Assembly: GCA_003526375.1 (NCBI GenBank)
Contig: DPDG01000050.1
Span: forward strand, 52,283-116,282
Reading direction: 5' to 3'
DNA from: Lentisphaeria bacterium
Lineage (GTDB): Bacteria; Verrucomicrobiota; Lentisphaeria; Victivallales; UBA1829
Length of the DNA: 64,000 nt
Part shown: positions 1-64,000 of the stretch, piece after piece
Position numbering within the stretch: the first letter of the stretch is position 1
Layout: each line of letters starts with the position of its first letter
The notes under the pieces: generated by a model
The model's database searches: none
Seen by the model: the letters and a program-made list of their open reading frames with translations, nothing else
Told to the model about the DNA's origin: nothing
Program-made: the position numbers and the translations under genes

Positions 1-325
1 CGGGCCAGGTCGTCTGCACCTGCGTGATCGAGGCGAGATAAACGTAGAAGCCGAGCGCCGCCATCACGCCGATGATCAGCCGCTGGGCGGAAAGCGTGCC
101 GTCCGTCACATAAACCACGACAAGGATCGCAAGAAACGGCAGGGAAAGCACCGACGAAGAAAGCGGGAAATCCAGACTCTGATACCCGATCAGCATCCGC
201 AGTCCGGTCGCACCGGCGAACTGGGTGAAGATCAGGAGAACTCCGGCGGCGATGTAGAACGGAGTCGCGCCGAGCACTTTGCGCAAGCCGTGAAGAATCA
301 GCAGTCCCACGAGAATGAAAGTCAT
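1..325 (-). CDS. Polytopic membrane protein, 5' part only (continues beyond the left edge)
   Basis: Absent from the ORF track because it has no stop in the window. Reading the reverse strand from ATG 325..323 gives MTFILVGLLILHGLRKVLGATPFYIAAGVLLIFTQFAGATGLRMLIGYQSLDFPLSSSVLSLPFLAILVVVYVTDG..., open down to position 2. It has helix-length hydrophobic runs and lies on the same strand 56 nt downstream of mcsB. Family not recognised. Confidence 0.45.
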   Translation of the reverse strand, partial: MTFILVGLLILHGLRKVLGATPFYIAAGVLLIFTQFAGATGLRMLIGYQSLDFPLSSSVLSLPFLAILVVVYVTDGTLSAQRLIIGVMAALGFYVYLASITQVQTTWP

Positions 326-381
326 CTCAAGAATGGTGAGACAGCATCCGTAAAAGATTTCCACCGTATCCGTTTCCTTTT

Positions 382-1446
382 TTATTCCTGAAGGAATTTT
401 CTCAACAGCGCCGCCCTGACGACATCCCGGTTCTCCTGATTCAGCTCATGCCCTTCGTATTTCTGAAGATGCGCCGCCTGCACCAGAAGGAAAAGCTCGT
501 TGACCGTATGAATATTCACAGACTGAAACATATTCAGATCCACCCCAAGCCGCAGGGCGGAAAGGGAATTCAGGGATTCGTCTCCGGTGATGATATAGGA
601 ATGCTTCAGCAGGCCGTAAGCGCGTCCGATATGGTTCATCAGGTAGCACTGGCGGTTCGCAAGAAGCAGGGCGCGCGCTTTCTTCTCATGGGCGATGATC
701 TGCGAAATCACGGTGGAAAGCCGCCGGATGATCTGATCTTCGCTCTCTCCGAGTGTACTCTGGTTGGAGATCTGGTAAAGATTGCCGAGAGTCTGGCTGC
801 CCTCCCCGTAAAAGCCACGCACCGCGAGCCCCAGCTTGTTGACTCCCTGCACGACAGCCTGAATCTGATTCGTCAATACAAGCCCCGGCAGGTGGAGCAT
901 GACCGACGCACGCATTCCGGTGCCGAGATTCGTCGGGCAGGAGGTCAGATAACCGAATGTTTTATCGAAAGCAAACGGAAGCTGCACTGAAAGTTCGTCG
1001 TCAAGACGGTTGATCTGCTGCCAGATCTCATTCAACTGAAATCCGGGGGCAAGCACCTGAAGCCGCAGGTGATCCTCCTCGTTGATCATGACGAATGCTC
1101 CCTGTTCCCGGTTCGTCACCAGCCCGGAACCGTGGCGCGGATTCAGAAATTCACGGCTGATCAGGTGCCGTTCCAAAAGAAAACGGCGATCCAGTTCAGA
1201 AAGTTCATCCACCCTGAACACGCTGGTATTGGAATCTTTCATCGAATCCACCTTTCCGAGAGCGCTGAACACGGAATCGCGGATTCCGCCAAGGGTGGCG
1301 TCGTCGGAACGGATCGGAAAAGGCTCCCCGGATAAATTTCGTGCAAGGCGAATCCGGCTGCTGATCGCAATGTCATCCTCCGGTCCGTTGTCCATCAGCC
1401 AGCAGACAGGCTGCCGGAACAGGTTGTCGATCTGTTCATCCGGCAT
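382..1446 (-). CDS. mcsB: Protein arginine kinase McsB (ATP:guanido phosphotransferase family)
   Basis: Guanidino-kinase active-site signature CPTNLGTGMRASV. McsB-like N-terminus GPEDDIAISSRIRLARNL. Also NEEDHLRLQ. I moved the start from the track's TTG (1464) to ATG 1446, which is preceded by GGGGAGG. Confidence 0.9.
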   Translation of the reverse strand: MPDEQIDNLFRQPVCWLMDNGPEDDIAISSRIRLARNLSGEPFPIRSDDATLGGIRDSVFSALGKVDSMKDSNTSVFRVDELSELDRRFLLERHLISREFLNPRHGSGLVTNREQGAFVMINEEDHLRLQVLAPGFQLNEIWQQINRLDDELSVQLPFAFDKTFGYLTSCPTNLGTGMRASVMLHLPGLVLTNQIQAVVQGVNKLGLAVRGFYGEGSQTLGNLYQISNQSTLGESEDQIIRRLSTVISQIIAHEKKARALLLANRQCYLMNHIGRAYGLLKHSYIITGDESLNSLSALRLGVDLNMFQSVNIHTVNELFLLVQAAHLQKYEGHELNQENRDVVRAALLRKFLQE

Positions 1447-2002
1447 GGCTGTCCTCCCCGTCAAGCTCTTTTTTCAACTCTATGATTCTGTCCCGGAGAA
1501 CAGCGGCTTCTTCATACTCCTCATTCCTGATCCGCATTTCCAGCTCCTGCTGGCAGTCGGCGATCTTCTTGCGGAGAGCTACTTTCTCAATCACATCCTC
1601 GGTCTTATGGTTCGTTTCATGATTTTGCGGAACCTTTCCGAGATGAGTGCATCCGCGGTGCATGTTTCCCAGCACGCCGGCAAGCGCTTCCGAAAAAACA
1701 AGATAACAGTCGGGACACCCCAGGCGCCCGGTCTTGCGGAAACGTTCCGTATCCCAGCCGCAGGTTCCGCATTTCACGGCGGCGGCAGGCGCGGCGTCTT
1801 CGGGAGCGTCCGCACTCTCCGCAGCTTTCTCATTCGTGAAATTATAAAGCATCTCGGCAAGGTTGAAACTCTGGAGAATCGGCTCTGTTTCCGCTTTCTT
1901 CGAGGCGCATTCGCCGCAAAGGTGAAACACCTTCTTCTCGCCGTTGATGATTTCCTGCACATGAATCGTGGCAGGATTCTTATTGCAGATCTGGCACAGC
2001 AT
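1436..2002 (-). CDS. mcsA: McsA-like activator of protein arginine kinase (zinc-finger pairs plus UVR motif)
   Basis: Paired Cys motifs CQIC...CGEC and CGTC...CPDC. C-terminal UVR-type helix EEYEEAAVLRDRIIELKKEL. It overlaps the mcsB start by 11 nt, which suggests translational coupling. Confidence 0.8.
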   Translation of the reverse strand: MLCQICNKNPATIHVQEIINGEKKVFHLCGECASKKAETEPILQSFNLAEMLYNFTNEKAAESADAPEDAAPAAAVKCGTCGWDTERFRKTGRLGCPDCYLVFSEALAGVLGNMHRGCTHLGKVPQNHETNHKTEDVIEKVALRKKIADCQQELEMRIRNEEYEEAAVLRDRIIELKKELDGEDSHAG

Positions 2003-2024
2003 GGAAACAGCTCCTTGTCAAAAT

Positions 2025-2753
2025 TCAGAATGAAACGTTCACATCTCCGCTGAGCGTGTGCGGCGGCGGGACAATAAAACAGCCGGAGGTGTTGTTCCAG
2101 TCACGGTCCCAACTGTTCAGCATCAGAGGATCGGTCGGGGGTCCCCACGGATTGACATCGACAATCAGAATTTTACCGCTGGCGGTAAAGTAGATGTCCA
2201 TCGCGCAGTCGCGCATTTCCAGAATCGGAGCAATTTCATTCACGAATTTTTCAGCCTTGGACCAGTAGGCATCTTTCAGCTTCACCAGACGCCGGAAGTG
2301 GCGGATCAGCCAGTATTGGCTCATTGCCAGCAGTTTGCCTTCGCGGATGAAAAGCCGGTATTCACGGGTCACATCCATGCGGCGGAACGGGCGGACACAG
2401 ATGCAGGAAACGGTTCCGGCGGCAGCGGCATTGCGCACTTTCGAACTCTCGGCAAGAACCGCCCATGCGCTTTCCGCAGAACTTACCGCACCGCGTTTCT
2501 TGAGAAAACGCTCCGTATCGGTGGGAGCGGCGGAATCCACGGAAACGAAACGCGAACCGCTGAAAGTTCTCAACGCAAGCTTCAATCTCGGAATCAGGGC
2601 GGCGACCACGGCTCCGGAAGTCTCGCCTGCGGCAAGAGCGGCGATTTCGGCATCTTTCAGGGTCAGGAACACAGCAGGGAAACTGTTTGAGGACAGCTTC
2701 GGATACCAATCCTGCATTCTGAAAAAGTCATAGTTCTTTACAATGAATCCCAT
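2025..2753 (-). CDS. Cdc123/D123-family ATP-grasp-fold protein
   Basis: Full-length resemblance to eukaryotic Cdc123. Matching boxes are DWYP near the N-terminus, RFVSVDSAAPTD, EYRLFIREGKLLAMSQ and DIYFTASGKILIVDVNPWGPPTDPLMLNSW. ATG 2753 is preceded by AGAAGGTGA. Confidence 0.7.
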   Translation of the reverse strand: MGFIVKNYDFFRMQDWYPKLSSNSFPAVFLTLKDAEIAALAAGETSGAVVAALIPRLKLALRTFSGSRFVSVDSAAPTDTERFLKKRGAVSSAESAWAVLAESSKVRNAAAAGTVSCICVRPFRRMDVTREYRLFIREGKLLAMSQYWLIRHFRRLVKLKDAYWSKAEKFVNEIAPILEMRDCAMDIYFTASGKILIVDVNPWGPPTDPLMLNSWDRDWNNTSGCFIVPPPHTLSGDVNVSF

Positions 2754-2769
2754 GCTTCACCTTCTTTCG

Positions 2770-3720
2770 TTAAAATATGTCTTCATCATCCTTTTTCGGC
2801 GGATTCAACTGCTTCTGAATACGGCTGAACACCACCAGATGATAAGTGAAAAATGCAATGAAAAATACCGTCTGGAAACTCAGGAACGGAACTCCGATTC
2901 CGGAAAGCAACGCGGCAATAATCAGCGGAGGAACCGCCGCATACACCGTAATGACCAGAACCGTCCGGAAACTCATTCGGCGCTCCTGTGCGTTGGATGA
3001 CCAGAAATACTGCGCCAGCGCAAAGAAGAAAACCGTAAAAACTCCCAGCATGGACATCCCGAAAAATGCCATGCAGAATATCACGAAAGCCACGCCGGAA
3101 ATCATCTGCCCGGCAACAACAGACGGGTTGTCAACGGAATAACCGTCCGGCCAGAGAGACAGGTTTCCGATTTTCTCTCCTTTTTTCAAACTGAAACCGT
3201 CCGCCAGATACGTGCCGAGCTCGGCTTTCGATTCCATGAGCCGCATCATCGGAATTTTCTTTGCCAGATCGCCGTCCGGCACCGAACTCATCACCATATA
3301 TTGCTCATGTGCTGCATCCGGCATACTGCGGAACCACGTGATGATTGCGCGGTCCAGCAGGACAATCCCGCAATCGGAATCCCACTTTTTTACAGCATCC
3401 GCCTGAAACGTGCCGCCGGGAAAATAATCAAGCCGCATCATCGGATTCAAAATGTAGCTTTGAACATGATCGGGATTCTTCAGGAGACGAATTCCCGCAT
3501 CCTTTGAAATCTTCACTCCGCCGACCTGTTCGAAAAGGACATTGCAAACACGTTTGATCTCCCTGCCGATGAAATAAGAGTTCACTGCGGCAAGAGAGAA
3601 AGAAAGCAGAAAGATCAGCAGGACAAAATGAAAAAACGCGCGCCAGAGGGAACGGTTCATCAATTGCAGAAATACCGTCGTTCCGGTGCAGACTTGAAAC
3701 ACTGTCCTGAAAAAATTCAT
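2770..3720 (-). CDS. Membrane protein of unknown function
   Basis: N-terminal TM (FFHFVLLIFLLSFSLAAV), an about 190-aa non-hydrophobic middle and several C-terminal hydrophobic helices. It begins 3 nt after the def stop, which suggests it shares an operon with def. No family recognised. Confidence 0.6.
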   Translation of the reverse strand: MNFFRTVFQVCTGTTVFLQLMNRSLWRAFFHFVLLIFLLSFSLAAVNSYFIGREIKRVCNVLFEQVGGVKISKDAGIRLLKNPDHVQSYILNPMMRLDYFPGGTFQADAVKKWDSDCGIVLLDRAIITWFRSMPDAAHEQYMVMSSVPDGDLAKKIPMMRLMESKAELGTYLADGFSLKKGEKIGNLSLWPDGYSVDNPSVVAGQMISGVAFVIFCMAFFGMSMLGVFTVFFFALAQYFWSSNAQERRMSFRTVLVITVYAAVPPLIIAALLSGIGVPFLSFQTVFFIAFFTYHLVVFSRIQKQLNPPKKDDEDIF

Positions 3721-3723
3721 AGG

Positions 3724-4341
3724 CTAGGAAACCAGTCGTTTAATTGTATAATCTTTATTGCCGGACTTTCTGATGATCTTTTCCAGCTCCGGCAGCATCT
3801 CCTCGAAATCCGGCGATTTCACTCTCTGGACATACACCACGCCGTCCAGATGGTCAAGCTCATGCTGAATCGCACGGGCAAGAAGCCCGCCGCAGTCCAA
3901 CTGAATCATCGGTCCGTCCAGAATCTGCGCCTTCAGCACGACCGAAACCGGACGCTCCACCGGAGCATAAACTTTCGGAACGCTCAGGCACCCCTCTTCA
4001 CGGGTCTCCAGCGCTTTGGAAAAAGAAACGATCTCCGGATTGATGAGCACAACCGGCATCTTCGGGCAAAGTTCCATTTCACCCGGAGAAAGCGGCATGA
4101 CAACATTGCCCGCCTTGTCCGTCGGCGGATCGACATGCAGAGCAACCATGCGCAGAGTCACACCGACCTGCGTTGCGGCAAGCCCGATTCCATCTTTTGC
4201 ATACATCGTCTCAATCAGCTTTTTCCCGAACTCGCGGATTTCATCGTCAATTTTCTGAACCGGCTTCGCCTTCACATGCAGAACCCTGTCCCCGAGCGTC
4301 CTGACGGACATCACTTTCTTTTTGCCTATATTAAGCATCAT
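3724..4341 (-). CDS. def: Peptide deformylase
   Basis: All three PDF motifs are present: GIGLAATQVG, EGCLSVP and HELDHLDG. GAGGTGAA RBS before ATG 4341. Confidence 0.93.
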   Translation of the reverse strand: MMLNIGKKKVMSVRTLGDRVLHVKAKPVQKIDDEIREFGKKLIETMYAKDGIGLAATQVGVTLRMVALHVDPPTDKAGNVVMPLSPGEMELCPKMPVVLINPEIVSFSKALETREEGCLSVPKVYAPVERPVSVVLKAQILDGPMIQLDCGGLLARAIQHELDHLDGVVYVQRVKSPDFEEMLPELEKIIRKSGNKDYTIKRLVS

Positions 4342-4352
4342 TTCACCTCAAA

Positions 4353-5945
4353 TTACTGCGCAGCCGGAAGCGCAAGCGTCTTTCTGATCCGGACCGCGCA
4401 CGCCGCCGTCCCGATCACCGCCGCGGTTTCATACATACTGCCGCCGACCGTCACACCGGTCACAGCGACACGCAACGGCTGATTGAGCTTGCACGCGCCC
4501 ATGCCGTTCTCCTCCTCCACTTTGCGCAAAGCCGTCTCGACTTCGGCGTCCGTCATGGAGGGGCTCTTTTCAAAAAGATCGGCAAGCATGGCAAGCGCCT
4601 TGCGCGTCGTCTCGTCCGAAAGCAGTTTACGGAATCCTTTCGGATCGTATTCCAGTTCATCCGTAAAGAAGTATCTCCACGAATTCACATCCTGATACGT
4701 TTTCGTGCGCGACTGCATCAGAGCCGCCACCTTGCGGAAAAGTTCACGATCCGCATCGGCACGCCAATCCCAGCGGGCGGCAAAATCCCAAACCTCGGAC
4801 TCGAATCTCTCAAAAGGCATCTCGGCAATATACATGCCATTCATATTCGCCAGTTTCACAAGGTCGAACTGCGCAGGAGAACGCTGGGCGCGGTCAATCG
4901 AAAAAGCCTCGATCAGCTCCTGCTTCGTCATTTTCTCGCGGTTGTCGCCGGGAGACCATCCCAGAAGCGAAAGGTAATTGAACAACGCCTCCGGCAGGAA
5001 ACCTTTCTCGCGGAAATCACCGACGAAGGCATCCCCGTCCCGCTTGCTGTACGGTTTTCCGGCGGCGTTGACCAGCATCGGCAGATGCGCATAGGACGGC
5101 GGCGTGAAACCGAGTGCCTGAAACAGGAAAAGATGACGGTAGGTGTTCTCCACATGGTCGTCGCCGCGCACAATATGCGTCACCCGCTGTGTCACGTCGT
5201 CGCAGACATTCGCAAGGTGGAATACAGGGCTTCCGTCGCTGCGGATGATGATCAGATCCTTGATTCCGTCCAGCGGCTTCGCCAGTTCGCCTTTCACAAG
5301 GTCATTGTAAAAAGCTTCGCGGCGCGTAAACTCGAAAGCGGCGGCGCCTTCGATCACTTTCGGCTCGGCAAGCCCTTCGATCTCTCTGATATTGGAGGAG
5401 TCCAGCGTGAAAATCACATTTCCGGCGGAATCGAAAACATTCAGATCCTTGAATCCGGCAAGGCCGCCGGCATTCTCAACGGTTTTGCCCTTGTGGTTGA
5501 CTGTCGACCAGATCAGTCCGGCGCGTGAAACGGAGAAAACGGAACCGGGCGCAAGCTCGGTCCTGATGCGTCCGCACTGACGGACAAACGGATAAGAGTC
5601 GCACTCATACGGCAGACGGAACAGAACCGGAGATCCGTTCTGTCCGGGGTTCAGCTCGTAGGCGTAACCTTTGGCAATCAACTCGCGCGCCGCCTCCTTG
5701 TGATGCCCGCTCTGCGAGGTCTGATACATCACTTCCCCGTCGTAGTCCAGACCGAGCCACTTCATGCATTCAAAAAGTGCATCGATCGCCTGTTTCGTGG
5801 AACGTTCGAGGTCCGTATCCTCAATGCGGAGAAGAAACTCCCCTCCGCAGTGCCGGGTGTAAAGCCAGTTGAAAATGGCGGTTCTGATGTTGCCGATGTG
5901 TACCTGCCCCGTAGGGGAAGGTGCGAATCTGGCTCTGAAATCCAT
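4353..5945 (-). CDS. gltX: Glutamyl-tRNA synthetase
   Basis: RFAPSPTGQVHIGNIRTA (HIGH region), LRIEDTDLERS and a KMSKS-like PYSKRDG. The start is trimmed from 6029 to ATG 5945 (MDFRARFAPSPTG), where class-I GluRS N-termini begin. Confidence 0.92.
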   Translation of the reverse strand: MDFRARFAPSPTGQVHIGNIRTAIFNWLYTRHCGGEFLLRIEDTDLERSTKQAIDALFECMKWLGLDYDGEVMYQTSQSGHHKEAARELIAKGYAYELNPGQNGSPVLFRLPYECDSYPFVRQCGRIRTELAPGSVFSVSRAGLIWSTVNHKGKTVENAGGLAGFKDLNVFDSAGNVIFTLDSSNIREIEGLAEPKVIEGAAAFEFTRREAFYNDLVKGELAKPLDGIKDLIIIRSDGSPVFHLANVCDDVTQRVTHIVRGDDHVENTYRHLFLFQALGFTPPSYAHLPMLVNAAGKPYSKRDGDAFVGDFREKGFLPEALFNYLSLLGWSPGDNREKMTKQELIEAFSIDRAQRSPAQFDLVKLANMNGMYIAEMPFERFESEVWDFAARWDWRADADRELFRKVAALMQSRTKTYQDVNSWRYFFTDELEYDPKGFRKLLSDETTRKALAMLADLFEKSPSMTDAEVETALRKVEEENGMGACKLNQPLRVAVTGVTVGGSMYETAAVIGTAACAVRIRKTLALPAAQ

Positions 5946-6079
5946 GATGCTGCTCCTTGAAATAAAGTATGCGCAAAAGTTGTCTGGACCTTTGCGCCGC
6001 TGAAAAATAATACAACTATAGTTTGACAATCAGGCTCCGCAGGAGTTCCCCTCCGGAGCCGTCTGCACGGTAAAAACAA

Positions 6080-7510
6080 TTAATATTCACCCGTTGCCGC
6101 GGTAAGCTGAGCTTTGGCGTTATGCATGTTGATGACATAGGTCGCCAGAGAAGTCTCGGCATTGACGAGGTCACGCTGAGCTTCATTCAAACGGGTCAGC
6201 TCGGTATTGCCGGCGCGGTATTCCTCCTCCACAAGGTCACGGATCTTCCGGTAAAGTTCCAGGCTTTTCTGTGAAATCTTGACCTGCTTCAGGCATGTCA
6301 GATAATTATCATATGCGGTTCTGACTTCGGCAACCACGGTAATCCAGGTATTTGCCAGAGAGTAGTCGCTCTGAAGCATTGCCGCCTGATAATTTCTCAT
6401 CGTGAAAAACGTCTTGCCGCCGCTGAACAGTTCCCAGGAAACATTGCCGCCGTAATTGAAGTTGAAAGACTCATACTTCTGAGTGTTGCTTCCGCCTTTA
6501 CTGCGCAGTTCAGACCCGTCGTAAGCTTTGGTGCGTGTCTGCCCCACGGTATAACCGACACTGGCATTGAAAGAAACCGTCGGGCCGAACGAACAGATCG
6601 ATCCCCAGTAATTGTATTTGGCGACTTCCAGAGCCTCGCGGTAGGCTTTGAGGTCGGGACGGTTCGCCAGCGCGGTATCAAGGTAAACGGCAAGAGTGGA
6701 AAGCACTTCTCCGTCGGGAGACGGCACTCCGGGGAACTGGATTTCTTCAGGAATCGTTCCTTCGGTCAGCCCCATCAGTTGCGCCAGAGCGTATTTGGAG
6801 GCGGCAAGCTGATACTGTGCCGCATACAAATCAGACTCTGCGGAGTTGTAATATGCCTTGAAGTTGAGCACGTCGCTCAGGGGAACCGCGCCGACTTCGA
6901 ACTTCAATTCATTTTCTTTCAACTGCGAATTCTGGAACTTCATGTTTTCCTGAGCGATCTTTATCTGGGCTTTCGCAAGAAGGATGTCATTGTAAGTATA
7001 GGCGACAGTCCTGATGAGGATACGTCTCGCATCCAGCTCCAGCGCTTCGCTCTGTTTCCAGTTGTGCCGCGCGGCAAGGAGGTTCATTTCTCTCACGAAA
7101 GAGTCGAACAGCAGCCAGTTCGCGCTGGCGCTCGGCGTATTTTCAAAGGTTCTGGAACCGTTCTGCGTGATGCCGTACACATTGTTCGGTTCATTGAAGC
7201 TCTGCTGAATCGAATAACCGGCGGTAATGGTGGGCATGTAAGGAGCAAACGCCGCATAATATGCCGCGCGCGCTCCAACAACCGCGAAATACTTCGTTTT
7301 GAAGTCGGGGTTGTTCTGGACGGCGAGGTTCTGAGCGTCTTCCAGCGTCAGAAGCTTCTGTGTAATATCCAGCTTCTGGTGTTCCGCGCCGGGAATACTT
7401 GTGAAAGCGCTTCTGGAGACCGCCACCGGCGGTTTCGGGTAAGAGGTGCACCCTGCGAGGATAACGAGCCCCGACAGAGCAAATGCTGCTGCAATCCGTT
7501 TCTTGTCCAT
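6080..7510 (-). CDS. Outer-membrane efflux protein (TolC/NodT-type lipoprotein)
   Basis: Signal peptide plus lipobox (LVILAGC). Two OEP-type repeats with typical openings LTLEDAQNLAVQNNPDFK and NRPDLKAYREALEVAKYN, and long Q/A/L-rich helices. The start is trimmed to ATG 7510 (MDKKRIAAAF). Confidence 0.85.
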   Translation of the reverse strand: MDKKRIAAAFALSGLVILAGCTSYPKPPVAVSRSAFTSIPGAEHQKLDITQKLLTLEDAQNLAVQNNPDFKTKYFAVVGARAAYYAAFAPYMPTITAGYSIQQSFNEPNNVYGITQNGSRTFENTPSASANWLLFDSFVREMNLLAARHNWKQSEALELDARRILIRTVAYTYNDILLAKAQIKIAQENMKFQNSQLKENELKFEVGAVPLSDVLNFKAYYNSAESDLYAAQYQLAASKYALAQLMGLTEGTIPEEIQFPGVPSPDGEVLSTLAVYLDTALANRPDLKAYREALEVAKYNYWGSICSFGPTVSFNASVGYTVGQTRTKAYDGSELRSKGGSNTQKYESFNFNYGGNVSWELFSGGKTFFTMRNYQAAMLQSDYSLANTWITVVAEVRTAYDNYLTCLKQVKISQKSLELYRKIRDLVEEEYRAGNTELTRLNEAQRDLVNAETSLATYVINMHNAKAQLTAATGEY

Positions 7511-7702
7511 TTCGTAAAAATCCTTTAGCCTGTTTATAAAAAGCCCTACGACCTGCTGTTTTGCTACCCATCTACTTATAAAGAGGGTATTATACACTTA
7601 TTTTTGCGCTAATTCAAACCTGATAACCCTCTGAAATGCTTTTTTTATTAAATTATTTTACTCCTGAAATAAAATTCTCATCCATTTTTCTTCTGAAAAC
7701 GT

Positions 7703-7746
7703 AAAAAATCCGGGGAACAATCCAATACGCTGTTCCCCGGATTTTT
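7703..7746 (-). terminator. Intrinsic terminator after the large secreted-protein gene (A-tract/T-tract flanked, potentially bidirectional)
   Basis: Perfect 12-bp stem ATCCGGGGAACA (7708-7719) / TGTTCCCCGGAT (7731-7742) with an 11-nt loop. It is flanked by AAAAA upstream and TTTT downstream. Confidence 0.75.
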
Positions 7747-7792
7747 CGATCCTTTATTGATATCAAAGATTTTTAAATAATTGTCACAGGAA

Positions 7793-10700
7793 TTATTCCA
7801 AAAGGAGCCAAATAGATTTCCAGGCCGGAAGCTCCAGTTTCAAACAGTCAGTGTCTTTTGCAATGATTTCTCCTGTCATTGCATTCCTGACAAATCTCGC
7901 TTTTCCCGGCAACTGAATGCTATAAACACCGCTTACGCATGAATGAAGACTCAAGAAAGAAGAATTCACCTCACAAAGCACACCGGGACGCGTCACAGTG
8001 TAGCACCCAGCTTCTTTTGCGAGATTATGAAGCAGTTCAGCATCCAGTCCTCCGGGAGCGGCACAAAAAACACTGGTCCAGTCACGAAAGCGTTTTACCC
8101 CCAAAGCCGCTTTTCCATCATTGAAACGCCCTAGAATTAAAGCATCTTTATCATCAATTTCAAAGCAGGGAATAAAGAAACGGGAGTATTGAGAATTACG
8201 AAGATCATAATATCTGCGCTGAGTATCCGCCACCCCCATGTTAAGAGGAAGCCCTCTGCTTAAGCTATCATTGAATTCAGATTTCCGGACTTCATAATTT
8301 CTCGGCTTATCATTATAAACCAAATGAAAATTGGTAAGCTTTTCTGTCAGTTCCGGTCTGAAGGCATGTTCCGTCAACATTCCGGTAGAATGAATCCAAA
8401 CGATGACATTGCCGTTTTTCTTCAGGTTCCGTTCAATGAAATCTCGCTCCGAAGCCTGAAGCATATGAGCATTCATGAATATGAAGATTTTATGTTTCCT
8501 GTAATTATCCCCGGCAATCAAGTCATCAAGAAAATAGGCTGCCATCGGCACACCGGAACGACGCAGGCCATAAGCCATAACATCAAGCAAATGGGAAGCC
8601 CAGTTTCCCCTGAAATGAGAAAAAGGAATATCGTAGAAGATACTTTTCTGATGATATACCAACGCCACATCCGGAACAAAGGAATCCTTATCATTGCGTT
8701 GTGCAACGATATCTGAAACTTCACGAACTTTTCCGATTACCTTTACTGCTTCGGGATGCCGATAGGAATTTGAGCCGATATCGTAATACCAATACCCGTG
8801 TCCATTTGCAATCTGGCGTCCGGCATCTTTCATCACCTGTGTCTGAAACTGCCGCTTTGAATAAGGAACGCCTATCCACATATCCTGAACTTCGTTATAA
8901 ATGCAACGCATCCAGTTTCGGGTATCCAGTTCGGCAATGACAAGCTTTCCGTGCCGCAAAAATGAATCTGCCACCATATTCAAACCTCCAGACAACCCTG
9001 GAAGGCGGTTACAGTAAGAAGGCTGCGGAACAAAGGCATCATAATCTGTTTTAAAGAATTCAGCAAAATTTTTCATCCAGCCTCCTCCCATACAGTAAGT
9101 CATAGCAATCTTGTCTTTGCCGAACTCCTCTTTGAATATTCTGGCAAAGCGGGCGGAATTCTGCCAGATACGCGCCTCTCTGAATTCCCTGTAATCAATA
9201 TAGTTGCGGTATTTTGCCGGATCGAACAGAATTCTGCCGTGTAATTCTTTTGCATCAATTACCGGGATCTCCGCTGTTTCAATACGTACCCCGGGCCTAT
9301 TCCATGCTTTTGCCAGACAATCATCCTTACCGTACAAATCCCGCAGATAACGCCGCCAGGCCGCAAGCGCGGGTTTGCTGTAATCATCACGATGGATCAT
9401 AAACTGTCCGTCATGCCCTCCGGCAATAAAAACGCCGGCGATTGCCTTACTGTAAGGTTTTTTCTTCAATTCCCGAAAAATATTGCGCACTGTATCTTCT
9501 GCAAGGCTCCATGCCTTGTCTGAATATTGTGACGGCCAATAGAAATAAGAGGAATCAGGAAGTTTGCCGAATCCCCGGAGATGCACATTGTTGCCATACC
9601 CCTTTTGTCCTTTGGCATCAATCCATGCCTCCTCGGGATTCTTATCAACAAAATTGCGCGGCAACATCACCGAGACCCCTAATATAAACGTAGCGTCCGG
9701 AGCCCTGCGGATCGCATTTTCGACACCGGAAAAAATCATGTCCCAATTAATTTCTTTTCCATTCCACGGAGTTCCGAATGGCGGATAGTTCAGACGTTCA
9801 TCCAGTCTGATATTCGCCAAATGCAACTTGACTCCACCATGGCGGTACATATAATTGCAATCTCCTCCATAGTTGTCTGCTTTGTACAAAACCGGAGAAA
9901 TCTTTGTCCCATTGAGAAGCAGAGAGAGTTTCCGATTCTTTTCTCTTACGACTGCAGCGGTTGCGCAAGGACGCCCGGATATGATCTTTTCCGCATCTTC
10001 CAATGTATAGACAGACTGAATAACGGACGGTCCGGCTTCATGGACTTTGAAAGGAGTCGCCGGAAACTGAACATTATCAATCCAGACCGTCAACGGATTG
10101 CCGTAAATTATGATGGCAGGATAAAGCTCATAATCCCGTTTCTTCGGCTTGAACATAATACATCTTCTGGACCATGCGTGCGAAGGCGTATTGCGTATCC
10201 GGCTCTGGCTCTCGATCCCCCATCCCCTGTTCAAAGAGGGATCATCATTCAGCATATCTCCCTGCGCTGTAATAAAACGAGGCAAAAGCAAAGTATTGTA
10301 AGAGGCATTGACAGTTCTGAAAAAGAAACGAAATGTCAATGGTGACAGTATCTTTTTGTCTGCCGCCGGTATAGTCACAGGCATTTTACTGCGAAGAATG
10401 ATATAACCTTTCCCATTGTCTTTTGTAATTTTAAGCGACTGTTCGCCCCTGTAGCAAACATTCGGATCAATCTCGTAAGAACCAGTCGCCCCATCCTTGA
10501 ACTCGACAGTCCACCCGATCAGTTTTTTCCCCTCCGCACCTTCAAAATCACCGTCAGGAAGTAGCGAGGCATTGGTCAAGGCGACAGGGGGAGATGCCCA
10601 CTCCACGGCATCTTCCAGCTCCGTGGGAACGCCATTTTTCATAGCGCGGATGCTGGCTCCAAGCGTCAACCGGGCACGATGGTTTCCTCCCAGCAGGATT

Positions 10701-11554
10701 CTCCTGATTGTATTATATGCCGCACTGCCCATACAGCATAATGCGCGGGCGGCATGAACACGAACAGGTTCACTGGAATCGTTCAGTAACGTTTCCGCCA
10801 GATACTCCCGCGCAGGAAGCGCTTTGCTTCCCAAATCCCCCAGCTTATAACATGCCCGGTTGCGCACAGTCGGCGACGGATCCGCAAGCGCAGCCAGAGG
10901 CAGTTCATAATCAGAACTCTGCAAAATGCGGCTGATCTTTTCTCCATCTGAAAGCAACTTGAACTCCGGCGGCAGAACGGGCGGTGCAGGCTGTACCGTC
11001 TGGCAACTGATCCGGGAAATATCCAGTTCTCCATGAACAATAAGCAGAACGGCAGTATTGTCAATGGACAATGGAATCTGCGATGACGGCATGATCAGAC
11101 ATTTCCTCTGCTTCCCTCCATCAAACACCAGCGTCTGCGCAGCCTTGACGGTACGGAGATATTTTCCTTTGGCATCATAACAGAAAAAGCCGAAAACAAC
11201 ACTCCCTTTCCCAGATGCATCAATCATCAGCTTACAGTCCGAATCACCGATCTGTCTGCGCATAATCCGATAATTTCTCGACTGAATACGCAATCCCTCA
11301 CCCTCTGTTTTGACACTTAAAAGACCAGTCTCTGAAGAAAAAGATACTTTGCCCCCTCCTCCTTTGTATGACGCAACTGTCCAGAAGCGGGGAAAAGTCT
11401 GCCCGGAAAAGCAAATGCGGTTCTTTTCAAAATGCTTTCTCAAAGAAGAATCCAAACGGACGGACTCCCTGAATTCCGGATTGAAGAAGACTTCTTTCGC
11501 TTGAATCACAGAACATCCGAAAAGACAAATTAACAGCAACAGTAACAATCTCAT
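7793..11554 (-). CDS. Very large secreted protein: HEAT-like repeats plus carbohydrate-binding-like and GH42-like (beta-galactosidase-type) regions
   Basis: Signal peptide MRLLLLLLICLFGCSVIQA, possibly a lipobox (LFGC). HEAT/PBS-lyase-type repeats (PSPTVRNRACYKLGDLG..., SSEPVRVHAARALCCMG). A DGDFEG...W jelly-roll-like segment. A C-terminal half whose ...KIFIFMNAHMLQASERDFIERNLKKNGNVIVWIHSTG segment resembles the GH42 trimerisation/GATase-like domain. The functional call is tentative. Confidence 0.6.
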   Translation of the reverse strand: MRLLLLLLICLFGCSVIQAKEVFFNPEFRESVRLDSSLRKHFEKNRICFSGQTFPRFWTVASYKGGGGKVSFSSETGLLSVKTEGEGLRIQSRNYRIMRRQIGDSDCKLMIDASGKGSVVFGFFCYDAKGKYLRTVKAAQTLVFDGGKQRKCLIMPSSQIPLSIDNTAVLLIVHGELDISRISCQTVQPAPPVLPPEFKLLSDGEKISRILQSSDYELPLAALADPSPTVRNRACYKLGDLGSKALPAREYLAETLLNDSSEPVRVHAARALCCMGSAAYNTIRRILLGGNHRARLTLGASIRAMKNGVPTELEDAVEWASPPVALTNASLLPDGDFEGAEGKKLIGWTVEFKDGATGSYEIDPNVCYRGEQSLKITKDNGKGYIILRSKMPVTIPAADKKILSPLTFRFFFRTVNASYNTLLLPRFITAQGDMLNDDPSLNRGWGIESQSRIRNTPSHAWSRRCIMFKPKKRDYELYPAIIIYGNPLTVWIDNVQFPATPFKVHEAGPSVIQSVYTLEDAEKIISGRPCATAAVVREKNRKLSLLLNGTKISPVLYKADNYGGDCNYMYRHGGVKLHLANIRLDERLNYPPFGTPWNGKEINWDMIFSGVENAIRRAPDATFILGVSVMLPRNFVDKNPEEAWIDAKGQKGYGNNVHLRGFGKLPDSSYFYWPSQYSDKAWSLAEDTVRNIFRELKKKPYSKAIAGVFIAGGHDGQFMIHRDDYSKPALAAWRRYLRDLYGKDDCLAKAWNRPGVRIETAEIPVIDAKELHGRILFDPAKYRNYIDYREFREARIWQNSARFARIFKEEFGKDKIAMTYCMGGGWMKNFAEFFKTDYDAFVPQPSYCNRLPGLSGGLNMVADSFLRHGKLVIAELDTRNWMRCIYNEVQDMWIGVPYSKRQFQTQVMKDAGRQIANGHGYWYYDIGSNSYRHPEAVKVIGKVREVSDIVAQRNDKDSFVPDVALVYHQKSIFYDIPFSHFRGNWASHLLDVMAYGLRRSGVPMAAYFLDDLIAGDNYRKHKIFIFMNAHMLQASERDFIERNLKKNGNVIVWIHSTGMLTEHAFRPELTEKLTNFHLVYNDKPRNYEVRKSEFNDSLSRGLPLNMGVADTQRRYYDLRNSQYSRFFIPCFEIDDKDALILGRFNDGKAALGVKRFRDWTSVFCAAPGGLDAELLHNLAKEAGCYTVTRPGVLCEVNSSFLSLHSCVSGVYSIQLPGKARFVRNAMTGEIIAKDTDCLKLELPAWKSIWLLLE

Positions 11555-11673
11555 ATTTTAATTGTTCCTTTCCTCTTTTATCTGATTTTTTTATAAGTTT
11601 CTCTCTAAGGTCATCCCTAAAACACTGCCGCAGAGCATTCATCCCCGGAAAGCACAAAGCAAACAGGAAAAAA

Positions 11674-12372
11674 TCAGTAATCACCCCAGGCATCTTTCCA
11701 TAGGGGATGACCTGATTTAATATGATTGATATGCTGCACGTAGATCTGCCCCGCATGTCCGTCAACATGGGAAATAATTCCATCTCCGGAATAGGGATTG
11801 AAGGCATTTCTTCCATGACGAGGATCCGTCCAGATGGTACCCCAGGCCAAACTGCTTCCTTTCCATTTTCCGGGACTTTTTTCAGTATCTGCATTGATTG
11901 AATCGACTAGAAGAATCGTATGGGAAGGCCGCTTGATCAGCGATGGCATACTCCTGTAATGGCTATCGGAGGTAATGCAGGTATTATAACCGTATGTGCC
12001 ATAATTTCCCCAGGGAGAGGTTATAAACTTGCGGATGCTTGCCGCTGGACAAACCATAACCTCCACGCGTCTATTGAAGTATGTGACATAGAAATAATTA
12101 AACCATGAGTCCGCTCCGATATAATTGGACGGCAGCGAAGGAAAACCATTGCGCATGGGAAAACGGTTGTAATCGTTCACATAAGACGCTATTTGCAGTC
12201 CAATCTGCTTATGATTGCTCATACATTTTATTGAATAAGCCTTGGCACGCGCCATCCCTAAAGCCGGCAAAAGCATGGCTGCAAGAATCGCGATGATCGC
12301 AATCACGACAAGAAGCTCTATCAAGGTAAACTCCTTCCGATACGCCGGAAACTTTTTCTTTTGTTTCGACAT
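11674..12372 (-). CDS. Prepilin-type N-terminal cleavage/methylation-domain protein (DUF1559-like pseudopilin-like family)
   Basis: Canonical FTLIELLVVIAIIAILAAMLLPAL segment followed by ...KCMSNHKQIG, and a C-terminal SHVDGHAG box. The start is trimmed to ATG 12372 (MSKQKKKFPAYRKEFTLIELL). Confidence 0.85.
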   Translation of the reverse strand: MSKQKKKFPAYRKEFTLIELLVVIAIIAILAAMLLPALGMARAKAYSIKCMSNHKQIGLQIASYVNDYNRFPMRNGFPSLPSNYIGADSWFNYFYVTYFNRRVEVMVCPAASIRKFITSPWGNYGTYGYNTCITSDSHYRSMPSLIKRPSHTILLVDSINADTEKSPGKWKGSSLAWGTIWTDPRHGRNAFNPYSGDGIISHVDGHAGQIYVQHINHIKSGHPLWKDAWGDY

Positions 12373-12438
12373 GGCAAAATCTCCTGTTTCTATGATTTTA
12401 TATTGATTTCGGTATATATTATAGTATATTCCCATGAA

Positions 12439-13398
12439 ATGACAATAGCAGAAGTGACAAAAAAATATGCAGAAATGATAAAAATGAAGAAACAGAATCA
12501 ATTCATGAAATTAGAGGACATCGCAAAAAAACTTCCGGGTTACGAATCCAGCACCCCCGGTTTTCCACTGGAGCCTCCACTGGTTCCGGCGGAACTGCAG
12601 TTCTATTTTCACTCCCCCCGGACAGAACGGCACACTCCCATTCATTTCCTTCATGAAAAATACATCATGCTGTTCTGCATCCGTGGAAACAGACAGATAG
12701 AACTGGACGGGAAAGCCTGTCGGCTCCATCCGAACGATTTTCTTCTGATCCCGCCCGCCTGCAACCACACGAACAATATGCCCCCGGCAAACCCGGATAT
12801 GAATCAGGATTATGATTATGCCATTCTTTACGCTTCATTTCTTTTGCCGGACTGCGGGAAAAAACTGAAATCACTGGTCAGGCAGGTCTTTCCTCTGCGA
12901 TACAGCGAGGTCAGACTGCTCAGGAAAAGCACGGAGCAGTTTCTGGAATGTTACGCCGGCGACAATTTCGCAGGAATGGAATCCGCCTTCTCTTTCGGAC
13001 TGTTCCTGATGCGTCTTCTGGAACGGCGTTTCCAGGCAGGACAGGCTTCCCGCAATTATGTCGATAAAAACATTCTTCTGCTTGAACGCATCCAGAGTTA
13101 TATGTTCGCACATCTGAGGAAAGGACTCACGATCCGCGAAATCGCCAGAGAACTGGGAGTTTCACCATCTCTGCTGCGTCTCACTTTCCGAAAAGAGATG
13201 AAAGTCTCGCTCGGACGCTACATCCAGACGCGCATCATGCACAAAATCGAACCCATGCTGCGCTCCACCGACATGTCCGTCTCCGAAATCGCCGCGGAAA
13301 TGGGTTATCAGACGGAAAGTTCCCTCATCCGGGCATTCAAACGGGAATCCGGCATGACGCCGCAGCAATTCCGCAGGCATAAGAGGTCGCAGGAATGA
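12439..13398 (+). CDS. AraC-family transcriptional regulator
   Basis: Two C-terminal HTH units: LTIREIARELGVSPSLLRLTFRK and SVSEIAAEMGYQTESSLIRAFKRESGMTPQQFR. The N-terminal region is cupin-like. The start is uncertain: in-frame ATGs lie at 12439, 12475, 12484 and 12505. The track start at 12361 would overlap the divergent pseudopilin-like gene. Confidence 0.8.
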   Translation: MTIAEVTKKYAEMIKMKKQNQFMKLEDIAKKLPGYESSTPGFPLEPPLVPAELQFYFHSPRTERHTPIHFLHEKYIMLFCIRGNRQIELDGKACRLHPNDFLLIPPACNHTNNMPPANPDMNQDYDYAILYASFLLPDCGKKLKSLVRQVFPLRYSEVRLLRKSTEQFLECYAGDNFAGMESAFSFGLFLMRLLERRFQAGQASRNYVDKNILLLERIQSYMFAHLRKGLTIREIARELGVSPSLLRLTFRKEMKVSLGRYIQTRIMHKIEPMLRSTDMSVSEIAAEMGYQTESSLIRAFKRESGMTPQQFRRHKRSQE

Positions 13399-13488
13399 AC
13401 TGTTCATTCCATATTTGCAACTTCACTCTTTCATTATATATTATATACTTTCCCGAAATTCGAAAAAACATAACTTGAAACTTGCTTC

Positions 13489-15360
13489 ATGGATGAATAT
13501 TTTGATGTTGTTGTGATCGGCGGCGGACATGCCGCCTGCGAAGCGGCTCTGGCGGCGGCGCGGGCAGGTGCGCAGACTCTCATGCTGACTCTGAATCTGG
13601 ATCACATCGCCCAGATGAGCTGCAACCCGTGTATCGGCGGCATTGCCAAAGGGCATCTCACACGGGAGATCGACGCGCTCGGCGGTGCCATGGGACTCAT
13701 CGCCGATGCATCCGCGATTCAGTTCCGGATGCTTAATCTTGCCAAAGGGCCTGCGGTCTGGTCTCCCCGCGCGCAATGTGACAAAGTCGAATACCAGCGC
13801 GCCATGAAACGTTATCTCGAACAGGCGGAGAATCTGGAAATCAAGCAGGCGCTCGTCACCGGATTCCTGACTCAAAACGATGCGGTATGCGGCGTCGAAA
13901 CAGAGTTCGGAGACCGTTTTCACGCAAAAGCGGTCGTGGTCGCGACGGGAACCTTTCTCTCCGGCAAACTGCACTACGGACTCCGCAGTTTTCCCGGCGG
14001 GCGCGCCGGAGACCCCCCTTCAGCGGAACTTGCCGCGGCGATCAGGGAACAGTTGAAGCTTCACGTCGGGAGGCTCAAAACCGGAACGCCGCCGCGCGTT
14101 CTTGCAAATTCCATTGATTTCTCCGATATGGAATTTCAGGCTTCGGACACGGTCGAGGAACGGTTCTCCTATTTTCCCGATGAAACCGTCCGCCCGTGCG
14201 CCGAGCATAAAAATCTGCCATGCTATCTGACGCACACCAACCAGGAGACCGCCCGGATCGTGCGCGACAATCTCGACAAGGCGCCGATGTACAACGGGCT
14301 CATCAAGGGAATCGGCACCCGCTACTGTCCCTCTTTCGAGGATAAAGTCGTCCGCTTCCCCCAGCATGAACAGCACCATGTCTACCTCGAACCTGAAGGC
14401 GAATTCACGGAGGAATATTACGTCAACGGTCTCTCCACCAGCCTGCCGCCGGAGATTCAGATCAGGCTACTGAAGACGATCCCCGGCATGGAACATGTGA
14501 AAGTCACGCGTTATGCCTACGCGATTGAGTATGATTTCGTCTACCCGGAGGAACTCGACCGCACCATGTCCGTAAGGAAATGGAAAGGGCTCTATCACGC
14601 AGGGCAGATCAACGGCACCAGCGGCTATGAGGAGGCGGCAGGTCAGGGCCTGCTGGCGGGACTGAACGCCGCACGCTTCGCCGCCGGCCGGGACGGCGTC
14701 GAGTTCGGGCGCGATTCTTCTTATCTCGGTGTGCTTGCGGACGACATCACGACCAAGGAAATCGTCGAACCTTACCGCCTGTTCACCAGCCGCGCGGAAC
14801 ACCGTCTGTTCCTGCGCCAGGACAATGCGGATTTCCGTCTCGCCCCCCTCGCCTATTCGCTCGGTCTGCTTCCTCAGAAAAAATATGACCTGTTTCTCCG
14901 GTATTCCGAAAAATGCGCCTCCGCGGAAGGCGTCTGCAAGGCGACGCGCCTCAACGGACGGCTGTTATGGGATCACCTGAAAGACACGCACGGAGTCCTC
15001 GACAATGCGAATCCGCCGTTTGCACCGGAAACCATCGGGCTCTCCGCCGGCGATCCGCTCGACCGCCGCGTTTTCCGCCAGATCGCGATCCTTGCGCATT
15101 ATGAAGGATATATGAAGCGGGAAGAACAGGCGATCGCCAAACTCCGCGCCCTGGAATCATGGCGCATTCCCGAAAACATGGATTACTCCGCAATCACGGG
15201 GCTGCGCAATGAATCGCGCATGAAACTCTCGAAAATCAGGCCTTCGACTCTTGCGCAGGCGGGACGCATCGACGGCGTCACCCCGCCGGAAATCGCTCTC
15301 CTGCAGGTGTATATCGTGCGCATGAAACATGACGCAAAAAAGTCACAGGCGCCGGAGTAA
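13489..15360 (+). CDS. mnmG: tRNA uridine-5-carboxymethylaminomethyl modification enzyme MnmG (GidA)
   Basis: FDVVVIGGGHAACEAALAAAR FAD-binding motif, MSCNPCIGGIAKGHLTREIDALGG and GTRYCPSFEDK, with a full-length MnmG layout. Confidence 0.95.
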   Translation: MDEYFDVVVIGGGHAACEAALAAARAGAQTLMLTLNLDHIAQMSCNPCIGGIAKGHLTREIDALGGAMGLIADASAIQFRMLNLAKGPAVWSPRAQCDKVEYQRAMKRYLEQAENLEIKQALVTGFLTQNDAVCGVETEFGDRFHAKAVVVATGTFLSGKLHYGLRSFPGGRAGDPPSAELAAAIREQLKLHVGRLKTGTPPRVLANSIDFSDMEFQASDTVEERFSYFPDETVRPCAEHKNLPCYLTHTNQETARIVRDNLDKAPMYNGLIKGIGTRYCPSFEDKVVRFPQHEQHHVYLEPEGEFTEEYYVNGLSTSLPPEIQIRLLKTIPGMEHVKVTRYAYAIEYDFVYPEELDRTMSVRKWKGLYHAGQINGTSGYEEAAGQGLLAGLNAARFAAGRDGVEFGRDSSYLGVLADDITTKEIVEPYRLFTSRAEHRLFLRQDNADFRLAPLAYSLGLLPQKKYDLFLRYSEKCASAEGVCKATRLNGRLLWDHLKDTHGVLDNANPPFAPETIGLSAGDPLDRRVFRQIAILAHYEGYMKREEQAIAKLRALESWRIPENMDYSAITGLRNESRMKLSKIRPSTLAQAGRIDGVTPPEIALLQVYIVRMKHDAKKSQAPE

Positions 15361-15366
15361 GACATC

Positions 15367-16320
15367 ATGAGCGAAGAAACCATCAGCCAGCCCCGGCCGT
15401 TTCCGGATACCGTCCGGCGGCTTTGCGCGAAAAAGTTCGCACTGGCGTCTCTGATCCTCTGCCTGCTCTACCTCGGCGCCGCAATCTTTGCGGAAATTTA
15501 TACCGGATATTGTGAAGCGAAAGAGATTGAGCCGGTCTATCAGGTGCAGAACCACGCGGAACGTTTTCAGGCGCCATCCTGGAAGCATCCGCTCGGAACG
15601 GACTACCTCGGGCGGGATGTGCTGCTCCGGGCGGTCTTCGCGGCAAAAACGGCGGTCAAAGTGGGAATCATCGCTTCAGTCATTTCGGCGGCGGTCGGGG
15701 TATTTCTCGGGATCTGCGCCGGCTATTTCGGCGGCTGGATCGACGATGTTGTCGAATGGCTCTACAGCACATTCGCCTCCATGCCCTCGCTGCTGTTCAT
15801 CCTCGCTTTCGCCCTGCTCGTATCGAAGGGATTCCTTTTCGGTCCGCTGGAAAAAGCGTTTGCGGCAACGGCGCATCTGCTGCGGACGGAACCCGGAATG
15901 CTGGCGGTCTATCTCGGAATCGGGCTGACCGGCTGGGTGTCGCTCTGCCGCGTGGTGCGCGCGGAGACCATGCGCCTGCGGGAACGCCAGTATGTGCTTG
16001 CGGCAAAAGCGCTCGGACAGACCAGTTTCAGGATTCTGTTCCGCCATATTCTCCCGAATCTCATGCATCTGGTAATCGTCTACTTCACGATGCGCTTCGC
16101 ATTTGCGATCATGACGGAAGTGATCGTCAGCTACCTCGGGCTCGGCGTCCAGTTCGAGCCGAGCTGGGGCGTGATGATCGCGGACGGGCAGGAACGTCTA
16201 TGGCGCGGTATCTGGTGGGAGGTCGGCGGTGCGACACTTTTCATGTTCATTCTGGTTCTTGCCCTGAACATCCTGGGTGACTCTCTCCGCGACGCCCTTG
16301 ATCCGCGGCTTTCGGAGTAA
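15367..16320 (+). CDS. ABC transporter permease, oligopeptide/dipeptide (OppC/DppC-like)
   Basis: Six hydrophobic helices, an EAA-loop-like region AAKALGQTSFRILFRHILPNL and a C-terminal LGDSLRDALDPRL typical of this family. It begins 7 nt after mnmG. Confidence 0.9.
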   Translation: MSEETISQPRPFPDTVRRLCAKKFALASLILCLLYLGAAIFAEIYTGYCEAKEIEPVYQVQNHAERFQAPSWKHPLGTDYLGRDVLLRAVFAAKTAVKVGIIASVISAAVGVFLGICAGYFGGWIDDVVEWLYSTFASMPSLLFILAFALLVSKGFLFGPLEKAFAATAHLLRTEPGMLAVYLGIGLTGWVSLCRVVRAETMRLRERQYVLAAKALGQTSFRILFRHILPNLMHLVIVYFTMRFAFAIMTEVIVSYLGLGVQFEPSWGVMIADGQERLWRGIWWEVGGATLFMFILVLALNILGDSLRDALDPRLSE

Positions 16321-16665
16321 CAGCCTTTCCTCTCCTGTCAGCAGCCTGACAATCCGCGAACACAGATAGCCGATCATTGTCTGTGAGGCAAGAAAGAGAA
16401 AGCAGACGAACTCCTCCGAACCCCGCAAATCCCGAATGGCAATACAAAGCAGTTTATACATGCAGAATGAAAGAATGTACCCCGGCAGCATCAACCATCC
16501 CATGATGATGGAAATCGGAACATCCGCACCATGAGCGGTATGCAAGATGCTTCTCATCGGCACATGCCGGCTGAGATACCAGTAGACACATCCGAGCAGC
16601 GGGAAAAAGAGAAAAACAAGACGGTATATCTTTATTTCCTTTTTCATCAGATTCTGAAACATCAT
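16198..16665 (-). CDS. Small hypothetical membrane protein
   Basis: Strong RBS (GAGGAGGG, about 8 nt before ATG 16665) and three hydrophobic helices. The last roughly 40 codons overlap the 3' end of the convergent permease gene, so the C-terminus may be read-through sequence rather than a selected part of the protein. Confidence 0.5.
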   Translation of the reverse strand: MMFQNLMKKEIKIYRLVFLFFPLLGCVYWYLSRHVPMRSILHTAHGADVPISIIMGWLMLPGYILSFCMYKLLCIAIRDLRGSEEFVCFLFLASQTMIGYLCSRIVRLLTGEERLLLRKPRIKGVAERVTQDVQGKNQNEHEKCRTADLPPDTAP

Positions 16666-16872
16666 GATGATTCCCTCCTCTCATTTTTTATGATACCATA
16701 TCGTCGTTTCATGAAAAAATCAAATAAAACAGGAAGTCAATCTTTGCGGTTCCATGGATTCTTGAAATCATATTTTCCATTCCGGTTTGTTCCTTTTTCA
16801 AGTTCTTCCCGTCCTTCCGGTTCCTTTCCCGTCACACTGTATGGAAAAATACTTAAAAAAAACGAAATATTG

Positions 16873-16902
16873 TTGAATTTCCGCTTTCATTTTTCTTACA
16901 AT
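16873..16902 (+). promoter_or_regulatory. Candidate sigma70 promoter with no downstream ORF
   Basis: TTGAAT (16873-16878), an 18-nt spacer, then TACAAT (16897-16902). It points into the non-coding hairpin-rich region. Confidence 0.3.
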
Positions 16903-16909
16903 GGATTAT

Positions 16910-17176
16910 TGTTTCAAATTAGAAGGGTCACACGTGCGAAACAGAACGGTTTCATACGTGAGACGTTAATATATACATAGAATAATTAGGCGAACACGGA
17001 TCACACGTTTGACCTGAAAGTCTCGTGATTTATGGTAATATTTGCAGTAACAGAAAAATATGCGAAAGATTCCAATGCATCGGCAGGGATGTTTTGTCCT
17101 CCCGGCTGTATGGGAGTCGCACATACGCTTCAAAGCAAAATTGAGGGCGCGGCGGTCTCATCCGCCGGTTTTTTCT
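16910..17176 (+). ncRNA. Candidate structured small RNA(s) ending at an orphan intrinsic terminator (identity unknown; 6S-like position)
   Basis: Hairpin 1: 16927-16942 GTCACACGTGCGAAAC pairs with 16949-16964 GTTTCATACGTGAGAC (14 of 16 positions). Hairpin 2: ATCAC...GAC (loop) GTC..GTGAT, 17000-17029. A long irregular rod spans 17041-17139: TTTGC / TATGCG / GATTCC / CAT / CGGCAGGGA, loop, TCCCGGCTG / ATG / GGAGTC / CACATA / GCAAA. A terminator follows. No plausible ORF. Boundaries and number of transcripts are unknown. Confidence 0.3.
17150..17176 (+). terminator. Orphan intrinsic terminator (no upstream plus-strand CDS)
   Basis: CGGCGG (17150-17155), loop TCTCAT, CCGCCG (17162-17167), then GTTTTTTCTTT. 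Confidence 0.55.
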
Positions 17177-17475
17177 TTATGAAAATGTAATAGATCAGGC
17201 AACAGGCTTTCAGGACATGCGGTTTTTCCGTTCCGCTTCATGGCACGGTACAACCAGATGAAGCAGTTTTATTTTGAAACAGCCGGCAGAACGGCGGGGA
17301 GATTTTTTCTTTCAGGGAAATCTTCCGTATTTCCGTCTGCCCGGTTTCATGTCAATACTCCTCCTTCCGGCTTATGCCGAATCCATGTATCAACCCCAGG
17401 CGACACCTGCGGGGAACGTGTATTCTCACGCGCCCTGCCCCTGCTGCCGCTGCTCTCTCAGGGAACAGATTGAAA

Positions 17476-18060
17476 ATGACAGTGTCGAAACAGTCTGACA
17501 AGAAATCTTTGCGGAGGGAAAAGCTGCTCTTGAGGAAGAGTATGGCTCCCGATGCCAGATATGCTGCCGATGCCGCCATTCTGAAAAACCTGGAGTCTCT
17601 GCCGGAATTCGCGGAGGCTCCTGTGATCGCCGCTTATGCAAGCGACGGAACCGAGCCGGATCTGATGCCGCTGCTCAGACGTGCCGCAGGAACGGGCAAA
17701 ACCATCTGCCTGCCCCGGTGGCTCAACGATTCCAATTACGAAATGGCTGTGCTCGACGGAGATTTCAAAACGGTCAGCGGCAAATGGAACATGCCGGAAC
17801 CGCCTCCTGATGCACCGCCGGCTGAAACACAACTGCTGGAACGGGCGCTCTGGCTCGTGCCGGGGGTGGCGTTCGATGAAAACTGCGCCAGACTCGGACG
17901 CGGCAAGGGGATCTATGACAGGCTCCTCGCCGGAACAAAAGGAGTGTCCGCAGGGGTCTTTTACGACTGCCAGCAGACTGCCGGGCTGCCGACCGAACCG
18001 CATGACCGTCCGCTGGACATCGTCGTGACGGAATCACAGGTCCGCCGCCGGAAACAATGA
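17476..18060 (+). CDS. ygfA: 5-formyltetrahydrofolate cyclo-ligase
   Basis: Family pattern: KKSLRREKLLLRKSM...(A)AILKNL...VIAAYASDGTEPDLMPLL...ICLPRW...WLVPGVAFDENCARLGRGKGIYDR...DRPLDIVVTE. The start is trimmed to ATG 17476 (MTVSKQ). Confidence 0.85.
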   Translation: MTVSKQSDKKSLRREKLLLRKSMAPDARYAADAAILKNLESLPEFAEAPVIAAYASDGTEPDLMPLLRRAAGTGKTICLPRWLNDSNYEMAVLDGDFKTVSGKWNMPEPPPDAPPAETQLLERALWLVPGVAFDENCARLGRGKGIYDRLLAGTKGVSAGVFYDCQQTAGLPTEPHDRPLDIVVTESQVRRRKQ

Positions 18061-18091
18061 ACAATAAAAAGATTGAGGGAAAGGAATAACG

Positions 18092-19633
18092 ATGATCTAC
18101 GGAATTGCCGCTGTGGCGGGTCTGATTATCGGTTTCATCCTCCACGTTGTATTTGTCAAAGTGGCAGGGTCGAAATCCATGAATGCCGCCAATAAATTTA
18201 AAAACGATGCCGAGCGCGAAGCGGAAAGGCTCCTCCGGGAAGCCCGTGTGACAGCCAAGAGCGACGTGCTCAAGATCAAGGAAGAATTTGAAAATGAAAT
18301 GAAGGAGCGCAGACGCGAGATCCAGTCCTCCGAACGCAGGCTCGCGCAGAAAGAGGAAAATCTCGACAGAAAAGCCGATTCTTTTGAAGCCAAAGTCAAA
18401 AACGTCGAACGCAAGGAACGTGACATCGATGCATTGAAGGAACGCCTCTCCGCCCGCGAAGACGACATGAAAAAGGCGATTGCGCGCCAGATTGACGAAC
18501 TCGAACGCATTACCGAACTTGACCGCGAAAGCGCCAAGACGCTTCTGCTGGAAAAACTCAAAGGCGAAGTCGAAAACGAGTGCGGCATCCTCATCCGCAA
18601 CATCGTCGACGAAGCCAAACAGAAAGCGGAACGCGAGTCGCAGCGTCTGCTGGTTCATGCAATCCAGCGCTATGCCGGCGAATGCACCTATGAACGCACC
18701 ACCGCCACGATTCCGCTGCCCAGCGATGAAATGAAGGGACGCATCATCGGACGCGAGGGACGCAATATCCGCGCTCTGGAAGCCGCCACGGGCGTCAACA
18801 TCCTGATCGACGATACGCCGGAAGCGGTCGTCATTTCCTGCTTTGACCCGATCCGCAAGGAAATCGCGCGCCGTCTGCTGGAAAAACTCATTTCCGACGG
18901 GCGCATTCACCCGACCCGCATTGAGGAACTCATCAAAAAGATCCGCAAGGAGATTGATGAAGAGGTCTTCGACGCCGGAGAAAAAGCGGTTCTCGACTGC
19001 GGCGTTCAGGGGGTGCCGAAACAGATCATCACCCTGCTCGGCAGACTCCAGTTCCGTTTCAGCTTCTCGCAGAACGTGCTCAAACACTCCATCGAAACCG
19101 CCGCGTTCATGGGCACCATCGCCGCGGAACTCGGGCTTGACGAACAGAAAGCGCGCAGGATCGGTCTTTTCCACGATATCGGAAAAGCCGTCGACCATGA
19201 AATCGAAGGCACCCATGCCGCAATCGGCGCGGACATTCTCCGCAAGCACAATGAAGCCAAAGACGTCATCAATGCGGTTGCAGCGCACCATGAAGAAGTG
19301 GAAGGAACCTCGATTTATGCGGTCCTTGCCAATGCCTGCGATGCTCTCAGCGCCTCGCGCCCCGGCGCCAGAAGCGAAACGACAGAGTTGTATCTCAAAC
19401 GTCTTGAACAGCTTGAAAATATCGCCAATGAGTTCACCGGCGTGGAATCCTGCTTTGCACTTCAGGCAGGCAGAGAGATCCGCGTAGTGGTTCAGCCGGA
19501 GAAGATTTCCGAGGCGCAGGCGCAGGTGCTCAGCCGCGACATCTGCGGACGGATCGAAAAAGAGATGAACTATCCGGGACAGATCAAGGTCACGGTGATC
19601 CGCGAAACCCGTTCCGTGGATTACGCGAAATAA
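18092..19633 (+). CDS. rny: Ribonuclease Y
   Basis: N-terminal TM, a long charged coiled coil, a KH domain (GRIIGREGRNIRALEAATGV) and an HD domain (RRIGLFHDIGKAVDHE). RBS GAGGGAAAGGA. Confidence 0.95.
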   Translation: MIYGIAAVAGLIIGFILHVVFVKVAGSKSMNAANKFKNDAEREAERLLREARVTAKSDVLKIKEEFENEMKERRREIQSSERRLAQKEENLDRKADSFEAKVKNVERKERDIDALKERLSAREDDMKKAIARQIDELERITELDRESAKTLLLEKLKGEVENECGILIRNIVDEAKQKAERESQRLLVHAIQRYAGECTYERTTATIPLPSDEMKGRIIGREGRNIRALEAATGVNILIDDTPEAVVISCFDPIRKEIARRLLEKLISDGRIHPTRIEELIKKIRKEIDEEVFDAGEKAVLDCGVQGVPKQIITLLGRLQFRFSFSQNVLKHSIETAAFMGTIAAELGLDEQKARRIGLFHDIGKAVDHEIEGTHAAIGADILRKHNEAKDVINAVAAHHEEVEGTSIYAVLANACDALSASRPGARSETTELYLKRLEQLENIANEFTGVESCFALQAGREIRVVVQPEKISEAQAQVLSRDICGRIEKEMNYPGQIKVTVIRETRSVDYAK

Positions 19634-19652
19634 CAATGCCGGAGACAGTCGG

Positions 19653-20450
19653 ATGAGCAATGCGGATTTCGATGCCCTGAAAAACCGGTTCCGGGAGTAT
19701 GCGGTCTCGTTCGCAGACTCTCCGGGCAAGGTTCCGCAGGCGATGCAGCTCAAGATCGGGCATACGTTCGATGTGTGTTCGATCACCGACTATATCACGG
19801 AAAAGGAACGCTCCGTGTTCGATGCGCGCGGCAGGTATCTTGCCCGTCTCGCGGCGCTGTTTCACGACGTATCCCGCTTCAAACAATACAGAGAGTTCCA
19901 GACGTTCCGCGACGCCGATTCATTCGACCACGGAGAAATGAGCGCGGAAATTTTTCTGCACGACTTTCCAATGGAAAATCTTGCGCAGGAGGAGACACGC
20001 CTGATTGCGGCGGCGGTCCGCTTCCATAACAAAAGAGTGCTGCCGCCGGACCTCCCGCCGGAGATTCTGCCGTTCGCGGAACTGGTGCGGGATGCGGACA
20101 AGCTTTCCATCATCAAGATCATCAACAACTTCCTCGCGACTCCTGCGGAGTATCAGGAGGCGGCTGTCAAGATCGGCATGGAGGAAACTCCCGGTTTTAC
20201 GGAGGAGCTTGCACGTGAGGCAATCGCGGGAAGACAGATTGCGCACTCCGACATGCGGAACCTGAACGATTTCAAACTGTCTATCTTCGCGTGGGCGCAG
20301 GACATCAATTTTTCCGCCGCGGCGGAATATATTCTGGAGAAACGTCTTTATGAAACGCTCCGGACTTTTCTGCCGGACGACCGCCTGATGGATGAACTGC
20401 TGGCAGTCAGCCTTGCACGCCTGAATCAGAAAGCGCAAAAGAAGGATTGA
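19653..20450 (+). CDS. HD-domain phosphohydrolase-like protein
   Basis: AALFHDVSRF ... FDHGEMSAEIF ... VRDADKLSI (H...HD...D pattern). Confidence 0.8.
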   Translation: MSNADFDALKNRFREYAVSFADSPGKVPQAMQLKIGHTFDVCSITDYITEKERSVFDARGRYLARLAALFHDVSRFKQYREFQTFRDADSFDHGEMSAEIFLHDFPMENLAQEETRLIAAAVRFHNKRVLPPDLPPEILPFAELVRDADKLSIIKIINNFLATPAEYQEAAVKIGMEETPGFTEELAREAIAGRQIAHSDMRNLNDFKLSIFAWAQDINFSAAAEYILEKRLYETLRTFLPDDRLMDELLAVSLARLNQKAQKKD

Positions 20451-20453
20451 CAT

Positions 20454-21437
20454 ATGTCCCTGCTTCATGTGGAACATCTGAAAAAATACTATCCGGTTCC
20501 CTCGCCGCTGTTCGCCCCCAGACGTTGCGTCAAGGCGGTTGACGATGTTTCATTCGAGTTGAATGTCGGGGAAACGCTCGGACTGGTCGGAGAAAGCGGA
20601 TGCGGCAAAAGCACGATGGCGCGTCTGCTGATGCGCCTCGAACCCCCGACGGATGGTTCCATTCTGCTGAACGGGATGGATCTCTGCGCGGTCAAAGGCG
20701 AGAAGCTGCGCCGGATGCGGGGGAATTTCCAGATGATCTTTCAGGACCCCTACGGTTCGCTGAACCCGCGCATGAGCGTCTATTCCACGATTGAGGAGGC
20801 GTTGAAGCTCCATACGAAGCTGAATCCGAAAGAACGCGCGGAACGCATTTCCGAACTGCTTTCGCTGGTCGGCTTGAAACCGGAATATGCAAGAAGATAT
20901 CCGCATCAGTTCAGCGGCGGGCAGCGCCAGAGAATCGGGATTGCGCGCGCGCTGGCGGTTGATCCGCAGTTTATTGTGGCGGACGAACCGGTTTCCGCAC
21001 TGGATGTCAGTGTCCAGTCCCAGATCGTGAATCTGCTCCAGGACATTCAGAAACAGACGCAGGTCGCGTTTCTGTTCATCGCCCATGACCTTGCGGTCGT
21101 GGAACATATCAGCCACAGGATCATGGTGATGTATCTGGGCAAGCTGGCGGAAACGGGACCGGCGCGGGAATTGTGCTCGAAACCGGCGCATCCTTATACA
21201 AAAGCACTGCTCTCCTCGGTGCCGTCGCTTGACCCGAAACACAAAATCGGCAGAATCGTATTGAAAGGGGATGTCCCCTCCCCGCTCGACCCGCCGAAAG
21301 GGTGCCGTTTTCATCCCCGCTGCCCCATGAAGCAGCCGATCTGCGAGGCGGAGGCGCCGATTCTGCGGCAGGTTCCCGGCGCATCCTGCGGACACTGCAG
21401 CGCCTGTCATTTCGCGGAAAAAGTCGCCTCGCTTTGA
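20454..21437 (+). CDS. ABC transporter ATP-binding protein, oligopeptide/dipeptide (OppF/DppF-like)
   Basis: Walker A GESGCGKST, signature FSGGQRQRIGIARAL, Walker B FIVADEPVSALD, and the Opp-type C-terminal KGCRFHPRCP. Confidence 0.9.
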   Translation: MSLLHVEHLKKYYPVPSPLFAPRRCVKAVDDVSFELNVGETLGLVGESGCGKSTMARLLMRLEPPTDGSILLNGMDLCAVKGEKLRRMRGNFQMIFQDPYGSLNPRMSVYSTIEEALKLHTKLNPKERAERISELLSLVGLKPEYARRYPHQFSGGQRQRIGIARALAVDPQFIVADEPVSALDVSVQSQIVNLLQDIQKQTQVAFLFIAHDLAVVEHISHRIMVMYLGKLAETGPARELCSKPAHPYTKALLSSVPSLDPKHKIGRIVLKGDVPSPLDPPKGCRFHPRCPMKQPICEAEAPILRQVPGASCGHCSACHFAEKVASL

Positions 21438-21746
21438 TCTGCCCGGGTTGTCCAGGCATAAGAAGGAAACGAAAAAGCCCGGTCACACTGAAATCAGGAA
21501 CGGAGATCGTTTTCCCCTGCAATGGCAGGCATACGAAAAAAATGGATTTTTTTCCGAGCTCGCATTTAACTCCATGTCAAATAAAAACTTAGGCCTTCGC
21601 ATTTTTTCTGCTAAACACTTTTACTAAACAGGTTGCAGAAAAAAGTCCGCTTTCTTTTTCATGAAAAAAGAGGTAAATTACCGCTTCTGATCCGCTTTCC
21701 GAAACAGGGATCATGTTCTGCAACAGAAGAACGGAGGTTGAACCAT

Positions 21747-23585
21747 ATGTGTGGAATCGTTGCTTATACCGGTATGCGGCCCGCCGCAAGAGTCCTGATC
21801 GACGGCTTGAAACGACTTGAATACAGGGGATACGATTCCTCCGGCATTGCCGTATGCTCCGGCAGTGATGTGCAGTGCGTGAAAAGCATCGGCAAGGTGA
21901 AAACGCTGGAGGATACCGTCCGCAATTCCGTTCCGGAGCTCCTCGACGCGACAGGATGCGGCATTGCGCACACCCGCTGGGCGACTCACGGAGAGCCCTC
22001 GGACATCAATGCACATCCGCATTGTGATTCCAAAGGAGAGTTTTATATCGTCCATAACGGCATCATTGACAATTACCAGGCACTGCGGAAACGTCTTGAA
22101 GAACAGGGATGCGTCTTCCGTTCCTCCACGGACAGCGAGGTCATCGCACACCTGATCGCAAAACTCTATCAGGGGGATCTGGTGCAGGCGGTCGCGGCGG
22201 CAGTCCGCAAACTCTCCGGGACTTACGGAATTGCGGTCGTCAGCTCCCGTCATCCGGGAATGATTGCAGCGGCGCGCAAAGGCAGCCCGCTGGTGATCGG
22301 ACTCGGGACAAACGAAAACATCGCGGCAAGCGACCTTGCCGCAATCCTGCCATACACACGGCAGGTCATGTATCTGAATGACGGAGACATCGCCGCAATC
22401 ACTGCGGACACGGTGGAAGTCCGCAATATCGAAAACGTGCCTCTGGAGCGTGAAGTCACACGAATTGAATGGGATGCGGACGCCGTGGAAAAAGGCAGTT
22501 ATCCGCACTTCATGCTCAAGGAGATTTTTGAACAGCCGGAGACGATCGAAAATGCAATCCGGGGACGGCTGGACCATGAAATGAAAAGCGCCATTCTCTC
22601 CGGTTTGAACCTGACACCCCGTGAATCAGCGCAGATCAGCCGGATCGTAATCGCCGGATGCGGCAGCAGTATGCACGCGGGGCTTGTGGGGGAATATTTC
22701 TTCGAAGACATCGCAGGGATTCCCGCGGAAGTCGAACAGGCGGCGGAATTCCGTTACCGCAACCCGATCATCGAACCTCATACCCTGGTGCTTCCGATCA
22801 GCCAGTCCGGGGAAACCGCCGATACGATTGCCGCTGTACGCGAAGCAACCGCCAAAGGGGCAATCGTGGCGGCGCTCTGCAATGTCGTCGGTTCAACCGT
22901 TGCACGCGAGGCGGGGCGCGGCGTTTATCTTCACGCAGGTCCGGAAATCAGTGTCGCTTCGACCAAGGCTTTCACCAGCCAGGTGACAGTCCTTCTTCTG
23001 CTCGCCCTGATGCTCGGACGGAACCGGCGCATGGATCGAACCGACGGGGCGCGCCTGATCTCCGAGATCGAAGCGCTGCCCGACATGATCCGCAAGGTTC
23101 TGGAACAGGCGCCCCGGATCAGGGAAATCGCCGGGCGTTATGCAAAATACAATGATTTCTTCTTCATCGGCAGGGGCTGTCTGTATCCGGCGGCTTTGGA
23201 AGGTGCGCTCAAACTCAAGGAAATCTCCTATGTCCATGCGGAAGGCTACCACGCCGCCGAACTCAAACACGGACCCATCGCGCTTCTTGATGAGAACCAT
23301 CCGGTCATTGCACTGGCAAACGATATTCCGGGAAAGGACAAAATGCTTGGAAATATACAGGAATGCAGGGCGCGCAAAGCTCCGGTAATTGCGGTCGTCA
23401 CCGAAGGCGATGGAGAAGCGGACGCGATTGCCGGAGACGTCATCAGGGTGCCGGGGTGCTCACGCTTCGCGGCGGCTCTGCCGACAGTCGTCGCTCTGCA
23501 GCTCCTGGCTTATTATATTGCCGTTGCACGCGGCTGCGAAATCGACCAGCCGCGCAATCTGGCAAAAAGCGTAACGGTGGAATGA
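21747..23585 (+). CDS. glmS: Glutamine--fructose-6-phosphate aminotransferase
   Basis: MCGIVAYTG with the N-terminal nucleophile Cys, tandem SIS domains and a C-terminal NLAKSVTVE. The start is trimmed to ATG 21747, preceded by ACGGAGG. Confidence 0.95.
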   Translation: MCGIVAYTGMRPAARVLIDGLKRLEYRGYDSSGIAVCSGSDVQCVKSIGKVKTLEDTVRNSVPELLDATGCGIAHTRWATHGEPSDINAHPHCDSKGEFYIVHNGIIDNYQALRKRLEEQGCVFRSSTDSEVIAHLIAKLYQGDLVQAVAAAVRKLSGTYGIAVVSSRHPGMIAAARKGSPLVIGLGTNENIAASDLAAILPYTRQVMYLNDGDIAAITADTVEVRNIENVPLEREVTRIEWDADAVEKGSYPHFMLKEIFEQPETIENAIRGRLDHEMKSAILSGLNLTPRESAQISRIVIAGCGSSMHAGLVGEYFFEDIAGIPAEVEQAAEFRYRNPIIEPHTLVLPISQSGETADTIAAVREATAKGAIVAALCNVVGSTVAREAGRGVYLHAGPEISVASTKAFTSQVTVLLLLALMLGRNRRMDRTDGARLISEIEALPDMIRKVLEQAPRIREIAGRYAKYNDFFFIGRGCLYPAALEGALKLKEISYVHAEGYHAAELKHGPIALLDENHPVIALANDIPGKDKMLGNIQECRARKAPVIAVVTEGDGEADAIAGDVIRVPGCSRFAAALPTVVALQLLAYYIAVARGCEIDQPRNLAKSVTVE

Positions 23586-23617
23586 GCGGCAGTTTTGCGG
23601 GGAAATCCGCGCACGGT

Positions 23618-24070
23618 TCACATTCCGAGTTTCATGTGAAGCACAGGAAACGGATTCCCCTGTCCGTCCAGTTCCGAGCGGGCATAGACCGAAAAACCGG
23701 AACGCTCATAAAATCTCCGCGCATGAGGGTTCTGTTCATTCACGTCAACACGGGAAATCTTCAACTCGTCAATCGCATAACAGATCATCCTTTTCCCGTA
23801 TCCCTGTCCCCGCCACGCGGAAGCAAGAAACAGCATTTCAAGCATCCCGCCGTCCACTCCCATGAAGCCGATGACTCCGCATTCTTTTTCATGAAAAAGA
23901 CAGAACAGTTTCGGAACAGCCTGCAAAGCCGATAAAACCATCGGTTTCAGATTCTCAATATCCTGTTCGGACAGAAATTCATGAGAAGACCTTACCGAAT
24001 CTTCCCAGACCGTCAGCAGTTCGGGAAGGAAGTTGTCCCTCGACCGTGAAATATCAGTGATCTGACTCAT
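23618..24070 (-). CDS. GNAT-family N-acetyltransferase
   Basis: Acetyl-CoA pocket WRGQGYGKRMICYAIDEL and ...ARRFYERSGF. The start overlaps the upstream tri-domain gene by 17 nt. Confidence 0.85.
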   Translation of the reverse strand: MSQITDISRSRDNFLPELLTVWEDSVRSSHEFLSEQDIENLKPMVLSALQAVPKLFCLFHEKECGVIGFMGVDGGMLEMLFLASAWRGQGYGKRMICYAIDELKISRVDVNEQNPHARRFYERSGFSVYARSELDGQGNPFPVLHMKLGM

Positions 24071-25652
24071 GCAAGCGCTCCTTTCCCCACCATTGGGGCA
24101 TTAATTCATTCAACATTACAGTATGGATATCCGGATAGGAAACAAGGATCTCGATATCACCGCTCCGTGCATCCAGTTGCATCAGCAATTCACGGCAGGC
24201 GCCGCAGGGCATTCCGGGAGAACCGTCCCCCATAAGACAGACCAGTTTCACAATCCGTCGCTCCCCGCCGGTGATCATGGATGCCACAGCATTGCGTTCC
24301 GCGCACATTCCGAGAGAACACGCCGTATCAATGCAGACTCCGGTATAGACGTTTCCGGCTTCCGTCAAAAGCGACGCCGCGACACCGCCTGCATCAATGA
24401 AAGGGGAAAGGGTCCGGGGATGAAGTTTCGCCTTCGCCGCCGTCACAAGAAAATCCCAGTCATCCTGCGTCTCCGCACAATAAATGCGCGAGGAACTTCC
24501 GAAGGGGTCCGAAGCGACGCCGAGATACCCGAACCCGTATTTTTCATAATAGCCGGTATGATCGGTGCAGAGATAAAGTTTCCGGTAGCCGAGACGCGCC
24601 GCTTCCGTTTTCACATGAGCAATCAGACGCGCACCGTAAGCATGTCCGCGGTATGCCTCCTCGATATAGAGAGCGCAGAACCACGGCCAGAGATCGCCGC
24701 GCGCAGAAAAATCGCTGATGATCAATCCCGCGCCGCCGATGATCTCCTCTTTTTCATTCAGGAGCAGATACCATTGCGGCAGTGGGGAATCCGAGTTCAG
24801 GCACGCGGTCATGCAATCCCGGTAGACCGCCTCATTGTGCCAGCGGCCGGAAAAATACCGGATAAAACGCTCCAGTTCCTGCGGCGCATCCCGCAAAGAC
24901 AAAATTCTCAAAACACATTCCTTCATGATACACTCCCTGAAAGTTTCCCAGCCGTTAAAATTCAAGGCAATATTGTCCATGCCGGACTCAAGGTCAAGCG
25001 CACACCGGATCAAACCGCGCCATCTTTCCGGCAGGTGCTTCAGTCCCCAGAATCCACCATCCCGCTTGGACAGGACTCTTCCCTCCCCCGCAAATGCTGC
25101 ATAACGGCAGAGATTCAATATTCCCGAAGCATCCCCGCCTCCCTCCGCGGCATTCCGGCGGATGCTGTCAAAAAAAGCCTCATACGGCACCTCTCCGAAT
25201 ATCCGGTCCACCGGTGCGCCGCACAATACAATACCCGTTCTCCGTACCACTTCGAAATACGCGGCAAGATCGGGATCAACGCCGTTCATCTCCGCAAGGT
25301 ATTCCTCCGGATTCTCTCTGTAACGTTCCCGGTGCATATTGGAATAATGAAGCAGAAAAGGAACCGGATGCCGGACATGGCGGCATTCCGCTTCCAGCAC
25401 GACGCTCATCTCCAGTCCTTTGGGCGGAGCGGATTCGCTGAGCCGGAGAATCAAATCCATCAGCCGCCGTTTGATCCCGTGCGGCAACTCCTCTTTCACG
25501 ACAACCAGAAAGTCGATATCGCTCTTTTCCCACCGGAAACAGCCGAATGCGACAGACCCGTGCAGATAGATTCCCGTCAGATTCTCTCCCAGCAGATGCC
25601 GGCACCCGGTTTTGATTTCCGACAGCAGGCGCGAGAGCGGACCGGCATCCAT
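24054..25652 (-). CDS. Tri-domain fusion: aminoglycoside-type nucleotidyltransferase (ANT/AadA-like + DUF4111-like) - GNAT acetyltransferase - cytidine/blasticidin-S-type deaminase
   Basis: N-terminal domain: LTGIYLHGSVAFGCFRWEKSDIDFLVVV (the GS...D.D NTase motif) plus ...NLCRYAAF...SKRDGGFWGL. Middle domain: LYIEEAYRGHAYGARLIAHV...KLYLCTDHTGYYEKYGF (GNAT). C-terminal domain: CAERNAV...PCGACRELL (CAE / PCxxC zinc-deaminase motifs). Confidence 0.8.
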   Translation of the reverse strand: MDAGPLSRLLSEIKTGCRHLLGENLTGIYLHGSVAFGCFRWEKSDIDFLVVVKEELPHGIKRRLMDLILRLSESAPPKGLEMSVVLEAECRHVRHPVPFLLHYSNMHRERYRENPEEYLAEMNGVDPDLAAYFEVVRRTGIVLCGAPVDRIFGEVPYEAFFDSIRRNAAEGGGDASGILNLCRYAAFAGEGRVLSKRDGGFWGLKHLPERWRGLIRCALDLESGMDNIALNFNGWETFRECIMKECVLRILSLRDAPQELERFIRYFSGRWHNEAVYRDCMTACLNSDSPLPQWYLLLNEKEEIIGGAGLIISDFSARGDLWPWFCALYIEEAYRGHAYGARLIAHVKTEAARLGYRKLYLCTDHTGYYEKYGFGYLGVASDPFGSSSRIYCAETQDDWDFLVTAAKAKLHPRTLSPFIDAGGVAASLLTEAGNVYTGVCIDTACSLGMCAERNAVASMITGGERRIVKLVCLMGDGSPGMPCGACRELLMQLDARSGDIEILVSYPDIHTVMLNELMPQWWGKERLHESDH

Positions 25653-25676
25653 AATAAAGAAGCCCGGCTCAGCAGG

Positions 25677-26297
25677 TCAACGCAGAGAGTTGACGAGATC
25701 CACGATCTCCTGCGGTCCGGCAACACCGATCATCATGATTTCGGTTCCGCCCGTCGCCGCCGTGCCGATCGCCACATTGCCGAGCCCGAACAGGCGCTGA
25801 AGCATTCCCTGCGACATGGAGGCGCCCCGCATGTCCTTGATCCAGATTTCATGCTGCTCCTTGGACAACCAGCCGCTCGTAATGATGATACGCCTGTTCG
25901 TTATCGTATATGAGGTTCGGCAGATCTTGATCCATACACTGACAAGAATGAAGACGCCGATCAGAAACACAGGGATCAGAATAATCCCGACAATGATGTC
26001 AGCCAGATAATTCAACGCCGCCGGATGGCATGTCTGCAAGGTCTCCTCCGGTTCATTGCTTTCAACGGCAGGAACAGCGGACGGAGCAGATGCAAATGAA
26101 GACATCTTCAGCCCTGCGCCGCAGTGCGGGCAGAACAGCGCCCGTCTGGAGATACTCGCAAAACAGTCCGGACACTCTGTCAGGTTCGGATTTTTAATTT
26201 CAAAATCATTTCCGCAGGCGGAACACGTCGTATGCCCGCCGACATACTTTGCTTCGACTTCAAAAGCCGCATTGCAGTTCGGACACTCAATTTTCAT
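25677..26297 (-). CDS. Double zinc-ribbon plus bacterial PH (bPH_2/YdbT-like) membrane protein
   Basis: MKIECPNCNAAFEV...CSACGNDFEI and CPDC...CPHCG ribbons. Two TM helices (IIVGIILIPVFLIGVFILVSVWI). A bPH-like C-terminus (SYTITNRRIIITSGWLSKEQHEIWIKDMRGASMSQGMLQRLFGLGNV). The start is trimmed to ATG 26297 with RBS AAAGGAGAGAG. Confidence 0.75.
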   Translation of the reverse strand: MKIECPNCNAAFEVEAKYVGGHTTCSACGNDFEIKNPNLTECPDCFASISRRALFCPHCGAGLKMSSFASAPSAVPAVESNEPEETLQTCHPAALNYLADIIVGIILIPVFLIGVFILVSVWIKICRTSYTITNRRIIITSGWLSKEQHEIWIKDMRGASMSQGMLQRLFGLGNVAIGTAATGGTEIMMIGVAGPQEIVDLVNSLR

Positions 26298-26449
26298 GGT
26301 ACTCTCTCCTTTTTTATCTGATATTTTCAAGCATATCACAAAAAAATCAGATATCAAACAGAATTCAGAAAACAAGCTGTTTTTTTGTAAAAAAACTCAA
26401 ACGTTCCTCCCTTTCACAAAGGGCAGGAGAACCCAGAAAACAGATTCAA

Positions 26450-26477
26450 TGAAAAAGCCGGGATGTCTCACCCGGCT
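26450..26477 (-). terminator. Intrinsic terminator downstream of carB
   Basis: On the minus strand: AGCCGGG, 8-nt loop, CCCGGCT, followed by TTTTTCATT (plus-strand coordinates 26456-26477 plus the A-run 26451-26455). Confidence 0.65.
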
Positions 26478-26504
26478 CTGAGATTCACTTTCAGTCAGAA
26501 AAGC

Positions 26505-29500
26505 TCAATCGTTTTCATGATATTCCTGAAGCGACTTCGGAGATGCGTCCTTGTTATGAAGGACAGCCTGAATTCCTTTTACGGTGGCATTCGCCGCGGC
26601 GATTGTCGTCATATACGGAATCTTGTGCTGAGTCGCCATCATGCGGATGTAGCTGTCACTGGTCTTGCCCTCTCTGCCGACAGGGGTATTGAAGATCAGG
26701 TTCAACTGCTTGTTCTTGATCATGTCGCCAATGTTCGGACGTCCTTCCAGCAGCTTCTTGACATGGGTGTTCGGGATTCCGTTTTCCGTCAGGAATTTGC
26801 TGGTGCCTTCCGTCGCGAAGATCTCGAATCCGAGTTCATGGATATGCTGCGCAATCGGAAGCAGATACTTGCGCTCGCGTCTTGCAACGGAGATCAGCAC
26901 CTTGCCGGCGGTCGGAAGCTTGAATCCGGCGGCTTCCTCGGCTTTGTAGTAGGCAAGCCCGAAACTGTCCGCCAACCCCATGACTTCGCCGGTCGCACGC
27001 ATTTCCGGTCCGAGAACCGGGTCAACTTCCGGGAACATATTGAACGGGAATACAGCCTCTTTCACGCCATAGAAACCGTCGCAGGCGACCTTGATCGTAC
27101 CGAGTTCCCCGAGCTTCTTTCCAAGCATGAGCTGTGTCGCGAGCTTCGCAAGCGGCACGCCTGTGACTTTGGAAATCACCGGTACCGTTCTGGACGCACG
27201 CGGATTCGCCTCAATGATATAAACTTTATCCTCGCAGATCGCATACTGGACGTTCATAATGCCCATGACCTTGAAATCCAGCGCAATCGCCGCGGTATAT
27301 TTGCGGATCGTCTCCTGGTGTTTCTCCGGGATCGTAACCGGAGGAATCACGCAGGCGGAATCGCCGGAGTGAATGCCGGCAAGCTCGATATGCTCCATGA
27401 TCGAAGCAACGAACGTATCGGTGCCGTCGGAAACCGCGTCGACTTCGCATTCGATGGCGTTGTCGAGGAAGCGGTCGATCAGCATCGGAAATTCGGGGCT
27501 GACCTGAAGCGACTCCACCGCGTATTTCTTCAACATCTCCTCGTCATAAATCACTTCCATGCCGCGCCCGCCGAGAACGAATGAAGGACGCACCATCACA
27601 GGGTAGCCGATCTTCGCGGCAAGAGCGACAGCCTGATCGAGAGAACGGGCGCACCCGCTTTCCGGCTGGGGAATGCCCAGTTTGATCATGCGCTCACGGA
27701 AATATTCACGGTCTTCGGCAAGACGGATTCCCTCCGGCTGCGTGCCGATGATGTTCACGCCGTTGTCCTTGAGCTCCTGCGCGAGATTCAGCGGAGTCTG
27801 TCCGCCGAACTGGACGATCACACCGTCCGGTTTTTCCTTGTCGTAAATGGCAAGCACGTCTTCGACAGTCAGCGGCTCGAAATAGAGCTTGTTGCTGGTG
27901 TCATAGTCCGTGGAAACCGTTTCCGGATTACAGTTGACCATGATGGATTCATAATCATTGTCACGCAGAGTGAATGCCGCATGGACACAGGTGTAATCGA
28001 ATTCGATGCCCTGTCCGATCCGGTTCGGACCGCCTCCGAGCACCATGATCTTGCGATGGCTGGAAACCGGAACATCGTCCTGCGCTTCCAGAGCGTAGGT
28101 GGAGTAGTAGTAAGCGGCATTTTCGACTCCGCTGACCTTGAGTTCCTGGAATTTGGCGTGCATTCCCATGGCTTTGCGACGCTCGCGGACATCTTTTTCC
28201 GTCGTATTGAAGAGCTTGGCAAGATATTTGTCGGAGAAGCCGAACAGTTTGGCTTTCCGCAACAGTTCATCGGGAAGACTCGGGAACGCATATTTGGCAA
28301 GTTCGATCTCACAGTCCGCGATCTCGCGCATCTGTTCGATGAAGTAGGGCGTAATGGAAGTCATCCTGATGATCTCCTCCACGCTCATTCCTTTGAGCAT
28401 CGCCTCATAGATCAGGAAGAAACGTTCATTGGTCGGGCTGACCAGGCGCGCCTTGAGTTCATCAAGGGAAAGAGCCTGGAACTTCTTGACCTGTCCGAGT
28501 CCGGAACGGCCGATCTCAAGGGAACGGATCGCTTTCTGGAACGCCTCCTTGAAGTTCTTGCCGATGGACATCACTTCTCCGACCGCCTTCATCTGCGTGC
28601 CGAGAGTCGTTTTTGCCTGCGGGAACTTCTCAAACGCCCAGCGCGCGAATTTCACGACGACGTAATCGCCGTAAGGCTCGTATTTTTCAAGCGTTCCCTT
28701 GCGCCAGTAGGGAATTTCGTCCAGCGTCATGCCCGTGGCAAGAAGCGTGGAAACATGTGCAATCGGGAAACCGGTCGCTTTGGAAGCAAGCGCGGAAGAA
28801 CGGGAGGTTCTGGGATTGATTTCGATCACGACAATCCGGTTGTCTTCGCGGTTGTGCGCGAACTGAACGTTGGTTCCGCCCGTCACGCCGACCGCATCCA
28901 CAATCCGGTAGGCATAATCCTGCAGACGCTCCTGAACTTCCTTCGGGACGGTCAGCATCGGAGCGACACAGAAACTGTCTCCGGTATGCACGCCCATCGG
29001 ATCGACATTTTCAATGAAACAGACGGTGATCTTCTGCCCCTTGGCGTCGCGGACCACTTCCAGCTCCAGCTCCTCCCAGCCGAGCACGCACTCTTCCACG
29101 AGCACCTGCCCGATCAGGCTGGCGGCAAGCCCGCGCGTCATGACCTGGCGGAGCTCCTCCACGTTATAGACGATACCGCCGCCGGTTCCGCCCATCGTAT
29201 AGGCAGGGCGGAGCACCACGGGATAACCGAGTTTGTCTGCAATGGCTTCCGCCTCTTCCACCGTGTAGGATGGCTCGGAGTGCGGAACGGGAACACCGAG
29301 AGCCGCCATGGTCTTTTTGAATTCGATGCGGTCTTCACCGCGCTTGATCGCGTCAAGATCGACGCCGATCACCTTCACATTGTATTTGGCGAGGATGCCC
29401 TTTTCATGAAGTTCGGAAGAAAGGTTGAGTGCAGTCTGTCCGCCGAGGTTCGGCAGGAGCGCATCGGGCTTTTCCTTGGCGATGATCTGTTCAAGGCGCT

Positions 29501-29714
29501 GTGCGGTAAGAGGCTCGATGTAGGTGTGGTCCGCCATGCCGGGGTCCGTCATGATGGTGGCGGGATTGGAGTTGACCAGAACGATCTCGTATCCGGCCCC
29601 TCTGAGCGCCTTGCATGCCTGGGTCCCCGAATAATCGAATTCACATGCCTGTCCGATAATGATCGGGCCGGAACCGATGATCAGGATCTTTTTGATGTCC
29701 GTGCGTTTTGTCAT
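26505..29714 (-). CDS. carB: Carbamoyl-phosphate synthase large subunit
   Basis: ILIIGSGPIIIGQACEFDYSG and the second-half repeat VLGGGPNRIGQGIEFDY. Duplicated ATP-grasp halves and a C-terminal MGS-like domain. The start is trimmed to ATG 29714 (MTKRTDIKK). No carA is adjacent. Confidence 0.96.
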   Translation of the reverse strand: MTKRTDIKKILIIGSGPIIIGQACEFDYSGTQACKALRGAGYEIVLVNSNPATIMTDPGMADHTYIEPLTAQRLEQIIAKEKPDALLPNLGGQTALNLSSELHEKGILAKYNVKVIGVDLDAIKRGEDRIEFKKTMAALGVPVPHSEPSYTVEEAEAIADKLGYPVVLRPAYTMGGTGGGIVYNVEELRQVMTRGLAASLIGQVLVEECVLGWEELELEVVRDAKGQKITVCFIENVDPMGVHTGDSFCVAPMLTVPKEVQERLQDYAYRIVDAVGVTGGTNVQFAHNREDNRIVVIEINPRTSRSSALASKATGFPIAHVSTLLATGMTLDEIPYWRKGTLEKYEPYGDYVVVKFARWAFEKFPQAKTTLGTQMKAVGEVMSIGKNFKEAFQKAIRSLEIGRSGLGQVKKFQALSLDELKARLVSPTNERFFLIYEAMLKGMSVEEIIRMTSITPYFIEQMREIADCEIELAKYAFPSLPDELLRKAKLFGFSDKYLAKLFNTTEKDVRERRKAMGMHAKFQELKVSGVENAAYYYSTYALEAQDDVPVSSHRKIMVLGGGPNRIGQGIEFDYTCVHAAFTLRDNDYESIMVNCNPETVSTDYDTSNKLYFEPLTVEDVLAIYDKEKPDGVIVQFGGQTPLNLAQELKDNGVNIIGTQPEGIRLAEDREYFRERMIKLGIPQPESGCARSLDQAVALAAKIGYPVMVRPSFVLGGRGMEVIYDEEMLKKYAVESLQVSPEFPMLIDRFLDNAIECEVDAVSDGTDTFVASIMEHIELAGIHSGDSACVIPPVTIPEKHQETIRKYTAAIALDFKVMGIMNVQYAICEDKVYIIEANPRASRTVPVISKVTGVPLAKLATQLMLGKKLGELGTIKVACDGFYGVKEAVFPFNMFPEVDPVLGPEMRATGEVMGLADSFGLAYYKAEEAAGFKLPTAGKVLISVARRERKYLLPIAQHIHELGFEIFATEGTSKFLTENGIPNTHVKKLLEGRPNIGDMIKNKQLNLIFNTPVGREGKTSDSYIRMMATQHKIPYMTTIAAANATVKGIQAVLHNKDASPKSLQEYHEND

Positions 29715-29969
29715 CTGCTTGACTGCATCCTTTCTCTCTCTTGAATATGTAAGGTTATCTGAAATAATGACGTAAACAAAATATGATAATATCGCCTTGA
29801 AACAGCAATTTTTCAAGTTTTCCGTCCATGTTTTTACGATAAAAATATCTTGCTGAATATGAGGCGGTATGCACGTATTTGCAAAAGTGAGGGCTTTCCA
29901 TGCTGGTAAATCGCAAATTCCGGTGTATATTTCTTCCCAGAACGTTTATTTGAAGGATTCCGATCTGAT

Positions 29970-30941
29970 ATGGGACATACGAAAAAAGCAAAAAATACAT
30001 TCCTGATGGAAGTGGAATACCGTCTGTTTCTGCTGATTCCGCTCCTGATCCGCGCTTTGAGCCTGAAACACGCCTATGCGCTGGCAAAAGTCTGTGCGCA
30101 GCTCTTTTACATGGCGGATTTCAAGCATCGCAAACGCGCCGTCACTCATATTCTTCACAGCGGAATACGAACCACGCTCCCCGAAGCAAAAGCGCTTGCC
30201 AGAGCGAATTTCCTTCACATGCTGAAAGTCTTTATCGAAGTCGTAAAATGCGATCAGATCGTCACAGCGGAAAATTATCACGAACATTTCCGCTACGAAT
30301 CCGATTCACCCGAACTGGGCAAGATGATCGACCCGGAACATCCGGTCACAGCGATCCTTGCTTCAGCGCACCTCGGCAACTGGGAACTCGCCGGCAATAT
30401 CTACACTCTGATGTCCGGTCAGAATCTTTGTTCGATCATGCGCCCGCTGGCAAATCAGAAGCTGGGAGAATATTTCTACACGCACCGCATGAGCAAAAAA
30501 CATACGACCGTATCCAAAGAAAAAGGAATCCGCCCGCTGCTCGCCGCGCTGAACCGGGGTGATTCCATCGCCATCGTCTCCGACCAGCACGCCAGCAGCC
30601 GCGAGGGAGTTGAAATCACATTCTTCGGGCATCCGGCACGGGCGCATATGTCCGTCGCACTGCTCCATTTGAAGACCGGGCATCCGATTCTGCCGATCCT
30701 TGCCGTGCGCGAGGACGACAACTATCACTTCAAGCTTACGGGAACCGCGCCGATCCGTTACACCCCGACCGGAGACAAGGAGCATGACATCCGGGAGATC
30801 ACCCAGCTCTATTCCAATGCGTTCGAGGAGCTGATCCGCAAATATCCCGATCAGTGGCTCTGGGCACACCGCCGCTGGCTCGACTGCAACAGAAACAATC
30901 AGAAAAAGGATGATGCAAATGATAAAAAAACCGGTCACTGA
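29970..30941 (+). CDS. Lipid A biosynthesis late acyltransferase (LpxL/HtrB family)
   Basis: N-terminal TM, the catalytic HX4E-type box SAHLGNWELAG, and ...AIVSDQHAS...FFGHPARAHMSVALL.. The start could instead be the internal MEVEYRL. Confidence 0.8.
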   Translation: MGHTKKAKNTFLMEVEYRLFLLIPLLIRALSLKHAYALAKVCAQLFYMADFKHRKRAVTHILHSGIRTTLPEAKALARANFLHMLKVFIEVVKCDQIVTAENYHEHFRYESDSPELGKMIDPEHPVTAILASAHLGNWELAGNIYTLMSGQNLCSIMRPLANQKLGEYFYTHRMSKKHTTVSKEKGIRPLLAALNRGDSIAIVSDQHASSREGVEITFFGHPARAHMSVALLHLKTGHPILPILAVREDDNYHFKLTGTAPIRYTPTGDKEHDIREITQLYSNAFEELIRKYPDQWLWAHRRWLDCNRNNQKKDDANDKKTGH

Positions 30942-31626
30942 CTTTGACTCGCGCAGGATTCTGGTATCCCCGTCCCTGCTTGCCGCCGACTTCGCCAACC
31001 TTGCCGGCGAAATCAAACGTGTGGAAACAGCCGGCGCGGATCTGCTGCATCTCGACATCATGGACGGGCATTTCGTCCCGAATCTCACCATGGGGCCGCC
31101 CGTCATCGCGGCGATACGCAAACACTCCATGCTGACTTTCGACACCCATCTGATGATCACCAATCCAATCAGGTATATCAAACCTTTTTCCAAAGCCGGC
31201 GCAGATCATATCACGTTTCATCTGGAGTCCGACGACGACCCGAATGAAACGATCAGAGCGATCCGCGAGGAGGGCTGCTCCGTGGGAATCTCCCTCAAGC
31301 CCGCGACTCCGGCGTCCGCGCTCGTCAACTATATCGACAAAATCGACCTCGTGCTCGTCATGACGGTAGAGCCGGGATTCGGCGGACAGTCGTTCATGGC
31401 GGATATGATTCCGAAAGTCGCGGAAATCCGCGAACTGGCGGAAAAGCTCAACCCGAAGCTCCATATCGAAGTGGACGGCGGAATCGACGGCGAGACCGTC
31501 AAGCAGATTGTCCCCGCCGGAGCCAACATGCTGGTTGCGGGAACTGCGGTCTTCCGTGCCGAAGACGGAGCTCAGGCGGCAATCGAGCGTCTGCACAACG
31601 CCCAGAAGCTGCTGCCGGTTCACTGA
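30919..31626 (+). CDS. rpe: Ribulose-phosphate 3-epimerase
   Basis: SPSLLAADFANLAGEIKRVE..ADLLHLDIMDGHFVPNLTMGP and ...VMTVEPGFGGQSF.. Three in-frame ATGs lie at 30910, 30913 and 30919. I chose 30919 because of its spacing to AAAGGA. The gene overlaps the end of the acyltransferase gene. Confidence 0.92.
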   Translation: MIKKPVTDFDSRRILVSPSLLAADFANLAGEIKRVETAGADLLHLDIMDGHFVPNLTMGPPVIAAIRKHSMLTFDTHLMITNPIRYIKPFSKAGADHITFHLESDDDPNETIRAIREEGCSVGISLKPATPASALVNYIDKIDLVLVMTVEPGFGGQSFMADMIPKVAEIRELAEKLNPKLHIEVDGGIDGETVKQIVPAGANMLVAGTAVFRAEDGAQAAIERLHNAQKLLPVH

Positions 31627-31633
31627 ATCCCTC

Positions 31634-33355
31634 ATGAAGCATCTCTATTTTTTCAGAGACTACCTGACGGAACATTACGGAAAGGCGCTCCAGAGGATTC
31701 CGTTCGATCTGGGATTGTCCTGTCCGCACCGGAAACCGGACGGTTCCGGCGGATGCGCTTTCTGTGCGGAAAACGGTTCCGCCGCACGCCACCTGTCCCC
31801 GGACATGAGCATAGCGAAACAGGCGGAGCGCGGCATCCGTTATGTCAAAGAACGTTACGGAGCGGAAGCCCCCTATCTCGCCTATTTCCAATCTTTCACC
31901 AACACCTATGCGGATATTGAGACATTGAAGCGCCTTTATGAGGAGGCGCTGTCCACCGCGGACTATAAAATCGTGATCATCGCGACACGCCCGGACTGCC
32001 TGAGTGAAGAATGTGTGGAATATCTCGCATCCCTGAAAAACAGATACGAGGTCTGGGTTGAGCTCGGTGTCCAGAGCGCCAATGACGCCACGCTGAAAAA
32101 GATCAACCGGGGACACGGTTTCGCCGCCGTGGCAGATGCTGTGAAACGCCTTGATGCACGCGGAATCAAAGTCGCCGCCCATGTGATCCTCGGACTTCCC
32201 GGCGAGGACCGCAAAGATTATCTTGCAACGGCGGAACAGATTGCCGCCCTCCCCTTTTCCGGCATCAAAGTGCATAACCTGCTGATCCTGAAAGGCACTC
32301 CAATGGCGCGGATGCTAAACGACGGGGAAGCGGCGCCGCTCAACGAATACGAATATGCCGGCGCTCTTGCGGACTTCCTTCTGCACCTGCCGGAAAAAAT
32401 GGTCGTAATGCGCCTCAGCGCCGAGGCGGAACCGTCGGAAGTGATTGCGCCGAAATGGTGGATGAAAAAAGGACAGTTTCTCGAAATGTTCCGGCAGGTG
32501 TTCCGGGAACGTTCGGAAGGAAATGCAGACGGAATCCGCGCAGTCAGGACGGAAGACGGCTCCTATACGCTGTATCACCCGGAGTACCGCCAGCATTTCC
32601 ACAGCATCGCGGGAGCGCGGGCGGAATCATGGAAGAAATACATCGAACCGTGCCGGATCGAAGAACGCCTGGCAACGGGAGACGATGTCGCGATTCTCGA
32701 TATCGGTTTCGGCATGGGTTACAACGTCGCCGCGCTCGCCGAACTTGCGGAACGGACGGCGAAAGGCAGGATTCATGCCGTTTCTCTGGAAATGGACCGC
32801 AATACGCTCAGGAACGCCCTCCTGCTACCGGATTTTCCGCGAAAAGATGTTCTGGAAGCGCTTTCCGCCGGGAACTGCTATCAAAGCACTTATGCGGAGA
32901 TCGCGATTGCGTGGGGTGATGCACGGCAATATGTTTTGAATACGCAGGAAAAATTCGATTTTCTGTTTCTCGACGCTTTTTCGCCGGACAAAAATCCGGA
33001 ACTCTGGACCTTTGAATTCATCGCCTCGCTGAAACGGCTTCTGAATCCCGGCGGATGCCTCGCGACCTATTCTTCGGCATATCCGTTTCTCGGAGCCCTG
33101 CACCTGAACGGATTCCATATTTTCGAATCCGCTCCATTCGGCAGAAAACGCGGCGGAACGGTCGCTTCGCCGTCATTGCTGGAACATTTGCCGCCTCTGC
33201 GGGAAAAAGAGTTCCTGATCGCCACGAAATCCACGGCGGGAACTCCTTACCATGATCCTGCGCACACCTGGACCCGCCGGGAAATTCTGGAAGACCACGC
33301 CCGCAGAGTCGCGGAACGCCGCGCCTCCGGCATCCCGAAATGGTACAAAGGATAA
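31634..33355 (+). CDS. Fusion protein: TIGR01212-type radical SAM enzyme (YhcC/YtqA-like) + MnmC-type SAM-dependent methyltransferase domain
   Basis: N-terminal half is collinear with E. coli YhcC: LSCPHRKPDGSGGCAFC, YLAYFQSFTNTYA, TRPDC, YEVWVELGVQSANDATLKKINRGH, IKVHNLLILKGT. C-terminal half carries the MnmC methyltransferase boxes: ILDIGFGMGYN, FDFLFLDAFSPDKNPELWT, GGCLATYSSA...GF...FGRKR. The start is trimmed to ATG 31634. Confidence 0.85.
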   Translation: MKHLYFFRDYLTEHYGKALQRIPFDLGLSCPHRKPDGSGGCAFCAENGSAARHLSPDMSIAKQAERGIRYVKERYGAEAPYLAYFQSFTNTYADIETLKRLYEEALSTADYKIVIIATRPDCLSEECVEYLASLKNRYEVWVELGVQSANDATLKKINRGHGFAAVADAVKRLDARGIKVAAHVILGLPGEDRKDYLATAEQIAALPFSGIKVHNLLILKGTPMARMLNDGEAAPLNEYEYAGALADFLLHLPEKMVVMRLSAEAEPSEVIAPKWWMKKGQFLEMFRQVFRERSEGNADGIRAVRTEDGSYTLYHPEYRQHFHSIAGARAESWKKYIEPCRIEERLATGDDVAILDIGFGMGYNVAALAELAERTAKGRIHAVSLEMDRNTLRNALLLPDFPRKDVLEALSAGNCYQSTYAEIAIAWGDARQYVLNTQEKFDFLFLDAFSPDKNPELWTFEFIASLKRLLNPGGCLATYSSAYPFLGALHLNGFHIFESAPFGRKRGGTVASPSLLEHLPPLREKEFLIATKSTAGTPYHDPAHTWTRREILEDHARRVAERRASGIPKWYKG

Positions 33356-33371
33356 CCGGCAAGAAGCATAT

Positions 33372-33419
33372 AAAAAAATCCATAAGCACTGCCCTGAAGC
33401 AGAAACAGCGCTTACGGAT
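33372..33419 (-). terminator. Intrinsic terminator downstream of the esterase gene
   Basis: 14-nt arms at 33378-33391 and 33406-33419. The two non-Watson-Crick positions are G-U on the minus transcript and A-C on the plus transcript. On the minus strand the stem is followed by TTTTTTTATAT. Confidence 0.6.
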
Positions 33420-33424
33420 ACAAC

Positions 33425-35287
33425 TTAATCCAGCTCAACGGGCAGAGTGACTTCCTGCTCCGCATTCCGTTTCGTCCGCTTCAGATCCGTACGGGCGATA
33501 TCAAGGGATACTCCCCACGCCGCGCCATGGTGCAATGCCAGCGCAAACATCACCTCGTGCCGTCCTTTTTCCCATACTGCATCCAAGTGATGCTGCTCCG
33601 GGACAATCGGATTGGTTCCATTCTTATCCGTATATACGGCTTTGCCGTCAACAAACATTTTCACGGGTCCGTCATATCCGAACAGCAGACGCACCTGCAT
33701 CGGCTCCGGCACGTCATAAACACTGCGGAAGAAACGGACTCCCTGCCGGTCTGCATATTGAGTGTGGTCAGGCGGAATCACAAAGGTTTTCTGCGGCGGC
33801 ACGGAATAAGAAAGTTTTACGGAGTCGGCATATTTGATCCGATCCAGTTCCTCGGTCCCGAACAGCGGCTCGCTGACCTGCATCTTTGCGGTATACGGCG
33901 TCTTGAAGTATTCGCCGAAAAGCAGCTGCCACGTAAACGCCGGAAGCGAACGTCCGGCGCTGTCATGAATATTGCAGCAGGGATTCGCACAGCAGCCGTA
34001 GCCGAGATTCATCGCCGGCGCGCCGAAACCGCAGTGAAGAATCGCAGTATTTCCTTTCAGTTCCGTCCGGAAACTCAAATCCTCCTGAGAGTTGTTGAAC
34101 ATGAATCCCACGGGACGCCCTGCCGACACCAGTTCTCCCGCGACATTTTTAAATGATACAATAAACTGAACTTCATTGATTTTCGGAAGATATTTCATTT
34201 TGACCGAGTCCAGTTCGATCGGCGGGGGAAGCGCATCTTTCCCCCCGGTAAGCGTATATGCGGCTTCCGCAAGACGCCGCCCCAGTATGATCTGGGATTT
34301 TCCGCTGAGATGAATCCCGTCATCCAGTTCCAGGTCAATCGCGGGGACAGTCAGCAGATTCCGTATTGAGTTCTGCAATGTCCTCTGAATCTCGCGAATG
34401 CAGATCCAGTTTTTATCCGACGTGGCGTCGGTATAAATCAGACGTGCGATCTGCACCTGCACAAACGGCATTCCGGGAAAACGGAAATCCCGTCTGAGTG
34501 CTTTCACAAACCGGATCATATTCTGGCGGAACAGTGGAATCGTCTCCTCCTTCGCATCGGAACATCCCTGATACCAGATCATCCCGGAAACAAAGCCGCC
34601 GTTGCGTTTCACCCGGTTCAGCATCGCCCCATAAAGCGAATTGTCGCCATCCTTCTTCAACTTCGGGTCCCACTGCGCCATGGTCGTTCCACCGTGAGCA
34701 CAGCAGATCAAGCCCTGCGGGACACCGGTCAGGCGGAACATTTCATTGGCGAAAGAAACGCCGGGTCCCGCCCCCTTCCCCATCGGATCTTTCCAGTCTG
34801 CCGGCTGCGGGCCGTCAACGCCGCGCAGTCTCCAATGCACCGGGGCATGGGCGACCGGTGGACACGTGATCGGCTCCTCCGCCCTGCCCCAGCGGTCATC
34901 CATATAATAAGCGCGCACCATCGGCGAAGAATTCTTATACGCGCCGGAAAGATTGCCGTATCCCTGCATGTTGGACTGTCCGCCAAGCACCCAGACATCC
35001 CCCACCAGCACATCCTTCAACGTAAGAGATTCCTTTCCGACAGTAACCGTAATCCGGTAAGGGCCTCCCGCTTTCAGTCCCTCCAGCACACCGCTGAACT
35101 TACCGGCGGAGGCACGTCCGCACACTCTCCCCGTCATCCCCTCGATCTTTCCGCCGTCAGCGCCGCATACACTGACTTTAACTTGCCCTCCGCCGGAGGA
35201 GCACTCCCCGGTAAAAGGCTGTTCACTGACGCCGTCGGCATTCCGGCGGATCACCATCTGTTCAAAAAGACCTGTCAGAATCTTCAT
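33425..35287 (-). CDS. Sialate O-acetylesterase-like carbohydrate esterase (SASA/DUF303, SGNH-type)
   Basis: Hallmark GDVWVLGGQSNMQG, followed by ...CCAHGGTTMAQW and ...MIWYQGCSD.. An extra C-terminal beta-rich domain is present. The start is trimmed to ATG 35287 (MKILTGLFEQ). Confidence 0.8.
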   Translation of the reverse strand: MKILTGLFEQMVIRRNADGVSEQPFTGECSSGGGQVKVSVCGADGGKIEGMTGRVCGRASAGKFSGVLEGLKAGGPYRITVTVGKESLTLKDVLVGDVWVLGGQSNMQGYGNLSGAYKNSSPMVRAYYMDDRWGRAEEPITCPPVAHAPVHWRLRGVDGPQPADWKDPMGKGAGPGVSFANEMFRLTGVPQGLICCAHGGTTMAQWDPKLKKDGDNSLYGAMLNRVKRNGGFVSGMIWYQGCSDAKEETIPLFRQNMIRFVKALRRDFRFPGMPFVQVQIARLIYTDATSDKNWICIREIQRTLQNSIRNLLTVPAIDLELDDGIHLSGKSQIILGRRLAEAAYTLTGGKDALPPPIELDSVKMKYLPKINEVQFIVSFKNVAGELVSAGRPVGFMFNNSQEDLSFRTELKGNTAILHCGFGAPAMNLGYGCCANPCCNIHDSAGRSLPAFTWQLLFGEYFKTPYTAKMQVSEPLFGTEELDRIKYADSVKLSYSVPPQKTFVIPPDHTQYADRQGVRFFRSVYDVPEPMQVRLLFGYDGPVKMFVDGKAVYTDKNGTNPIVPEQHHLDAVWEKGRHEVMFALALHHGAAWGVSLDIARTDLKRTKRNAEQEVTLPVELD

Positions 35288-35448
35288 TTCCCATCCTGTC
35301 TCCGTTGTTTTTGAAAGAAAACGCATATAAGATATCCCGGCGGCAAATACATACAAGCCTGAAGATTCAGAAAATCGTAAAAATCATCCGTTGAAGATTG
35401 TATTTTCCGGACAGCTCCGCTATATTGCGGTGAATAATATGGGAGCAG

Positions 35449-37158
35449 ATGCCGCACATGAAAATTATCTGTCCGCACTGTAAGCGCATTACCGAACTGG
35501 AACATGTTTCACATGGTTGCAATGTGGAATGTGTCTGTTCCCGCGAATTCAAAGTCGATGACTCCACCATTCTCGAAGAATATTCCGAAATCGACAGCAT
35601 CATCCCGGAACAGATCGGGCAGTATCAGATCACGGAATTCATCGGTTACGGCGGCATGGGAAAGCTCTACAAGGGAATCCATCCGAATCTGGGAATTCCG
35701 GTAGCGCTCAAAGCCCTGCGCATGGAATACGTCACGGATACGGCGTCCTGCGACCGTTTCATCAAATCCGCAAAAATCTGCGCGAAACTGAACCATCCGA
35801 ATATCGTCAGAGTTTATGACTGCGGATACGACAAGGACAACGTGTATCTCGTCATGGAATACATCGGCGGCGGCAGCGCCCAGGATCTGTTCGAGCGGGA
35901 GGGAGCGCTGGAACAACATCGCGCCGCCCGGATTGCGCATGATGTCTGCCTCGGACTCATGGCGGCGGAATATCACGGGATTGTCCATCGGGACATCAAG
36001 CCTGAAAACATCATGTTTGCGGATGACGGCACGGTCAAGGTTCTCGACATGGGACTCGCCAAGATCGACGGCGACCAGCGTATCAATTCCTACTCCCGGA
36101 CCATCTCTTTCACCTCGCTGGGCACCGAACAATACATGCCGCCGGAACAAGCCATTGATGCGAGTTCCTGCGATTCGCGGGCGGATGTCTATTCCCTGGG
36201 CATTACCCTGTACCAGCTCTGCACGGGAAAACTGCCGTTCGACTCGAACAATCCGCAGGAACTCCGCAGAATGCACGCGCTGGAAGCGCCTCAGCCGCCG
36301 CGGGAACTCAAGCCGGAACTTCATCCCGACCTCGAATACATTATCCTGAAATGCATCAGGAAAAACCGTGACGACCGTTATCAGTCGATCGACGAACTGG
36401 AACTGGATCTGGATGCGTTTCTCAAGAACCACATCCTTCCGTCCAAACTCGTCTATGAAACAAAGCCCAGGACTTCGCCTTTCCAGCGGTTTGAGAACAT
36501 CAAGTGGCGATACGCATTCCTGTTTCTCGGAGCGGCAGCCCTGCTCTCCGTCTCCACGCTGTACTGCCTCTTCACCTACATCAAAGAGAGAAAACGCACC
36601 CGGGCAAAGGTCCAGACCGTCATGCAGGTGCAGGACACTCAGCGCCGCCAGCAGATCCGCCAGATGTTCTCCGCCATTTCGCCGATGCTGCTCAAAGGAC
36701 GCTTCGCCATGGCATACGAATACTACAACCTCCGCGGCGGCAGGGAACTGGCGCCGGAACTGGAAGGAGTCTTCGCCACGTTGCAGGACATTCCTTACAC
36801 TTTTGCGAAACAGTGGAAGGAACGGATCGGGCAGACAGCCATGCTGACGCTTCAGAAAGCCCCTGCCGCGACTCTGTCCCTGCTCATCAACGACGTCATC
36901 GGCAACACGGTTTACGCAACGGACACGCAGACCCGGCAGGCATATACCTTTACGGTTCATGACCTGACTCCGGAGGATCAGCAGAAATACCTGCGCGGGA
37001 TCAACACGATCGCACTCTCCGTCTGGATCGGCTGTGAGTATGTCAACAATCACCGGCAGGCAAAGGCGGAGGCAATCTTCAAGCCATTGGATCTTTTCGG
37101 GGAATACCTGATTCAGGAAATGAATACTGCGGATTATAATCATTCTCAGCAAAAATGA
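35449..37158 (+). CDS. Ser/Thr protein kinase with N-terminal zinc ribbon, one TM and a C-terminal domain of unknown function
   Basis: CPHC...CNVECVC ribbon. Kinase motifs: GYGGMGKLYKG, VALKAL, HRDIKPENIM, DMGLAK and GTEQYMPPE. TM YAFLFLGAAALLSVSTLYCLF. The start is ATG 35449 or ATG 35458. Confidence 0.88.
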   Translation: MPHMKIICPHCKRITELEHVSHGCNVECVCSREFKVDDSTILEEYSEIDSIIPEQIGQYQITEFIGYGGMGKLYKGIHPNLGIPVALKALRMEYVTDTASCDRFIKSAKICAKLNHPNIVRVYDCGYDKDNVYLVMEYIGGGSAQDLFEREGALEQHRAARIAHDVCLGLMAAEYHGIVHRDIKPENIMFADDGTVKVLDMGLAKIDGDQRINSYSRTISFTSLGTEQYMPPEQAIDASSCDSRADVYSLGITLYQLCTGKLPFDSNNPQELRRMHALEAPQPPRELKPELHPDLEYIILKCIRKNRDDRYQSIDELELDLDAFLKNHILPSKLVYETKPRTSPFQRFENIKWRYAFLFLGAAALLSVSTLYCLFTYIKERKRTRAKVQTVMQVQDTQRRQQIRQMFSAISPMLLKGRFAMAYEYYNLRGGRELAPELEGVFATLQDIPYTFAKQWKERIGQTAMLTLQKAPAATLSLLINDVIGNTVYATDTQTRQAYTFTVHDLTPEDQQKYLRGINTIALSVWIGCEYVNNHRQAKAEAIFKPLDLFGEYLIQEMNTADYNHSQQK

Positions 37159-37340
37159 TTCCGCGTATCTGCATTCCCGCATTCCGGGCGGACTGCTTTG
37201 CGGGAGCTACAAAATAAAATTGAAAAAACAGGAAAGAAGATTTGCATATTTCCCGATTGATGCTAAGGTGTATCATTATTTCCATTATGTGCAATATTGA
37301 GGTCGGAAATTTGGAACAGTTATTGAAACAGAATGAGCGG

Positions 37341-37733
37341 ATGTTTTCTGCGGCGCGCCTGATACGGCGTTATTCCATTGTACTGACTCTGATGGTTGCG
37401 CTTTTCGCATTCATGGCTCCTCAGCCCGAAGCAAAGGCAATGGACCCTGTCACAATCGCCATTCTGGCTCCGATCGCCATTCAGGTCGGCAAAGCCATGA
37501 TGCCCTATATCATCAAGGGACTTACCAACATGGGGCGCATGGGACTCAAGGCAGGCGTCGAGCTCATCAATGTATTCCGGCTGCCGCTGGGAATTCTGCA
37601 ACTGACTCTGCTGGCGCCGTTCGGGGCATTTTACTCCGGACTGCAAAACACCGTGATCGGTTTCATTGCGCCATTCAAGATGGCTTTCTTCGTCCTTATG
37701 ATGCCGGTCGCCGCCTTTGGAATAGGCCTGTAG
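37341..37733 (+). CDS. Small hypothetical membrane/secreted protein
   Basis: Signal-like N-terminus (RRYSIVLTLMVALFAFMAPQPEAKA) and further hydrophobic helices. The start is uncertain: in-frame ATGs at 37260, 37287 and 37341, none with a strong RBS. Confidence 0.45.
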   Translation: MFSAARLIRRYSIVLTLMVALFAFMAPQPEAKAMDPVTIAILAPIAIQVGKAMMPYIIKGLTNMGRMGLKAGVELINVFRLPLGILQLTLLAPFGAFYSGLQNTVIGFIAPFKMAFFVLMMPVAAFGIGL

Positions 37734-37766
37734 CGGCTTTGTACCCTCTTTGTGTACTGACAACTT

Positions 37767-38255
37767 ATGAAAATCAGGAAAAAAACTCTGGACGCCATTC
37801 ATTCCATGCTGACGGAATGGCATGGAATGGAGGAAGCAGGCAATTCTTTGGTCAATTTTCATCCTCAGCCTGTCGGAATCGACTCTCTGCTGGATAAGAT
37901 TGTGGCGAGAGCGGTCCCTCCGTGGGAGCGCAAACTCAATGAAATCAAGCTCTCCTGGGCGGAACTTGCAGGAAACGAAACGGCGCGCCGCTGCCAGGTA
38001 TCTCACTTGAACGACGGAGTTCTGTATATCGAGGTCTTTCATCCCGCCTACCGGATGGCTCTGGATACTCCGAAAATAAAATCCATGATGCTGGAAAAGG
38101 TCCAGAAACTTCTCGGCGCGGCGAACTGCCGTGAATTGAAATTCATTCCTGTCGGCAGAACCGCCCCCGGCGCATCTCTTTGCCGGAGAACCGCCCCCCC
38201 TTCTCCGAAAGTCCAGGAAAAAAAAGAAAAATATACCCCGGACCTGCCGCTGTAA
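37767..38255 (+). CDS. dciA: DUF721/DciA-like protein
   Basis: Pattern typical of DUF721: ...IKLSWAELAGNETARRCQVSHLNDGVLYIEVFHPAYRMALDTPKIKSMMLEKVQKLLG...ELKFI. Confidence 0.65.
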   Translation: MKIRKKTLDAIHSMLTEWHGMEEAGNSLVNFHPQPVGIDSLLDKIVARAVPPWERKLNEIKLSWAELAGNETARRCQVSHLNDGVLYIEVFHPAYRMALDTPKIKSMMLEKVQKLLGAANCRELKFIPVGRTAPGASLCRRTAPPSPKVQEKKEKYTPDLPL

Positions 38256-38286
38256 ACGCAGAAAAAACAATGATTCCTCTTGCTGT

Positions 38287-39072
38287 TCACCGCAGAAAAT
38301 CGGCAAGGATCTTCCAATACTCCCTGTCCAGAACCTCTTTCAGGTCATTATGCCCGGCATCAGGGACAAGGATCAGTTCACCGGGAACCGCCGCATTCTC
38401 AAACACTTTTTTCCCGTTGCGGACAGGGATCACACGGTCCTTCCTGCCGTGAATCACGAGAAGCGGCACTTTGATGTTTCTGACCCGCTCCGCATTCGGG
38501 AAACGATCGCCCGGAAGTCTGCCGAACGGCAGAACCACCTGAAACGCAGAAGCAAACGGAGCCTCCAGAACCAGAGCTCCAACGGGATATTTTTCCGCAA
38601 GATAACACGCAGGCCCGCTTCCGACGGAAAAACCGATCACGACAATCTCAGCGGGAGAAATTCCCTTTTCCCCCGTCAGGTAATGATAAACGGCTTCGAT
38701 GTCACGACATGCGGCGGCGGAAGAGGGTTTTCCAGCAGATGCTCCATACCCCTCGTAGTCATATCCCGCCGCGGAATATCCGTGCCGCTGGTATTCCGCA
38801 AGCAGATACCGGACACTGCTCAAGTCTTCCGCGTTTCCATGACTGTAAAGAATGACTTTTCCACCGGGAGCTCCCGGATAATACAGCAATGCGATTTTTT
38901 CTGAACCGGCATCCAGCATGGTGAACTCATCTTTATTTCCGTTCCATGCGGGCGGACGGAAAAGAAGGCTTTCGACACAGCATCCGAGAACCACGGCAAA
39001 CAGCACAAGAACAGCAGCAACCGTAACCCCGATACGGATCAGACTCCACTGCCACGATTTCAATTTCAGCAT
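38287..39072 (-). CDS. Alpha/beta hydrolase (membrane-anchored)
   Basis: N-terminal TM, nucleophile elbow GFSVGSG, and HGRKDRVIP ... DAGHND (Asp/His). Strong RBS AAAAGGAGGAAG. Confidence 0.85.
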   Translation of the reverse strand: MLKLKSWQWSLIRIGVTVAAVLVLFAVVLGCCVESLLFRPPAWNGNKDEFTMLDAGSEKIALLYYPGAPGGKVILYSHGNAEDLSSVRYLLAEYQRHGYSAAGYDYEGYGASAGKPSSAAACRDIEAVYHYLTGEKGISPAEIVVIGFSVGSGPACYLAEKYPVGALVLEAPFASAFQVVLPFGRLPGDRFPNAERVRNIKVPLLVIHGRKDRVIPVRNGKKVFENAAVPGELILVPDAGHNDLKEVLDREYWKILADFLR

Positions 39073-39237
39073 ACTTCCTCCTTTTCAGAGGAAAATAAAA
39101 CCGCCTGCGGAATTATTCAAGGGTGCAACTGCATTATTTCAACAAGAATGAGAAAGTGGCGCGCGCTTCATCCAACGGTTCCGTCTTCCGCAGCCGGGAA
39201 CACACAGCAGAATCCAAAAGCCTTTTCCCATATTCCG

Positions 39238-39723
39238 TCATTCCTTTCCAAGTTTCATCGTATATGTTACGGCTTCGGTATGAAGATCGAAGCCGGCACG
39301 CTCATAAGCCCGGCGTGCGGGAGCATGTGCTTCATCAAGCCCTGTCGTAACCTGCGCCAGAAGCATTCCCGCTTGACGGAAATATTCCAGCGCCGCCCGG
39401 TACATCTCCTGTCCGACGCCTTTCTCGCCGCAGCAGGGATCGACCGCATTGTTTGAAATGATTCCGACCTTTCGTTCCGCATCACAGTAAAAGGTAATGA
39501 AACCGACGATTTTCCCCCTGCGCTCCGCGATATAAAAACATCCGGGATGATGTTTCAAATGGGCGGCAAGCTGTTTCTCCTTGCTGTTGCGCGAATCGGG
39601 ATTCAGAACAGCATACACCTCTTTGCCGAGCTGTCTTTCAAAACCGCTGAAAATCGGTTCCCATGCCCTTTCTGCGATGGCGCAAACGGACTCGAAATCC
39701 TCCTGCCGGAACTCGCGGATCAT
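39238..39723 (-). CDS. GNAT-family N-acetyltransferase
   Basis: CCGEKGVGQEMYRAALEYF (acetyl-CoA loop) and ARRAYERAGF. RBS AGAGGAGAAA. Confidence 0.85.
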   Translation of the reverse strand: MIREFRQEDFESVCAIAERAWEPIFSGFERQLGKEVYAVLNPDSRNSKEKQLAAHLKHHPGCFYIAERRGKIVGFITFYCDAERKVGIISNNAVDPCCGEKGVGQEMYRAALEYFRQAGMLLAQVTTGLDEAHAPARRAYERAGFDLHTEAVTYTMKLGKE

Positions 39724-39797
39724 CTCTATTTCTCCTCTTTCAACTGTTATGCTTATTCCTCATTTCAAATTCAGCTTCAGATACCGGAAGCCTGTTC

Positions 39798-41291
39798 TCA
39801 CTGAAACTTTAATACTGCGTAACTGTTCTTTTCCGGACACGTGAAACGCAAGGCTGCTTTGCCGGAAACCATCATCTTCAATGAGGCTGTTTTTTCCAGA
39901 ACGACAGGCTTTTTTCCTGCGGCTTCGTCCGGAAAAACCAGTTCCCTGCCCGATACAGGCTCGCGGAAATCGACATAGTAGATTTTATCCTTCCCCTGCC
40001 GGTTCGCATACCAGCCTCTGGAAGCATCGAAATATTGACGGTATGCCATACAGTAAAACTCACTTCCCGATCTGATCACGGGCATCTTCGCGCCGTCAAG
40101 CGCATACGGATAAGTCTTATTGCTGGTGTAAAGGAACAGCGCCGTTCTGATATTGTTCTTTCTTACCGAATTCATGCCGATTCCTTCGGTCACAGCATAT
40201 CCAATCGCAAACCCGACTTCCGGCTTTCCCGCGCCCTCCACGTATTGCAGAAAACGATCCGGCGGATTTCCGGGATCGGCAAAAGAATCGTTCTTGAAAT
40301 AAATGGTATGCGGCAGTTTTTTCGAATAATCGACCCCGTTGCCGAAATCGTAAAGGATTCCATTCACAGTAAACGGGCGTATTTTGGGGATGTAATAGGT
40401 ATGTCTCTCAAAACAGCGGGTGTAATTCATCGGACCCGCCTGGATGAATCCCATGTATCCCAGCCGGACATCACGGAAAAAACGGGCGCGGTGAGTGACA
40501 ATGCAGGAACCGTCCGGGTAAAATTGATATTCCATGGACTGTGTCAGCACCTTGTCGACGGCGGGATCAGTGAAAGAACTCTCCCGCCCCGCGTTTTTTC
40601 TGACATGCGCGAGAATCGAATCCGTCGCCAGAATATCATAGGTCTCGCGGACCGTGAAAACATCGCAGACAGCCGATTCCGAATCTCCCAGCGGCTTTCC
40701 GTCGGCGAGATATTCCCGTCCGGTAATCCGGACAGCCGGACGGAGCTGCTGCATCGACGTCCTGTATCCATTCAGGGCTTTCCCCGACGCATTCTTCAAG
40801 CCGTCGGCTTCCGGGCGCACAAAGCGCCAGATGTCCCCTTTCCCCAGATTTTCGGAAATCACCCAGAGGCACCGCTCATTTTCCACTTTCAATATATAAA
40901 ACCTGCGCCCCCGCGGGTCGGTCCACTCACTGCCCGTATCTTTCACAGTCAGACCATGAGTTTCCGGAAATTCGAGTCTGGAAGCCATGAAATCGCCGTG
41001 ATTCGCACCGATGTAGGTTCCGTTGAAATTCCACGGGGTGCTGTCGTCGCCGCTCGCGGACAGCGGCAGCTTCTGTTTTCCGGGAGCGGTCAGGCAACAT
41101 GGCGCAAAATTAAACTGACGGTTGGGACCATTCGTATAAAAATGCTGTTCCAGCGTATATTCACCGGAAAAACGGGAACGCAGAACCGTCCTGACACCGT
41201 TGCGTTTCACCTCCAGCCGGTTCTCCGACGCGGTCAGAATCCCCCCCGCGGATAAAATCATGAGTGCAAAAAAAAGTTTCCGGACCTGCAT
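39798..41291 (-). CDS. Secreted hypothetical protein
   Basis: Signal peptide MQVRKLFFALMILSAGGILTA and strong RBS AAAGGGAGGAA. No family recognised. It is divergent from a sugar-type regulator, so a carbohydrate-related role is only a guess. Confidence 0.65.
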   Translation of the reverse strand: MQVRKLFFALMILSAGGILTASENRLEVKRNGVRTVLRSRFSGEYTLEQHFYTNGPNRQFNFAPCCLTAPGKQKLPLSASGDDSTPWNFNGTYIGANHGDFMASRLEFPETHGLTVKDTGSEWTDPRGRRFYILKVENERCLWVISENLGKGDIWRFVRPEADGLKNASGKALNGYRTSMQQLRPAVRITGREYLADGKPLGDSESAVCDVFTVRETYDILATDSILAHVRKNAGRESSFTDPAVDKVLTQSMEYQFYPDGSCIVTHRARFFRDVRLGYMGFIQAGPMNYTRCFERHTYYIPKIRPFTVNGILYDFGNGVDYSKKLPHTIYFKNDSFADPGNPPDRFLQYVEGAGKPEVGFAIGYAVTEGIGMNSVRKNNIRTALFLYTSNKTYPYALDGAKMPVIRSGSEFYCMAYRQYFDASRGWYANRQGKDKIYYVDFREPVSGRELVFPDEAAGKKPVVLEKTASLKMMVSGKAALRFTCPEKNSYAVLKFQ

Positions 41292-41488
41292 ACTGTTCCT
41301 CCCTTTATTCTATAAACACAATCAGCTTCTTATTTTTATTATAAGGCAAAACAATGAAAAAACAAGAGATTCTTCAAAATAAAATTTATTTTTTATAAGA
41401 TCATTAAAAACATAATCGTTTTTCTTCATTTCATCATCGGCAGAATATTTCATATTCAAAACTATTCCATTTTTCATAAAATAACCTC

Positions 41489-41517
41489 TTGAATTCTCTG
41501 CAGAACAATGCTATAAT
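41489..41517 (+). promoter_or_regulatory. Sigma70-type promoter of the GntR-family regulator gene
   Basis: TTGAAT (41489-41494), a 17-nt spacer, then TATAAT (41512-41517). The predicted start site near 41524 favours the ATG at 41562, or a leaderless ATG at 41523. Confidence 0.55.
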
Positions 41518-41561
41518 GTTTCATGACAATTCAACATTATATAAAAAAAGAGTTCTCGAAA

Positions 41562-42647
41562 ATGAATGAACTTCAGAAAAAAATATTCAGCGGTCTGCTG
41601 CATGAGATCATGACGGGGAAATATCGCGTCGGCGACACACTTCCCACAGAACTTGAAATAGGAAAAATGCTTCAGGTGACGCGGCATAACTCCCACTATG
41701 CCGTCAAAGCCCTGGAAAACGCCGGAATCGTCATGCGCAACAAAAAACGCGGCACAGTGGTCACGCGCATTCCATCGAAATTCGAGCTGAACTCCCTGAA
41801 ACGCTTTACGGCGAAAAAAGTCTGCATCCTCAATCATTCACACGAGGATTACCGTCATATCCATTGGAACGAACGGATCAGCGTTCCGCTCGAAAAAGAG
41901 CTGAACCGCGCCGGGATCGAAATGGAGACAAGGATTATTACCGACATCAAAAATACCGGCGATTACATGGAGCTTCTTGAAGACATCACGGATCAGGGGA
42001 TCAGCGCCATTGTGATTATCCCCGCCGGCGGTGTTTCAGGGCTCTTTCTGGAGTCGGCGGAAATGCTGTTCCGCTATCATGAAAGCCTCTTCATCTTCGA
42101 CCGCGGCAGTCTGGAGTGTGATGAAAGCATCCTGAATACCGTCGGCATCAACGACTTTGCAGACGGAGTAACGGCAGTTGAAACCGCAATCAGAAGCGGC
42201 ACGGTCCGGCGCATCATCTTCTGCATGCACCAGATCACGGACTGCCGATGGCAGAAAGAGCGTCTGCGCGGGGTGCGCCTCGGAGCATGGCGAATGAGCG
42301 GCGGAGCTGTTTTCGTGGAAAACTATGTGTATGGAGTGCACGGGGAATTCCCGCTGAACGCCCCCTCCCCAGAAACAGTCCTGATCGCCTGCCATGACGA
42401 AGCCGCCGTTACGTTCATCGAAGCAGGAAAGCGGCGCAATCTCCATCCGGGAAAAGATTACAAGATCATCGGTTTCGGAGACGACAGCCGTTTTTCGCAG
42501 TATGAGCTCACCACACTGTCCCCGAATCTGGAGCTGATCGCAAAACATCTCGCACGGCAGATTCTGGATTCCATTGCAAACAGGGAACCCGCAATACTCC
42601 ACTCCTGCCGGGTCAGCTCAAAACTGATCTGCCGCAAAACCTTGTAA
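41562..42647 (+). CDS. GntR-family transcriptional regulator with LacI/periplasmic-binding-protein-like sugar-binding domain
   Basis: wHTH: GDTLPTELEIGKMLQVTRHNSHYAVKALENAGIVMRNKKRGTVV. It is followed by an about 280-aa alternating beta/alpha domain. An alternative start is at 41523. Confidence 0.8.
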   Translation: MNELQKKIFSGLLHEIMTGKYRVGDTLPTELEIGKMLQVTRHNSHYAVKALENAGIVMRNKKRGTVVTRIPSKFELNSLKRFTAKKVCILNHSHEDYRHIHWNERISVPLEKELNRAGIEMETRIITDIKNTGDYMELLEDITDQGISAIVIIPAGGVSGLFLESAEMLFRYHESLFIFDRGSLECDESILNTVGINDFADGVTAVETAIRSGTVRRIIFCMHQITDCRWQKERLRGVRLGAWRMSGGAVFVENYVYGVHGEFPLNAPSPETVLIACHDEAAVTFIEAGKRRNLHPGKDYKIIGFGDDSRFSQYELTTLSPNLELIAKHLARQILDSIANREPAILHSCRVSSKLICRKTL

Positions 42648-42700
42648 TCCCTGGAATTTCCGGCGCAGAACATCACCACTCAAAAGAAACAATGCCGGAA

Positions 42701-43795
42701 TCAATCATCGAAAGGCAGCTCAATTTCAAGAGGGGAATCGGGAAAAATCACAGCGGCAAAGGCTCTCCATGCGGAAGGCAGGGATATTTCCCTGCATAAA
42801 GTGTCATGAGTCACCCAATGGAAACAGGGAACCGGTTCCGCACACTCGATGAACCAACTCGACATCTGCCATTCCAAATGAGTGAAAACATGTTTTGCAC
42901 GCACGGAAGGCTGAATATGAAGAACGGAAAGCCCCCACTGTTCCATCTGTTTCACGACTTCGCGCTTCGGCAGGGCGCCCTCCACATTCGGAAACTCCCA
43001 CAAGCCGGCAAGCACTCCCTCCGAAGAACGTCTGCGAAGCGCAATCCTGTCGCCGCACCGCAACAGAAAAACAGTCCTCCGTTCCTCACGCCGCGCTTTC
43101 TTCTTCGTCTTGACGGGAAGTCCGGAAGCGGTCCCATTCCTGAAACCGAGGCAAAGCTCCGCAAGCGGACATTCCGCGCATTTCGGTGCGCCGTTCGGCA
43201 GACAGACCGTCGCGCCGAGTTCCATCAGGCTCTGCGTAAAATCGCCGCAGCGCCCCGCCGGATAGACCGCTTTCAGGCGTGAGGCGATCTCTCCACGCAC
43301 CTTGTCTTTCATCACATCCCCGCGATTTTCCGTGACACGTGCAATCACGCGCAATACATTGCCGTCCACCGCGGGACAAGGCAGTCCGAACGAAATCGAG
43401 GCGATCGCGCCCGCCGTATATTCACCGATCCCCGGCAGAGACATCAGTTCTTCGCAAGAGGACGGAAATACGCCGCCGTAACGTTCCAGAATCGCTTTTG
43501 CGGCTTTCCGGAGGTTGCGGACACGATTATAGTAGCCGAGCCCCTCCCAGAGTTTCAGGAGCACATCCTCCGGCGCGGCGGCAAGCGCTTCAAGATCGGG
43601 CAGTTCCGCAAGAAAACGCTCGAAATAAGGTTTGACGGCTTCGACGCGGGTCTGCTGGAGCATGATCTCGGAAATCCAAACCCGGTAAGGCGCCGGATTC
43701 CCGCGCCACGGCAGGACGCGCGCATGAGTGTCATACCACGCCAGCAGAGGCGCAGGAAGACGCGGAAAAATATCCTGCTCCTGTCCCATATTCAT
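42701..43795 (-). CDS. mutY: A/G-specific adenine DNA glycosylase
   Basis: LLAWYDTHARVLPWR, VWISEIMLQQTRV, HhH LPGIGEYTAGAIASISFG, the Fe-S cluster loop CLPNGAPKCAECPLAELC, and a C-terminal NUDIX-like domain. The start overlaps the RND gene stop by 4 nt. Confidence 0.92.
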   Translation of the reverse strand: MNMGQEQDIFPRLPAPLLAWYDTHARVLPWRGNPAPYRVWISEIMLQQTRVEAVKPYFERFLAELPDLEALAAAPEDVLLKLWEGLGYYNRVRNLRKAAKAILERYGGVFPSSCEELMSLPGIGEYTAGAIASISFGLPCPAVDGNVLRVIARVTENRGDVMKDKVRGEIASRLKAVYPAGRCGDFTQSLMELGATVCLPNGAPKCAECPLAELCLGFRNGTASGLPVKTKKKARREERRTVFLLRCGDRIALRRRSSEGVLAGLWEFPNVEGALPKREVVKQMEQWGLSVLHIQPSVRAKHVFTHLEWQMSSWFIECAEPVPCFHWVTHDTLCREISLPSAWRAFAAVIFPDSPLEIELPFDD

Positions 43796-46700
43796 TCTCT
43801 CGCAGGATTTTCACGATCCAGCTGCTGCATGTATTTCATCAGGGCATGGGGCGATTTCTCACGGCGGGCAAGCAGGAGATAACCGATCGGCACGATGAAA
43901 AGCGTCAGGAAACAGGCGCTGGTGCCGCCGTAGAATACGACCGCTCCCAGACAGCGGCGGCTGACCGCGCCGGCGCCGGTTGCAATCAGGAGCGGAATCG
44001 CGCCGGCGACAGTCGAGATACCGGTCATCAGAATCGGGCGCAGGCGCAGCCTGGCGGCACGGAAGACAGCTTCTTCGAACTCCACACCGCTGTCGCGCAG
44101 TTGGTTGGCGAACTCGACGATCAGAATGCCGTTCTTGGCGGCGAGCCCGATCAGCATAATGATTCCGATCTGTGTGTAAAGGTTCATGGTCATGCCCATC
44201 ATATTCAGCGCGGCGACCGCTCCGATCATGCCCAGGGGAACGGTCAGCATGACGACAAACGGGCTGACGAACGACTCGAACTGTGCGGAAAGCACCAGAT
44301 AAGAGACCAGCAGAGCCAACGCGAAGATGAACACCATCGAACCGCTCGCCTGCTTCAAATCCTTGGACTGCCCCTTATAGGAGATCTGCGCGTATTCGGG
44401 AAGTTCTTCACGCGCGGTCTTTTCCAGATATGCCAGAACATCGCTCAAGGCATATCCGGAAGCGACATTGCCTGTAATCGTAATCGCGCGGACACGGTTG
44501 TAACGGCTGAGCCGTCCGGCGTCGCCGATCTCCCTGACGGTCACAAGATTATCCAGAGGAATCAGCTTGTCCGAGTTCTGCGAGGAGACATAAATATTAC
44601 TCAGGTCAGTCGGGGTGGCACGGCTGAAACGGTCCGCCTGAAGCACGACATCGTACTCCTGCCCCCGATCCAGATACGTCGTCACTTTCTTGGAGCCGAG
44701 CATCGTTTCCAGCGTGGTGCCGATCACGCTCGCGGAAATTCCGAGTTCATTCGCGCGGTCCCGATCCACCTCGACGTGAAGCTGGGGCGTAGTCTCCTTG
44801 TAGTCGTAATCCACATCAACGAGACCGGGATAGTTTTTCGCCTTCTCCAGCAGGATATCACGCCATTTCACAAGCTCATTGTAATCGGGTCCCCCGATCA
44901 CGAACTGGACGGGATTGCCGCGGGAGCCGATTCCGCTCGGAAGGAACGGCTGCACCTTCAACGAGGAAATCCCCGCAAGTTTTTTGCGCAGTTCCGCCGT
45001 AATCTCCATCGAGGTGCGTTTGCGTCCGGACCATTCTTCCAGCTCCAGCATGGCGAAGCCGCGGTTCACCGCCCCCTGACTGTCGCCAAAGGTGGGCACG
45101 ACGACCATCATCGTGGTCCCCTCCCCCGCTTCGACAATCGGATAAACGGCATTCATCACCTCGACAGACGCATCATTCATCGCATAGAAATTGGTTCCCT
45201 CGGGCGCCTGCATACGGATATTGACCGCGGCGCGATCCTCCTGCGGCTCATATTCGGCGGGGAGACGCTGCCAGCCCCACGCCATCAGTACGCAGATGGC
45301 AAGAAAAATGCAGGCAGTGAAAAATTTGAAGCGCGCGACAAAACGCAGCATCCTGTCATAAAGCCATTCGCTCCAGCCGAGGCACCAGTCCACCGCGCGG
45401 GCAAGATAGGATTCGTTGTTCTTGCTTTTCAACAATTTGGAACAGAGCATCGGAGTCAGCGTCAGCGCTACCACGCTGGAAAAACAGACCGACGCCGTCA
45501 TCGCCACCGCAAACTCGGTAAACAGTTTGCCTGTCTTTCCCGTCCACAGGCAGATCGGCATGAATACGGCGACAAGCACGAGAGTCGTTGCGATCACGGC
45601 GAAAACCACCTGGTCGGAACCGCGCACCGACGCCAGAAGCGGATGCTCGCCGTCTTCGATTCTGCGGTGGATGTTCTCCAATACGACAATGGTGTCGTCC
45701 ACCACCATCCCGATCGCCAGCACAAGAGCCAGCAGGGTCAGCAGATTCACGCTGTAACCCAGCATGTTCATGACGATAAACGAAGCGATCAGGGAAATCG
45801 GCACCGTAAGCGCCGGAATCACGGAAGCGCGGAGGCTTCCAAGGAACAGGAAGATGATCAGAAGCACGAGAATTGCCGACACGATCAGAGAGTCTTCCAC
45901 TTCGGCAATCGAAGCGTTGATGAAGCGGGACTCGTCGCGCAGGACACGCATCGCCATGCCTTCCGGCAGATTCTTTTCCAGTTCCCTGATCAAGGCACGG
46001 GCGCCGGAAGAAACGGTCAACGTATTCGCCGTAGACTGCTTATAGATGCCGATGCCGATCATCGGCTGTTTGTTCGCGGTAAAAAGCTGACGCTGGTTGC
46101 GGGAATCCACGGCAACCGACGCCACATCCCCCAGTCTGATGTAATCGCCGTCGCCGTTGCGCTTGAGCACCATGTTCCGGAAATCCTCCGCGGTATAATA
46201 CTGGCGTTTCAGCCTTACGACAAATTCACGCTCGGAAGATTCGATCCGCCCGCCGGGATTTTCCACATTCTCGGAAAGCAGAGTTTTTTCGATATCGGCA
46301 ACCGTAATCCCGCGCGCCGCCATGGCGGTCCGGTTCAGCCAGATGCGCATGGACTGCTCCTGCCCGCCGAGAATGCCGGCGTCCGCCACGCCTTCGATCA
46401 CGGAAAACCGGTCGATCAGATAGCGGTCGGCATAATCGGTCAGTTCCATGCGGGTCATGCCGGTGCTGGTCAGAGCAATGATCATGACAGGCGAGCCGGA
46501 GGAGTCATACTTGGCGACGACGGGAGAATCCGCCTCGTCCGGCAGTTTGCTCAGGATACGGCTGACGCGGTCCCGCACGTCGTTTGCGGTGGCGTCGATA
46601 TCGCGGTTCACGGAAAATTCAAGCGTCACTCTGGACCGCCCGTCCTGGCTGGTGGATTCGATGGAATCAAGCCCCTCGATCCCCGCCACGGTACCTTCGA

Positions 46701-46899
46701 TGATCTCCGTGATCTTCGTCTCCACGACACTTGCAGAGGCTCCGTCATACTCCGTGGAAATGGAGATCGTCGGCACATCAATATCCGGGTATTCGCGCAC
46801 CGGCATGTTGCGCAGCCCGATCAATCCGAAGACAATCAGGATCAGCATCAATACGATGGTCGCCACCGGGCGGACGACGGAAAAAGAACAGATCGTCAT
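43792..46899 (-). CDS. RND efflux transporter, inner-membrane permease (AcrB/HAE1-like)
   Basis: About 1035 aa with a 12-TM layout. The N-terminus FSVVRPVATIVLMLILIVFGLIGLRNMPVREYPDIDVPTISIST is typical of AcrB-family pumps. The start overlaps the adaptor gene stop by 4 nt. Confidence 0.95.
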   Translation of the reverse strand: MTICSFSVVRPVATIVLMLILIVFGLIGLRNMPVREYPDIDVPTISISTEYDGASASVVETKITEIIEGTVAGIEGLDSIESTSQDGRSRVTLEFSVNRDIDATANDVRDRVSRILSKLPDEADSPVVAKYDSSGSPVMIIALTSTGMTRMELTDYADRYLIDRFSVIEGVADAGILGGQEQSMRIWLNRTAMAARGITVADIEKTLLSENVENPGGRIESSEREFVVRLKRQYYTAEDFRNMVLKRNGDGDYIRLGDVASVAVDSRNQRQLFTANKQPMIGIGIYKQSTANTLTVSSGARALIRELEKNLPEGMAMRVLRDESRFINASIAEVEDSLIVSAILVLLIIFLFLGSLRASVIPALTVPISLIASFIVMNMLGYSVNLLTLLALVLAIGMVVDDTIVVLENIHRRIEDGEHPLLASVRGSDQVVFAVIATTLVLVAVFMPICLWTGKTGKLFTEFAVAMTASVCFSSVVALTLTPMLCSKLLKSKNNESYLARAVDWCLGWSEWLYDRMLRFVARFKFFTACIFLAICVLMAWGWQRLPAEYEPQEDRAAVNIRMQAPEGTNFYAMNDASVEVMNAVYPIVEAGEGTTMMVVVPTFGDSQGAVNRGFAMLELEEWSGRKRTSMEITAELRKKLAGISSLKVQPFLPSGIGSRGNPVQFVIGGPDYNELVKWRDILLEKAKNYPGLVDVDYDYKETTPQLHVEVDRDRANELGISASVIGTTLETMLGSKKVTTYLDRGQEYDVVLQADRFSRATPTDLSNIYVSSQNSDKLIPLDNLVTVREIGDAGRLSRYNRVRAITITGNVASGYALSDVLAYLEKTAREELPEYAQISYKGQSKDLKQASGSMVFIFALALLVSYLVLSAQFESFVSPFVVMLTVPLGMIGAVAALNMMGMTMNLYTQIGIIMLIGLAAKNGILIVEFANQLRDSGVEFEEAVFRAARLRLRPILMTGISTVAGAIPLLIATGAGAVSRRCLGAVVFYGGTSACFLTLFIVPIGYLLLARREKSPHALMKYMQQLDRENPARE

Positions 46900-47978
46900 T
46901 GCGCAGCTTCTTTCTTGAGTATGACCGGAGACCGGTCCGCCAGCTTCAGGACTCCGTCCGTGACAATCACCTCGCCGGCGTTCAGCCCCCCAGTCACTTC
47001 AACCCTGCCGCCATCCCGCCTGCCGAGGCGCACAACGCGGCGCGATACATTCTGTTTGTCCTTGTTGTAAATGAAGATGTACTGCACTTCTCCAAGACTC
47101 ATCACCGCCTTTTCGGGAATCATCACCGCATTACGTGTTCCGAGTTCGAGCTTCACCACGAACAGCATTCCGGGAGCCAGCTTCCTGTCGTCATTCTTCA
47201 CGACCGCCCTCACATCAGCCGTCCGGGTCACGGGATCGATACGGGGGGAAATCGCGCTGATCGTGCCGCTGAAAACGGTATCGGGATAAGCCACGCTCGT
47301 TACTCCGACCTTCTGCCCGACCTTGACCATCGGATAATACTTCTCCGAAACCCGGAAGTCGATCTTGATCTCGCTGATATCATCAATGGAAGTCACGAGA
47401 GTCCCCGGTGAAACAAGGTCCCCCAGACTCACCATGCGCATGGCAAGTTTGCCGGAAAACGGCGCGATGATCTGGCGGTTGCGGATTGCATATTCCACAA
47501 TGCCGATTGTCGTCCTCGCACGAGCCACGGCTGTCCGCGCCGCCTCGAAATCCTTCTGCGAAGTGATGCGGGCATTATACAGCGGCGTCAGACGGCGCAG
47601 TTCGCGCTCCTGTTCGGCAAGATTGATCTTGGCGTCCTCAAGCTGAGCCTGATACTGATCGTCATTCAGTTGAACCAGAAGTTTCCCGCCCTCGACATAC
47701 TGACCGTCCTTAAAAAAAATGCCGACCACTTTTTCCGTGGCATTGGCGGTGATGTCAACCGACTCCCTGGCAAGTCCGGTTCCGATGCCCTCGATCGTAT
47801 TGCGGATCTCAACCGGACCGGTCTTTTCGATCTGAACGCTCGGAACCGCGGCTGTGCGCTTGACCGCATTGATACTGCGCCCGGTTCCCTGATTCACATA
47901 AAAAACGACAGCTCCCGCAAGAACGGCAATACCGATCAATGCCTCTGCTGAACGAGCAAAAAAAGTCTTCAACTTCAT
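46896..47978 (-). CDS. RND efflux periplasmic adaptor (membrane fusion protein)
   Basis: N-terminal anchor, lipoyl/hairpin region (GKLLVQLNDDQYQAQLEDAKINLAEQERELRRLTPLY), and beta-barrel/MP domains (APFSGKLAMRMVSLGDLV). Confidence 0.9.
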   Translation of the reverse strand: MKLKTFFARSAEALIGIAVLAGAVVFYVNQGTGRSINAVKRTAAVPSVQIEKTGPVEIRNTIEGIGTGLARESVDITANATEKVVGIFFKDGQYVEGGKLLVQLNDDQYQAQLEDAKINLAEQERELRRLTPLYNARITSQKDFEAARTAVARARTTIGIVEYAIRNRQIIAPFSGKLAMRMVSLGDLVSPGTLVTSIDDISEIKIDFRVSEKYYPMVKVGQKVGVTSVAYPDTVFSGTISAISPRIDPVTRTADVRAVVKNDDRKLAPGMLFVVKLELGTRNAVMIPEKAVMSLGEVQYIFIYNKDKQNVSRRVVRLGRRDGGRVEVTGGLNAGEVIVTDGVLKLADRSPVILKKEAAQ

Positions 47979-48332
47979 TAGACTGTCCCAACCCTGATGT
48001 TTTCAGCAACTCCACCCGAAGCGACTGAAAATTAAAAATTATTCTCAAGTTATGGTAAAAAAACCTGCTTTTCCGAAAATTCAAGTTCAGGAATAAAAAA
48101 AGATGAACTTTTCACGGGACAGCACAGGAAATATTGAGAAAAGCAAGAAAAATACGGAGCATCCCGACGTTTCCTTCCGTAAGACACCGCTTTTCAAAGC
48201 AGCCCGAAACCTGGCGATTCCTGCCGGAAACAGCCGGAAAAATCTCTGTTTTCAGCAGAGAATCTTGCAAAAATCCCGTTTTATGCTAAATTAACCTTAT
48301 CTTCCAAACATAAAACAACAAGGGGGTTTGTT

Positions 48333-48854
48333 ATGAAGAAAGAACTTGCAAGTGCACTGAACGACCAGATGGTGTTCGAACTCTATTCCAGCTACATCTA
48401 TCTCGGGCTCGCCGCCTGTCTTGAGAAAATGAAACTGCCGGGTGCGGCGCACTGGATGAGAATTCAGGTGGACGAGGAGATCATTCACGCAGGAATTTTC
48501 TACAATTATCTCAACGACCAGAGCGAAGATATCGTCCTTGACACAATCAAAAAACCGGAACTGGGCAAGATCAGAACTCCGCTTGACGCATTCAAGGAAG
48601 CGCTCAAACATGAGAAACTGGTCACAGCCAGAATCAACAAGCTCGTGGAACTCTCCATAAAATCCGGCGGATACGCCACCATGGCATTCCTGAACTTCTT
48701 CGTCACGGAACAGGTTCAGGAGGAGCGTTCCGTCCAGACGATCATCGACAAGCTCGAAAGAGCCGGTTCCGACGAAAAGGCGCTCCTCTTCATTGATGCC
48801 GAACTTCAGACGCGCCCTGCGGCAACGCCTCCGGCGGCGGCACAGACCATGTAA
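48333..48854 (+). CDS. ftn: Ferritin (non-haem, Ftn-type)
   Basis: ALNDQMVFELYSSYIYL and MRIQVDEEIIHA supply the ferroxidase E...ExxH ligands. Also FLNFFVTEQVQEE. RBS AAGGGGG. Confidence 0.9.
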   Translation: MKKELASALNDQMVFELYSSYIYLGLAACLEKMKLPGAAHWMRIQVDEEIIHAGIFYNYLNDQSEDIVLDTIKKPELGKIRTPLDAFKEALKHEKLVTARINKLVELSIKSGGYATMAFLNFFVTEQVQEERSVQTIIDKLERAGSDEKALLFIDAELQTRPAATPPAAAQTM

Positions 48855-48878
48855 CGCAGGAAACATTACGGAAACAGG

Positions 48879-48917
48879 GATGCAAAGGCAGGTTCTTCCT
48901 CCTCTGCATCTTTTTTT
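48879..48917 (+). terminator. Intrinsic terminator after ferritin
   Basis: GATGCAAAGGCAGG, loop, CCTCCTCTGCATC (one mismatch and one bulge), followed by TTTTTTTATT. Confidence 0.65.
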
Positions 48918-49065
48918 ATTCCCGGTTTCTTACGGTTCCGGACTTTGAACAGGTGCATGAATTTGATAAAAAACAGTGACTTTTGATTCAAAAAAGTTGA
49001 CATCCATTCAAGCTGCCTTATATTAACCCCATATCTGCATATCTAATATTACAGAGGGTGTCGCG

Positions 49066-50139
49066 TTGGCTAATAAAATTATCGTAACTGGCGGAGCCGG
49101 ATTCATAGGATCGGCTGTCGTAAGGCATATTATTCATATGACCGGGGATCAGGTCTGCATCATCGACAAATTGACATATGCCGGAAATCTGGAATCCCTT
49201 GAAAGCGTTTCCGGCAATTCCCGCTGCCGTTTCGAGAAAGCGGACATCTGCGACAAGGCGGTAATGGACCGGATCTTCGCGGATTTTCAACCTGATATCG
49301 TCATGCATCTCGCCGCGGAATCCCATGTGGACCGTTCCATCGACGGGCCCGGAGAATTCATCCAGACCAATATCGTCGGAACCTATACGCTGCTCGAAGC
49401 CGCAAGGAAGTACTTCAACACGCTCGGCGATGATGCGAAAAAAAAATTCCGTTTCCATCACATCTCCACCGATGAAGTTTACGGCGATCTGGAAGGCCCC
49501 GGAGATTTCTTCCGTGAAACCACACCTTACGCCCCCTCCTCGCCGTATTCCGCCAGCAAAGCCGCAAGCGATCATCTTGTCCGTGCATGGAGGCGCACAT
49601 TCAAACTGCCGACCCTCGTCACCAACTGTTCCAACAACTACGGACCTTATCATTTCCCTGAAAAGCTGATCCCGCTGGTAATTCTCAACGCACTCGAAGG
49701 CAAGCCGCTTCCGGTTTATGGAACCGGGGCGCAGATACGCGACTGGCTCTATGTGGAGGATCACGCCCGTGCGCTGTATCTGGTGGCAACAACCGGCGTT
49801 CCGGGCGAAACTTACAATATCGGCGGGCACAACGAGAAGAAGAATATCGAAGTCGTACACAAGATCTGCGAGATTCTTGACGAGCTCCAGCCGCGCGCCG
49901 ACGGAAAATCCTATGCGGAACAGATAACATTCGTGACCGACCGTCCCGGACATGATCTGCGCTATGCCATCGACGCGGACAAAATCGGGCGTGAACTCGG
50001 CTGGAGACCGCAGGAAACATTTGAAAGCGGCATCCGCAAAACTGTTCAATGGTATCTTGCTCACCGTTTCACATGGTGCAAACATGTCCAGGACGGCACC
50101 TACAATCGCGAACGACTCGGAACCGGAGGCGCAAAATGA
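49066..50139 (+). CDS. rfbB: dTDP-glucose 4,6-dehydratase
   Basis: [12 protein letters not shown], the catalytic [11 protein letters not shown], and [19 protein letters not shown]. The start codon is TTG at 49066. Confidence 0.95.
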
Positions 50140-51008
50140 AAGGCATTGTACTGGCAGGGGGCGCGGGAACCAGGCTGCACCCGATCACGCAGGGGGTGTC
50201 AAAGCAGCTCCTTGCGGTCTATGACAAACCGATGATCTACTATCCGCTCTCGGTTCTGATGCTGGCAGGCATCAACGAGATTCTCATCATCACGACGCCG
50301 GAGGATCAGGGGGGATTCATCCGCCTGCTCGGGGACGGCTCCCGCTTCGGCATCCGCCTCTCCTATGAGGTTCAGCCGTCGCCGGACGGTCTGGCGCAGG
50401 CATTCCTGATCGGGGAAAAGTTCATCGGCAGAGACTCCGTCGCGCTTGTTCTCGGAGACAATATTTTCTACGGAGCCAATCTCAGCGGACTGATGCGGGA
50501 GGCGGTCGCACGAAAAAAAGGCGCAACGGTTTTCGGATATTATGTCAGCGACCCGGAACGTTTCGGCGTTGTGGAGTTCGATGAAAACGGCAGGGCAATT
50601 TCCATAGAGGAGAAACCGGCGAAACCCAAGTCGCACTTCGCCGTGACGGGACTCTATTTTTATGACAACGATGTTGTGGAGATCGCGAAGAACATCAAGC
50701 CGTCCGCGCGCGGCGAGCTTGAGATCACCAGCGTGAACAATGAATATCTCCGGCGCGGGGAGCTCCATGTGGAAAAACTCAAACGCGGTTATGCATGGCT
50801 TGATACAGGGACGCATGAAAGCCTGCTGGACGCGGCGAACTTCATCCGCACAATTGAAACCCGCCAGGGGCTTCAGGTTGCATGTCTTCAGGAAATCGCC
50901 TACACGAACGGATGGATGACCGGAGAGGAAGTGAAAGAGAGCATCAAGGACATGATGAAGACGGAATACGGCGCATACATGGCGCGCCTGATCAGGGAAG
51001 ATGAGTGA
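50136..51008 (+). CDS. rfbA: Glucose-1-phosphate thymidylyltransferase
   Basis: [18 protein letters not shown] and [22 protein letters not shown] start/stop overlap with rfbB. The start is trimmed from the track's 50049. Confidence 0.95.
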
Positions 51009-51014
51009 CGGATT

Positions 51015-51587
51015 ATGAACATCGTAAAAACGGAAATCGAAGGCGTTGTGATCATCGAACCGAAAGTATTCGGTGATGCACGCGGTTATTTTTTTGAGTC
51101 ATGGAACAAGGAAGTCTATGAAAAACACGGGATTGCCGCTGATTTCATTCAGGACAATGAATCAAGGTCCCGTTTCGGCGTTCTGCGCGGGCTCCATTTT
51201 CAGGCGGCGCCCTACACGCAGGCAAAGCTTGTCAGGGTGATTCAGGGCGCAGTGCTGGATGTCGCCGTCGATATCCGCAAAGGCTCCCCGACGTTCGGCA
51301 GGCATGTGGCGGTTGAACTTTCGGCGGAAAACAAGCGCCAGCTTTTCGTGCCCCGCGGATTCGCACACGGCTTCGTCGTTCTCAGCGACGATGTCGTTTT
51401 CGCCTACAAATGCGACAATAAATATATGCCGTCCCATGAACGCGGAATCGCATTCGATGATCCCTCGCTCGGCATTGACTGGCGCGTCAAGGTGGACTCT
51501 TTCATTCTCTCGGAGAAGGATACGCGGAATCCGCTTCTCAAAGATGCGGAAGTATTCGATTACAACAACAGGGAGTATCTGAAATGA
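51015..51587 (+). CDS. rfbC: dTDP-4-dehydrorhamnose 3,5-epimerase
   Basis: FGDARGYFFESWN, RGLHFQ and QAKLVRVIQGAVLDVAVDIR. Confidence 0.93.
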   Translation: MNIVKTEIEGVVIIEPKVFGDARGYFFESWNKEVYEKHGIAADFIQDNESRSRFGVLRGLHFQAAPYTQAKLVRVIQGAVLDVAVDIRKGSPTFGRHVAVELSAENKRQLFVPRGFAHGFVVLSDDVVFAYKCDNKYMPSHERGIAFDDPSLGIDWRVKVDSFILSEKDTRNPLLKDAEVFDYNNREYLK

Positions 51588-52441
51588 AAGTTCTTCTGAC
51601 CGGCGGCAGGGGAATGCTCGGACGTACGCTCTGTGCAGAACTCACAGACTTTGAAATAATCCCCACGGATCTGCCGGAAGCCGACATCACGGATGAACGC
51701 GGCATTGACGCCGTCATCAGGAAATATGCGCCGGACACAGTGATTCACTGCGCGGCAATGACTGCGGTGGACAAATGCGAAACAGAGCGCGATCTCGCTT
51801 ATAAACTGAACGCCTGCGGATCTGCAAATATCGCATCCGCCTGTCACAGAAACGGCATCAGGCTGATCGCCATTTCCACGGACTACGTTTTCAAAGGCGA
51901 TTCGGAGCGTCCCTATACGGAATTCGACCGTCCGGACGGCGGCAATACGGTGTATGGGCAAAGCAAGTTCGCAGGCGAGGAGATGATCCGACGCCACTGC
52001 CCGGATCATGTGATCGCACGCATCTCGTGGCTTTACGGAGCCGGAGGACCGAGCTTTGTCCATGCGATGATCAACCTTGCGGACGGCACGCGCCCGGCAC
52101 TGAAAGTCGTCAGCGACCAGTTCGGCAATCCGACCAGCGCGCTTGCCGTTGCGCGGGAGCTTCGCGAAGTATTGAAGCGTCCGGAACTTGTCGGGACTTA
52201 TCACATGACTTGCGAGGGCGAAGCCTCATGGCATGAGTTCGCACTGGAAATATTTGAACGGATGGGAATCAGCCAGAAGGTGCTGCCCTGCGCCACGGAG
52301 GAATTCCCGCGCCCCGCGCCGCGCCCCGCAAATTCGCGCCTCGAAAAAATGATGCTCCGCCTGAGCGGTCTTCCGCCGATGCCGGACTGGAAAGACGCAC
52401 TCGGGGAATTTCTCGCAAAAGAGTTCAAAAACAGGAAATAA
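51584..52441 (+). CDS. rfbD: dTDP-4-dehydrorhamnose reductase
   Basis: MKVLLTGGRGMLG, STDYVF and YGQSKFAGE. 4-nt overlap with rfbC. Confidence 0.92.
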   Translation: MKVLLTGGRGMLGRTLCAELTDFEIIPTDLPEADITDERGIDAVIRKYAPDTVIHCAAMTAVDKCETERDLAYKLNACGSANIASACHRNGIRLIAISTDYVFKGDSERPYTEFDRPDGGNTVYGQSKFAGEEMIRRHCPDHVIARISWLYGAGGPSFVHAMINLADGTRPALKVVSDQFGNPTSALAVARELREVLKRPELVGTYHMTCEGEASWHEFALEIFERMGISQKVLPCATEEFPRPAPRPANSRLEKMMLRLSGLPPMPDWKDALGEFLAKEFKNRK

Positions 52442-52447
52442 AACACC

Positions 52448-53542
52448 ATGCCGGAGAATATTTACGCAGTAATCATGGCGGGCGGGCGCGGAGAACGTTT
52501 CTGGCCGGAATGCCGCGCAAACCGTCCGAAGCAGCTGTTGAACCTTTTCGGCAATGCACCGTTGATAGAACAGACGGTTCTCCGGCTTCAGGGATTTGTT
52601 CCGTTCCATAACATTCTCATCATCACGAACGAGGTCTATCTGGAACGCATCCGCGCACTTCTCCCGCAGATTCCCCCGGACAACATCATCGGAGAGCCCT
52701 GTGCAAGAGATACGGCGCCGTGTGTTGCGCTTGCGGCGGGAGTCGTCAAGGCGAAAGCAGGCTCGGAGGATGCCGTCATGATCCTGCTTCCGGCAGACCA
52801 TTTCATCGTCAGACAGCAGGCAATGATTGCCGATCTGAATACCTGTGCCGGTGCGGTCGCGGGACGGCACGCAATCGCCACAATCGGCATCACGCCGTAT
52901 GCACCCAGCCCGAATTACGGTTACATTGAGTGCGGCGAACCGCTGGAACATTCCGGCGGAACATTTTTCAAAGTCAGGCGTTTCACGGAAAAACCCTCCG
53001 TCAAAGAAGCGGAGCGGCTTCTTGCGCAGGGCAATTACAAATGGAACAGCGGCATGTTCGTTTTTTCGGTGAAGACCATTCTGGAGGAGATGCGGATTCA
53101 GGCGCCTGATCTCCACTCCTTTGCGGAAGACGCGGCGCTGCACTGGCAGACGGAGAAGTTTTCAGCGAAACGGCAGGAGGATTTCGGCAGGCTCCGCAGG
53201 ATATCATTCGACTACGCAATCATGGAACACGCCTCCGGAATCCTGGTGCTTGAGGCAGGGTTCGACTGGGATGACATCGGCAACTGGGCCTCTCTGCGCA
53301 ATCACTATGAGACGGACGGCGACAACAATGTGGTTCATGCTTCGGCGGAACTGCTGGACAGCAAAGACTGTATCGTTTTTTCCGGGGATGCGGACCGCCT
53401 GATCGCAGGAATCGACCTCAGGGAAATGGTTATCATCCAGACGCCGGACGTGACCCTGGTTGCCCCCGTGTCCAGCACGCAGAAAATCAAACAGCTGCTG
53501 GAAAAACTCTCGGCAAAGAAAGAAAAACAGAAATACCTGTAA
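52448..53542 (+). CDS. Mannose-1-phosphate guanylyltransferase (short form, no isomerase domain)
   Basis: YAVIMAGGRGERFWP, LLPADHFI and NSGMFVF. Confidence 0.85.
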   Translation: MPENIYAVIMAGGRGERFWPECRANRPKQLLNLFGNAPLIEQTVLRLQGFVPFHNILIITNEVYLERIRALLPQIPPDNIIGEPCARDTAPCVALAAGVVKAKAGSEDAVMILLPADHFIVRQQAMIADLNTCAGAVAGRHAIATIGITPYAPSPNYGYIECGEPLEHSGGTFFKVRRFTEKPSVKEAERLLAQGNYKWNSGMFVFSVKTILEEMRIQAPDLHSFAEDAALHWQTEKFSAKRQEDFGRLRRISFDYAIMEHASGILVLEAGFDWDDIGNWASLRNHYETDGDNNVVHASAELLDSKDCIVFSGDADRLIAGIDLREMVIIQTPDVTLVAPVSSTQKIKQLLEKLSAKKEKQKYL

Positions 53543-53560
53543 CCGGCAAGGAATGATTTT

Positions 53561-54490
53561 ATGGCATACAAGATCGAGGAAAAACTTGTGATCGGAGTCG
53601 CATCCAGCGCTCTTTTCCAACTGGACGAAGCGGACAGCATCTTCCGCAAGGAAGGCTTGAATGCGTATCGCGACTACCAGTATGAGCATCAGCACGACAT
53701 TCTCAATACCGGCGTCGCGTTTCCTTTTGTGAAGCGTCTGCTGGCAATGAATCAGTTCTTCCCCGATACCCAGCCGATCGAAGTCGTCCTCCTCAGTCAC
53801 AATGACCCGGACACCGGGCTGCGCGTATTCTATTCCATTCAGCACTACGGGCTCAATATCATCCGCGCGGCGTTCACGACAGGCGATTCCCCGTTCAAAT
53901 ACATTCCGGCTTACAACGTTTCACTGTTCCTTTCCGCCAATTCGGGCGATGTCCGGCAGGCGATGAAAGAGGGTTATCCCGCCGGGCAGGTTCTCGCCAG
54001 CGCCGCGGAGGACGATCCGAACAATCCGGGGCTCTGCATCGCGTTCGACTTCGACGGAGTGATCGCCGATTCCAGTGCGGAGGAGGTCTACCAGAAAGAA
54101 GGCATTGAGAAGTTTTATTCGGCGGAAACGGAAAAGGCGCAGATCCCGCATACGCCGGGGCCTCTTGCCGATCTTTTTTCCAAGCTTGCGAAACTCCATA
54201 AGCTGGAGGATGAGCGGGTAAAAAATGATCCGAAATACCGCCGTTATATGAAAATGGCGATCGTGACCGCGCGTTCCGCACCCGCCCATGAGCGGGTCGT
54301 GACGACGTTGCGCAAGTGGGACATTCCGGTTGACCAGACTTTTTTCCTCGGCGGAATGGACAAGGGGCGTATTCTGTCGATCCTGCGTCCCCACATCTTC
54401 TTCGATGACCAGCGGCATCCGCATCTGGACGCCTCAAGTCCTTTCACTCCCTCCGTCCACATTCCCCTGGATTCGGTAAAGACAAACTGA
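53561..54490 (+). CDS. 5'-nucleotidase-family protein (cN-IA-like, HAD-type)
   Basis: IGVASSALFQL..., then CIAFDFDGVIADSSAEEVY (DxDx HAD motif), ...IVTARSAPAHERV... and ...HIFFDDQ. The overall pattern matches what I recall for the bacterial 5'-nucleotidase (Pfam 5_nucleotidase) family. Confidence 0.65.
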   Translation: MAYKIEEKLVIGVASSALFQLDEADSIFRKEGLNAYRDYQYEHQHDILNTGVAFPFVKRLLAMNQFFPDTQPIEVVLLSHNDPDTGLRVFYSIQHYGLNIIRAAFTTGDSPFKYIPAYNVSLFLSANSGDVRQAMKEGYPAGQVLASAAEDDPNNPGLCIAFDFDGVIADSSAEEVYQKEGIEKFYSAETEKAQIPHTPGPLADLFSKLAKLHKLEDERVKNDPKYRRYMKMAIVTARSAPAHERVVTTLRKWDIPVDQTFFLGGMDKGRILSILRPHIFFDDQRHPHLDASSPFTPSVHIPLDSVKTN

Positions 54491-54534
54491 AAGACGGCGT
54501 ACCTTTTTGAAGTGCGCTGTTGACCGGATGTCAT

Positions 54535-54570
54535 CAAAAAAGGACAGGAAAGACAAAATACCGTCTTTCC
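54535..54570 (-). terminator. Probable intrinsic terminator after lpxA
   Basis: GGAAAGAC (54547-54554) / GTCTTTCC (54563-54570) with an 8-nt loop. On the minus strand it is followed, after 5 nt, by TTTTTT. Confidence 0.5.
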
Positions 54571-54590
54571 TGAAACTGTTATGTAAGAAT

Positions 54591-55388
54591 TCAGGCTCTG
54601 CGCCCGCCGCGGTCACCGGTAAGAATGCCGCGCTTCGTCGATTTGACGAAGTCCAGAAATTCAATGACTTCCGGCAACTGCGGAACTTCCGCTTCGGCTT
54701 TGGCAATCGCATTGCTCATGCTCAGCCCATGACGGAAGAAAATATCATAAAGGTCTTTGACGGCACGGATCGTTTCCTTTGAAAATCCGTTGCGCTTCAT
54801 GCCGACGATATTGAATCCGCGCACGCCGCCGTTGCGTCCGTCGCCGATCATGAACGGAGCAAGGTCCATCGAAATCTGGGAACCGCCGCTCAATACAGCC
54901 ATACGCCCCATACGGCAGAACTGATGCATGCCGGAAAGCCCGGAGATCAGGCACTTGTCGCCGACTGTGCAATATCCGGCACAGCCGCTGTAAGGCACCA
55001 TCACCACTCCGTTGCCGATCGTGCAGTTATGGGAAACATGCGTGTTCGCCATCATGAAGCAGCCGCTGCCGATCGTGGTCACGGTTCCCTCATGAGTCCC
55101 GCGGTTCACCGTGACCCCCTCGCGAAACCGGTTGTTGTCCCCGATTTTCGTATAGGAAACCCCGCCCTCGAAACCGTAATCCTCCGGATCGGTCCCAATG
55201 GAGGCAAAAGGATAAACGACATTGTTCGCCCCGAGCGTGGCGTAGGCGCCGATATGACACTGGGCGATCAGCCTGGTTCCCTGCCCGATCTCAGTGTCAT
55301 GCTCAATCACGCAATAGGGGCCGACCTCTACGTCATCCGCGAGTTTTGCGGATGGATCGACGATCGCCGTCGGATGAATTTTAGCCAT
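54591..55388 (-). CDS. lpxA: Acyl-ACP--UDP-N-acetylglucosamine O-acyltransferase
   Basis: MAKIHPTAIVDPSAKLADDVEVGPYCVI, hexapeptide repeats throughout, and a helical C-terminal domain. Confidence 0.93.
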   Translation of the reverse strand: MAKIHPTAIVDPSAKLADDVEVGPYCVIEHDTEIGQGTRLIAQCHIGAYATLGANNVVYPFASIGTDPEDYGFEGGVSYTKIGDNNRFREGVTVNRGTHEGTVTTIGSGCFMMANTHVSHNCTIGNGVVMVPYSGCAGYCTVGDKCLISGLSGMHQFCRMGRMAVLSGGSQISMDLAPFMIGDGRNGGVRGFNIVGMKRNGFSKETIRAVKDLYDIFFRHGLSMSNAIAKAEAEVPQLPEVIEFLDFVKSTKRGILTGDRGGRRA

Positions 55389-55450
55389 ATAAAATGACTC
55401 CTTTTCTATAAGAAGCCGTCCGGAAACAGACGGAGTTCAAGATGATTATA

Positions 55451-55477
55451 AGCAAAAGGCGGGGATTTCCCCCGCCC
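55451..55477 (-). terminator. Intrinsic terminator of the small basic-protein gene
   Basis: GGCGGGG / CCCCGCC stem (55458-55476), followed on the minus strand by TTTTGCTT. It lies 7 nt after the TAA stop. Confidence 0.7.
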
Positions 55478-55483
55478 TCGCGA

Positions 55484-55591
55484 TTATTTCTTTTTGGCAG
55501 ATTTCATCGCCGCTCTTGCTTTTGCCTTGACTCTTTCAAGGTAGGCTTTGCGGCGTGCTCTCTTCTGAAGCTTGTTATACTGCTTTCCCAT
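55484..55591 (-). CDS. Small (35 aa) highly basic protein, below the ORF-track cutoff
   Basis: ATG 55591..55589 is preceded by CAAGGAGTTGAAAA (AAGGAG RBS). Product: MGKQYNKLQKRARRKAYLERVKAKARAAMKSAKKK. TAA at 55486..55484, with a dedicated terminator immediately downstream. Confidence 0.6.
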   Translation of the reverse strand: MGKQYNKLQKRARRKAYLERVKAKARAAMKSAKKK

Positions 55592-55815
55592 TTTTCAACT
55601 CCTTGTAATCTGACAGTTTGTTTTGAAAAATCATATTAAACCATGCAAAATATCATAGTTTCCCGCGAATTCAAGCACGAAACGATCTAAAATAATATAA
55701 AAATTACGGATTTGATACAGAGAAAAAGCAGATTTCCGGTTGTAAATTTAAAGAATACTGCTAAAGTTAATTTCGTTTCATTTATCAATTACAGATTTTG
55801 AGAGTTGAGAGTGCA

Positions 55816-56556
55816 ATGACTTTTTCGCAAAAACTGAACAAGACATGGATCAGGAAACTGTTTCACTGTACGGCGGCATTGTCCGGTGCCCTGTTTCTGG
55901 CATCCTGTTCGGACAATAAGCTGCCCTCCCCTCCCAAGGCGCACCCGGAGCTTCTCCTTGAGATTTATGACGCGACATCGAAAGGCGAACATAAACTCGC
56001 CCTCAAAAAGATAGAACGTCTGCGCACGATTGAAAAAACCAGTGTATTTCTTTCGGAACTTGAGTCTGTGGAACGCAATAATGCCGTCATGGAGCAGGTC
56101 AACCAATATGTAGAGACAGGGAATTTCGCCGAAGCGTTGAAATATCTTGAGGCGCAGGAAATCAGAAACGGAACACATGACGACACAACGGAAGCAAAGG
56201 AGCAGATCCGGATGCTGGCGGAAATCGACACCTTGCTGAACAAGGCGCAGACAGCCCGTTCTTCTGATGCGCTCGCAAAAACGGTCGAAGATTTGCGTAA
56301 AACAGCAAAAAAAATCATGATTTCACAGAAAATACAGAACTTTATCGACAGAAAAGAGTCTGAAATAAGAACAATGCAGACGGTGGAAAAGGACCGGATG
56401 CAGTTCGGCATGATTGCCGATATCGGTGCAATGCTGGAACAGGGAAATGCGGAAGCGGCCGTCATAGCGGCGGTGCTGGCTCTGGAGGATGAAGAAAATC
56501 CGGTTCTTCCGAAAATCCTCTCCGTCATGAGCGGCGCACAGGGCAGAGACAAGTAA
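55816..56556 (+). CDS. Hypothetical lipoprotein (helical, TPR-like)
   Basis: Signal peptide plus lipobox (GALFLASCSD). The start is trimmed to ATG 55816; the track start at 55798 is TTG. Confidence 0.7.
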   Translation: MTFSQKLNKTWIRKLFHCTAALSGALFLASCSDNKLPSPPKAHPELLLEIYDATSKGEHKLALKKIERLRTIEKTSVFLSELESVERNNAVMEQVNQYVETGNFAEALKYLEAQEIRNGTHDDTTEAKEQIRMLAEIDTLLNKAQTARSSDALAKTVEDLRKTAKKIMISQKIQNFIDRKESEIRTMQTVEKDRMQFGMIADIGAMLEQGNAEAAVIAAVLALEDEENPVLPKILSVMSGAQGRDK

Positions 56557-56601
56557 AAATTTTCATGAAAAGTATTCAACAATAAGAAAGGGATTCAATC
56601 C

Positions 56602-57720
56602 ATGATGAGAAGATCAAAATTCATCCGCTCGGCGGCAGTGACCACTGTCTCCGCCTTCGTGCTGGCAGCTTCCGCCACGGCGTGCGGACAGGAAAAACCG
56701 GCAGATGCAAAAACAGCCAAGCCTGAAGCAAAGGCCGCCGCACCCGCCAAGCCCGCCCCCAAGACTCTGGACGAGGTATTCGTCTTCCTGCCGGATCCGG
56801 TTGCCACAGTCGGCAATAAAAAGATTTCCAAAAAGGAATTTCTTGACCAGCTCGGCAAAGTGCCGGTGGAATACATTGCCCAGTTGACGCCCGACATGCT
56901 CAAGACACAGGCGAAACAGATGGTCAACAGCCTTGTCGATATGGAAGTTCTTTTGGCTCTCGCGGAAAAATCCGGCGTCAAGCCCACCAAGGAACTTGTC
57001 ATTGCGGAATTCGACAAGAAACTCAAGGAAATGCCCAAAGAGCAGCTCGACATGATCACGAAACAGCTTGAACTTCAGGGCAAGAAACTTGACGACATCA
57101 AGGCGGAAGCCGTCAAAGACCCGAATACGTTCAAGTTTTATGCGATCAACAAATGGGTGGAAGACAATCTGAAATCCAAAGTCAAAGTCACGGATGCCGA
57201 CATCGAGAAATACTACAAGGAACATCAGGATCAGTTCAAGAAGCCGGAAACCCTTACCGCGTCCCACATTCTGATCTCCACGATGCCCGCAGACGGCAAA
57301 CCCGGCGCGGCGGTTGATCCAGCCAAGGACAAAGAAGCCAAAGCAAAGGCGGAGAAGATTCTTGCCGATCTCAAGAAAGGCGCGGATTTCGGCGCAATCG
57401 CGGAAAAAGAGAGCGCCTGCCCCAGCGGAAAACAGGCGAAAGGCAAGCTTCCTCCGTTCACAAAGGGACAGATGGTTCCCGAGTTTGAAAAGGCGGCGAT
57501 GGCTCTCAAGCCCGGACAGCTTTCCGAAGTCGTCAAGACTCCGTTCGGCTACCATATCATCAAGCTGGAAGCCAAGAATCCGGCAAGCGTGATGCCGCTC
57601 GCACAGGTCAAAGAGGCGATCAAAGCCAACCTCGAAGCCAAAGCTCTCGAAAAACAGTTGACCGAGACTCTGACCAAGCAGAAAACCAATATGAATGTCA
57701 AGATCAACGATTTCAAATAA
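56602..57720 (+). CDS. Peptidyl-prolyl cis-trans isomerase, parvulin type (PrsA/SurA-like)
   Basis: Signal peptide, a chaperone-like N-terminal domain, and a parvulin core: TASHILIS...GADFGAIAEKESACPS...GQMVPEFEKAA...VVKTPFGYHIIKLE. Confidence 0.88.
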   Translation: MMRRSKFIRSAAVTTVSAFVLAASATACGQEKPADAKTAKPEAKAAAPAKPAPKTLDEVFVFLPDPVATVGNKKISKKEFLDQLGKVPVEYIAQLTPDMLKTQAKQMVNSLVDMEVLLALAEKSGVKPTKELVIAEFDKKLKEMPKEQLDMITKQLELQGKKLDDIKAEAVKDPNTFKFYAINKWVEDNLKSKVKVTDADIEKYYKEHQDQFKKPETLTASHILISTMPADGKPGAAVDPAKDKEAKAKAEKILADLKKGADFGAIAEKESACPSGKQAKGKLPPFTKGQMVPEFEKAAMALKPGQLSEVVKTPFGYHIIKLEAKNPASVMPLAQVKEAIKANLEAKALEKQLTETLTKQKTNMNVKINDFK

Positions 57721-57748
57721 TCGACGGTCGCAGAAGCAATCAGCAAAA

Positions 57749-57782
57749 GGCTTGCCTCCCTCCGGAAGCAAGCCTTTTTTCT
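57749..57782 (+). terminator. Intrinsic terminator after the PPIase gene
   Basis: GGCTTGC (57749-57755), 12-nt loop, GCAAGCC (57768-57774), then TTTTTTCTT. Confidence 0.75.
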
Positions 57783-57805
57783 TAAAGAAAGGGAGGGGAA
57801 ACAGA

Positions 57806-58369
57806 ATGGAAATCCAATCACTGCTCAAACTCATCGGAAAGCGCCAGAGCTGCCGCGCCTACGTTCCGGGAAAAGAAATCCCCGGAGAACTCATGCGGAA
57901 CTGTCTGGAAGCCGCCAGACTCGCGCCGTCCTCCTGCAATAAACAGCCGTGGCGTTTCGTGATAGTCAGGGAGAGAGAGATGATCCGGCGCATTGCCGGG
58001 GAAGGGCTTCTGCCCGGCATAAAAATGACGTGGCTCAACGACGCCTCCGCAATTGCGGTGCTGTGCGCCAAAACCGACGTCAAAGTACACTGGCTCGCTC
58101 CGATTCTTTCAGGAATCCAGTATCATCTGGTCGATCTTGGCATCGCCGGAGAACATTTCTGCCTCGCGGCGGAAGCGCAGGGGCTCGGTACCTGCTGGAT
58201 CGGATGGTTCAAACCGAAAGCCGTGGCGCAGATGCTCGGAATTCCGTCGGGAATCCAGCCGACAGCTCTGATCTCCGTCGGTTATCCGCAGGAAAGGCAT
58301 GATCCTGTTCCGCGTCTTCCGCTGGAAGAAATCGCCTGCGCCGACAGGTGGGGCAAACCAATTCAATAA
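57806..58369 (+). CDS. Nitroreductase-family protein
   Basis: RQSCRAY...LEAARLAPSSCNKQPWRFVIV and ...GLGTCWIG.. The start is trimmed to ATG 57806 with RBS AAGGGAGGGG. Confidence 0.85.
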   Translation: MEIQSLLKLIGKRQSCRAYVPGKEIPGELMRNCLEAARLAPSSCNKQPWRFVIVREREMIRRIAGEGLLPGIKMTWLNDASAIAVLCAKTDVKVHWLAPILSGIQYHLVDLGIAGEHFCLAAEAQGLGTCWIGWFKPKAVAQMLGIPSGIQPTALISVGYPQERHDPVPRLPLEEIACADRWGKPIQ

Positions 58370-60141
58370 GAACGGCCGTTCACTTTGTTGACATAGTTCA
58401 CAAGAGCACGGTTTACGACGCGGTTGCCGCCGGGAGTCGGGTAATCACCGGAAAAATACCAGTCTCCCCGGTGCTCCGGACATGCGGCATGCACATCTTC
58501 GATTCTTTGGAAAATCACCTTTACGGAAGCGCGCAGATCAGGAGGCGTCAGCAGGATGCCGATCTCATCGCATAACTGCTCGAAAGTAAACTGTTCATAA
58601 AGAGTCCTGACATGATTCTTCATGCAGCAGTCCGGTTTTTCCAAGTCCAGCAGCGCTTTCTCCGCCGTAATGGGAAGAAGGTCCTGCCTGCCATGTTTCT
58701 TCAATAAAGATACCAGAGCCTCGAAAGCGACCAGTTCACCGAAACTTGACATGTCGATTCCATAGCAGTCCGGATAGCAGATCGGCGGAGCGGCGGATGC
58801 GACCACGATTTTCTTCGGGCCGAGACGGTCCAGAATCGGCAGGATCGCGTTGCGCATGGTATTGCCGCGCACGATCGAATCATCCAGCACAACCAGCGTA
58901 TCCGCTCCCGGATGAATCACTCCGTAAGTCACATCATACACATGCGGGAAAAGATCGCGCCGGTGCGAGGCGTCCGTAATGAATGTGCGGAATTTCGCGT
59001 CCTTGACGGCGATCTGGGAAAAACGCACCCGGTGACTCCCGCGCAGGCTGTCCAGACCGTCCAGCAGACCGTGAAAACTGATCTGGGCGGTATTCGGGAT
59101 ATAGGAAAAAACAGTATTGTCGAAATCATCGTCAATCGCCTTCATGACAGCCGGCACAAGAGCGCGTCCGAGCGCAAGACGCTCACGGTGAATGTCGGCG
59201 TCATTTCCCCGTGAAAAATAGATCCGTTCAAACACACAGCGCTTATGGGGAATGGACGGCAGACACTCTTTCAAGGCAATGTCGCCGTTCACGGAGATCG
59301 TGAGAGCGTGCCCCGGAGGCAGCTCCATCACTTCCGAACTCGAAAGATTGAATGCAGTCTGAATCGCCGGACGCTCCGAAGCGACAACCGCGATCTCATC
59401 ATCGAAATAGTAATATCCGGGACGGATTCCCGCCGCATCACGCAACGCAAACGCATCGCCGTGCCCGAAAAGCCCGCACAAAGTAAAGCCGCCGTCCCAA
59501 TGGACAGCCGCCTGTTTCAAGAGTTCAAAAATATCAAGCATCGGCTCATGTCCTCCGCGCGGCTCCAGCATCTTTTCCAGATAATGCCCGAGATGAAGCA
59601 GAAGAATTTCGCTGTCCTGCCGGCTGTTCGGGTGATGCCCGGATGCCACAAGCTCATTGAAAATGGCGGACGTATTCGTAAGGTTGAAATTTCCGGCAAG
59701 GAGCATCGTGTGTTTGCGGCAGGAACTCGCGCGGACCACGGGATGGCACGCAGAAAGGGAGCGTTTGCCGAAAGTGCCGTAACGGAGGTGCCCGAGATAA
59801 AGCTCACTGCAGAACGGCAGGCTCAGCGAGGAAATCTTGTCGATCTCTCCGGCATGTTCCAGCCCGCATTCAATCTGTGTCCCGATCCGTTCAAGCAGAT
59901 CGGCAAGCGACAGATCGCGGTTTGATTTTTCCAACTGATAGTAAGGCATGCCTGGCTCGGCATCCAGTCCGAGACTCGCGATTCCGGCGCCGTCCTGCCC
60001 GCGGTTGTGCTGTTTCTCCAGCAGCAGGGAAAGTTTATGGTAGCCGTAATACGGCGTCCCGTATTTGCGCAGATAATAGTTCAGATCCTTCCGCAGACGC
60101 AGAAGCGCGACTCCGCACTCGTGTTTGATTTCGTCGGACAT
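58363..60141 (-). CDS. purF: Amidophosphoribosyltransferase, long form (class-II glutamine amidotransferase + PRTase)
   Basis: A short propeptide is followed by the nucleophile Cys (IKHECGVALLRL). Also EKQHNRGQDGAG and the PRPP loop LVVLDDSIVRGNT. The start is trimmed to ATG 60141 with RBS GGGAGAAAGAG. Confidence 0.85.
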   Translation of the reverse strand: MSDEIKHECGVALLRLRKDLNYYLRKYGTPYYGYHKLSLLLEKQHNRGQDGAGIASLGLDAEPGMPYYQLEKSNRDLSLADLLERIGTQIECGLEHAGEIDKISSLSLPFCSELYLGHLRYGTFGKRSLSACHPVVRASSCRKHTMLLAGNFNLTNTSAIFNELVASGHHPNSRQDSEILLLHLGHYLEKMLEPRGGHEPMLDIFELLKQAAVHWDGGFTLCGLFGHGDAFALRDAAGIRPGYYYFDDEIAVVASERPAIQTAFNLSSSEVMELPPGHALTISVNGDIALKECLPSIPHKRCVFERIYFSRGNDADIHRERLALGRALVPAVMKAIDDDFDNTVFSYIPNTAQISFHGLLDGLDSLRGSHRVRFSQIAVKDAKFRTFITDASHRRDLFPHVYDVTYGVIHPGADTLVVLDDSIVRGNTMRNAILPILDRLGPKKIVVASAAPPICYPDCYGIDMSSFGELVAFEALVSLLKKHGRQDLLPITAEKALLDLEKPDCCMKNHVRTLYEQFTFEQLCDEIGILLTPPDLRASVKVIFQRIEDVHAACPEHRGDWYFSGDYPTPGGNRVVNRALVNYVNKVNGRSY

Positions 60142-60243
60142 AGTCTCTTTCTCCCTGATTTTATGCAGATGGTAAAGCAGGAATAATGCCAGATGCAAAG
60201 TGCGGAGAACTCAGGCGGGAAAAAGGATTCGATCGTTCTCTGT

Positions 60244-60293
60244 TTTTACAAAAATGTAAAAAACAACAGCGCGCATTTTACATTTTTGTAAAA
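60244..60293. promoter_or_regulatory. Pair of 18-bp palindromic operator-like sites (TTTTACA-N4-TGTAAAA), candidate enhancer/UAS
   Basis: 60244-60261 is TTTTACAAAAATGTAAAA and 60276-60293 is TTTTACATTTTTGTAAAA. The two are exact reverse complements of each other, and each is itself a 7-4-7 palindrome. Their centres are 32 bp apart. They lie in the purF-like/gltB divergent region. Confidence 0.6.
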
Positions 60294-60322
60294 TAAAATT
60301 CCTTTCTTTCCCTGAAACAGAG

Positions 60323-60340
60323 TTGGCATAATACCTGCTT
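60323..60340 (+). promoter_or_regulatory. Candidate sigma54 (-24/-12) promoter of gltB
   Basis: TTGGCATAATACCTGCTT has GG at 60325-60326 and GC at 60337-60338, the exact spacing of the consensus TGGCAC-N5-TTGC. It lies about 37 nt upstream of the gltB ATG. Confidence 0.5.
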
Positions 60341-60376
60341 TTCCATCTGGCAAATTTCAAAAAGGAGTGTGGAATT

Positions 60377-63300
60377 ATGGTGGAAAACAATCAGGAACAG
60401 CAAATCCCCGGCCGACAGCAGTTTCCGGTGCCGGACACGGGGTTATACTCTTTCCGCAATGAACACGATGCCTGCGGCGTTGGGCTTGTCGCGAATCTCA
60501 ACAACATTGCAGAACACAGAATCGTCGAAATGGGAATCACGGTTCTGAAACGGCTCATGCACAGAGGAGCGGCGGGCGGCGATCCGGAAACCGGGGACGG
60601 CGCGGGCATCCTGCTTGCCCTGCCCGACAAATTCTTCCGCAAATCCCTGCCGGTCACACTTCCGGCAAAGGGTGCCTACGGTGTGGCAATGCTGTTCGGC
60701 GGCGCTCACGAGGAGTCGCGGATCGAAAGCATCGTCACCTCCGAAGGGGGACGCATCCTTTTCTGGCGCGACGTTCCGGTTCATCCCGAAAGCATCGGCG
60801 CGGCGGCGCGCAAGACCTGTCCCCTGATCCGCCAGATCTTCATCGGCGGCGAAGAATTCAAGTCGCAGGCTGTCTTCGAGCGCAAACTGTTCGTTATGCG
60901 CCGCCTCATTGAAAAACGCCTGCCGGACTGCTATGTTCCGAGCTGTTCCAGCCGGAGCATCGTATACAAGGGACTCCTCCTTGCGACCCAGATCGACAAA
61001 TTCTATCCAGATCTCAACGATCCGGACTTTGAAAGCCCGCTCGCGCTGGTTCACCAGCGTTACAGCACCAACACCTTCCCCACATGGAAGCTTGCGCATC
61101 CGTTCCGCTATCTTGCGCACAACGGCGAAATCAATACCCTGCGCGGGAATCTCAACCAGCTCCGCAGCCGGGAACCGTTCCTCAAATGCGAAGAACTCGG
61201 CGATGATGTGAAGAAGCTTCTCCCGCTGATTGACGCGGGGCAAAGCGACTCGGCATGTCTCGACAATATGTTCGAGCTCCTCGTCGCCGCCGGACGCAGC
61301 CTGCCGCACGCCATGCTGATGCTGATCCCGCAGGCATGGGGAAAGAACTATCATCTCGGACGCGACGTCCGCGGATTTTTCGATTATCACTCCGCCCTGA
61401 TGGAACCGTGGGACGGCCCCGCCGCCGTCGCGTTCTCCGACGGTGTGAATGCCGGCGCAATCCTCGACCGCAACGGACTCCGCCCCGCCCGTTACTCCCT
61501 GACGAAAGACGGCATTTTCGTGCTCGCCTCCGAAACCGGAGTGCTTGATCTCAAATCCTCCGAAATCGTCCGCAAGGGCAGGCTCAAACCCGGCGAGATG
61601 ATCTACTGCGACCTTGAAAAGCGCCGTCTGGTATTCGATGCGGAACTCAAGAACGACGCCGCACGCCGCAAACCCTACCGCCGCTGGGCGGAGGAAGGTA
61701 AAATCTCCGTGCACGGGCTTTTCGATTCGGTCAATCCCTCCGAAGTCCCCGAACACATCAGTTACCGCCAGCAGCTCTTCGGATGGAGCCGCGAGGACGT
61801 CGAAATTCTGGTTCAGCCGATGGCGGAAACCGGACACGAACCCGTCGGCTCCATGGGCAACGACGCATCGCTCGCGGTGCTCTCGGAAAAGCCCCAGCTC
61901 CTTTACAACTACTTCAAACAGCTTTTCGCGCAGGTGACGAATCCGCCGATCGACCCGATCCGCGAGGAACTCGTCATGAGCCTGACCACCTACATCGGCA
62001 ACGAGGGCAACATCCTCTCCGATGAACAGGCGAAATCCAGACTCATCAAACTCCCGCGCCCCGTGCTGACCGATGAGGACATCCGCCGCCTGAGCGCCCT
62101 GAGCGACGGATTCTTTTCCGCCGTCACGCTCCCCCTCGGCTGGAAGGAAAATCTGGAAGGCGCGCTGGCGAAACTCGAACAGGATGCGATCAGCCATGTG
62201 AAAAACGGAAAGAACATCGTCATCCTGAGCGACCGCGCACTTGCCGGCGGAGAGATGCCGATACCCGCCCTGCTCGCAGTGGCGGCGGTCAACCGCGCCC
62301 TCAGCCGCGAGGGGCTCCGCCCGCCCGTCGGGCTCATCATTCAGTCCGGCGAAATCCGCGAAATCATGCACTACGCGCTCCTCCTCGGTTTCGGCGCAAC
62401 GGCAATCAATCCTTATCTGGCACTCGAAACCATCAGCACCCTGACCGCATCCGGCAAGCTCAAGCTCGATCCGGCGCGCGCCGTCGAAAACTACATCAAC
62501 GCCGTCGACAAGGGGCTGCTCAAAGTCATGTCCAAGATGGGCATCTCGACGCTCCGCAGTTACCGTTCGGCGCAGATCTTCGAGGCGGTCGGCATCGACC
62601 GCAGCGTAATCGACCGCTACTTCCCCGGAACGGCATCGCGGATCGGCGGCATCAAACTTGCCGACATCGCGGAAGAAGTAAAACGGCGCTGCGCGGCGGC
62701 ACATGCGGGACTCCTTCCCTCCGGCGGACAGTACCGTTTCCGCAGGGACGGCGAGAATCACCTCTGGACCCCGGAAAGCCTGAGCCTGTTCCGGCAGGCG
62801 GTTCAGGCAAACGATCCCGAAAAATACAAGGCATACGCCAATTACATCAATGACCAGTCGAAACACCTCTGCACCCTGCGCGGACTCTTTGAATTCGCCG
62901 ATACGCAAAGCATCCCGGTCGGGGAAGTGGAAAGCGTGGAATCCATTCTTCACCGCTTCGTTTCCGGCGCAATGAGCCTCGGCTCGCTGAGTCCCGAAGC
63001 GCATGAGGCGATTGCGATTGCGATGAACCGCATCGGAGCCATGAGCAACTGCGGAGAAGGCGGGGAAGACCCGGCGCGCGAGCAGCCGGGTCCGAACGGC
63101 GAAGACCGCAGGAGCGCGATCCGCCAGATCGCCAGCGGACGGTTCGGCGTCACGATTGATTACCTTGCCAATGCGCGCGATCTCCAGATCAAGATGGCGC
63201 AGGGCGCGAAACCCGGAGAGGGCGGACAGCTCCCCGGGCACAAGGTGGACGAAGCGATAGCGCGTGTCCGCCACTCCACGCCGCACGTCACGCTGATCTC

Positions 63301-64000
63301 CCCTCCCCCGCACCATGACATCTATTCAATCGAAGACCTTGCACAGCTCATCTATGATCTGCGCAACTCCAATCCGAAAGCGCGTGTCTCCGTCAAACTC
63401 GTTTCCGAAGTCGGAGTCGGCACCATCGCCGCAGGCGTGGCGAAAGCGCACGCGGACGTGATCCTCATCAGCGGTCATGACGGCGGAACCGGCGCCTCTC
63501 CGCTGACCAGCATCAAACACGCGGGACTCCCGTGGGAGCTCGGCATCGCGGAAGCGCAGCAGACGCTTGTCCTCAACAAACTGCGCGGAAATGTCAAACT
63601 GCAGGTGGACGGACAGCTCAAGACCGGACGGGACGTCATCATCGGCGCTCTGCTCGGAGCCGAGGAGTTCGGATTCGCCACCACGCTGCTGGTCTGCCTC
63701 GGATGCGTCATGATGCGCAAGTGCCATGAGAACTCCTGCCCGGTCGGCGTCGCAACGCAGGACCCAGAACTCCGCAAGTGTTTCAGAGGCAAGCCGGAAT
63801 ATATCATCAACTTTCTGAGGATGCTGGCGCAGGAGGTGCGGGAATATCTCGCACAACTCGGACTGCACTCCATAGATGAAGCGGTCGGGCGCTCCGACCT
63901 GCTCAGAATGAACCGCGCGATTGAGTTCTACAAGACACGCAATCTCGACTTCTCCAATGTGTTCCTCCGAGTTCCGGACGGCGCGGTCCGCTATGCTGGA
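60377..64000 (+). CDS. gltB: Glutamate synthase large subunit, 5' part (continues beyond the right edge)
   Basis: Not in the ORF track because it has no stop in the window. ATG 60377 follows AAAGGAG. Translation: [41 protein letters not shown]... (Ntn amidotransferase Cys). Further in frame: ...[23 protein letters not shown]...[28 protein letters not shown] (FMN domain). The frame is open to 64000. Confidence 0.95.

Follow-up and report, generated by a model that had tools for sequence, protein, structure and literature searches.

A Cdc123/D123-family gene beside mcsAB in a Victivallales sub-lineage: clade-restricted adjacency and conserved neighbourhood with def and a membrane-protein gene

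The 64,000-nucleotide stretch of Lentisphaeria bacterium DNA analyzed here (contig DPDG01000050.1, hereafter the window) places a gene for a homologue of eukaryotic Cdc123 immediately upstream of mcsA and mcsB, the genes for the activator of a protein arginine kinase and for the kinase itself. Does this arrangement reflect a partnership between the encoded proteins or only a local feature of gene order? Eukaryotes cannot do without Cdc123, a protein whose ancestry has been placed in bacterial conflict systems. The initial annotation of the window favored a partnership, suggesting that the D123 protein, as a protein-modifying or ligase-type enzyme, may cooperate with McsA and McsB, act upon them or run alongside them in a possible new tagging and quality-control module. 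We examined the identity of the protein, the residues of its predicted active site, and the genes that accompany it in related genomes.

The genes within positions 1-6029 of the window form a string on the minus strand in the order gltX, def, membrane-protein gene, D123, mcsA, mcsB and histidine-kinase gene. The D123 gene (2025..2753) starts with ATG and encodes a 242-aa ATP-grasp protein of the Cdc123/D123 family (R2K.1); the codons at its end, with the stop (2025..2048), specify a conserved C-terminal tail, ...SGDVNVSF, that is predicted to be disordered. Upstream lie gltX for glutamyl-tRNA synthetase (4353..6029, from the ORF translation), def for peptide deformylase (3724..4341; PF01327, E=3.5e-45), and the gene for a 316-aa membrane protein (2770..3720) assigned through Pfam DUF1189 to the Yip1 clan. 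Downstream are mcsA (1436..2002), encoding a probable 188-aa McsB activator with CxxC pairs and a UVR motif, mcsB (382..1464), encoding the protein arginine kinase, and a VUPS/PAS sensor histidine-kinase gene of which only the N-terminal part (1..325) lies inside the window edge. For two of these genes the likely start, judged from the reading frames, lies within the mechanical ORF: the true gltX start is likely the ATG at 5948 (MDFRARFAPSPTG...) rather than the TTG at 6029, and mcsB likely starts at 1446, which yields a 354-aa protein of the same size as its homologues (354-356 aa).

The intergenic distances along the string, counted from gltX, are 11, 3, 16 and 22 nt, with 3 nt between the end of def and the start of the membrane-protein gene and 16 nt (2754-2769) between the membrane-protein ORF and D123. 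The ORF coordinates, the 16-nt and 22-nt gaps and the placement of the membrane-protein gene, D123 and mcsA-mcsB on a single strand had all been recorded correctly in the initial annotation and agree exactly with the ORF list. The 22-nt spacer between D123 and mcsA (2003..2024, minus strand) is too short for a terminator and carries an AAGGAG Shine-Dalgarno ribosome-binding site ~8 nt 5' of the mcsA ATG. Co-transcription of D123 and mcsAB is probable in the window lineage. A promoter and terminator scan of positions 1-6400 returned signal counts equal to those of shuffled controls and was uninformative, and scanning the entire window for Rfam families and tRNAs gave zero matches. Other genes near D123 encode an OEP (TolC-like) protein and a HEAT-repeat protein.

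By its sequence and its predicted structure, the product of the D123 gene is a bacterial Cdc123/D123-family ATP-grasp protein. The initial annotation had made this assignment from three motif boxes and had proposed profile-HMM searches and a structural superposition as checks; both bore it out. The Pfam D123 model (PF07065) matched the protein with E=1.1e-17 and 64.6 bits (cut-off 24), and the R2K_2 and R2K_3 models also scored above their own cut-offs. In a phmmer search against the PDB, human Cdc123 (8phd) was the only significant sequence match (E=3.4e-7), and a 20-sequence family profile recovered the same protein with E=8.9e-16. Profile-profile alignment by hhalign with 19 further D123 proteins from eukaryotes and bacteria gave E=3.8e-46 over 226 columns. 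The AlphaFold2 model had a mean pLDDT of 86.7, and its best 10 Foldseek matches were all Cdc123 structures (4zgo, 8phd, 4zgp, 4zgq, 4zgn) with TM scores of 0.75-0.79 and E values of about 1e-14, while the next matches, to the D-Ala-D-Ala ligases (Ddl), RimK and LysX, had TM scores of about 0.4-0.48. A profile search of 1.84 billion representative sequences delimited a discrete subfamily, with full-length members scoring 157-362 bits and everything else at or below 99 bits. The protein also has a weak PHROG match (E=6e-4) to an entry of unknown function.

The three Cdc123 boxes listed in the initial annotation all align in HMMER and hhalign comparisons, but that reading missed two substitutions in the first box. 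The R2K clade is defined by two basic residues, an absolutely conserved lysine in RAGNYA strand 2 (human K104) and a Lys or Arg in the following loop, the spacing of this second residue varying between R2K families (Burroughs, Zhang and Aravind 2015). The window protein lacks this signature. The lysine of the FPKLNW motif, human K104, is replaced by Ser71 (HMMER and hhalign alignments), and the arginine of SAPRD, human R111, by Thr78 in an APTD motif (hhalign). Neither change is peculiar to the window. Position 71 is never Lys or Arg in 80 orthologues (S53, F12, C4, T4, G3, A3), Thr occupies position 78 in 79 of them, and among 15 diverse subfamily members the loss of both basic residues is close to universal, a lysine in the K104-equivalent column occurring only in the member P0138. 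The remainder of the site is strictly conserved. The residues expected of the family, the ExR motif (E131-x-R133), the mid-strand aspartate D186 (human D233) and D199-V-N201 (human D246-x-N248), were aligned by hhalign, and E131, R133, Q146, D186, D199 and N201 are invariant in all 80 orthologues. Such invariance of ExR, Q146, D186 and DxN indicates that the nucleotide/Mg2+ site is under selection. The subfamily has, in addition, two invariant arginines of its own, R124 and R130, which could be candidate replacements for the lost K104 and R111 equivalents.

Conservation extends to the C-terminus. The last eight residues of the protein, xGDVNVSF, are conserved across the whole subfamily, with G236 present in 80 of 80 sequences and F242 in 74 of 76, and residues 237-242 have a pLDDT below 50. 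Members linked to ffh carry the tail as well, for example as KGDIKVTY and KGDVTVDC.

Eukaryotic Cdc123 is an ATP-binding assembly chaperone for eIF2 and an ATPase, and ligase activity has not been found for it. The window protein shares its fold over nearly the whole protein (4zgo, 4zgn, 8phd; TM 0.79) as well as a series of motifs: WYP near the N-terminus, ExR, SQ, an Asp, DxNP(W/F)G and TD-x-L-x-x-W. Its gene also lies among genes connected with translation. The two differ in that the window protein, at 242 aa and about 18-19% identity, is without the eukaryotic inserts and C-terminal extension, has Ser, Phe or another residue for K104 and Thr for R111 in its subfamily, and ends in the conserved GDVNVSF tail of its own. 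Bacteria, to our knowledge, have no eIF2-gamma, so the target of the window protein cannot be eIF2-gamma. A second comparison is with ligases of the RimK and tubulin-tyrosine-ligase (TTL) type, which have in common with D123 the ATP-grasp fold and the ExR arginine of the peptide-ligase assemblage; were D123 a ligase, chemistry of this type would be plausible. In contrast to these enzymes, D123 lacks the strand-2 lysine, its structural similarity to them is distant (TM about 0.44), and an acceptor protein is not identifiable.

The neighborhood of D123 was compared across GTDB species, each represented by a single genome; the scan found 126 genomes with a relative, and 80 loci with 10-kb flanks were retained. 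All of the taxon-naming titles among the 126 genomes are Lentisphaerota, Victivallales or Victivallis. Six proteins of the window were used as tblastn queries against the 80 loci. A def gene lies upstream of D123 on the same strand in 69 of the 80 loci, and in many metagenome loci in addition, and gltX precedes def in about 50 of these 80. The membrane protein was detected by tblastn in 59 loci, and an ORF of the same membrane-protein architecture stands directly upstream of D123 in about 75, mostly with gaps of -26 to +40 nt; the stop codon of the membrane gene and the start codon of D123 often overlap. The conserved operon core is def, the DUF1189/Yip1-clan membrane-protein gene and D123, with gltX usually first and D123 typically last. 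Outside the loci that carry mcsAB, the gene downstream of D123 differs almost every time and is often convergent, which marks D123 as normally the last gene of the operon. Median identities to the window proteins at loci without mcsAB point to purifying selection on D123: they were 55.5% for D123 and 55.4% for GltX, with Def at 48.0% and the membrane protein at 26.0%. Since D123 is conserved as strongly as GltX, we consider it a core gene and not an accessory or conflict gene.

A second context emerged from look-ups of outlying subfamily members and from a metagenome scan seeded with a 4-sequence alignment; a metagenome scan with P0138 as the single query gave zero matches. The tree of the subfamily divides into a basal clade linked to ffh, a small mixed group with unrelated neighbors, and the large clade with the def-membrane-D123 arrangement. 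In the basal clade, ffh (SRP54) lies directly upstream of D123 in all five informative loci (L081, L093, L097, L098, L100), preceded by map, for methionine aminopeptidase, in three of them, and the genes downstream of D123 vary (rseP, pdxJ, an AMP-binding enzyme). Nascent chains leaving the ribosome are classically acted upon by three factors: Def, Map and SRP54. That D123 adjoins the gene for one of them in one clade and the genes for the other two in another is the strongest hint at its function. Elsewhere in the subfamily D123 is found with genes for V-ATPase subunits, carboxyltransferase/mreC, DAHP synthase or UDP-glucose dehydrogenase; the V-ATPase and carboxyltransferase/mreC settings include a few relocated members of the large clade, and one locus, L139, has kept D123 without def or the membrane gene. 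A more distant D123 protein, P0159, is encoded in a phage-like context; the contigs of three others (P0157, P0186, P0135) are too short to display neighbors.

The membrane protein adjoining D123 matched Pfam DUF1189 with 30.4 bits, just above the cut-off of 28; DUF1189 is a family of the Yip1 clan without known function. In its AlphaFold2 model (pLDDT 82) a single TM helix at the N-terminus precedes a beta-rich domain of ~130 aa (residues about 67-198), with four more TM helices toward the C-terminus, and comparison of the model with PDB folds gave no significant match. Across 68 orthologues, the loop at 243-250 carries 1.9 K+R compared with 0.1-0.2 in the adjacent short loops. From these counts and the positive-inside rule, we infer that the beta domain and the C-terminal tail face the cytoplasm, where D123 could reach them.

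Of the identities that the initial annotation gave to the two genes downstream of D123, that of mcsB stood up to profile searches and that of mcsA is probable. The mcsB product matched PF00217 with E=7e-68 and scored 410.5 against NCBIfam NF002194 (cut-off 385), identifying it as an McsB kinase. The mcsA product scored above the Pfam UVR cut-off (25 bits; cut-off 21.5) and matched the NCBIfam McsA model NF053706 with E=3.2e-39, its 134.6 bits being below the 210 cut-off of that model; the gene overlaps mcsB, as expected for McsA. In the Firmicutes operon ctsR-mcsA-mcsB-clpC, mcsA and mcsB are likewise present and overlapping (Bacillus). The window arrangement differs from it in having no adjacent ctsR or clpC, in the VUPS/PAS histidine kinase that follows, and in the D123 gene that precedes mcsA, a feature of the window sub-clade only. 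The product of positions 1..325 is 86% identical to residues 14-121 of a 656-aa histidine kinase at locus L001 that has VUPS, PAS, HisKA and HATPase_c domains.

Adjacency of D123 and mcsAB had been put forward in the initial annotation as something to be looked for in relatives. It recurs outside the window genome and is at the same time confined to one monophyletic sub-clade. We found mcsA and/or mcsB downstream of D123 in 11 of 69 informative genome loci and in two metagenome loci (L120 and L129), in addition to the window. In the other 58 informative loci, from Victivallales and Lentisphaerota, neither gene was found within 10 kb of D123; 10 further loci were truncated. In a neighbor-joining tree of D123, the 11 loci and the window form one clade, into which L120 and L129 also fall and which is nested in the large def-membrane-D123 clade. 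McsB itself is widespread in Victivallales and Lentisphaerota, and two complete genomes carry both genes far apart. In the 3.2-Mb genome of strain ZTH, D123 lies at 1.95-1.97 Mb and mcsAB at 1.46-1.47 Mb, ~0.5 Mb away; in the 8.6-Mb genome OY787460, D123 lies at 8.19-8.21 Mb and mcsAB at ~3.57 Mb, ~4.6 Mb away. Three loci outside the sub-clade (L088, L089, L090), two of them from complete genomes with D123 elsewhere, contain mcsA, mcsB and a VUPS/PAS histidine-kinase gene as a trio with unrelated genes upstream. The constant downstream partner of mcsAB is the VUPS/PAS sensor histidine kinase. Because each block is conserved on its own, and because the histidine kinase follows mcsB in the window as well, the most economical account is a single fusion of two separately maintained blocks, def-membrane-D123 and mcsA-mcsB-histidine kinase, in an ancestor from which the window sub-lineage descends. 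One such event is weak evidence for function.

These distributions bear directly on the proposal that D123 modifies or ligates proteins together with, upon or alongside McsAB. A shared strand, a 22-nt gap with terminator signal no higher than in controls, the retention of the adjacency in 13 related loci whose D123 proteins are 55-97% identical, and the concern of both D123 and McsAB with protein fate are all in accord with such a role. Within the window clade the D123-mcsA spacing has remained tight, at about 22-40 nt, despite divergence of D123 to 55% and of McsB to 65% identity, so a local functional coupling may exist there. Against it, the adjacency has a single evolutionary origin and is absent from the 58 informative genomes, the two complete genomes with separated loci possess both components, mcsA has a strong ribosome-binding site of its own and mcsAB its own conserved histidine-kinase partner, and the D123 subfamily is elsewhere linked to def or ffh. 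We consider a tagging and quality-control module of D123 and McsAB very unlikely, and there is a strong case that the adjacency is not a conserved functional module. The functional module put forward in the initial annotation should be dropped: the adjacency is a peculiarity of gene order in a single sub-lineage of Victivallales. For work on McsAB this is a negative result, in that a new accessory enzyme for arginine-phosphorylation tagging is unsupported. A literature search met no paper linking Cdc123 with McsB, in line with the statement in the initial annotation that no such linkage was known to its author.

On balance, the reading that we lean towards is that the window protein is a cytoplasmic, slowly evolving member of a Lentisphaerota-centered Cdc123/D123 (R2K.1) subfamily whose genomic core is def-membrane-D123, that mcsAB joined this core later, and that the nascent-chain machinery is the suggested partner. 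The protein is predicted still to bind nucleotide and Mg2+, because its ExR, Asp and DxN residues never vary, with a putative re-arrangement of the phosphate-contacting basic residues in which the K104 and R111 equivalents are gone and R124 and R130 are fixed. By analogy with eukaryotic Cdc123 it probably serves as an ATP-dependent factor that assembles or remodels a protein partner, or possibly as a protein ligase of the RimK or TTL kind. The occurrence of def and the membrane protein in one clade and of map-ffh in another suggests that this partner would belong to the nascent-chain processing and targeting machinery of the ribosome exit and the membrane. We hold the link to nascent chains only tentatively, as a possibility and not an expectation. 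A functional tie to def, map or ffh is argued from gene proximity, on the strength of about two independent gene-order events in highly expressed housekeeping operons. The fuller version, in which the subfamily is a vertically inherited housekeeping factor for co-translational maturation or targeting with Def, Map or SRP54 and the Yip1-clan partner, is doubtful. If it were true, there would be a translation-linked bacterial Cdc123, and the tie of the family to translation would be older than eukaryotes and would not derive from conflict-system effectors.

Nearly as probable as the tentative nascent-chain link, and slightly more so than its fuller version, is that the operon position is only historical, with D123 riding in well-expressed housekeeping operons while its actual target has nothing to do with def, map, ffh or the membrane protein. 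Several subfamily members do occur in unrelated contexts, L139 retains the gene without either of its usual neighbors, and clades without the membrane partner still show the conserved C-terminal tail. The pairing of the membrane gene with D123 is, however, almost universal in the large clade, with stop and start codons commonly overlapping, and few factors act on nascent N-termini, so that chance is unlikely to have placed D123 beside def in one clade and beside map-ffh in another. A different doubt concerns the chemistry. With both R2K basic residues missing from its sequence, the protein could be non-catalytic, and in the extreme case a pseudo-ATP-grasp scaffold that has lost ATP binding; R111 touches ATP in human CDC123, and its equivalent, like that of K104, is replaced almost throughout the 80 orthologues. 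Complete invariance of E131, R133, Q146, D186, D199 and N201 would be unexpected if the nucleotide/Mg2+ site were dispensable, R124 and R130 could compensate, and the second basic residue occurs at differing spacings in other R2K families (Burroughs, Zhang and Aravind 2015). We regard loss of ATP binding as improbable, less so than a McsAB module. The least probable reading by far is that D123 is an accessory of a T6SS polymorphic-toxin locus or a secreted effector. It has in its favor that the bacterial CDC123 contexts described in the literature are solely T6SS-linked or effector-related. The nine genes within about 11 kb include zero T6SS, toxin or immunity genes, and VgrG, Hcp, PAAR and SUKH genes were not found among the window neighbors of D123. 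The protein is a minimal domain of 242 aa without N- or C-terminal extension, its inheritance appears vertical and order-wide with conservation like that of an aaRS, and PADLOC gave zero matches. A T6SS, effector or defense role was in effect ruled out by the neighbors and the PADLOC result.

With the preferred reading, that of a core gene of the def-membrane-D123 string, the lineage is one in which a Cdc123 homologue is slowly evolving and sits beside def or map-ffh. Should the association be functional, it would offer a tractable bacterial model for how the Cdc123 fold acts and another view of the link between this family and translation. The statement in the initial annotation that bacterial homologues have no assigned function was right. 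The accessible text of Burroughs, Zhang and Aravind (2015) describes bacterial CDC123 versions as T6SS-linked and Legionella-type only; these bacterial CDC123/R2K.1 proteins belong to the same Pfam family as the window protein, whose subfamily has a housekeeping context (def and the membrane protein, or map-ffh) in contrast to the T6SS and effector loci of that work. Lentisphaerae members are already catalogued there as CDC123-family proteins, and in the accessible part of the supplement a Lentisphaera araneosa seed protein carries the subfamily motifs VVGLDSCMPTD, RPYRRMDKTREFRLF and SWERDW. The def or map-ffh context, the Yip1-clan partner and the loss of both R2K basic residues do not appear in the main text of that paper. 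The NCBI cluster containing the window protein is labeled 'ATP-grasp domain-containing protein [Victivallales bacterium]'.

The D123 protein, a 242-aa member of the Cdc123/D123 ATP-grasp family (window 2025-2753, minus strand), is as well conserved as the essential protein GltX (4353-6029), with median identities across the order of 55.5% vs 55.4%. Def lies below D123 at a median of 48%, and the membrane protein encoded directly upstream of D123, its apparent partner, evolves very fast, with a median identity of 26%. Two sister genomes, L009 and L010, encode a larger version of this membrane partner, in which an insertion within the soluble domain brings the length to 413-432 aa (L009 8576-9817 and L010 6992-8290), and the gap separating it from D123 is wider, at ~150 nt.

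The C-terminal tail of D123, SGDVNVSF (residues 235-242; window 2025-2048, minus strand), is kept throughout the D123 subfamily, with G236 present in 80/80 of the orthologues in Lentisphaerota genome loci, and is predicted to be disordered despite this conservation. The hydrophobic-x-hydrophobic C-terminus resembles a ligand for a PDZ domain or for another form of C-terminal recognition. Alternatively, the tail could act as a self-substrate.

In the window and in the three mcsAB loci outside its sub-clade (L088, L089, and L090), mcsA-mcsB is always followed by a gene for a ~650-aa sensor histidine kinase that carries a PAS domain and a VUPS domain, the latter a vitamin-uptake-like membrane domain. 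The trio occupies 1-2002 on the minus strand of the window, 730-4326 in L088, 5429-9045 in L089, and 5472-9072 in L090, and in these four loci neither ctsR nor clpC adjoins mcsA-mcsB. This conserved arrangement is unlike the Firmicute ctsR-mcsA-mcsB-clpC operon, which hints that the regulation of arginine phosphorylation is wired differently in Lentisphaerota. The listed mcsB reading frame encodes 360 aa from a TTG start, whereas its closest homologues, at 354 aa, are 6 residues shorter (window 1446-1464, minus strand). Translation more likely starts at the ATG at 1446, in which case mcsA and mcsB would overlap by 11 nt instead of 29 nt.

For gltX, the mechanically called reading frame opens with TTG at 6029, but the ATG at 5948 (minus strand) is where the canonical N-terminus, MDFRARFAPSPTG, starts. 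A terminator-like hairpin whose 10 bp stem precedes a run of Ts (5997-5971, minus strand), from a scan that overall was not above shuffled controls, lies between gltX and the OEP/TolC-like gene upstream of it (6080-7597), consistent with an operon beginning at gltX. No tRNA or tmRNA gene, and no Rfam family at the gathering threshold, was found across the entire 64-kb window (1-64000). Upstream of the TolC-like gene lies a gene (7793-11554, minus strand) whose 1253-aa product carries a signal-like segment at its N-terminus and is unannotated apart from a short HEAT-repeat match.

In the basal clade of the D123 subfamily, ffh (SRP54) is directly upstream of the D123 gene (L081 4526-8221, L093 2781-5720, L097 36-2945, L098 33-2972, and L100, listed without coordinates). 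In L081 and L093 the stop codon of ffh overlaps the start codon of D123, and just ~3 nt separate the genes in L097 and L098. Three loci of this clade have map upstream of ffh, and one has rseP, encoding an M50 protease with PDZ domains, downstream of D123.

Follow-up and report, generated by a model that had tools for sequence, protein, structure and literature searches.

Is a gene that joins a nucleotidyltransferase (NTase), a GNAT acetyltransferase, and a zinc deaminase in one polypeptide real, and if so, how did it arise and what would its product do? The question is posed by an open reading frame (ORF) in a 64,000-nucleotide stretch of DNA, here called the window, from an uncultured Victivallales (Lentisphaerota) bacterium; related sequences are mostly of gut-sample origin. 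The original prediction was that one uninterrupted 532-codon ORF encodes all three domains, that each belongs to a family with classical drug-inactivating members, and that the product either detoxifies small molecules, such as aminoglycoside or nucleoside antibiotics, or modifies a single nucleoside-like substrate in successive steps.

The ORF is indeed uninterrupted, and its product comprises an NTase part (residues 1–242), a GNAT part (243–396), and a deaminase part (397–532) (Table 1). Domain searches with Pfam and NCBIfam, PDB matches, AlphaFold2, and Foldseek support all three assignments, with the predicted boundaries right to within ~10 residues. Specifically, the NTase motif IYLHGSVAFGCFRWEKSDIDFLVVV occupies residues 28–52, the GNAT motif EEAYRGHAYGARLIAHV residues 331–347, and the deaminase motifs CAERNAV and PCGACRELL residues 450–456 and 482–490. 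The AlphaFold2 model (mean pLDDT 88.4) consists of three folded domains at residues ~1–245, 249–394, and 398–530, and it includes a very short, confidently modeled GNAT–deaminase junction; for this monomer model, pTM is 0.60 and the inter-domain geometry is unreliable. Domain by domain, Foldseek matches are to ANT(9)/AadA (target TM 0.72–0.80), to the GNAT structure 9y12 (0.91), and to cytidine deaminase (CDA) and blasticidin-S deaminase (BSD) (~0.8).

Table 1. Features of the fusion gene and its immediate neighbors, in window coordinates
Feature	Position	Strand	Basis or remark
Downstream 150-aa GNAT (PRK10514-like)	23618..24070	-	Overlaps fusion ORF by 17 nt; ORF list
NTase–GNAT–deaminase fusion ORF	24054..25652	-	Complete, 532 codons, stop codon 24054–24056; ORF list
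Tetrameric-CDA/BSD-like zinc deaminase module, residues 397–532	24057..24464	-	NCBIfam, PDB, alignment
GNAT domain, 9y12-like family, residues 243–396	24465..24926	-	Starts at Met243 (MKECVLRIL); PDB 9y12_A, Pfam
SD-like AGGGAG upstream of Met243	24924..24938	-	AGGGAG 24933–24938, 6 nt before Met243 codon 24924–24926
AadA_C helical lobe and linker helix, residues 151–242	24927..25202	-	Pfam AadA_C, PDB alignments, Foldseek
Pol-beta-type NTase core, residues 1–150	25203..25652	-	Pfam NTP_transf_2 and Polbeta
Zinc-ribbon and bPH_2 membrane protein, upstream	25677..26375	-	Ends 24 nt ahead of fusion start

The fusion could be mis-assembled, masked by frameshifts, or a read-through product, lacking selected function. 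In keeping with this idea, one 342-aa copy (P0121) is a single frameshifted MAG copy, one contig (P0004) has a chimeric junction, a related lineage without the NTase core has LCGACCE in place of PCGACRE, and the annotated start has no obvious Shine–Dalgarno (SD) sequence. The exact 532-aa product, however, is found on many independent contigs, with identical or near-identical copies across many assemblies, and four further loci (99.6, 94, 86, and 84% identity) also have an intact ORF. Thus, a read-level artefact is effectively ruled out. Intact ORFs across four divergent lineages and dozens of assemblies, retention of the NTase and deaminase catalytic residues, and dN/dS well under 1 in each domain together render artefact or decay highly improbable. 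Specifically, dN/dS is 0.22 for the whole gene (against the 84% orthologue) and 0.14–0.46 across all its domains: 0.15–0.22 in the NTase core, 0.19–0.20 in the GNAT, 0.14 in the deaminase, and 0.21–0.46 in the AadA_C lobe and linker, which is the least constrained part.

Some sequences in this set are not what they appear. The 94%-identical locus (L090), with a listed product of 130 aa, might be taken to lack the fusion, but translation yields the intact 532-codon ORF. P0003 (406 aa) is not an NTase–GNAT protein; it starts at query residue 160 and is a copy missing the NTase core. P0123 and P0133 (206 aa) are not fusion variants, both being the neighboring zinc-ribbon/bPH gene. Finally, a 596-codon antisense ORF (24123–25913, plus strand) has no Pfam match and is Arg-rich, and therefore it is a shadow ORF.

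Across lineages, the fusion resides in one constant chromosomal slot, with carB and glmS syntenic in each; the surroundings in the window are of this housekeeping type, and a mobile element is absent. None of the plasmid and phage records searched carries the fusion, and the plasmid contexts of single domains are uninformative. The arrangement of the fusion followed by the downstream GNAT gene (NCBIfam PRK10514, 5e-31, under that model's cut-off) is kept in all orthologous loci. The AAGGAG SD of this GNAT gene sits within the fusion 3′ end, and from this layout the two genes are likely co-transcribed and translationally coupled. The upstream gene, whose product combines zinc ribbons with bPH_2 (Pfam, 2.2e-16), is likewise conserved (synteny in L001–3, L008, and L089). 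A role in antiphage defense was considered and rejected: the sole match of the fusion to the PADLOC defense-system models is a weak one to the generic minimal-NTase model PDC-S09 (31.7 bits, residues 5–70). Judged from sequence, the fusion is a real, conserved, expressed-looking chromosomal gene.

The NTase part matches Pfam AadA_C at residues 151–224 (2.4e-12) and NTP_transf_2 at residues 11–70 (4e-5), aligns with AadA and ANT(3'')(9) chains (7uy4, 4cs6, and 5g4a), and has the two-lobed ANT fold (Foldseek to 6xz0, 7uy4, and 6fzb over ~254 columns). The catalytic set is intact: G32-S33, D45-x-D47, and E81 correspond to AadA G35-S36, D47, D49, and E87, the last being the catalytic base. With AadA/ANT(3'')(9) and ANT(9), the domain therefore shares fold, G-S and D-x-D metal site, and equivalents of E87 and D182. 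Unlike them, it has most aminoglycoside contacts changed, and its sequence is only 21–24% identical to theirs. Among the AadA residues that contact the aminoglycoside (W112, W173, D178, D182, and H185), D182 alone is kept, as D174; W112 is R or M, W173 is deleted, D178 is E170, and H185 is G177. NCBIfam scores fall far below cut-off for ANT_9 (69.3 versus 340), PRK13746 (64.9 versus 193), and ANT_3pp_I, i.e., AadA (48.6 versus 375). The domain belongs to a large uncharacterized clade containing AadA_C (PF13427), stand-alone members of which are 40–54% identical to it; some relatives are fused to APH domains.

The GNAT part has its closest known relative in 9y12, a GNAT-domain protein of Bacteroides fragilis. 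Residues 248–394 are 52% identical to it (1.9e-47 to chain 9y12_A) with TM 0.91, and thus the two clearly belong to the same GNAT family. Unlike the fusion, 9y12 is a stand-alone protein of 154 aa, known from a structural-genomics entry released 2025-09-10, and our literature search found neither a function nor a paper for it. Pfam places Acetyltransf_1 at residues 265–374 (2.7e-10), along with Acetyltransf_7 and Acetyltransf_10, and R-G-H-A-Y-G reads as a variant of the R/Q-x-x-G-x-G/A acetyl-CoA pyrophosphate loop. NCBIfam AAC models gave no match to residues 243–396 at E 0.01 or better; the top match in the region is ArsN2, at 23.8 against a cut-off of 125.

The deaminase part is a module with four signatures: C440-I-D-T, C450-A-E-R, P482-C-G-A-C-R-E, and W521-W-G. 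It matches Pfam dCMP_cyt_deam_1 (PF00383) at residues 423–495 (3.9e-4; 20.7 bits versus a gathering score of 25) and the cytidine deaminase models PRK05578 (3.7e-17; 62.6 versus 74) and TIGR01354 (57.4 versus 113.65). PDB CDA chains are matched at 5.5e-13 and BSD chains far more weakly, at 9e-6. The zinc site is intact, with C450-A-E452-R453 and P482-C483-G-A-C486 including the catalytic Glu and compensating Arg. The module resembles homotetrameric Cdd (B. subtilis 1jtk; metagenomic CDA_F14, 7zob, PMC9897663) in size, fold, the three Cys zinc ligands, PCxxC, the catalytic Glu and charge-compensating Arg of CAER, and the C-terminal L-x-P-x-(F/W) tail with its aromatic residue. In contrast to Cdd, it has N-I-E-N changed to C-I-D-T and CRQ to CRE, lies under the Cdd equivalog cut-offs, and is usually fused. 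Specifically, the Cdd nucleoside-binding residues F/Y24, N42, E44, and Y48 (PMC9897663) align with G, C, D, and C, the Y48 change accompanying a one-residue deletion. Aspergillus terreus BSD (sequence verified identical to 1wn5) has the fold and zinc site of the module, likewise lacks the canonical NxEN ribose motif, and also has a bulky aromatic tail at its C-terminus, GYVWEG in BSD and xWWG in the module. The substrate residues specific to BSD are R90 in PCGRC, the NVYH region, and the Y126/W128 tail. The module, only 24% identical, differs there: R90 is Ala and CIDT stands in place of NVYH, the aromatic tail alone being analogous.

These comparisons bear on the possibility of a triple classical resistance enzyme, a streptomycin/spectinomycin adenylyltransferase, an aminoglycoside acetyltransferase, and a BSD in one chain. 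The best-matching characterized relatives are ANT(9)/AadA and CDA/BSD, E87 and D182 have equivalents, and a precedent exists in ANT(3'')-Ii/AAC(6')-IId of Serratia marcescens, a bifunctional aminoglycoside-modifying enzyme with independently acting domains (PMC6017855). Like that enzyme, the fusion places a GNAT C-terminal to an AadA-type adenylyltransferase in one polypeptide. Unlike it, the fusion is chromosomal and syntenic rather than integron-borne, misses the ANT and AAC cut-offs where both halves of the Serratia enzyme are validated, draws its GNAT from another family, and has the deaminase as a third domain. Nor is it found, as AAC(6')-Ie/APH(2'')-Ia and ANT(3'')-Ii/AAC(6')-IId are, on plasmids, integrons, or transposons. 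The distant ANT(9) and AadA scores, the absence of W112, W173, and H185, the unmatched AAC models, a nearest GNAT relative that is uncharacterized, the replaced BSD residues, and a location off mobile DNA all weigh against the triple enzyme, which we regard as improbable. Family membership of the three domains, as predicted, stands; the specific link to the classical enzymes is not supported, with cut-offs missed and contacts replaced. Since specificity residues are not conserved and all curated cut-offs are missed, a resistance function of the fusion is plausible but unproven.

How did the three domains come together? A search of 1.84 billion representative proteins for the three-domain architecture returned no second example; all other copies are at least 84% identical, i.e., within the clade. 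The architecture, flagged as unfamiliar by the original prediction, is thus rare and confined to close relatives. The GNAT–deaminase core of ~290 aa, by contrast, is present in other lineages. Stand-alone GNAT–deaminase proteins of 281–293 aa (49–63% identity) begin at the position of Met243; these include P0005, P0163, and P0164. L007, in another Victivallales genome, begins there too. More broadly, the GNAT–deaminase fusion recurs in several lineages at 38–63% identity, and in L014 the two domains are adjacent same-frame ORFs. A 78%-identical copy has lost the NTase core and kept GNAT–deaminase; its AadA_C remnant has an omega of 0.35, versus 0.18–0.22 for the GNAT and CDA parts, no more than a trend toward relaxed selection. 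With the core existing elsewhere and Met243 marking an old start, the NTase looks like an N-terminal addition restricted to this clade. The GNAT and CDA-like C-terminal 290 residues are the older two-domain unit, to the 5′ end of whose gene an AadA/ANT(9)-like NTase gene was presumably joined. Loss of a stop codon would be the simplest route, with Met243 and the SD-like motif remaining at the former start. The motif AGGGAG is conserved in L001 and L008, although it overlaps the codons F-R-E, and it is lost in L004; a sigma-70-like match lies at 24969–24997, of a kind common by chance. AGGGAG and Met243 may form an internal start, vestigial or still active, for a GNAT–deaminase product. A pre-fusion pair, an ANT gene beside GNAT–deaminase, was found in none of 80 module loci, L007, or the distant loci orthologous for the downstream GNAT.

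This history also bears on an assembly line, in which nucleotidylation, acetylation, and deamination would follow one another on a single nucleoside-like substrate. The recurrent GNAT–deaminase pairing, including the L014 ORFs, suggests that those two domains are functionally coupled, and their short, confidently modeled junction fits as well. The NTase, however, is dispensable: no GNAT–deaminase relative from beyond the clade has it, nor does the truncated copy at 78% identity. Moreover, the 80 module loci contain no ANT-like gene within 5 kb of other modules, and all three domain families occur in fusions with numerous unrelated partners. We therefore judge the assembly line, too, to be improbable; for the predicted successive modification of one substrate, with the NTase clade-restricted, we found nothing in favor.

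The deaminase module extends well beyond this clade. At least 564 species-level genomes, mostly of gut anaerobes, carry the CIDT...CAER...PCGACRE...WWG module, which defines an uncharacterized subfamily. Over 190 non-redundant modules, CAER is conserved in 189, PCxxCRE in 186, and exact CIDT in 163, the others being mostly near variants; the change of canonical CDA F24/N42/Y48 to G/C/C, present in nearly all, is family-wide. In fusions, the module is C-terminal in 68 cases and otherwise placed in 2, and about 6 of the 190 have C-terminal extensions. In tetrameric CDAs, each active site is completed by the aromatic C-terminal tail of an adjacent subunit (PMC9897663), and the same arrangement would account for the near-constant C-terminal placement of the module. 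Its commonest partner is GrpB (24 of 37 fused copies). The GrpB–(CDA-like) proteins of gut Clostridia (e.g., P0041, P0077, and L013) resemble the fusion in having a module (57–66% identical) C-terminal to a partner of nucleotidyltransferase fold; they differ in being two-domain, ~300 aa, and unstudied, with GrpB in place of ANT and GNAT. Literature searches on 9y12, GrpB function, and metagenomic blasticidin deaminases found nothing usable. Cultured carriers of the module include Ruthenibacterium lactatiformans 585-1 and Enterococcus asini ATCC 700915.

The neighbors of the module hint at detoxification. Vat-family genes above the curated cut-off adjoin module genes in L052, L028, and, as a GrpB–Vat fusion, L029; CatA adjoins module genes in L063, where it passes the cut-off, and in L012 (269.9 versus 270). 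AAC(6')-like GNAT genes adjoin others, and one module partner has the glyoxalase/bleomycin-resistance fold. In all, resistance genes adjoin ~7 of 80 module loci, the window gene not among them, and no overall shared gene neighborhood emerges across module loci, only small recurrent sets (ABC ATPase, GNATs, Vat, and CatA). One could imagine the module as a new family of antibiotic- or xenobiotic-inactivating deaminases, spread by horizontal gene transfer through hundreds of gut species and repeatedly joined to modifying enzymes (GrpB, GNATs, and ANT). Its targets might be cytosine-containing peptidyl-nucleoside antibiotics, whose site of action, the ribosomal peptidyl-transferase center, is also that of streptogramin A and chloramphenicol. 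The Victivallales protein would then be the first case of a single chain with three resistance activities. We consider this proposal unlikely. Against a detoxification role more generally, the partners MurC, HPr, HAD, MGMT, ASCH, and NUDIX fall outside a resistance theme, and "antibiotic" is a guess from family flavor, given that the fusion does not conserve the residues with which AadA, Cdd, and BSD contact their substrates.

A rival explanation is that the protein salvages nucleosides or modified nucleosides, or repairs metabolites. The module would turn cytidine-like nucleosides, possibly N4- or ribose-modified, into uridine analogues, with the GNAT and NTase working on metabolites of a related kind (nucleosides, nucleotides, or amino sugars). 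Among the partners fused to the three domain families, several belong to nucleoside or nucleotide metabolism (ASCH, NUDIX, PNP_UDP, CTP_transf_like, DUF523 [PF04463], and pseudouridine synthase). ASCH is a partner in 2 of 37 fused module copies, and one ASCH protein, YqfB of E. coli, acts as an N4-acetylcytidine amidohydrolase (PMC6972931); tetrameric CDAs, for their part, can show high N4 promiscuity (PMC9897663). RefSeq names one stand-alone module "cytidine deaminase", and the chromosomal housekeeping context of the locus also agrees with salvage. However, nearly all modules have other residues in place of N42 and Y48, which contact the ribose in canonical CDAs, and of F24, which stacks on the base, and the Cdd equivalog cut-offs are missed. 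Since a GNAT adds acetyl groups and does not remove them, it matches no known salvage step, and the Vat and CatA adjacency is left unexplained. Salvage is thus possible but doubtful.

The explanation that we favor, tentatively, is accretion of an NTase in one clade onto independently acting domains that are scaffolded by a tetramer and modify or detoxify xenobiotic or antibiotic-like compounds. The three domains would act as independent catalysts on small molecules, without an obligate pathway: the NTase by adenylylation or other nucleotidylation with NTP/Mg2+, the GNAT by N-acetylation using acetyl-CoA, and the deaminase by zinc-dependent hydrolytic deamination of a cytosine-like ring. The C-terminal module is probably homotetrameric, as in CDA and BSD, a state with which the conserved WWG tail and C-terminal placement are consistent, and it would scaffold four copies of the N-terminal enzymes. 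Modifying or detoxifying xenobiotic or antibiotic-like compounds would most likely be the physiological role, with substrates differing from those of AadA, canonical Cdd, and BSD. A general role in small-molecule detoxification is our best guess, and the Vat and CatA genes beside module relatives in other genomes lend it indirect support. To this extent the predicted multi-activity detoxification enzyme survives, shorn of its specific link to the classical drug-inactivating enzymes.

Two-activity resistance fusions are a recognized clinical problem, and a natural three-activity chain, if confirmed, would extend the principle. If the domains instead have ordinary, unrelated substrates, the fusion would be one case of frequent neutral fusions among small accessory enzymes. 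In either case, the analysis brings out an uncharacterized deaminase subfamily with an intact catalytic center and an altered substrate pocket. Gut and tumor bacterial cytidine deaminases inactivate nucleoside drugs, e.g., gemcitabine, and therefore the substrate of the module could matter for microbiome drug metabolism and for resistome annotation. The cultured carriers offer an experimental handle on the module.

The fusion gene is a single uninterrupted ORF of 532 codons, as the original prediction held, and the motifs quoted there lie at residues 28-52, 331-347, 450-456, and 482-490 of its product. The three-domain make-up claimed for it is backed by Pfam, NCBIfam, and PDB sequence searches, by AlphaFold2, and by Foldseek. 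Specifically, matches to NCBIfam PRK05578 (3.7e-17) and to the B. anthracis cytidine deaminase (CDA) 2d30 (5.5e-13, PDB sequence search) confirm the deaminase domain. The AlphaFold2 model, from an input alignment of 33 sequences, has a mean pLDDT of 88.4 and compact domains at approximately residues 1-245, 249-394, and 398-530; a pTM of 0.60 makes the relative placement of the domains unreliable. Foldseek pairs the N-terminal part with ANT(9), ANT(3'')(9), and AadA (target TM 0.72-0.80), the middle part with the Bacteroides fragilis GNAT 9y12 (TM 0.91, 52% identity), and the C-terminal part about equally with tetrameric CDAs and blasticidin-S deaminases (TM about 0.8 for both). Stand-alone 9y12-like GNATs, approximately 50% identical, reside on many Firmicutes plasmids (H2-H12: Paraclostridium sordellii, Priestia megaterium, and others), where they are annotated merely as "GNAT family N-acetyltransferase."

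Coordinates of the fusion, its domains, its neighbors, and related genes. L-numbers are loci in other genomes.
Feature	Position	Strand	Remarks
Fusion ORF	window 24054-25652	-	
NTP_transf_2	fusion residues 11-70		Pfam
AadA_C	fusion residues 151-224		Pfam, 2.4e-12
GNAT families	fusion residues 265-374		Pfam, 2.7e-10
dCMP_cyt_deam_1	fusion residues 423-495		Pfam, slightly below gathering score
Downstream GNAT, 150 aa	window 23618-24070	-	PRK10514-like (NCBIfam), 107.6 bits vs cut-off 134
Double zinc-ribbon and bPH_2 membrane protein	window 25677-26375	-	directly upstream of fusion
Antisense ORF, 596 codons	window 24123-25913	+	spans whole fusion
78%-identical copy	L004:6001-7221; L005:2535-3755; L006:529-1749		
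GrpB-Vat ORF, 392 aa	L029:1302-2480	+	GrpB-like at residues 5-173; Vat family, 307 vs cut-off 300
Stand-alone module, Ruthenibacterium lactatiformans 585-1	L012:5052-5450		
CatA-like gene	L012:5531-6259		269.9 vs cut-off 270
Stand-alone module, Enterococcus asini ATCC 700915	L077:4998-5399		
MurC-module fusion (P0063)	L019:3453-5393	+	
GrpB-deaminase gene	L040:1681-2601	+	in-frame TGA

That the gene is an artefact or dead is scarcely credible: exact or near-identical 532-aa products are called on many independent contigs (ENA, Logan, NCBI assemblies), and intact orthologues (L089, 99.6% identity; L090, 94%; L008, 86%; L001-L003, 84%), all from Victivallales/Lentisphaeria genomes, occupy one syntenic slot. 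The order there is carB, the zinc-ribbon/bPH_2 membrane protein, the fusion, and the 150-aa GNAT, with glmS convergent. Measured against two orthologues (Nei-Gojobori), dN/dS falls at 0.15-0.22 in the NTase core, 0.21-0.46 in the AadA_C lobe, 0.19-0.20 in the GNAT domain, and 0.14 in the deaminase; purifying selection acts on every part of the fusion. Compared with L008, CarB is 98.6% and GlmS 96% identical, the fusion 86%, and the adjoining zinc-ribbon/bPH_2 protein, whose true start is probably the Met of MKIECPNC (206 aa), 74%. The fusion thus evolves much faster than its housekeeping neighbors, a pattern typical of an accessory gene. The downstream GNAT overlaps the fusion by 17 nt, with its AAGGAG Shine-Dalgarno (SD) site within the fusion's 3' end. 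This arrangement is kept at all orthologous loci, so the locus encodes two different tandem GNATs.

Three further observations concern the locus and the window. One Victivallales MAG carries a 342-aa call, P0121 (NCBI MEI3004767.1), with a frameshift inside the GNAT domain, the sign of either faulty assembly or a pseudogene at the strain level. The antisense ORF is Arg-rich, has no Pfam match, and was rejected as a shadow ORF. AT skew is strongly positive relative to the rest of the window at 18001-19000 (0.28) and 56001-58000 (0.26-0.33).

The impression that the three-way architecture was unknown held up. None of the 6176 matches from an exhaustive HMMER search over 1.84 billion cluster representatives spans all three domains, and a three-domain relative at even 35-40% identity would have headed that list. 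A word-indexed search of 5.8 billion clusters returned full-length matches at 99% and 84% only, and scanning 185,579 species genomes contributed L008 alone among the matches listed. The three-domain class (NT-GN-CD) accounts for 22 of 306 retrieved relatives, all inside the group at ≥78% identity. In the databases searched, the three-domain order has no precedent. The fusion itself joins known folds through a process that is common in evolution, and it is restricted to a single narrow clade; a specialist would be mildly surprised by it.

Each domain looks catalytically competent. The NTase keeps G32-S33, D45-x-D47, E81 (AadA E87), and D174 (AadA D182); it offers no equivalents of AadA W112, W173, and H185, and Glu replaces D178. 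The roles given to these AadA residues (E87 as catalytic base; W112, W173, D178, D182, and H185) follow structural work on AadA. In the deaminase, C450-A-E-R and P-C483-G-A-C486-R-E are retained. In tetrameric CDAs, N42, E44, Y48, and F/Y24 bind ribose and stack on the base (PMC9897663); the fusion has C, D, C, and G at these positions. Aligned with a blasticidin-S deaminase sequence identical to 1wn5, the fusion has Ala in place of R90, the NVYH motif is not common to both, and an aromatic C-terminal tail is the sole analogous feature. Curated NCBIfam cut-offs are all missed (ANT(9), 69 vs 340; AadA, 49 vs 375; Cdd, 62.6 vs 74), and no NCBIfam AAC model matches. Because contact residues are altered and cut-offs missed, the domains fall outside the characterized drug-modifying and housekeeping families they resemble. 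Thus, the proposed link to classical drug-inactivating enzymes was not borne out, and we regard combined aminoglycoside and blasticidin resistance as improbable. The nearest described system, ANT(3'')-Ii/AAC(6')-IId (PMC6017855), shares the ANT-then-GNAT order. That system is mobile, validated, and devoid of a deaminase, whereas the fusion has one and was found on no plasmid or phage.

The C-terminal 290 residues of the fusion appear to be the older unit. Stand-alone GNAT-deaminase proteins (P0005, P0163, P0164; 281-293 aa, 49-63% identity) start at the equivalent of Met243, as does a non-syntenic 284-aa gene (60% identity) in another Victivallales genome, L007; at L014, GNAT and deaminase are neighboring ORFs sharing one frame. 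The annotated fusion start lacks an SD site, and the host clearly uses such sites, as before the downstream GNAT. AGGGAG lies 6 nt upstream of the Met243 codon in the window, L001, and L008; its conservation is ambiguous because the same bases encode F-R-E. The 78%-identical copy begins at fusion residue 160, without the NTase core, and is abundant (299 cluster members). Its surroundings are not those of the fusion: L004 has GH42 genes there, and L005 has an ISL3 transposase. Its GNAT-deaminase part is retained under constraint, with PCGACRE changed to LCGACCE, and gene callers begin it either too far upstream, at a spurious Met that gives 406 aa, or at the counterpart of Met243, which gives 291 aa. 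In the 80 module loci examined, we found no ANT-like gene within 5 kb of any other module gene; no pre-fusion gene pair turned up there, in L007, or through more distant orthologues of the downstream GNAT. The simplest reading is that an ANT-like gene was joined N-terminally onto a GNAT-deaminase gene, an event seen in this clade alone. Since relatives do without the NTase, the suggestion that the three domains successively modify one substrate, as an assembly line, is unlikely to be right.

The deaminase module (approximately 135 aa; signature SPFxxAGGVxAAxLT...GVCIDTACSLGMCAERNA...PCGACRE...LxPxWWG) keeps 50-65% identity even between widely different hosts and partners. In a pattern scan, at least 564 species-level genomes carry it; carriers among the matches listed are mostly gut Clostridia, with Bacilli, Spirochaetes, Lentisphaeria, Verrucomicrobiota, Desulfovibrio, and Bacteroidales. 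Of 190 non-redundant modules, 189 have CAER, 186 have PCxxCRE, and 163 have CIDT exactly, most of the remainder differing from CIDT by a single residue. At 42 of the best 80 loci the module is a gene on its own (about 130-150 aa), and at 38 it is part of a fusion. Partners in the 37 scanned fusions are GrpB (24), GNAT (4), ASCH (2), and, once each, MurC, a glyoxalase/bleomycin-resistance fold, and ANT (orthologue L008); NUDIX and Acetyltransf_3 also occur. Fusions with the module at the C-terminus outnumber the others by 68 to 2, and only about 6 of the 190 carry sizeable C-terminal extensions. Each active site of a tetrameric CDA is assembled from three subunits, and another subunit's C-terminal Phe lines the pocket (PMC9897663). 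The module would likewise form an active tetramer that needs an unobstructed tail, which would explain the C-terminal rule and would place four copies of a fusion partner around a deaminase core. One uncultured Faecalibacterium MAG has the module joined behind a full-length MurC-type Mur ligase (611-647 aa), which is an unusual companion for an accessory enzyme. At L040, the in-frame TGA falls at the first Trp of the WWG tail (LIPE*WG) and could be a Trp-read TGA, a sequencing error, or a pseudogene.

What could these proteins do? Our tentative preference, at a little short of even odds, is for a tetrameric scaffold bearing activities that modify or detoxify small molecules independently of one another. 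Vat streptogramin A acetyltransferase genes, at or near curated cut-offs, directly adjoin module genes at L052, L028, and L029. At L029 the GrpB-Vat ORF follows a GNAT-like-deaminase gene at a distance of 246 nt, so GrpB is joined both to the module and to a resistance-family enzyme. Type A chloramphenicol acetyltransferase genes adjoin the module at L063 (at or near cut-off) and in R. lactatiformans (81 nt downstream), and AAC(6')-like GNATs, below cut-off, do so at L075 and L061. Because these neighbors are diverged and differently arranged, several independent adjacency events are indicated. ANT-like relatives also occur fused to APH domains, and the module's scattered occurrence in different phyla suggests that it has spread horizontally. 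Against detoxification count the housekeeping-like window locus and the partners MurC, HPr, HAD, and MGMT, which do not fit. Resistance-type neighbors occur at only about 7 of 80 module loci, and none of the plasmid and phage records searched contains the fusion. PADLOC gives no support for a defense-system role. A function in nucleoside metabolism (salvage) would suit the partners ASCH, NUDIX, PNP_UDP, and other nucleoside enzymes, and the ASCH protein YqfB is an ac4C amidohydrolase (PMC6972931); the altered ribose pocket weakens this idea, which we judge unlikely.

The widespread, uncharacterized deaminase module and its fusion network, rather than the three-domain fusion, constitute the more testable lead. 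R. lactatiformans 585-1 and E. asini ATCC 700915, cultured strains with a stand-alone module, offer practical experimental entry points.
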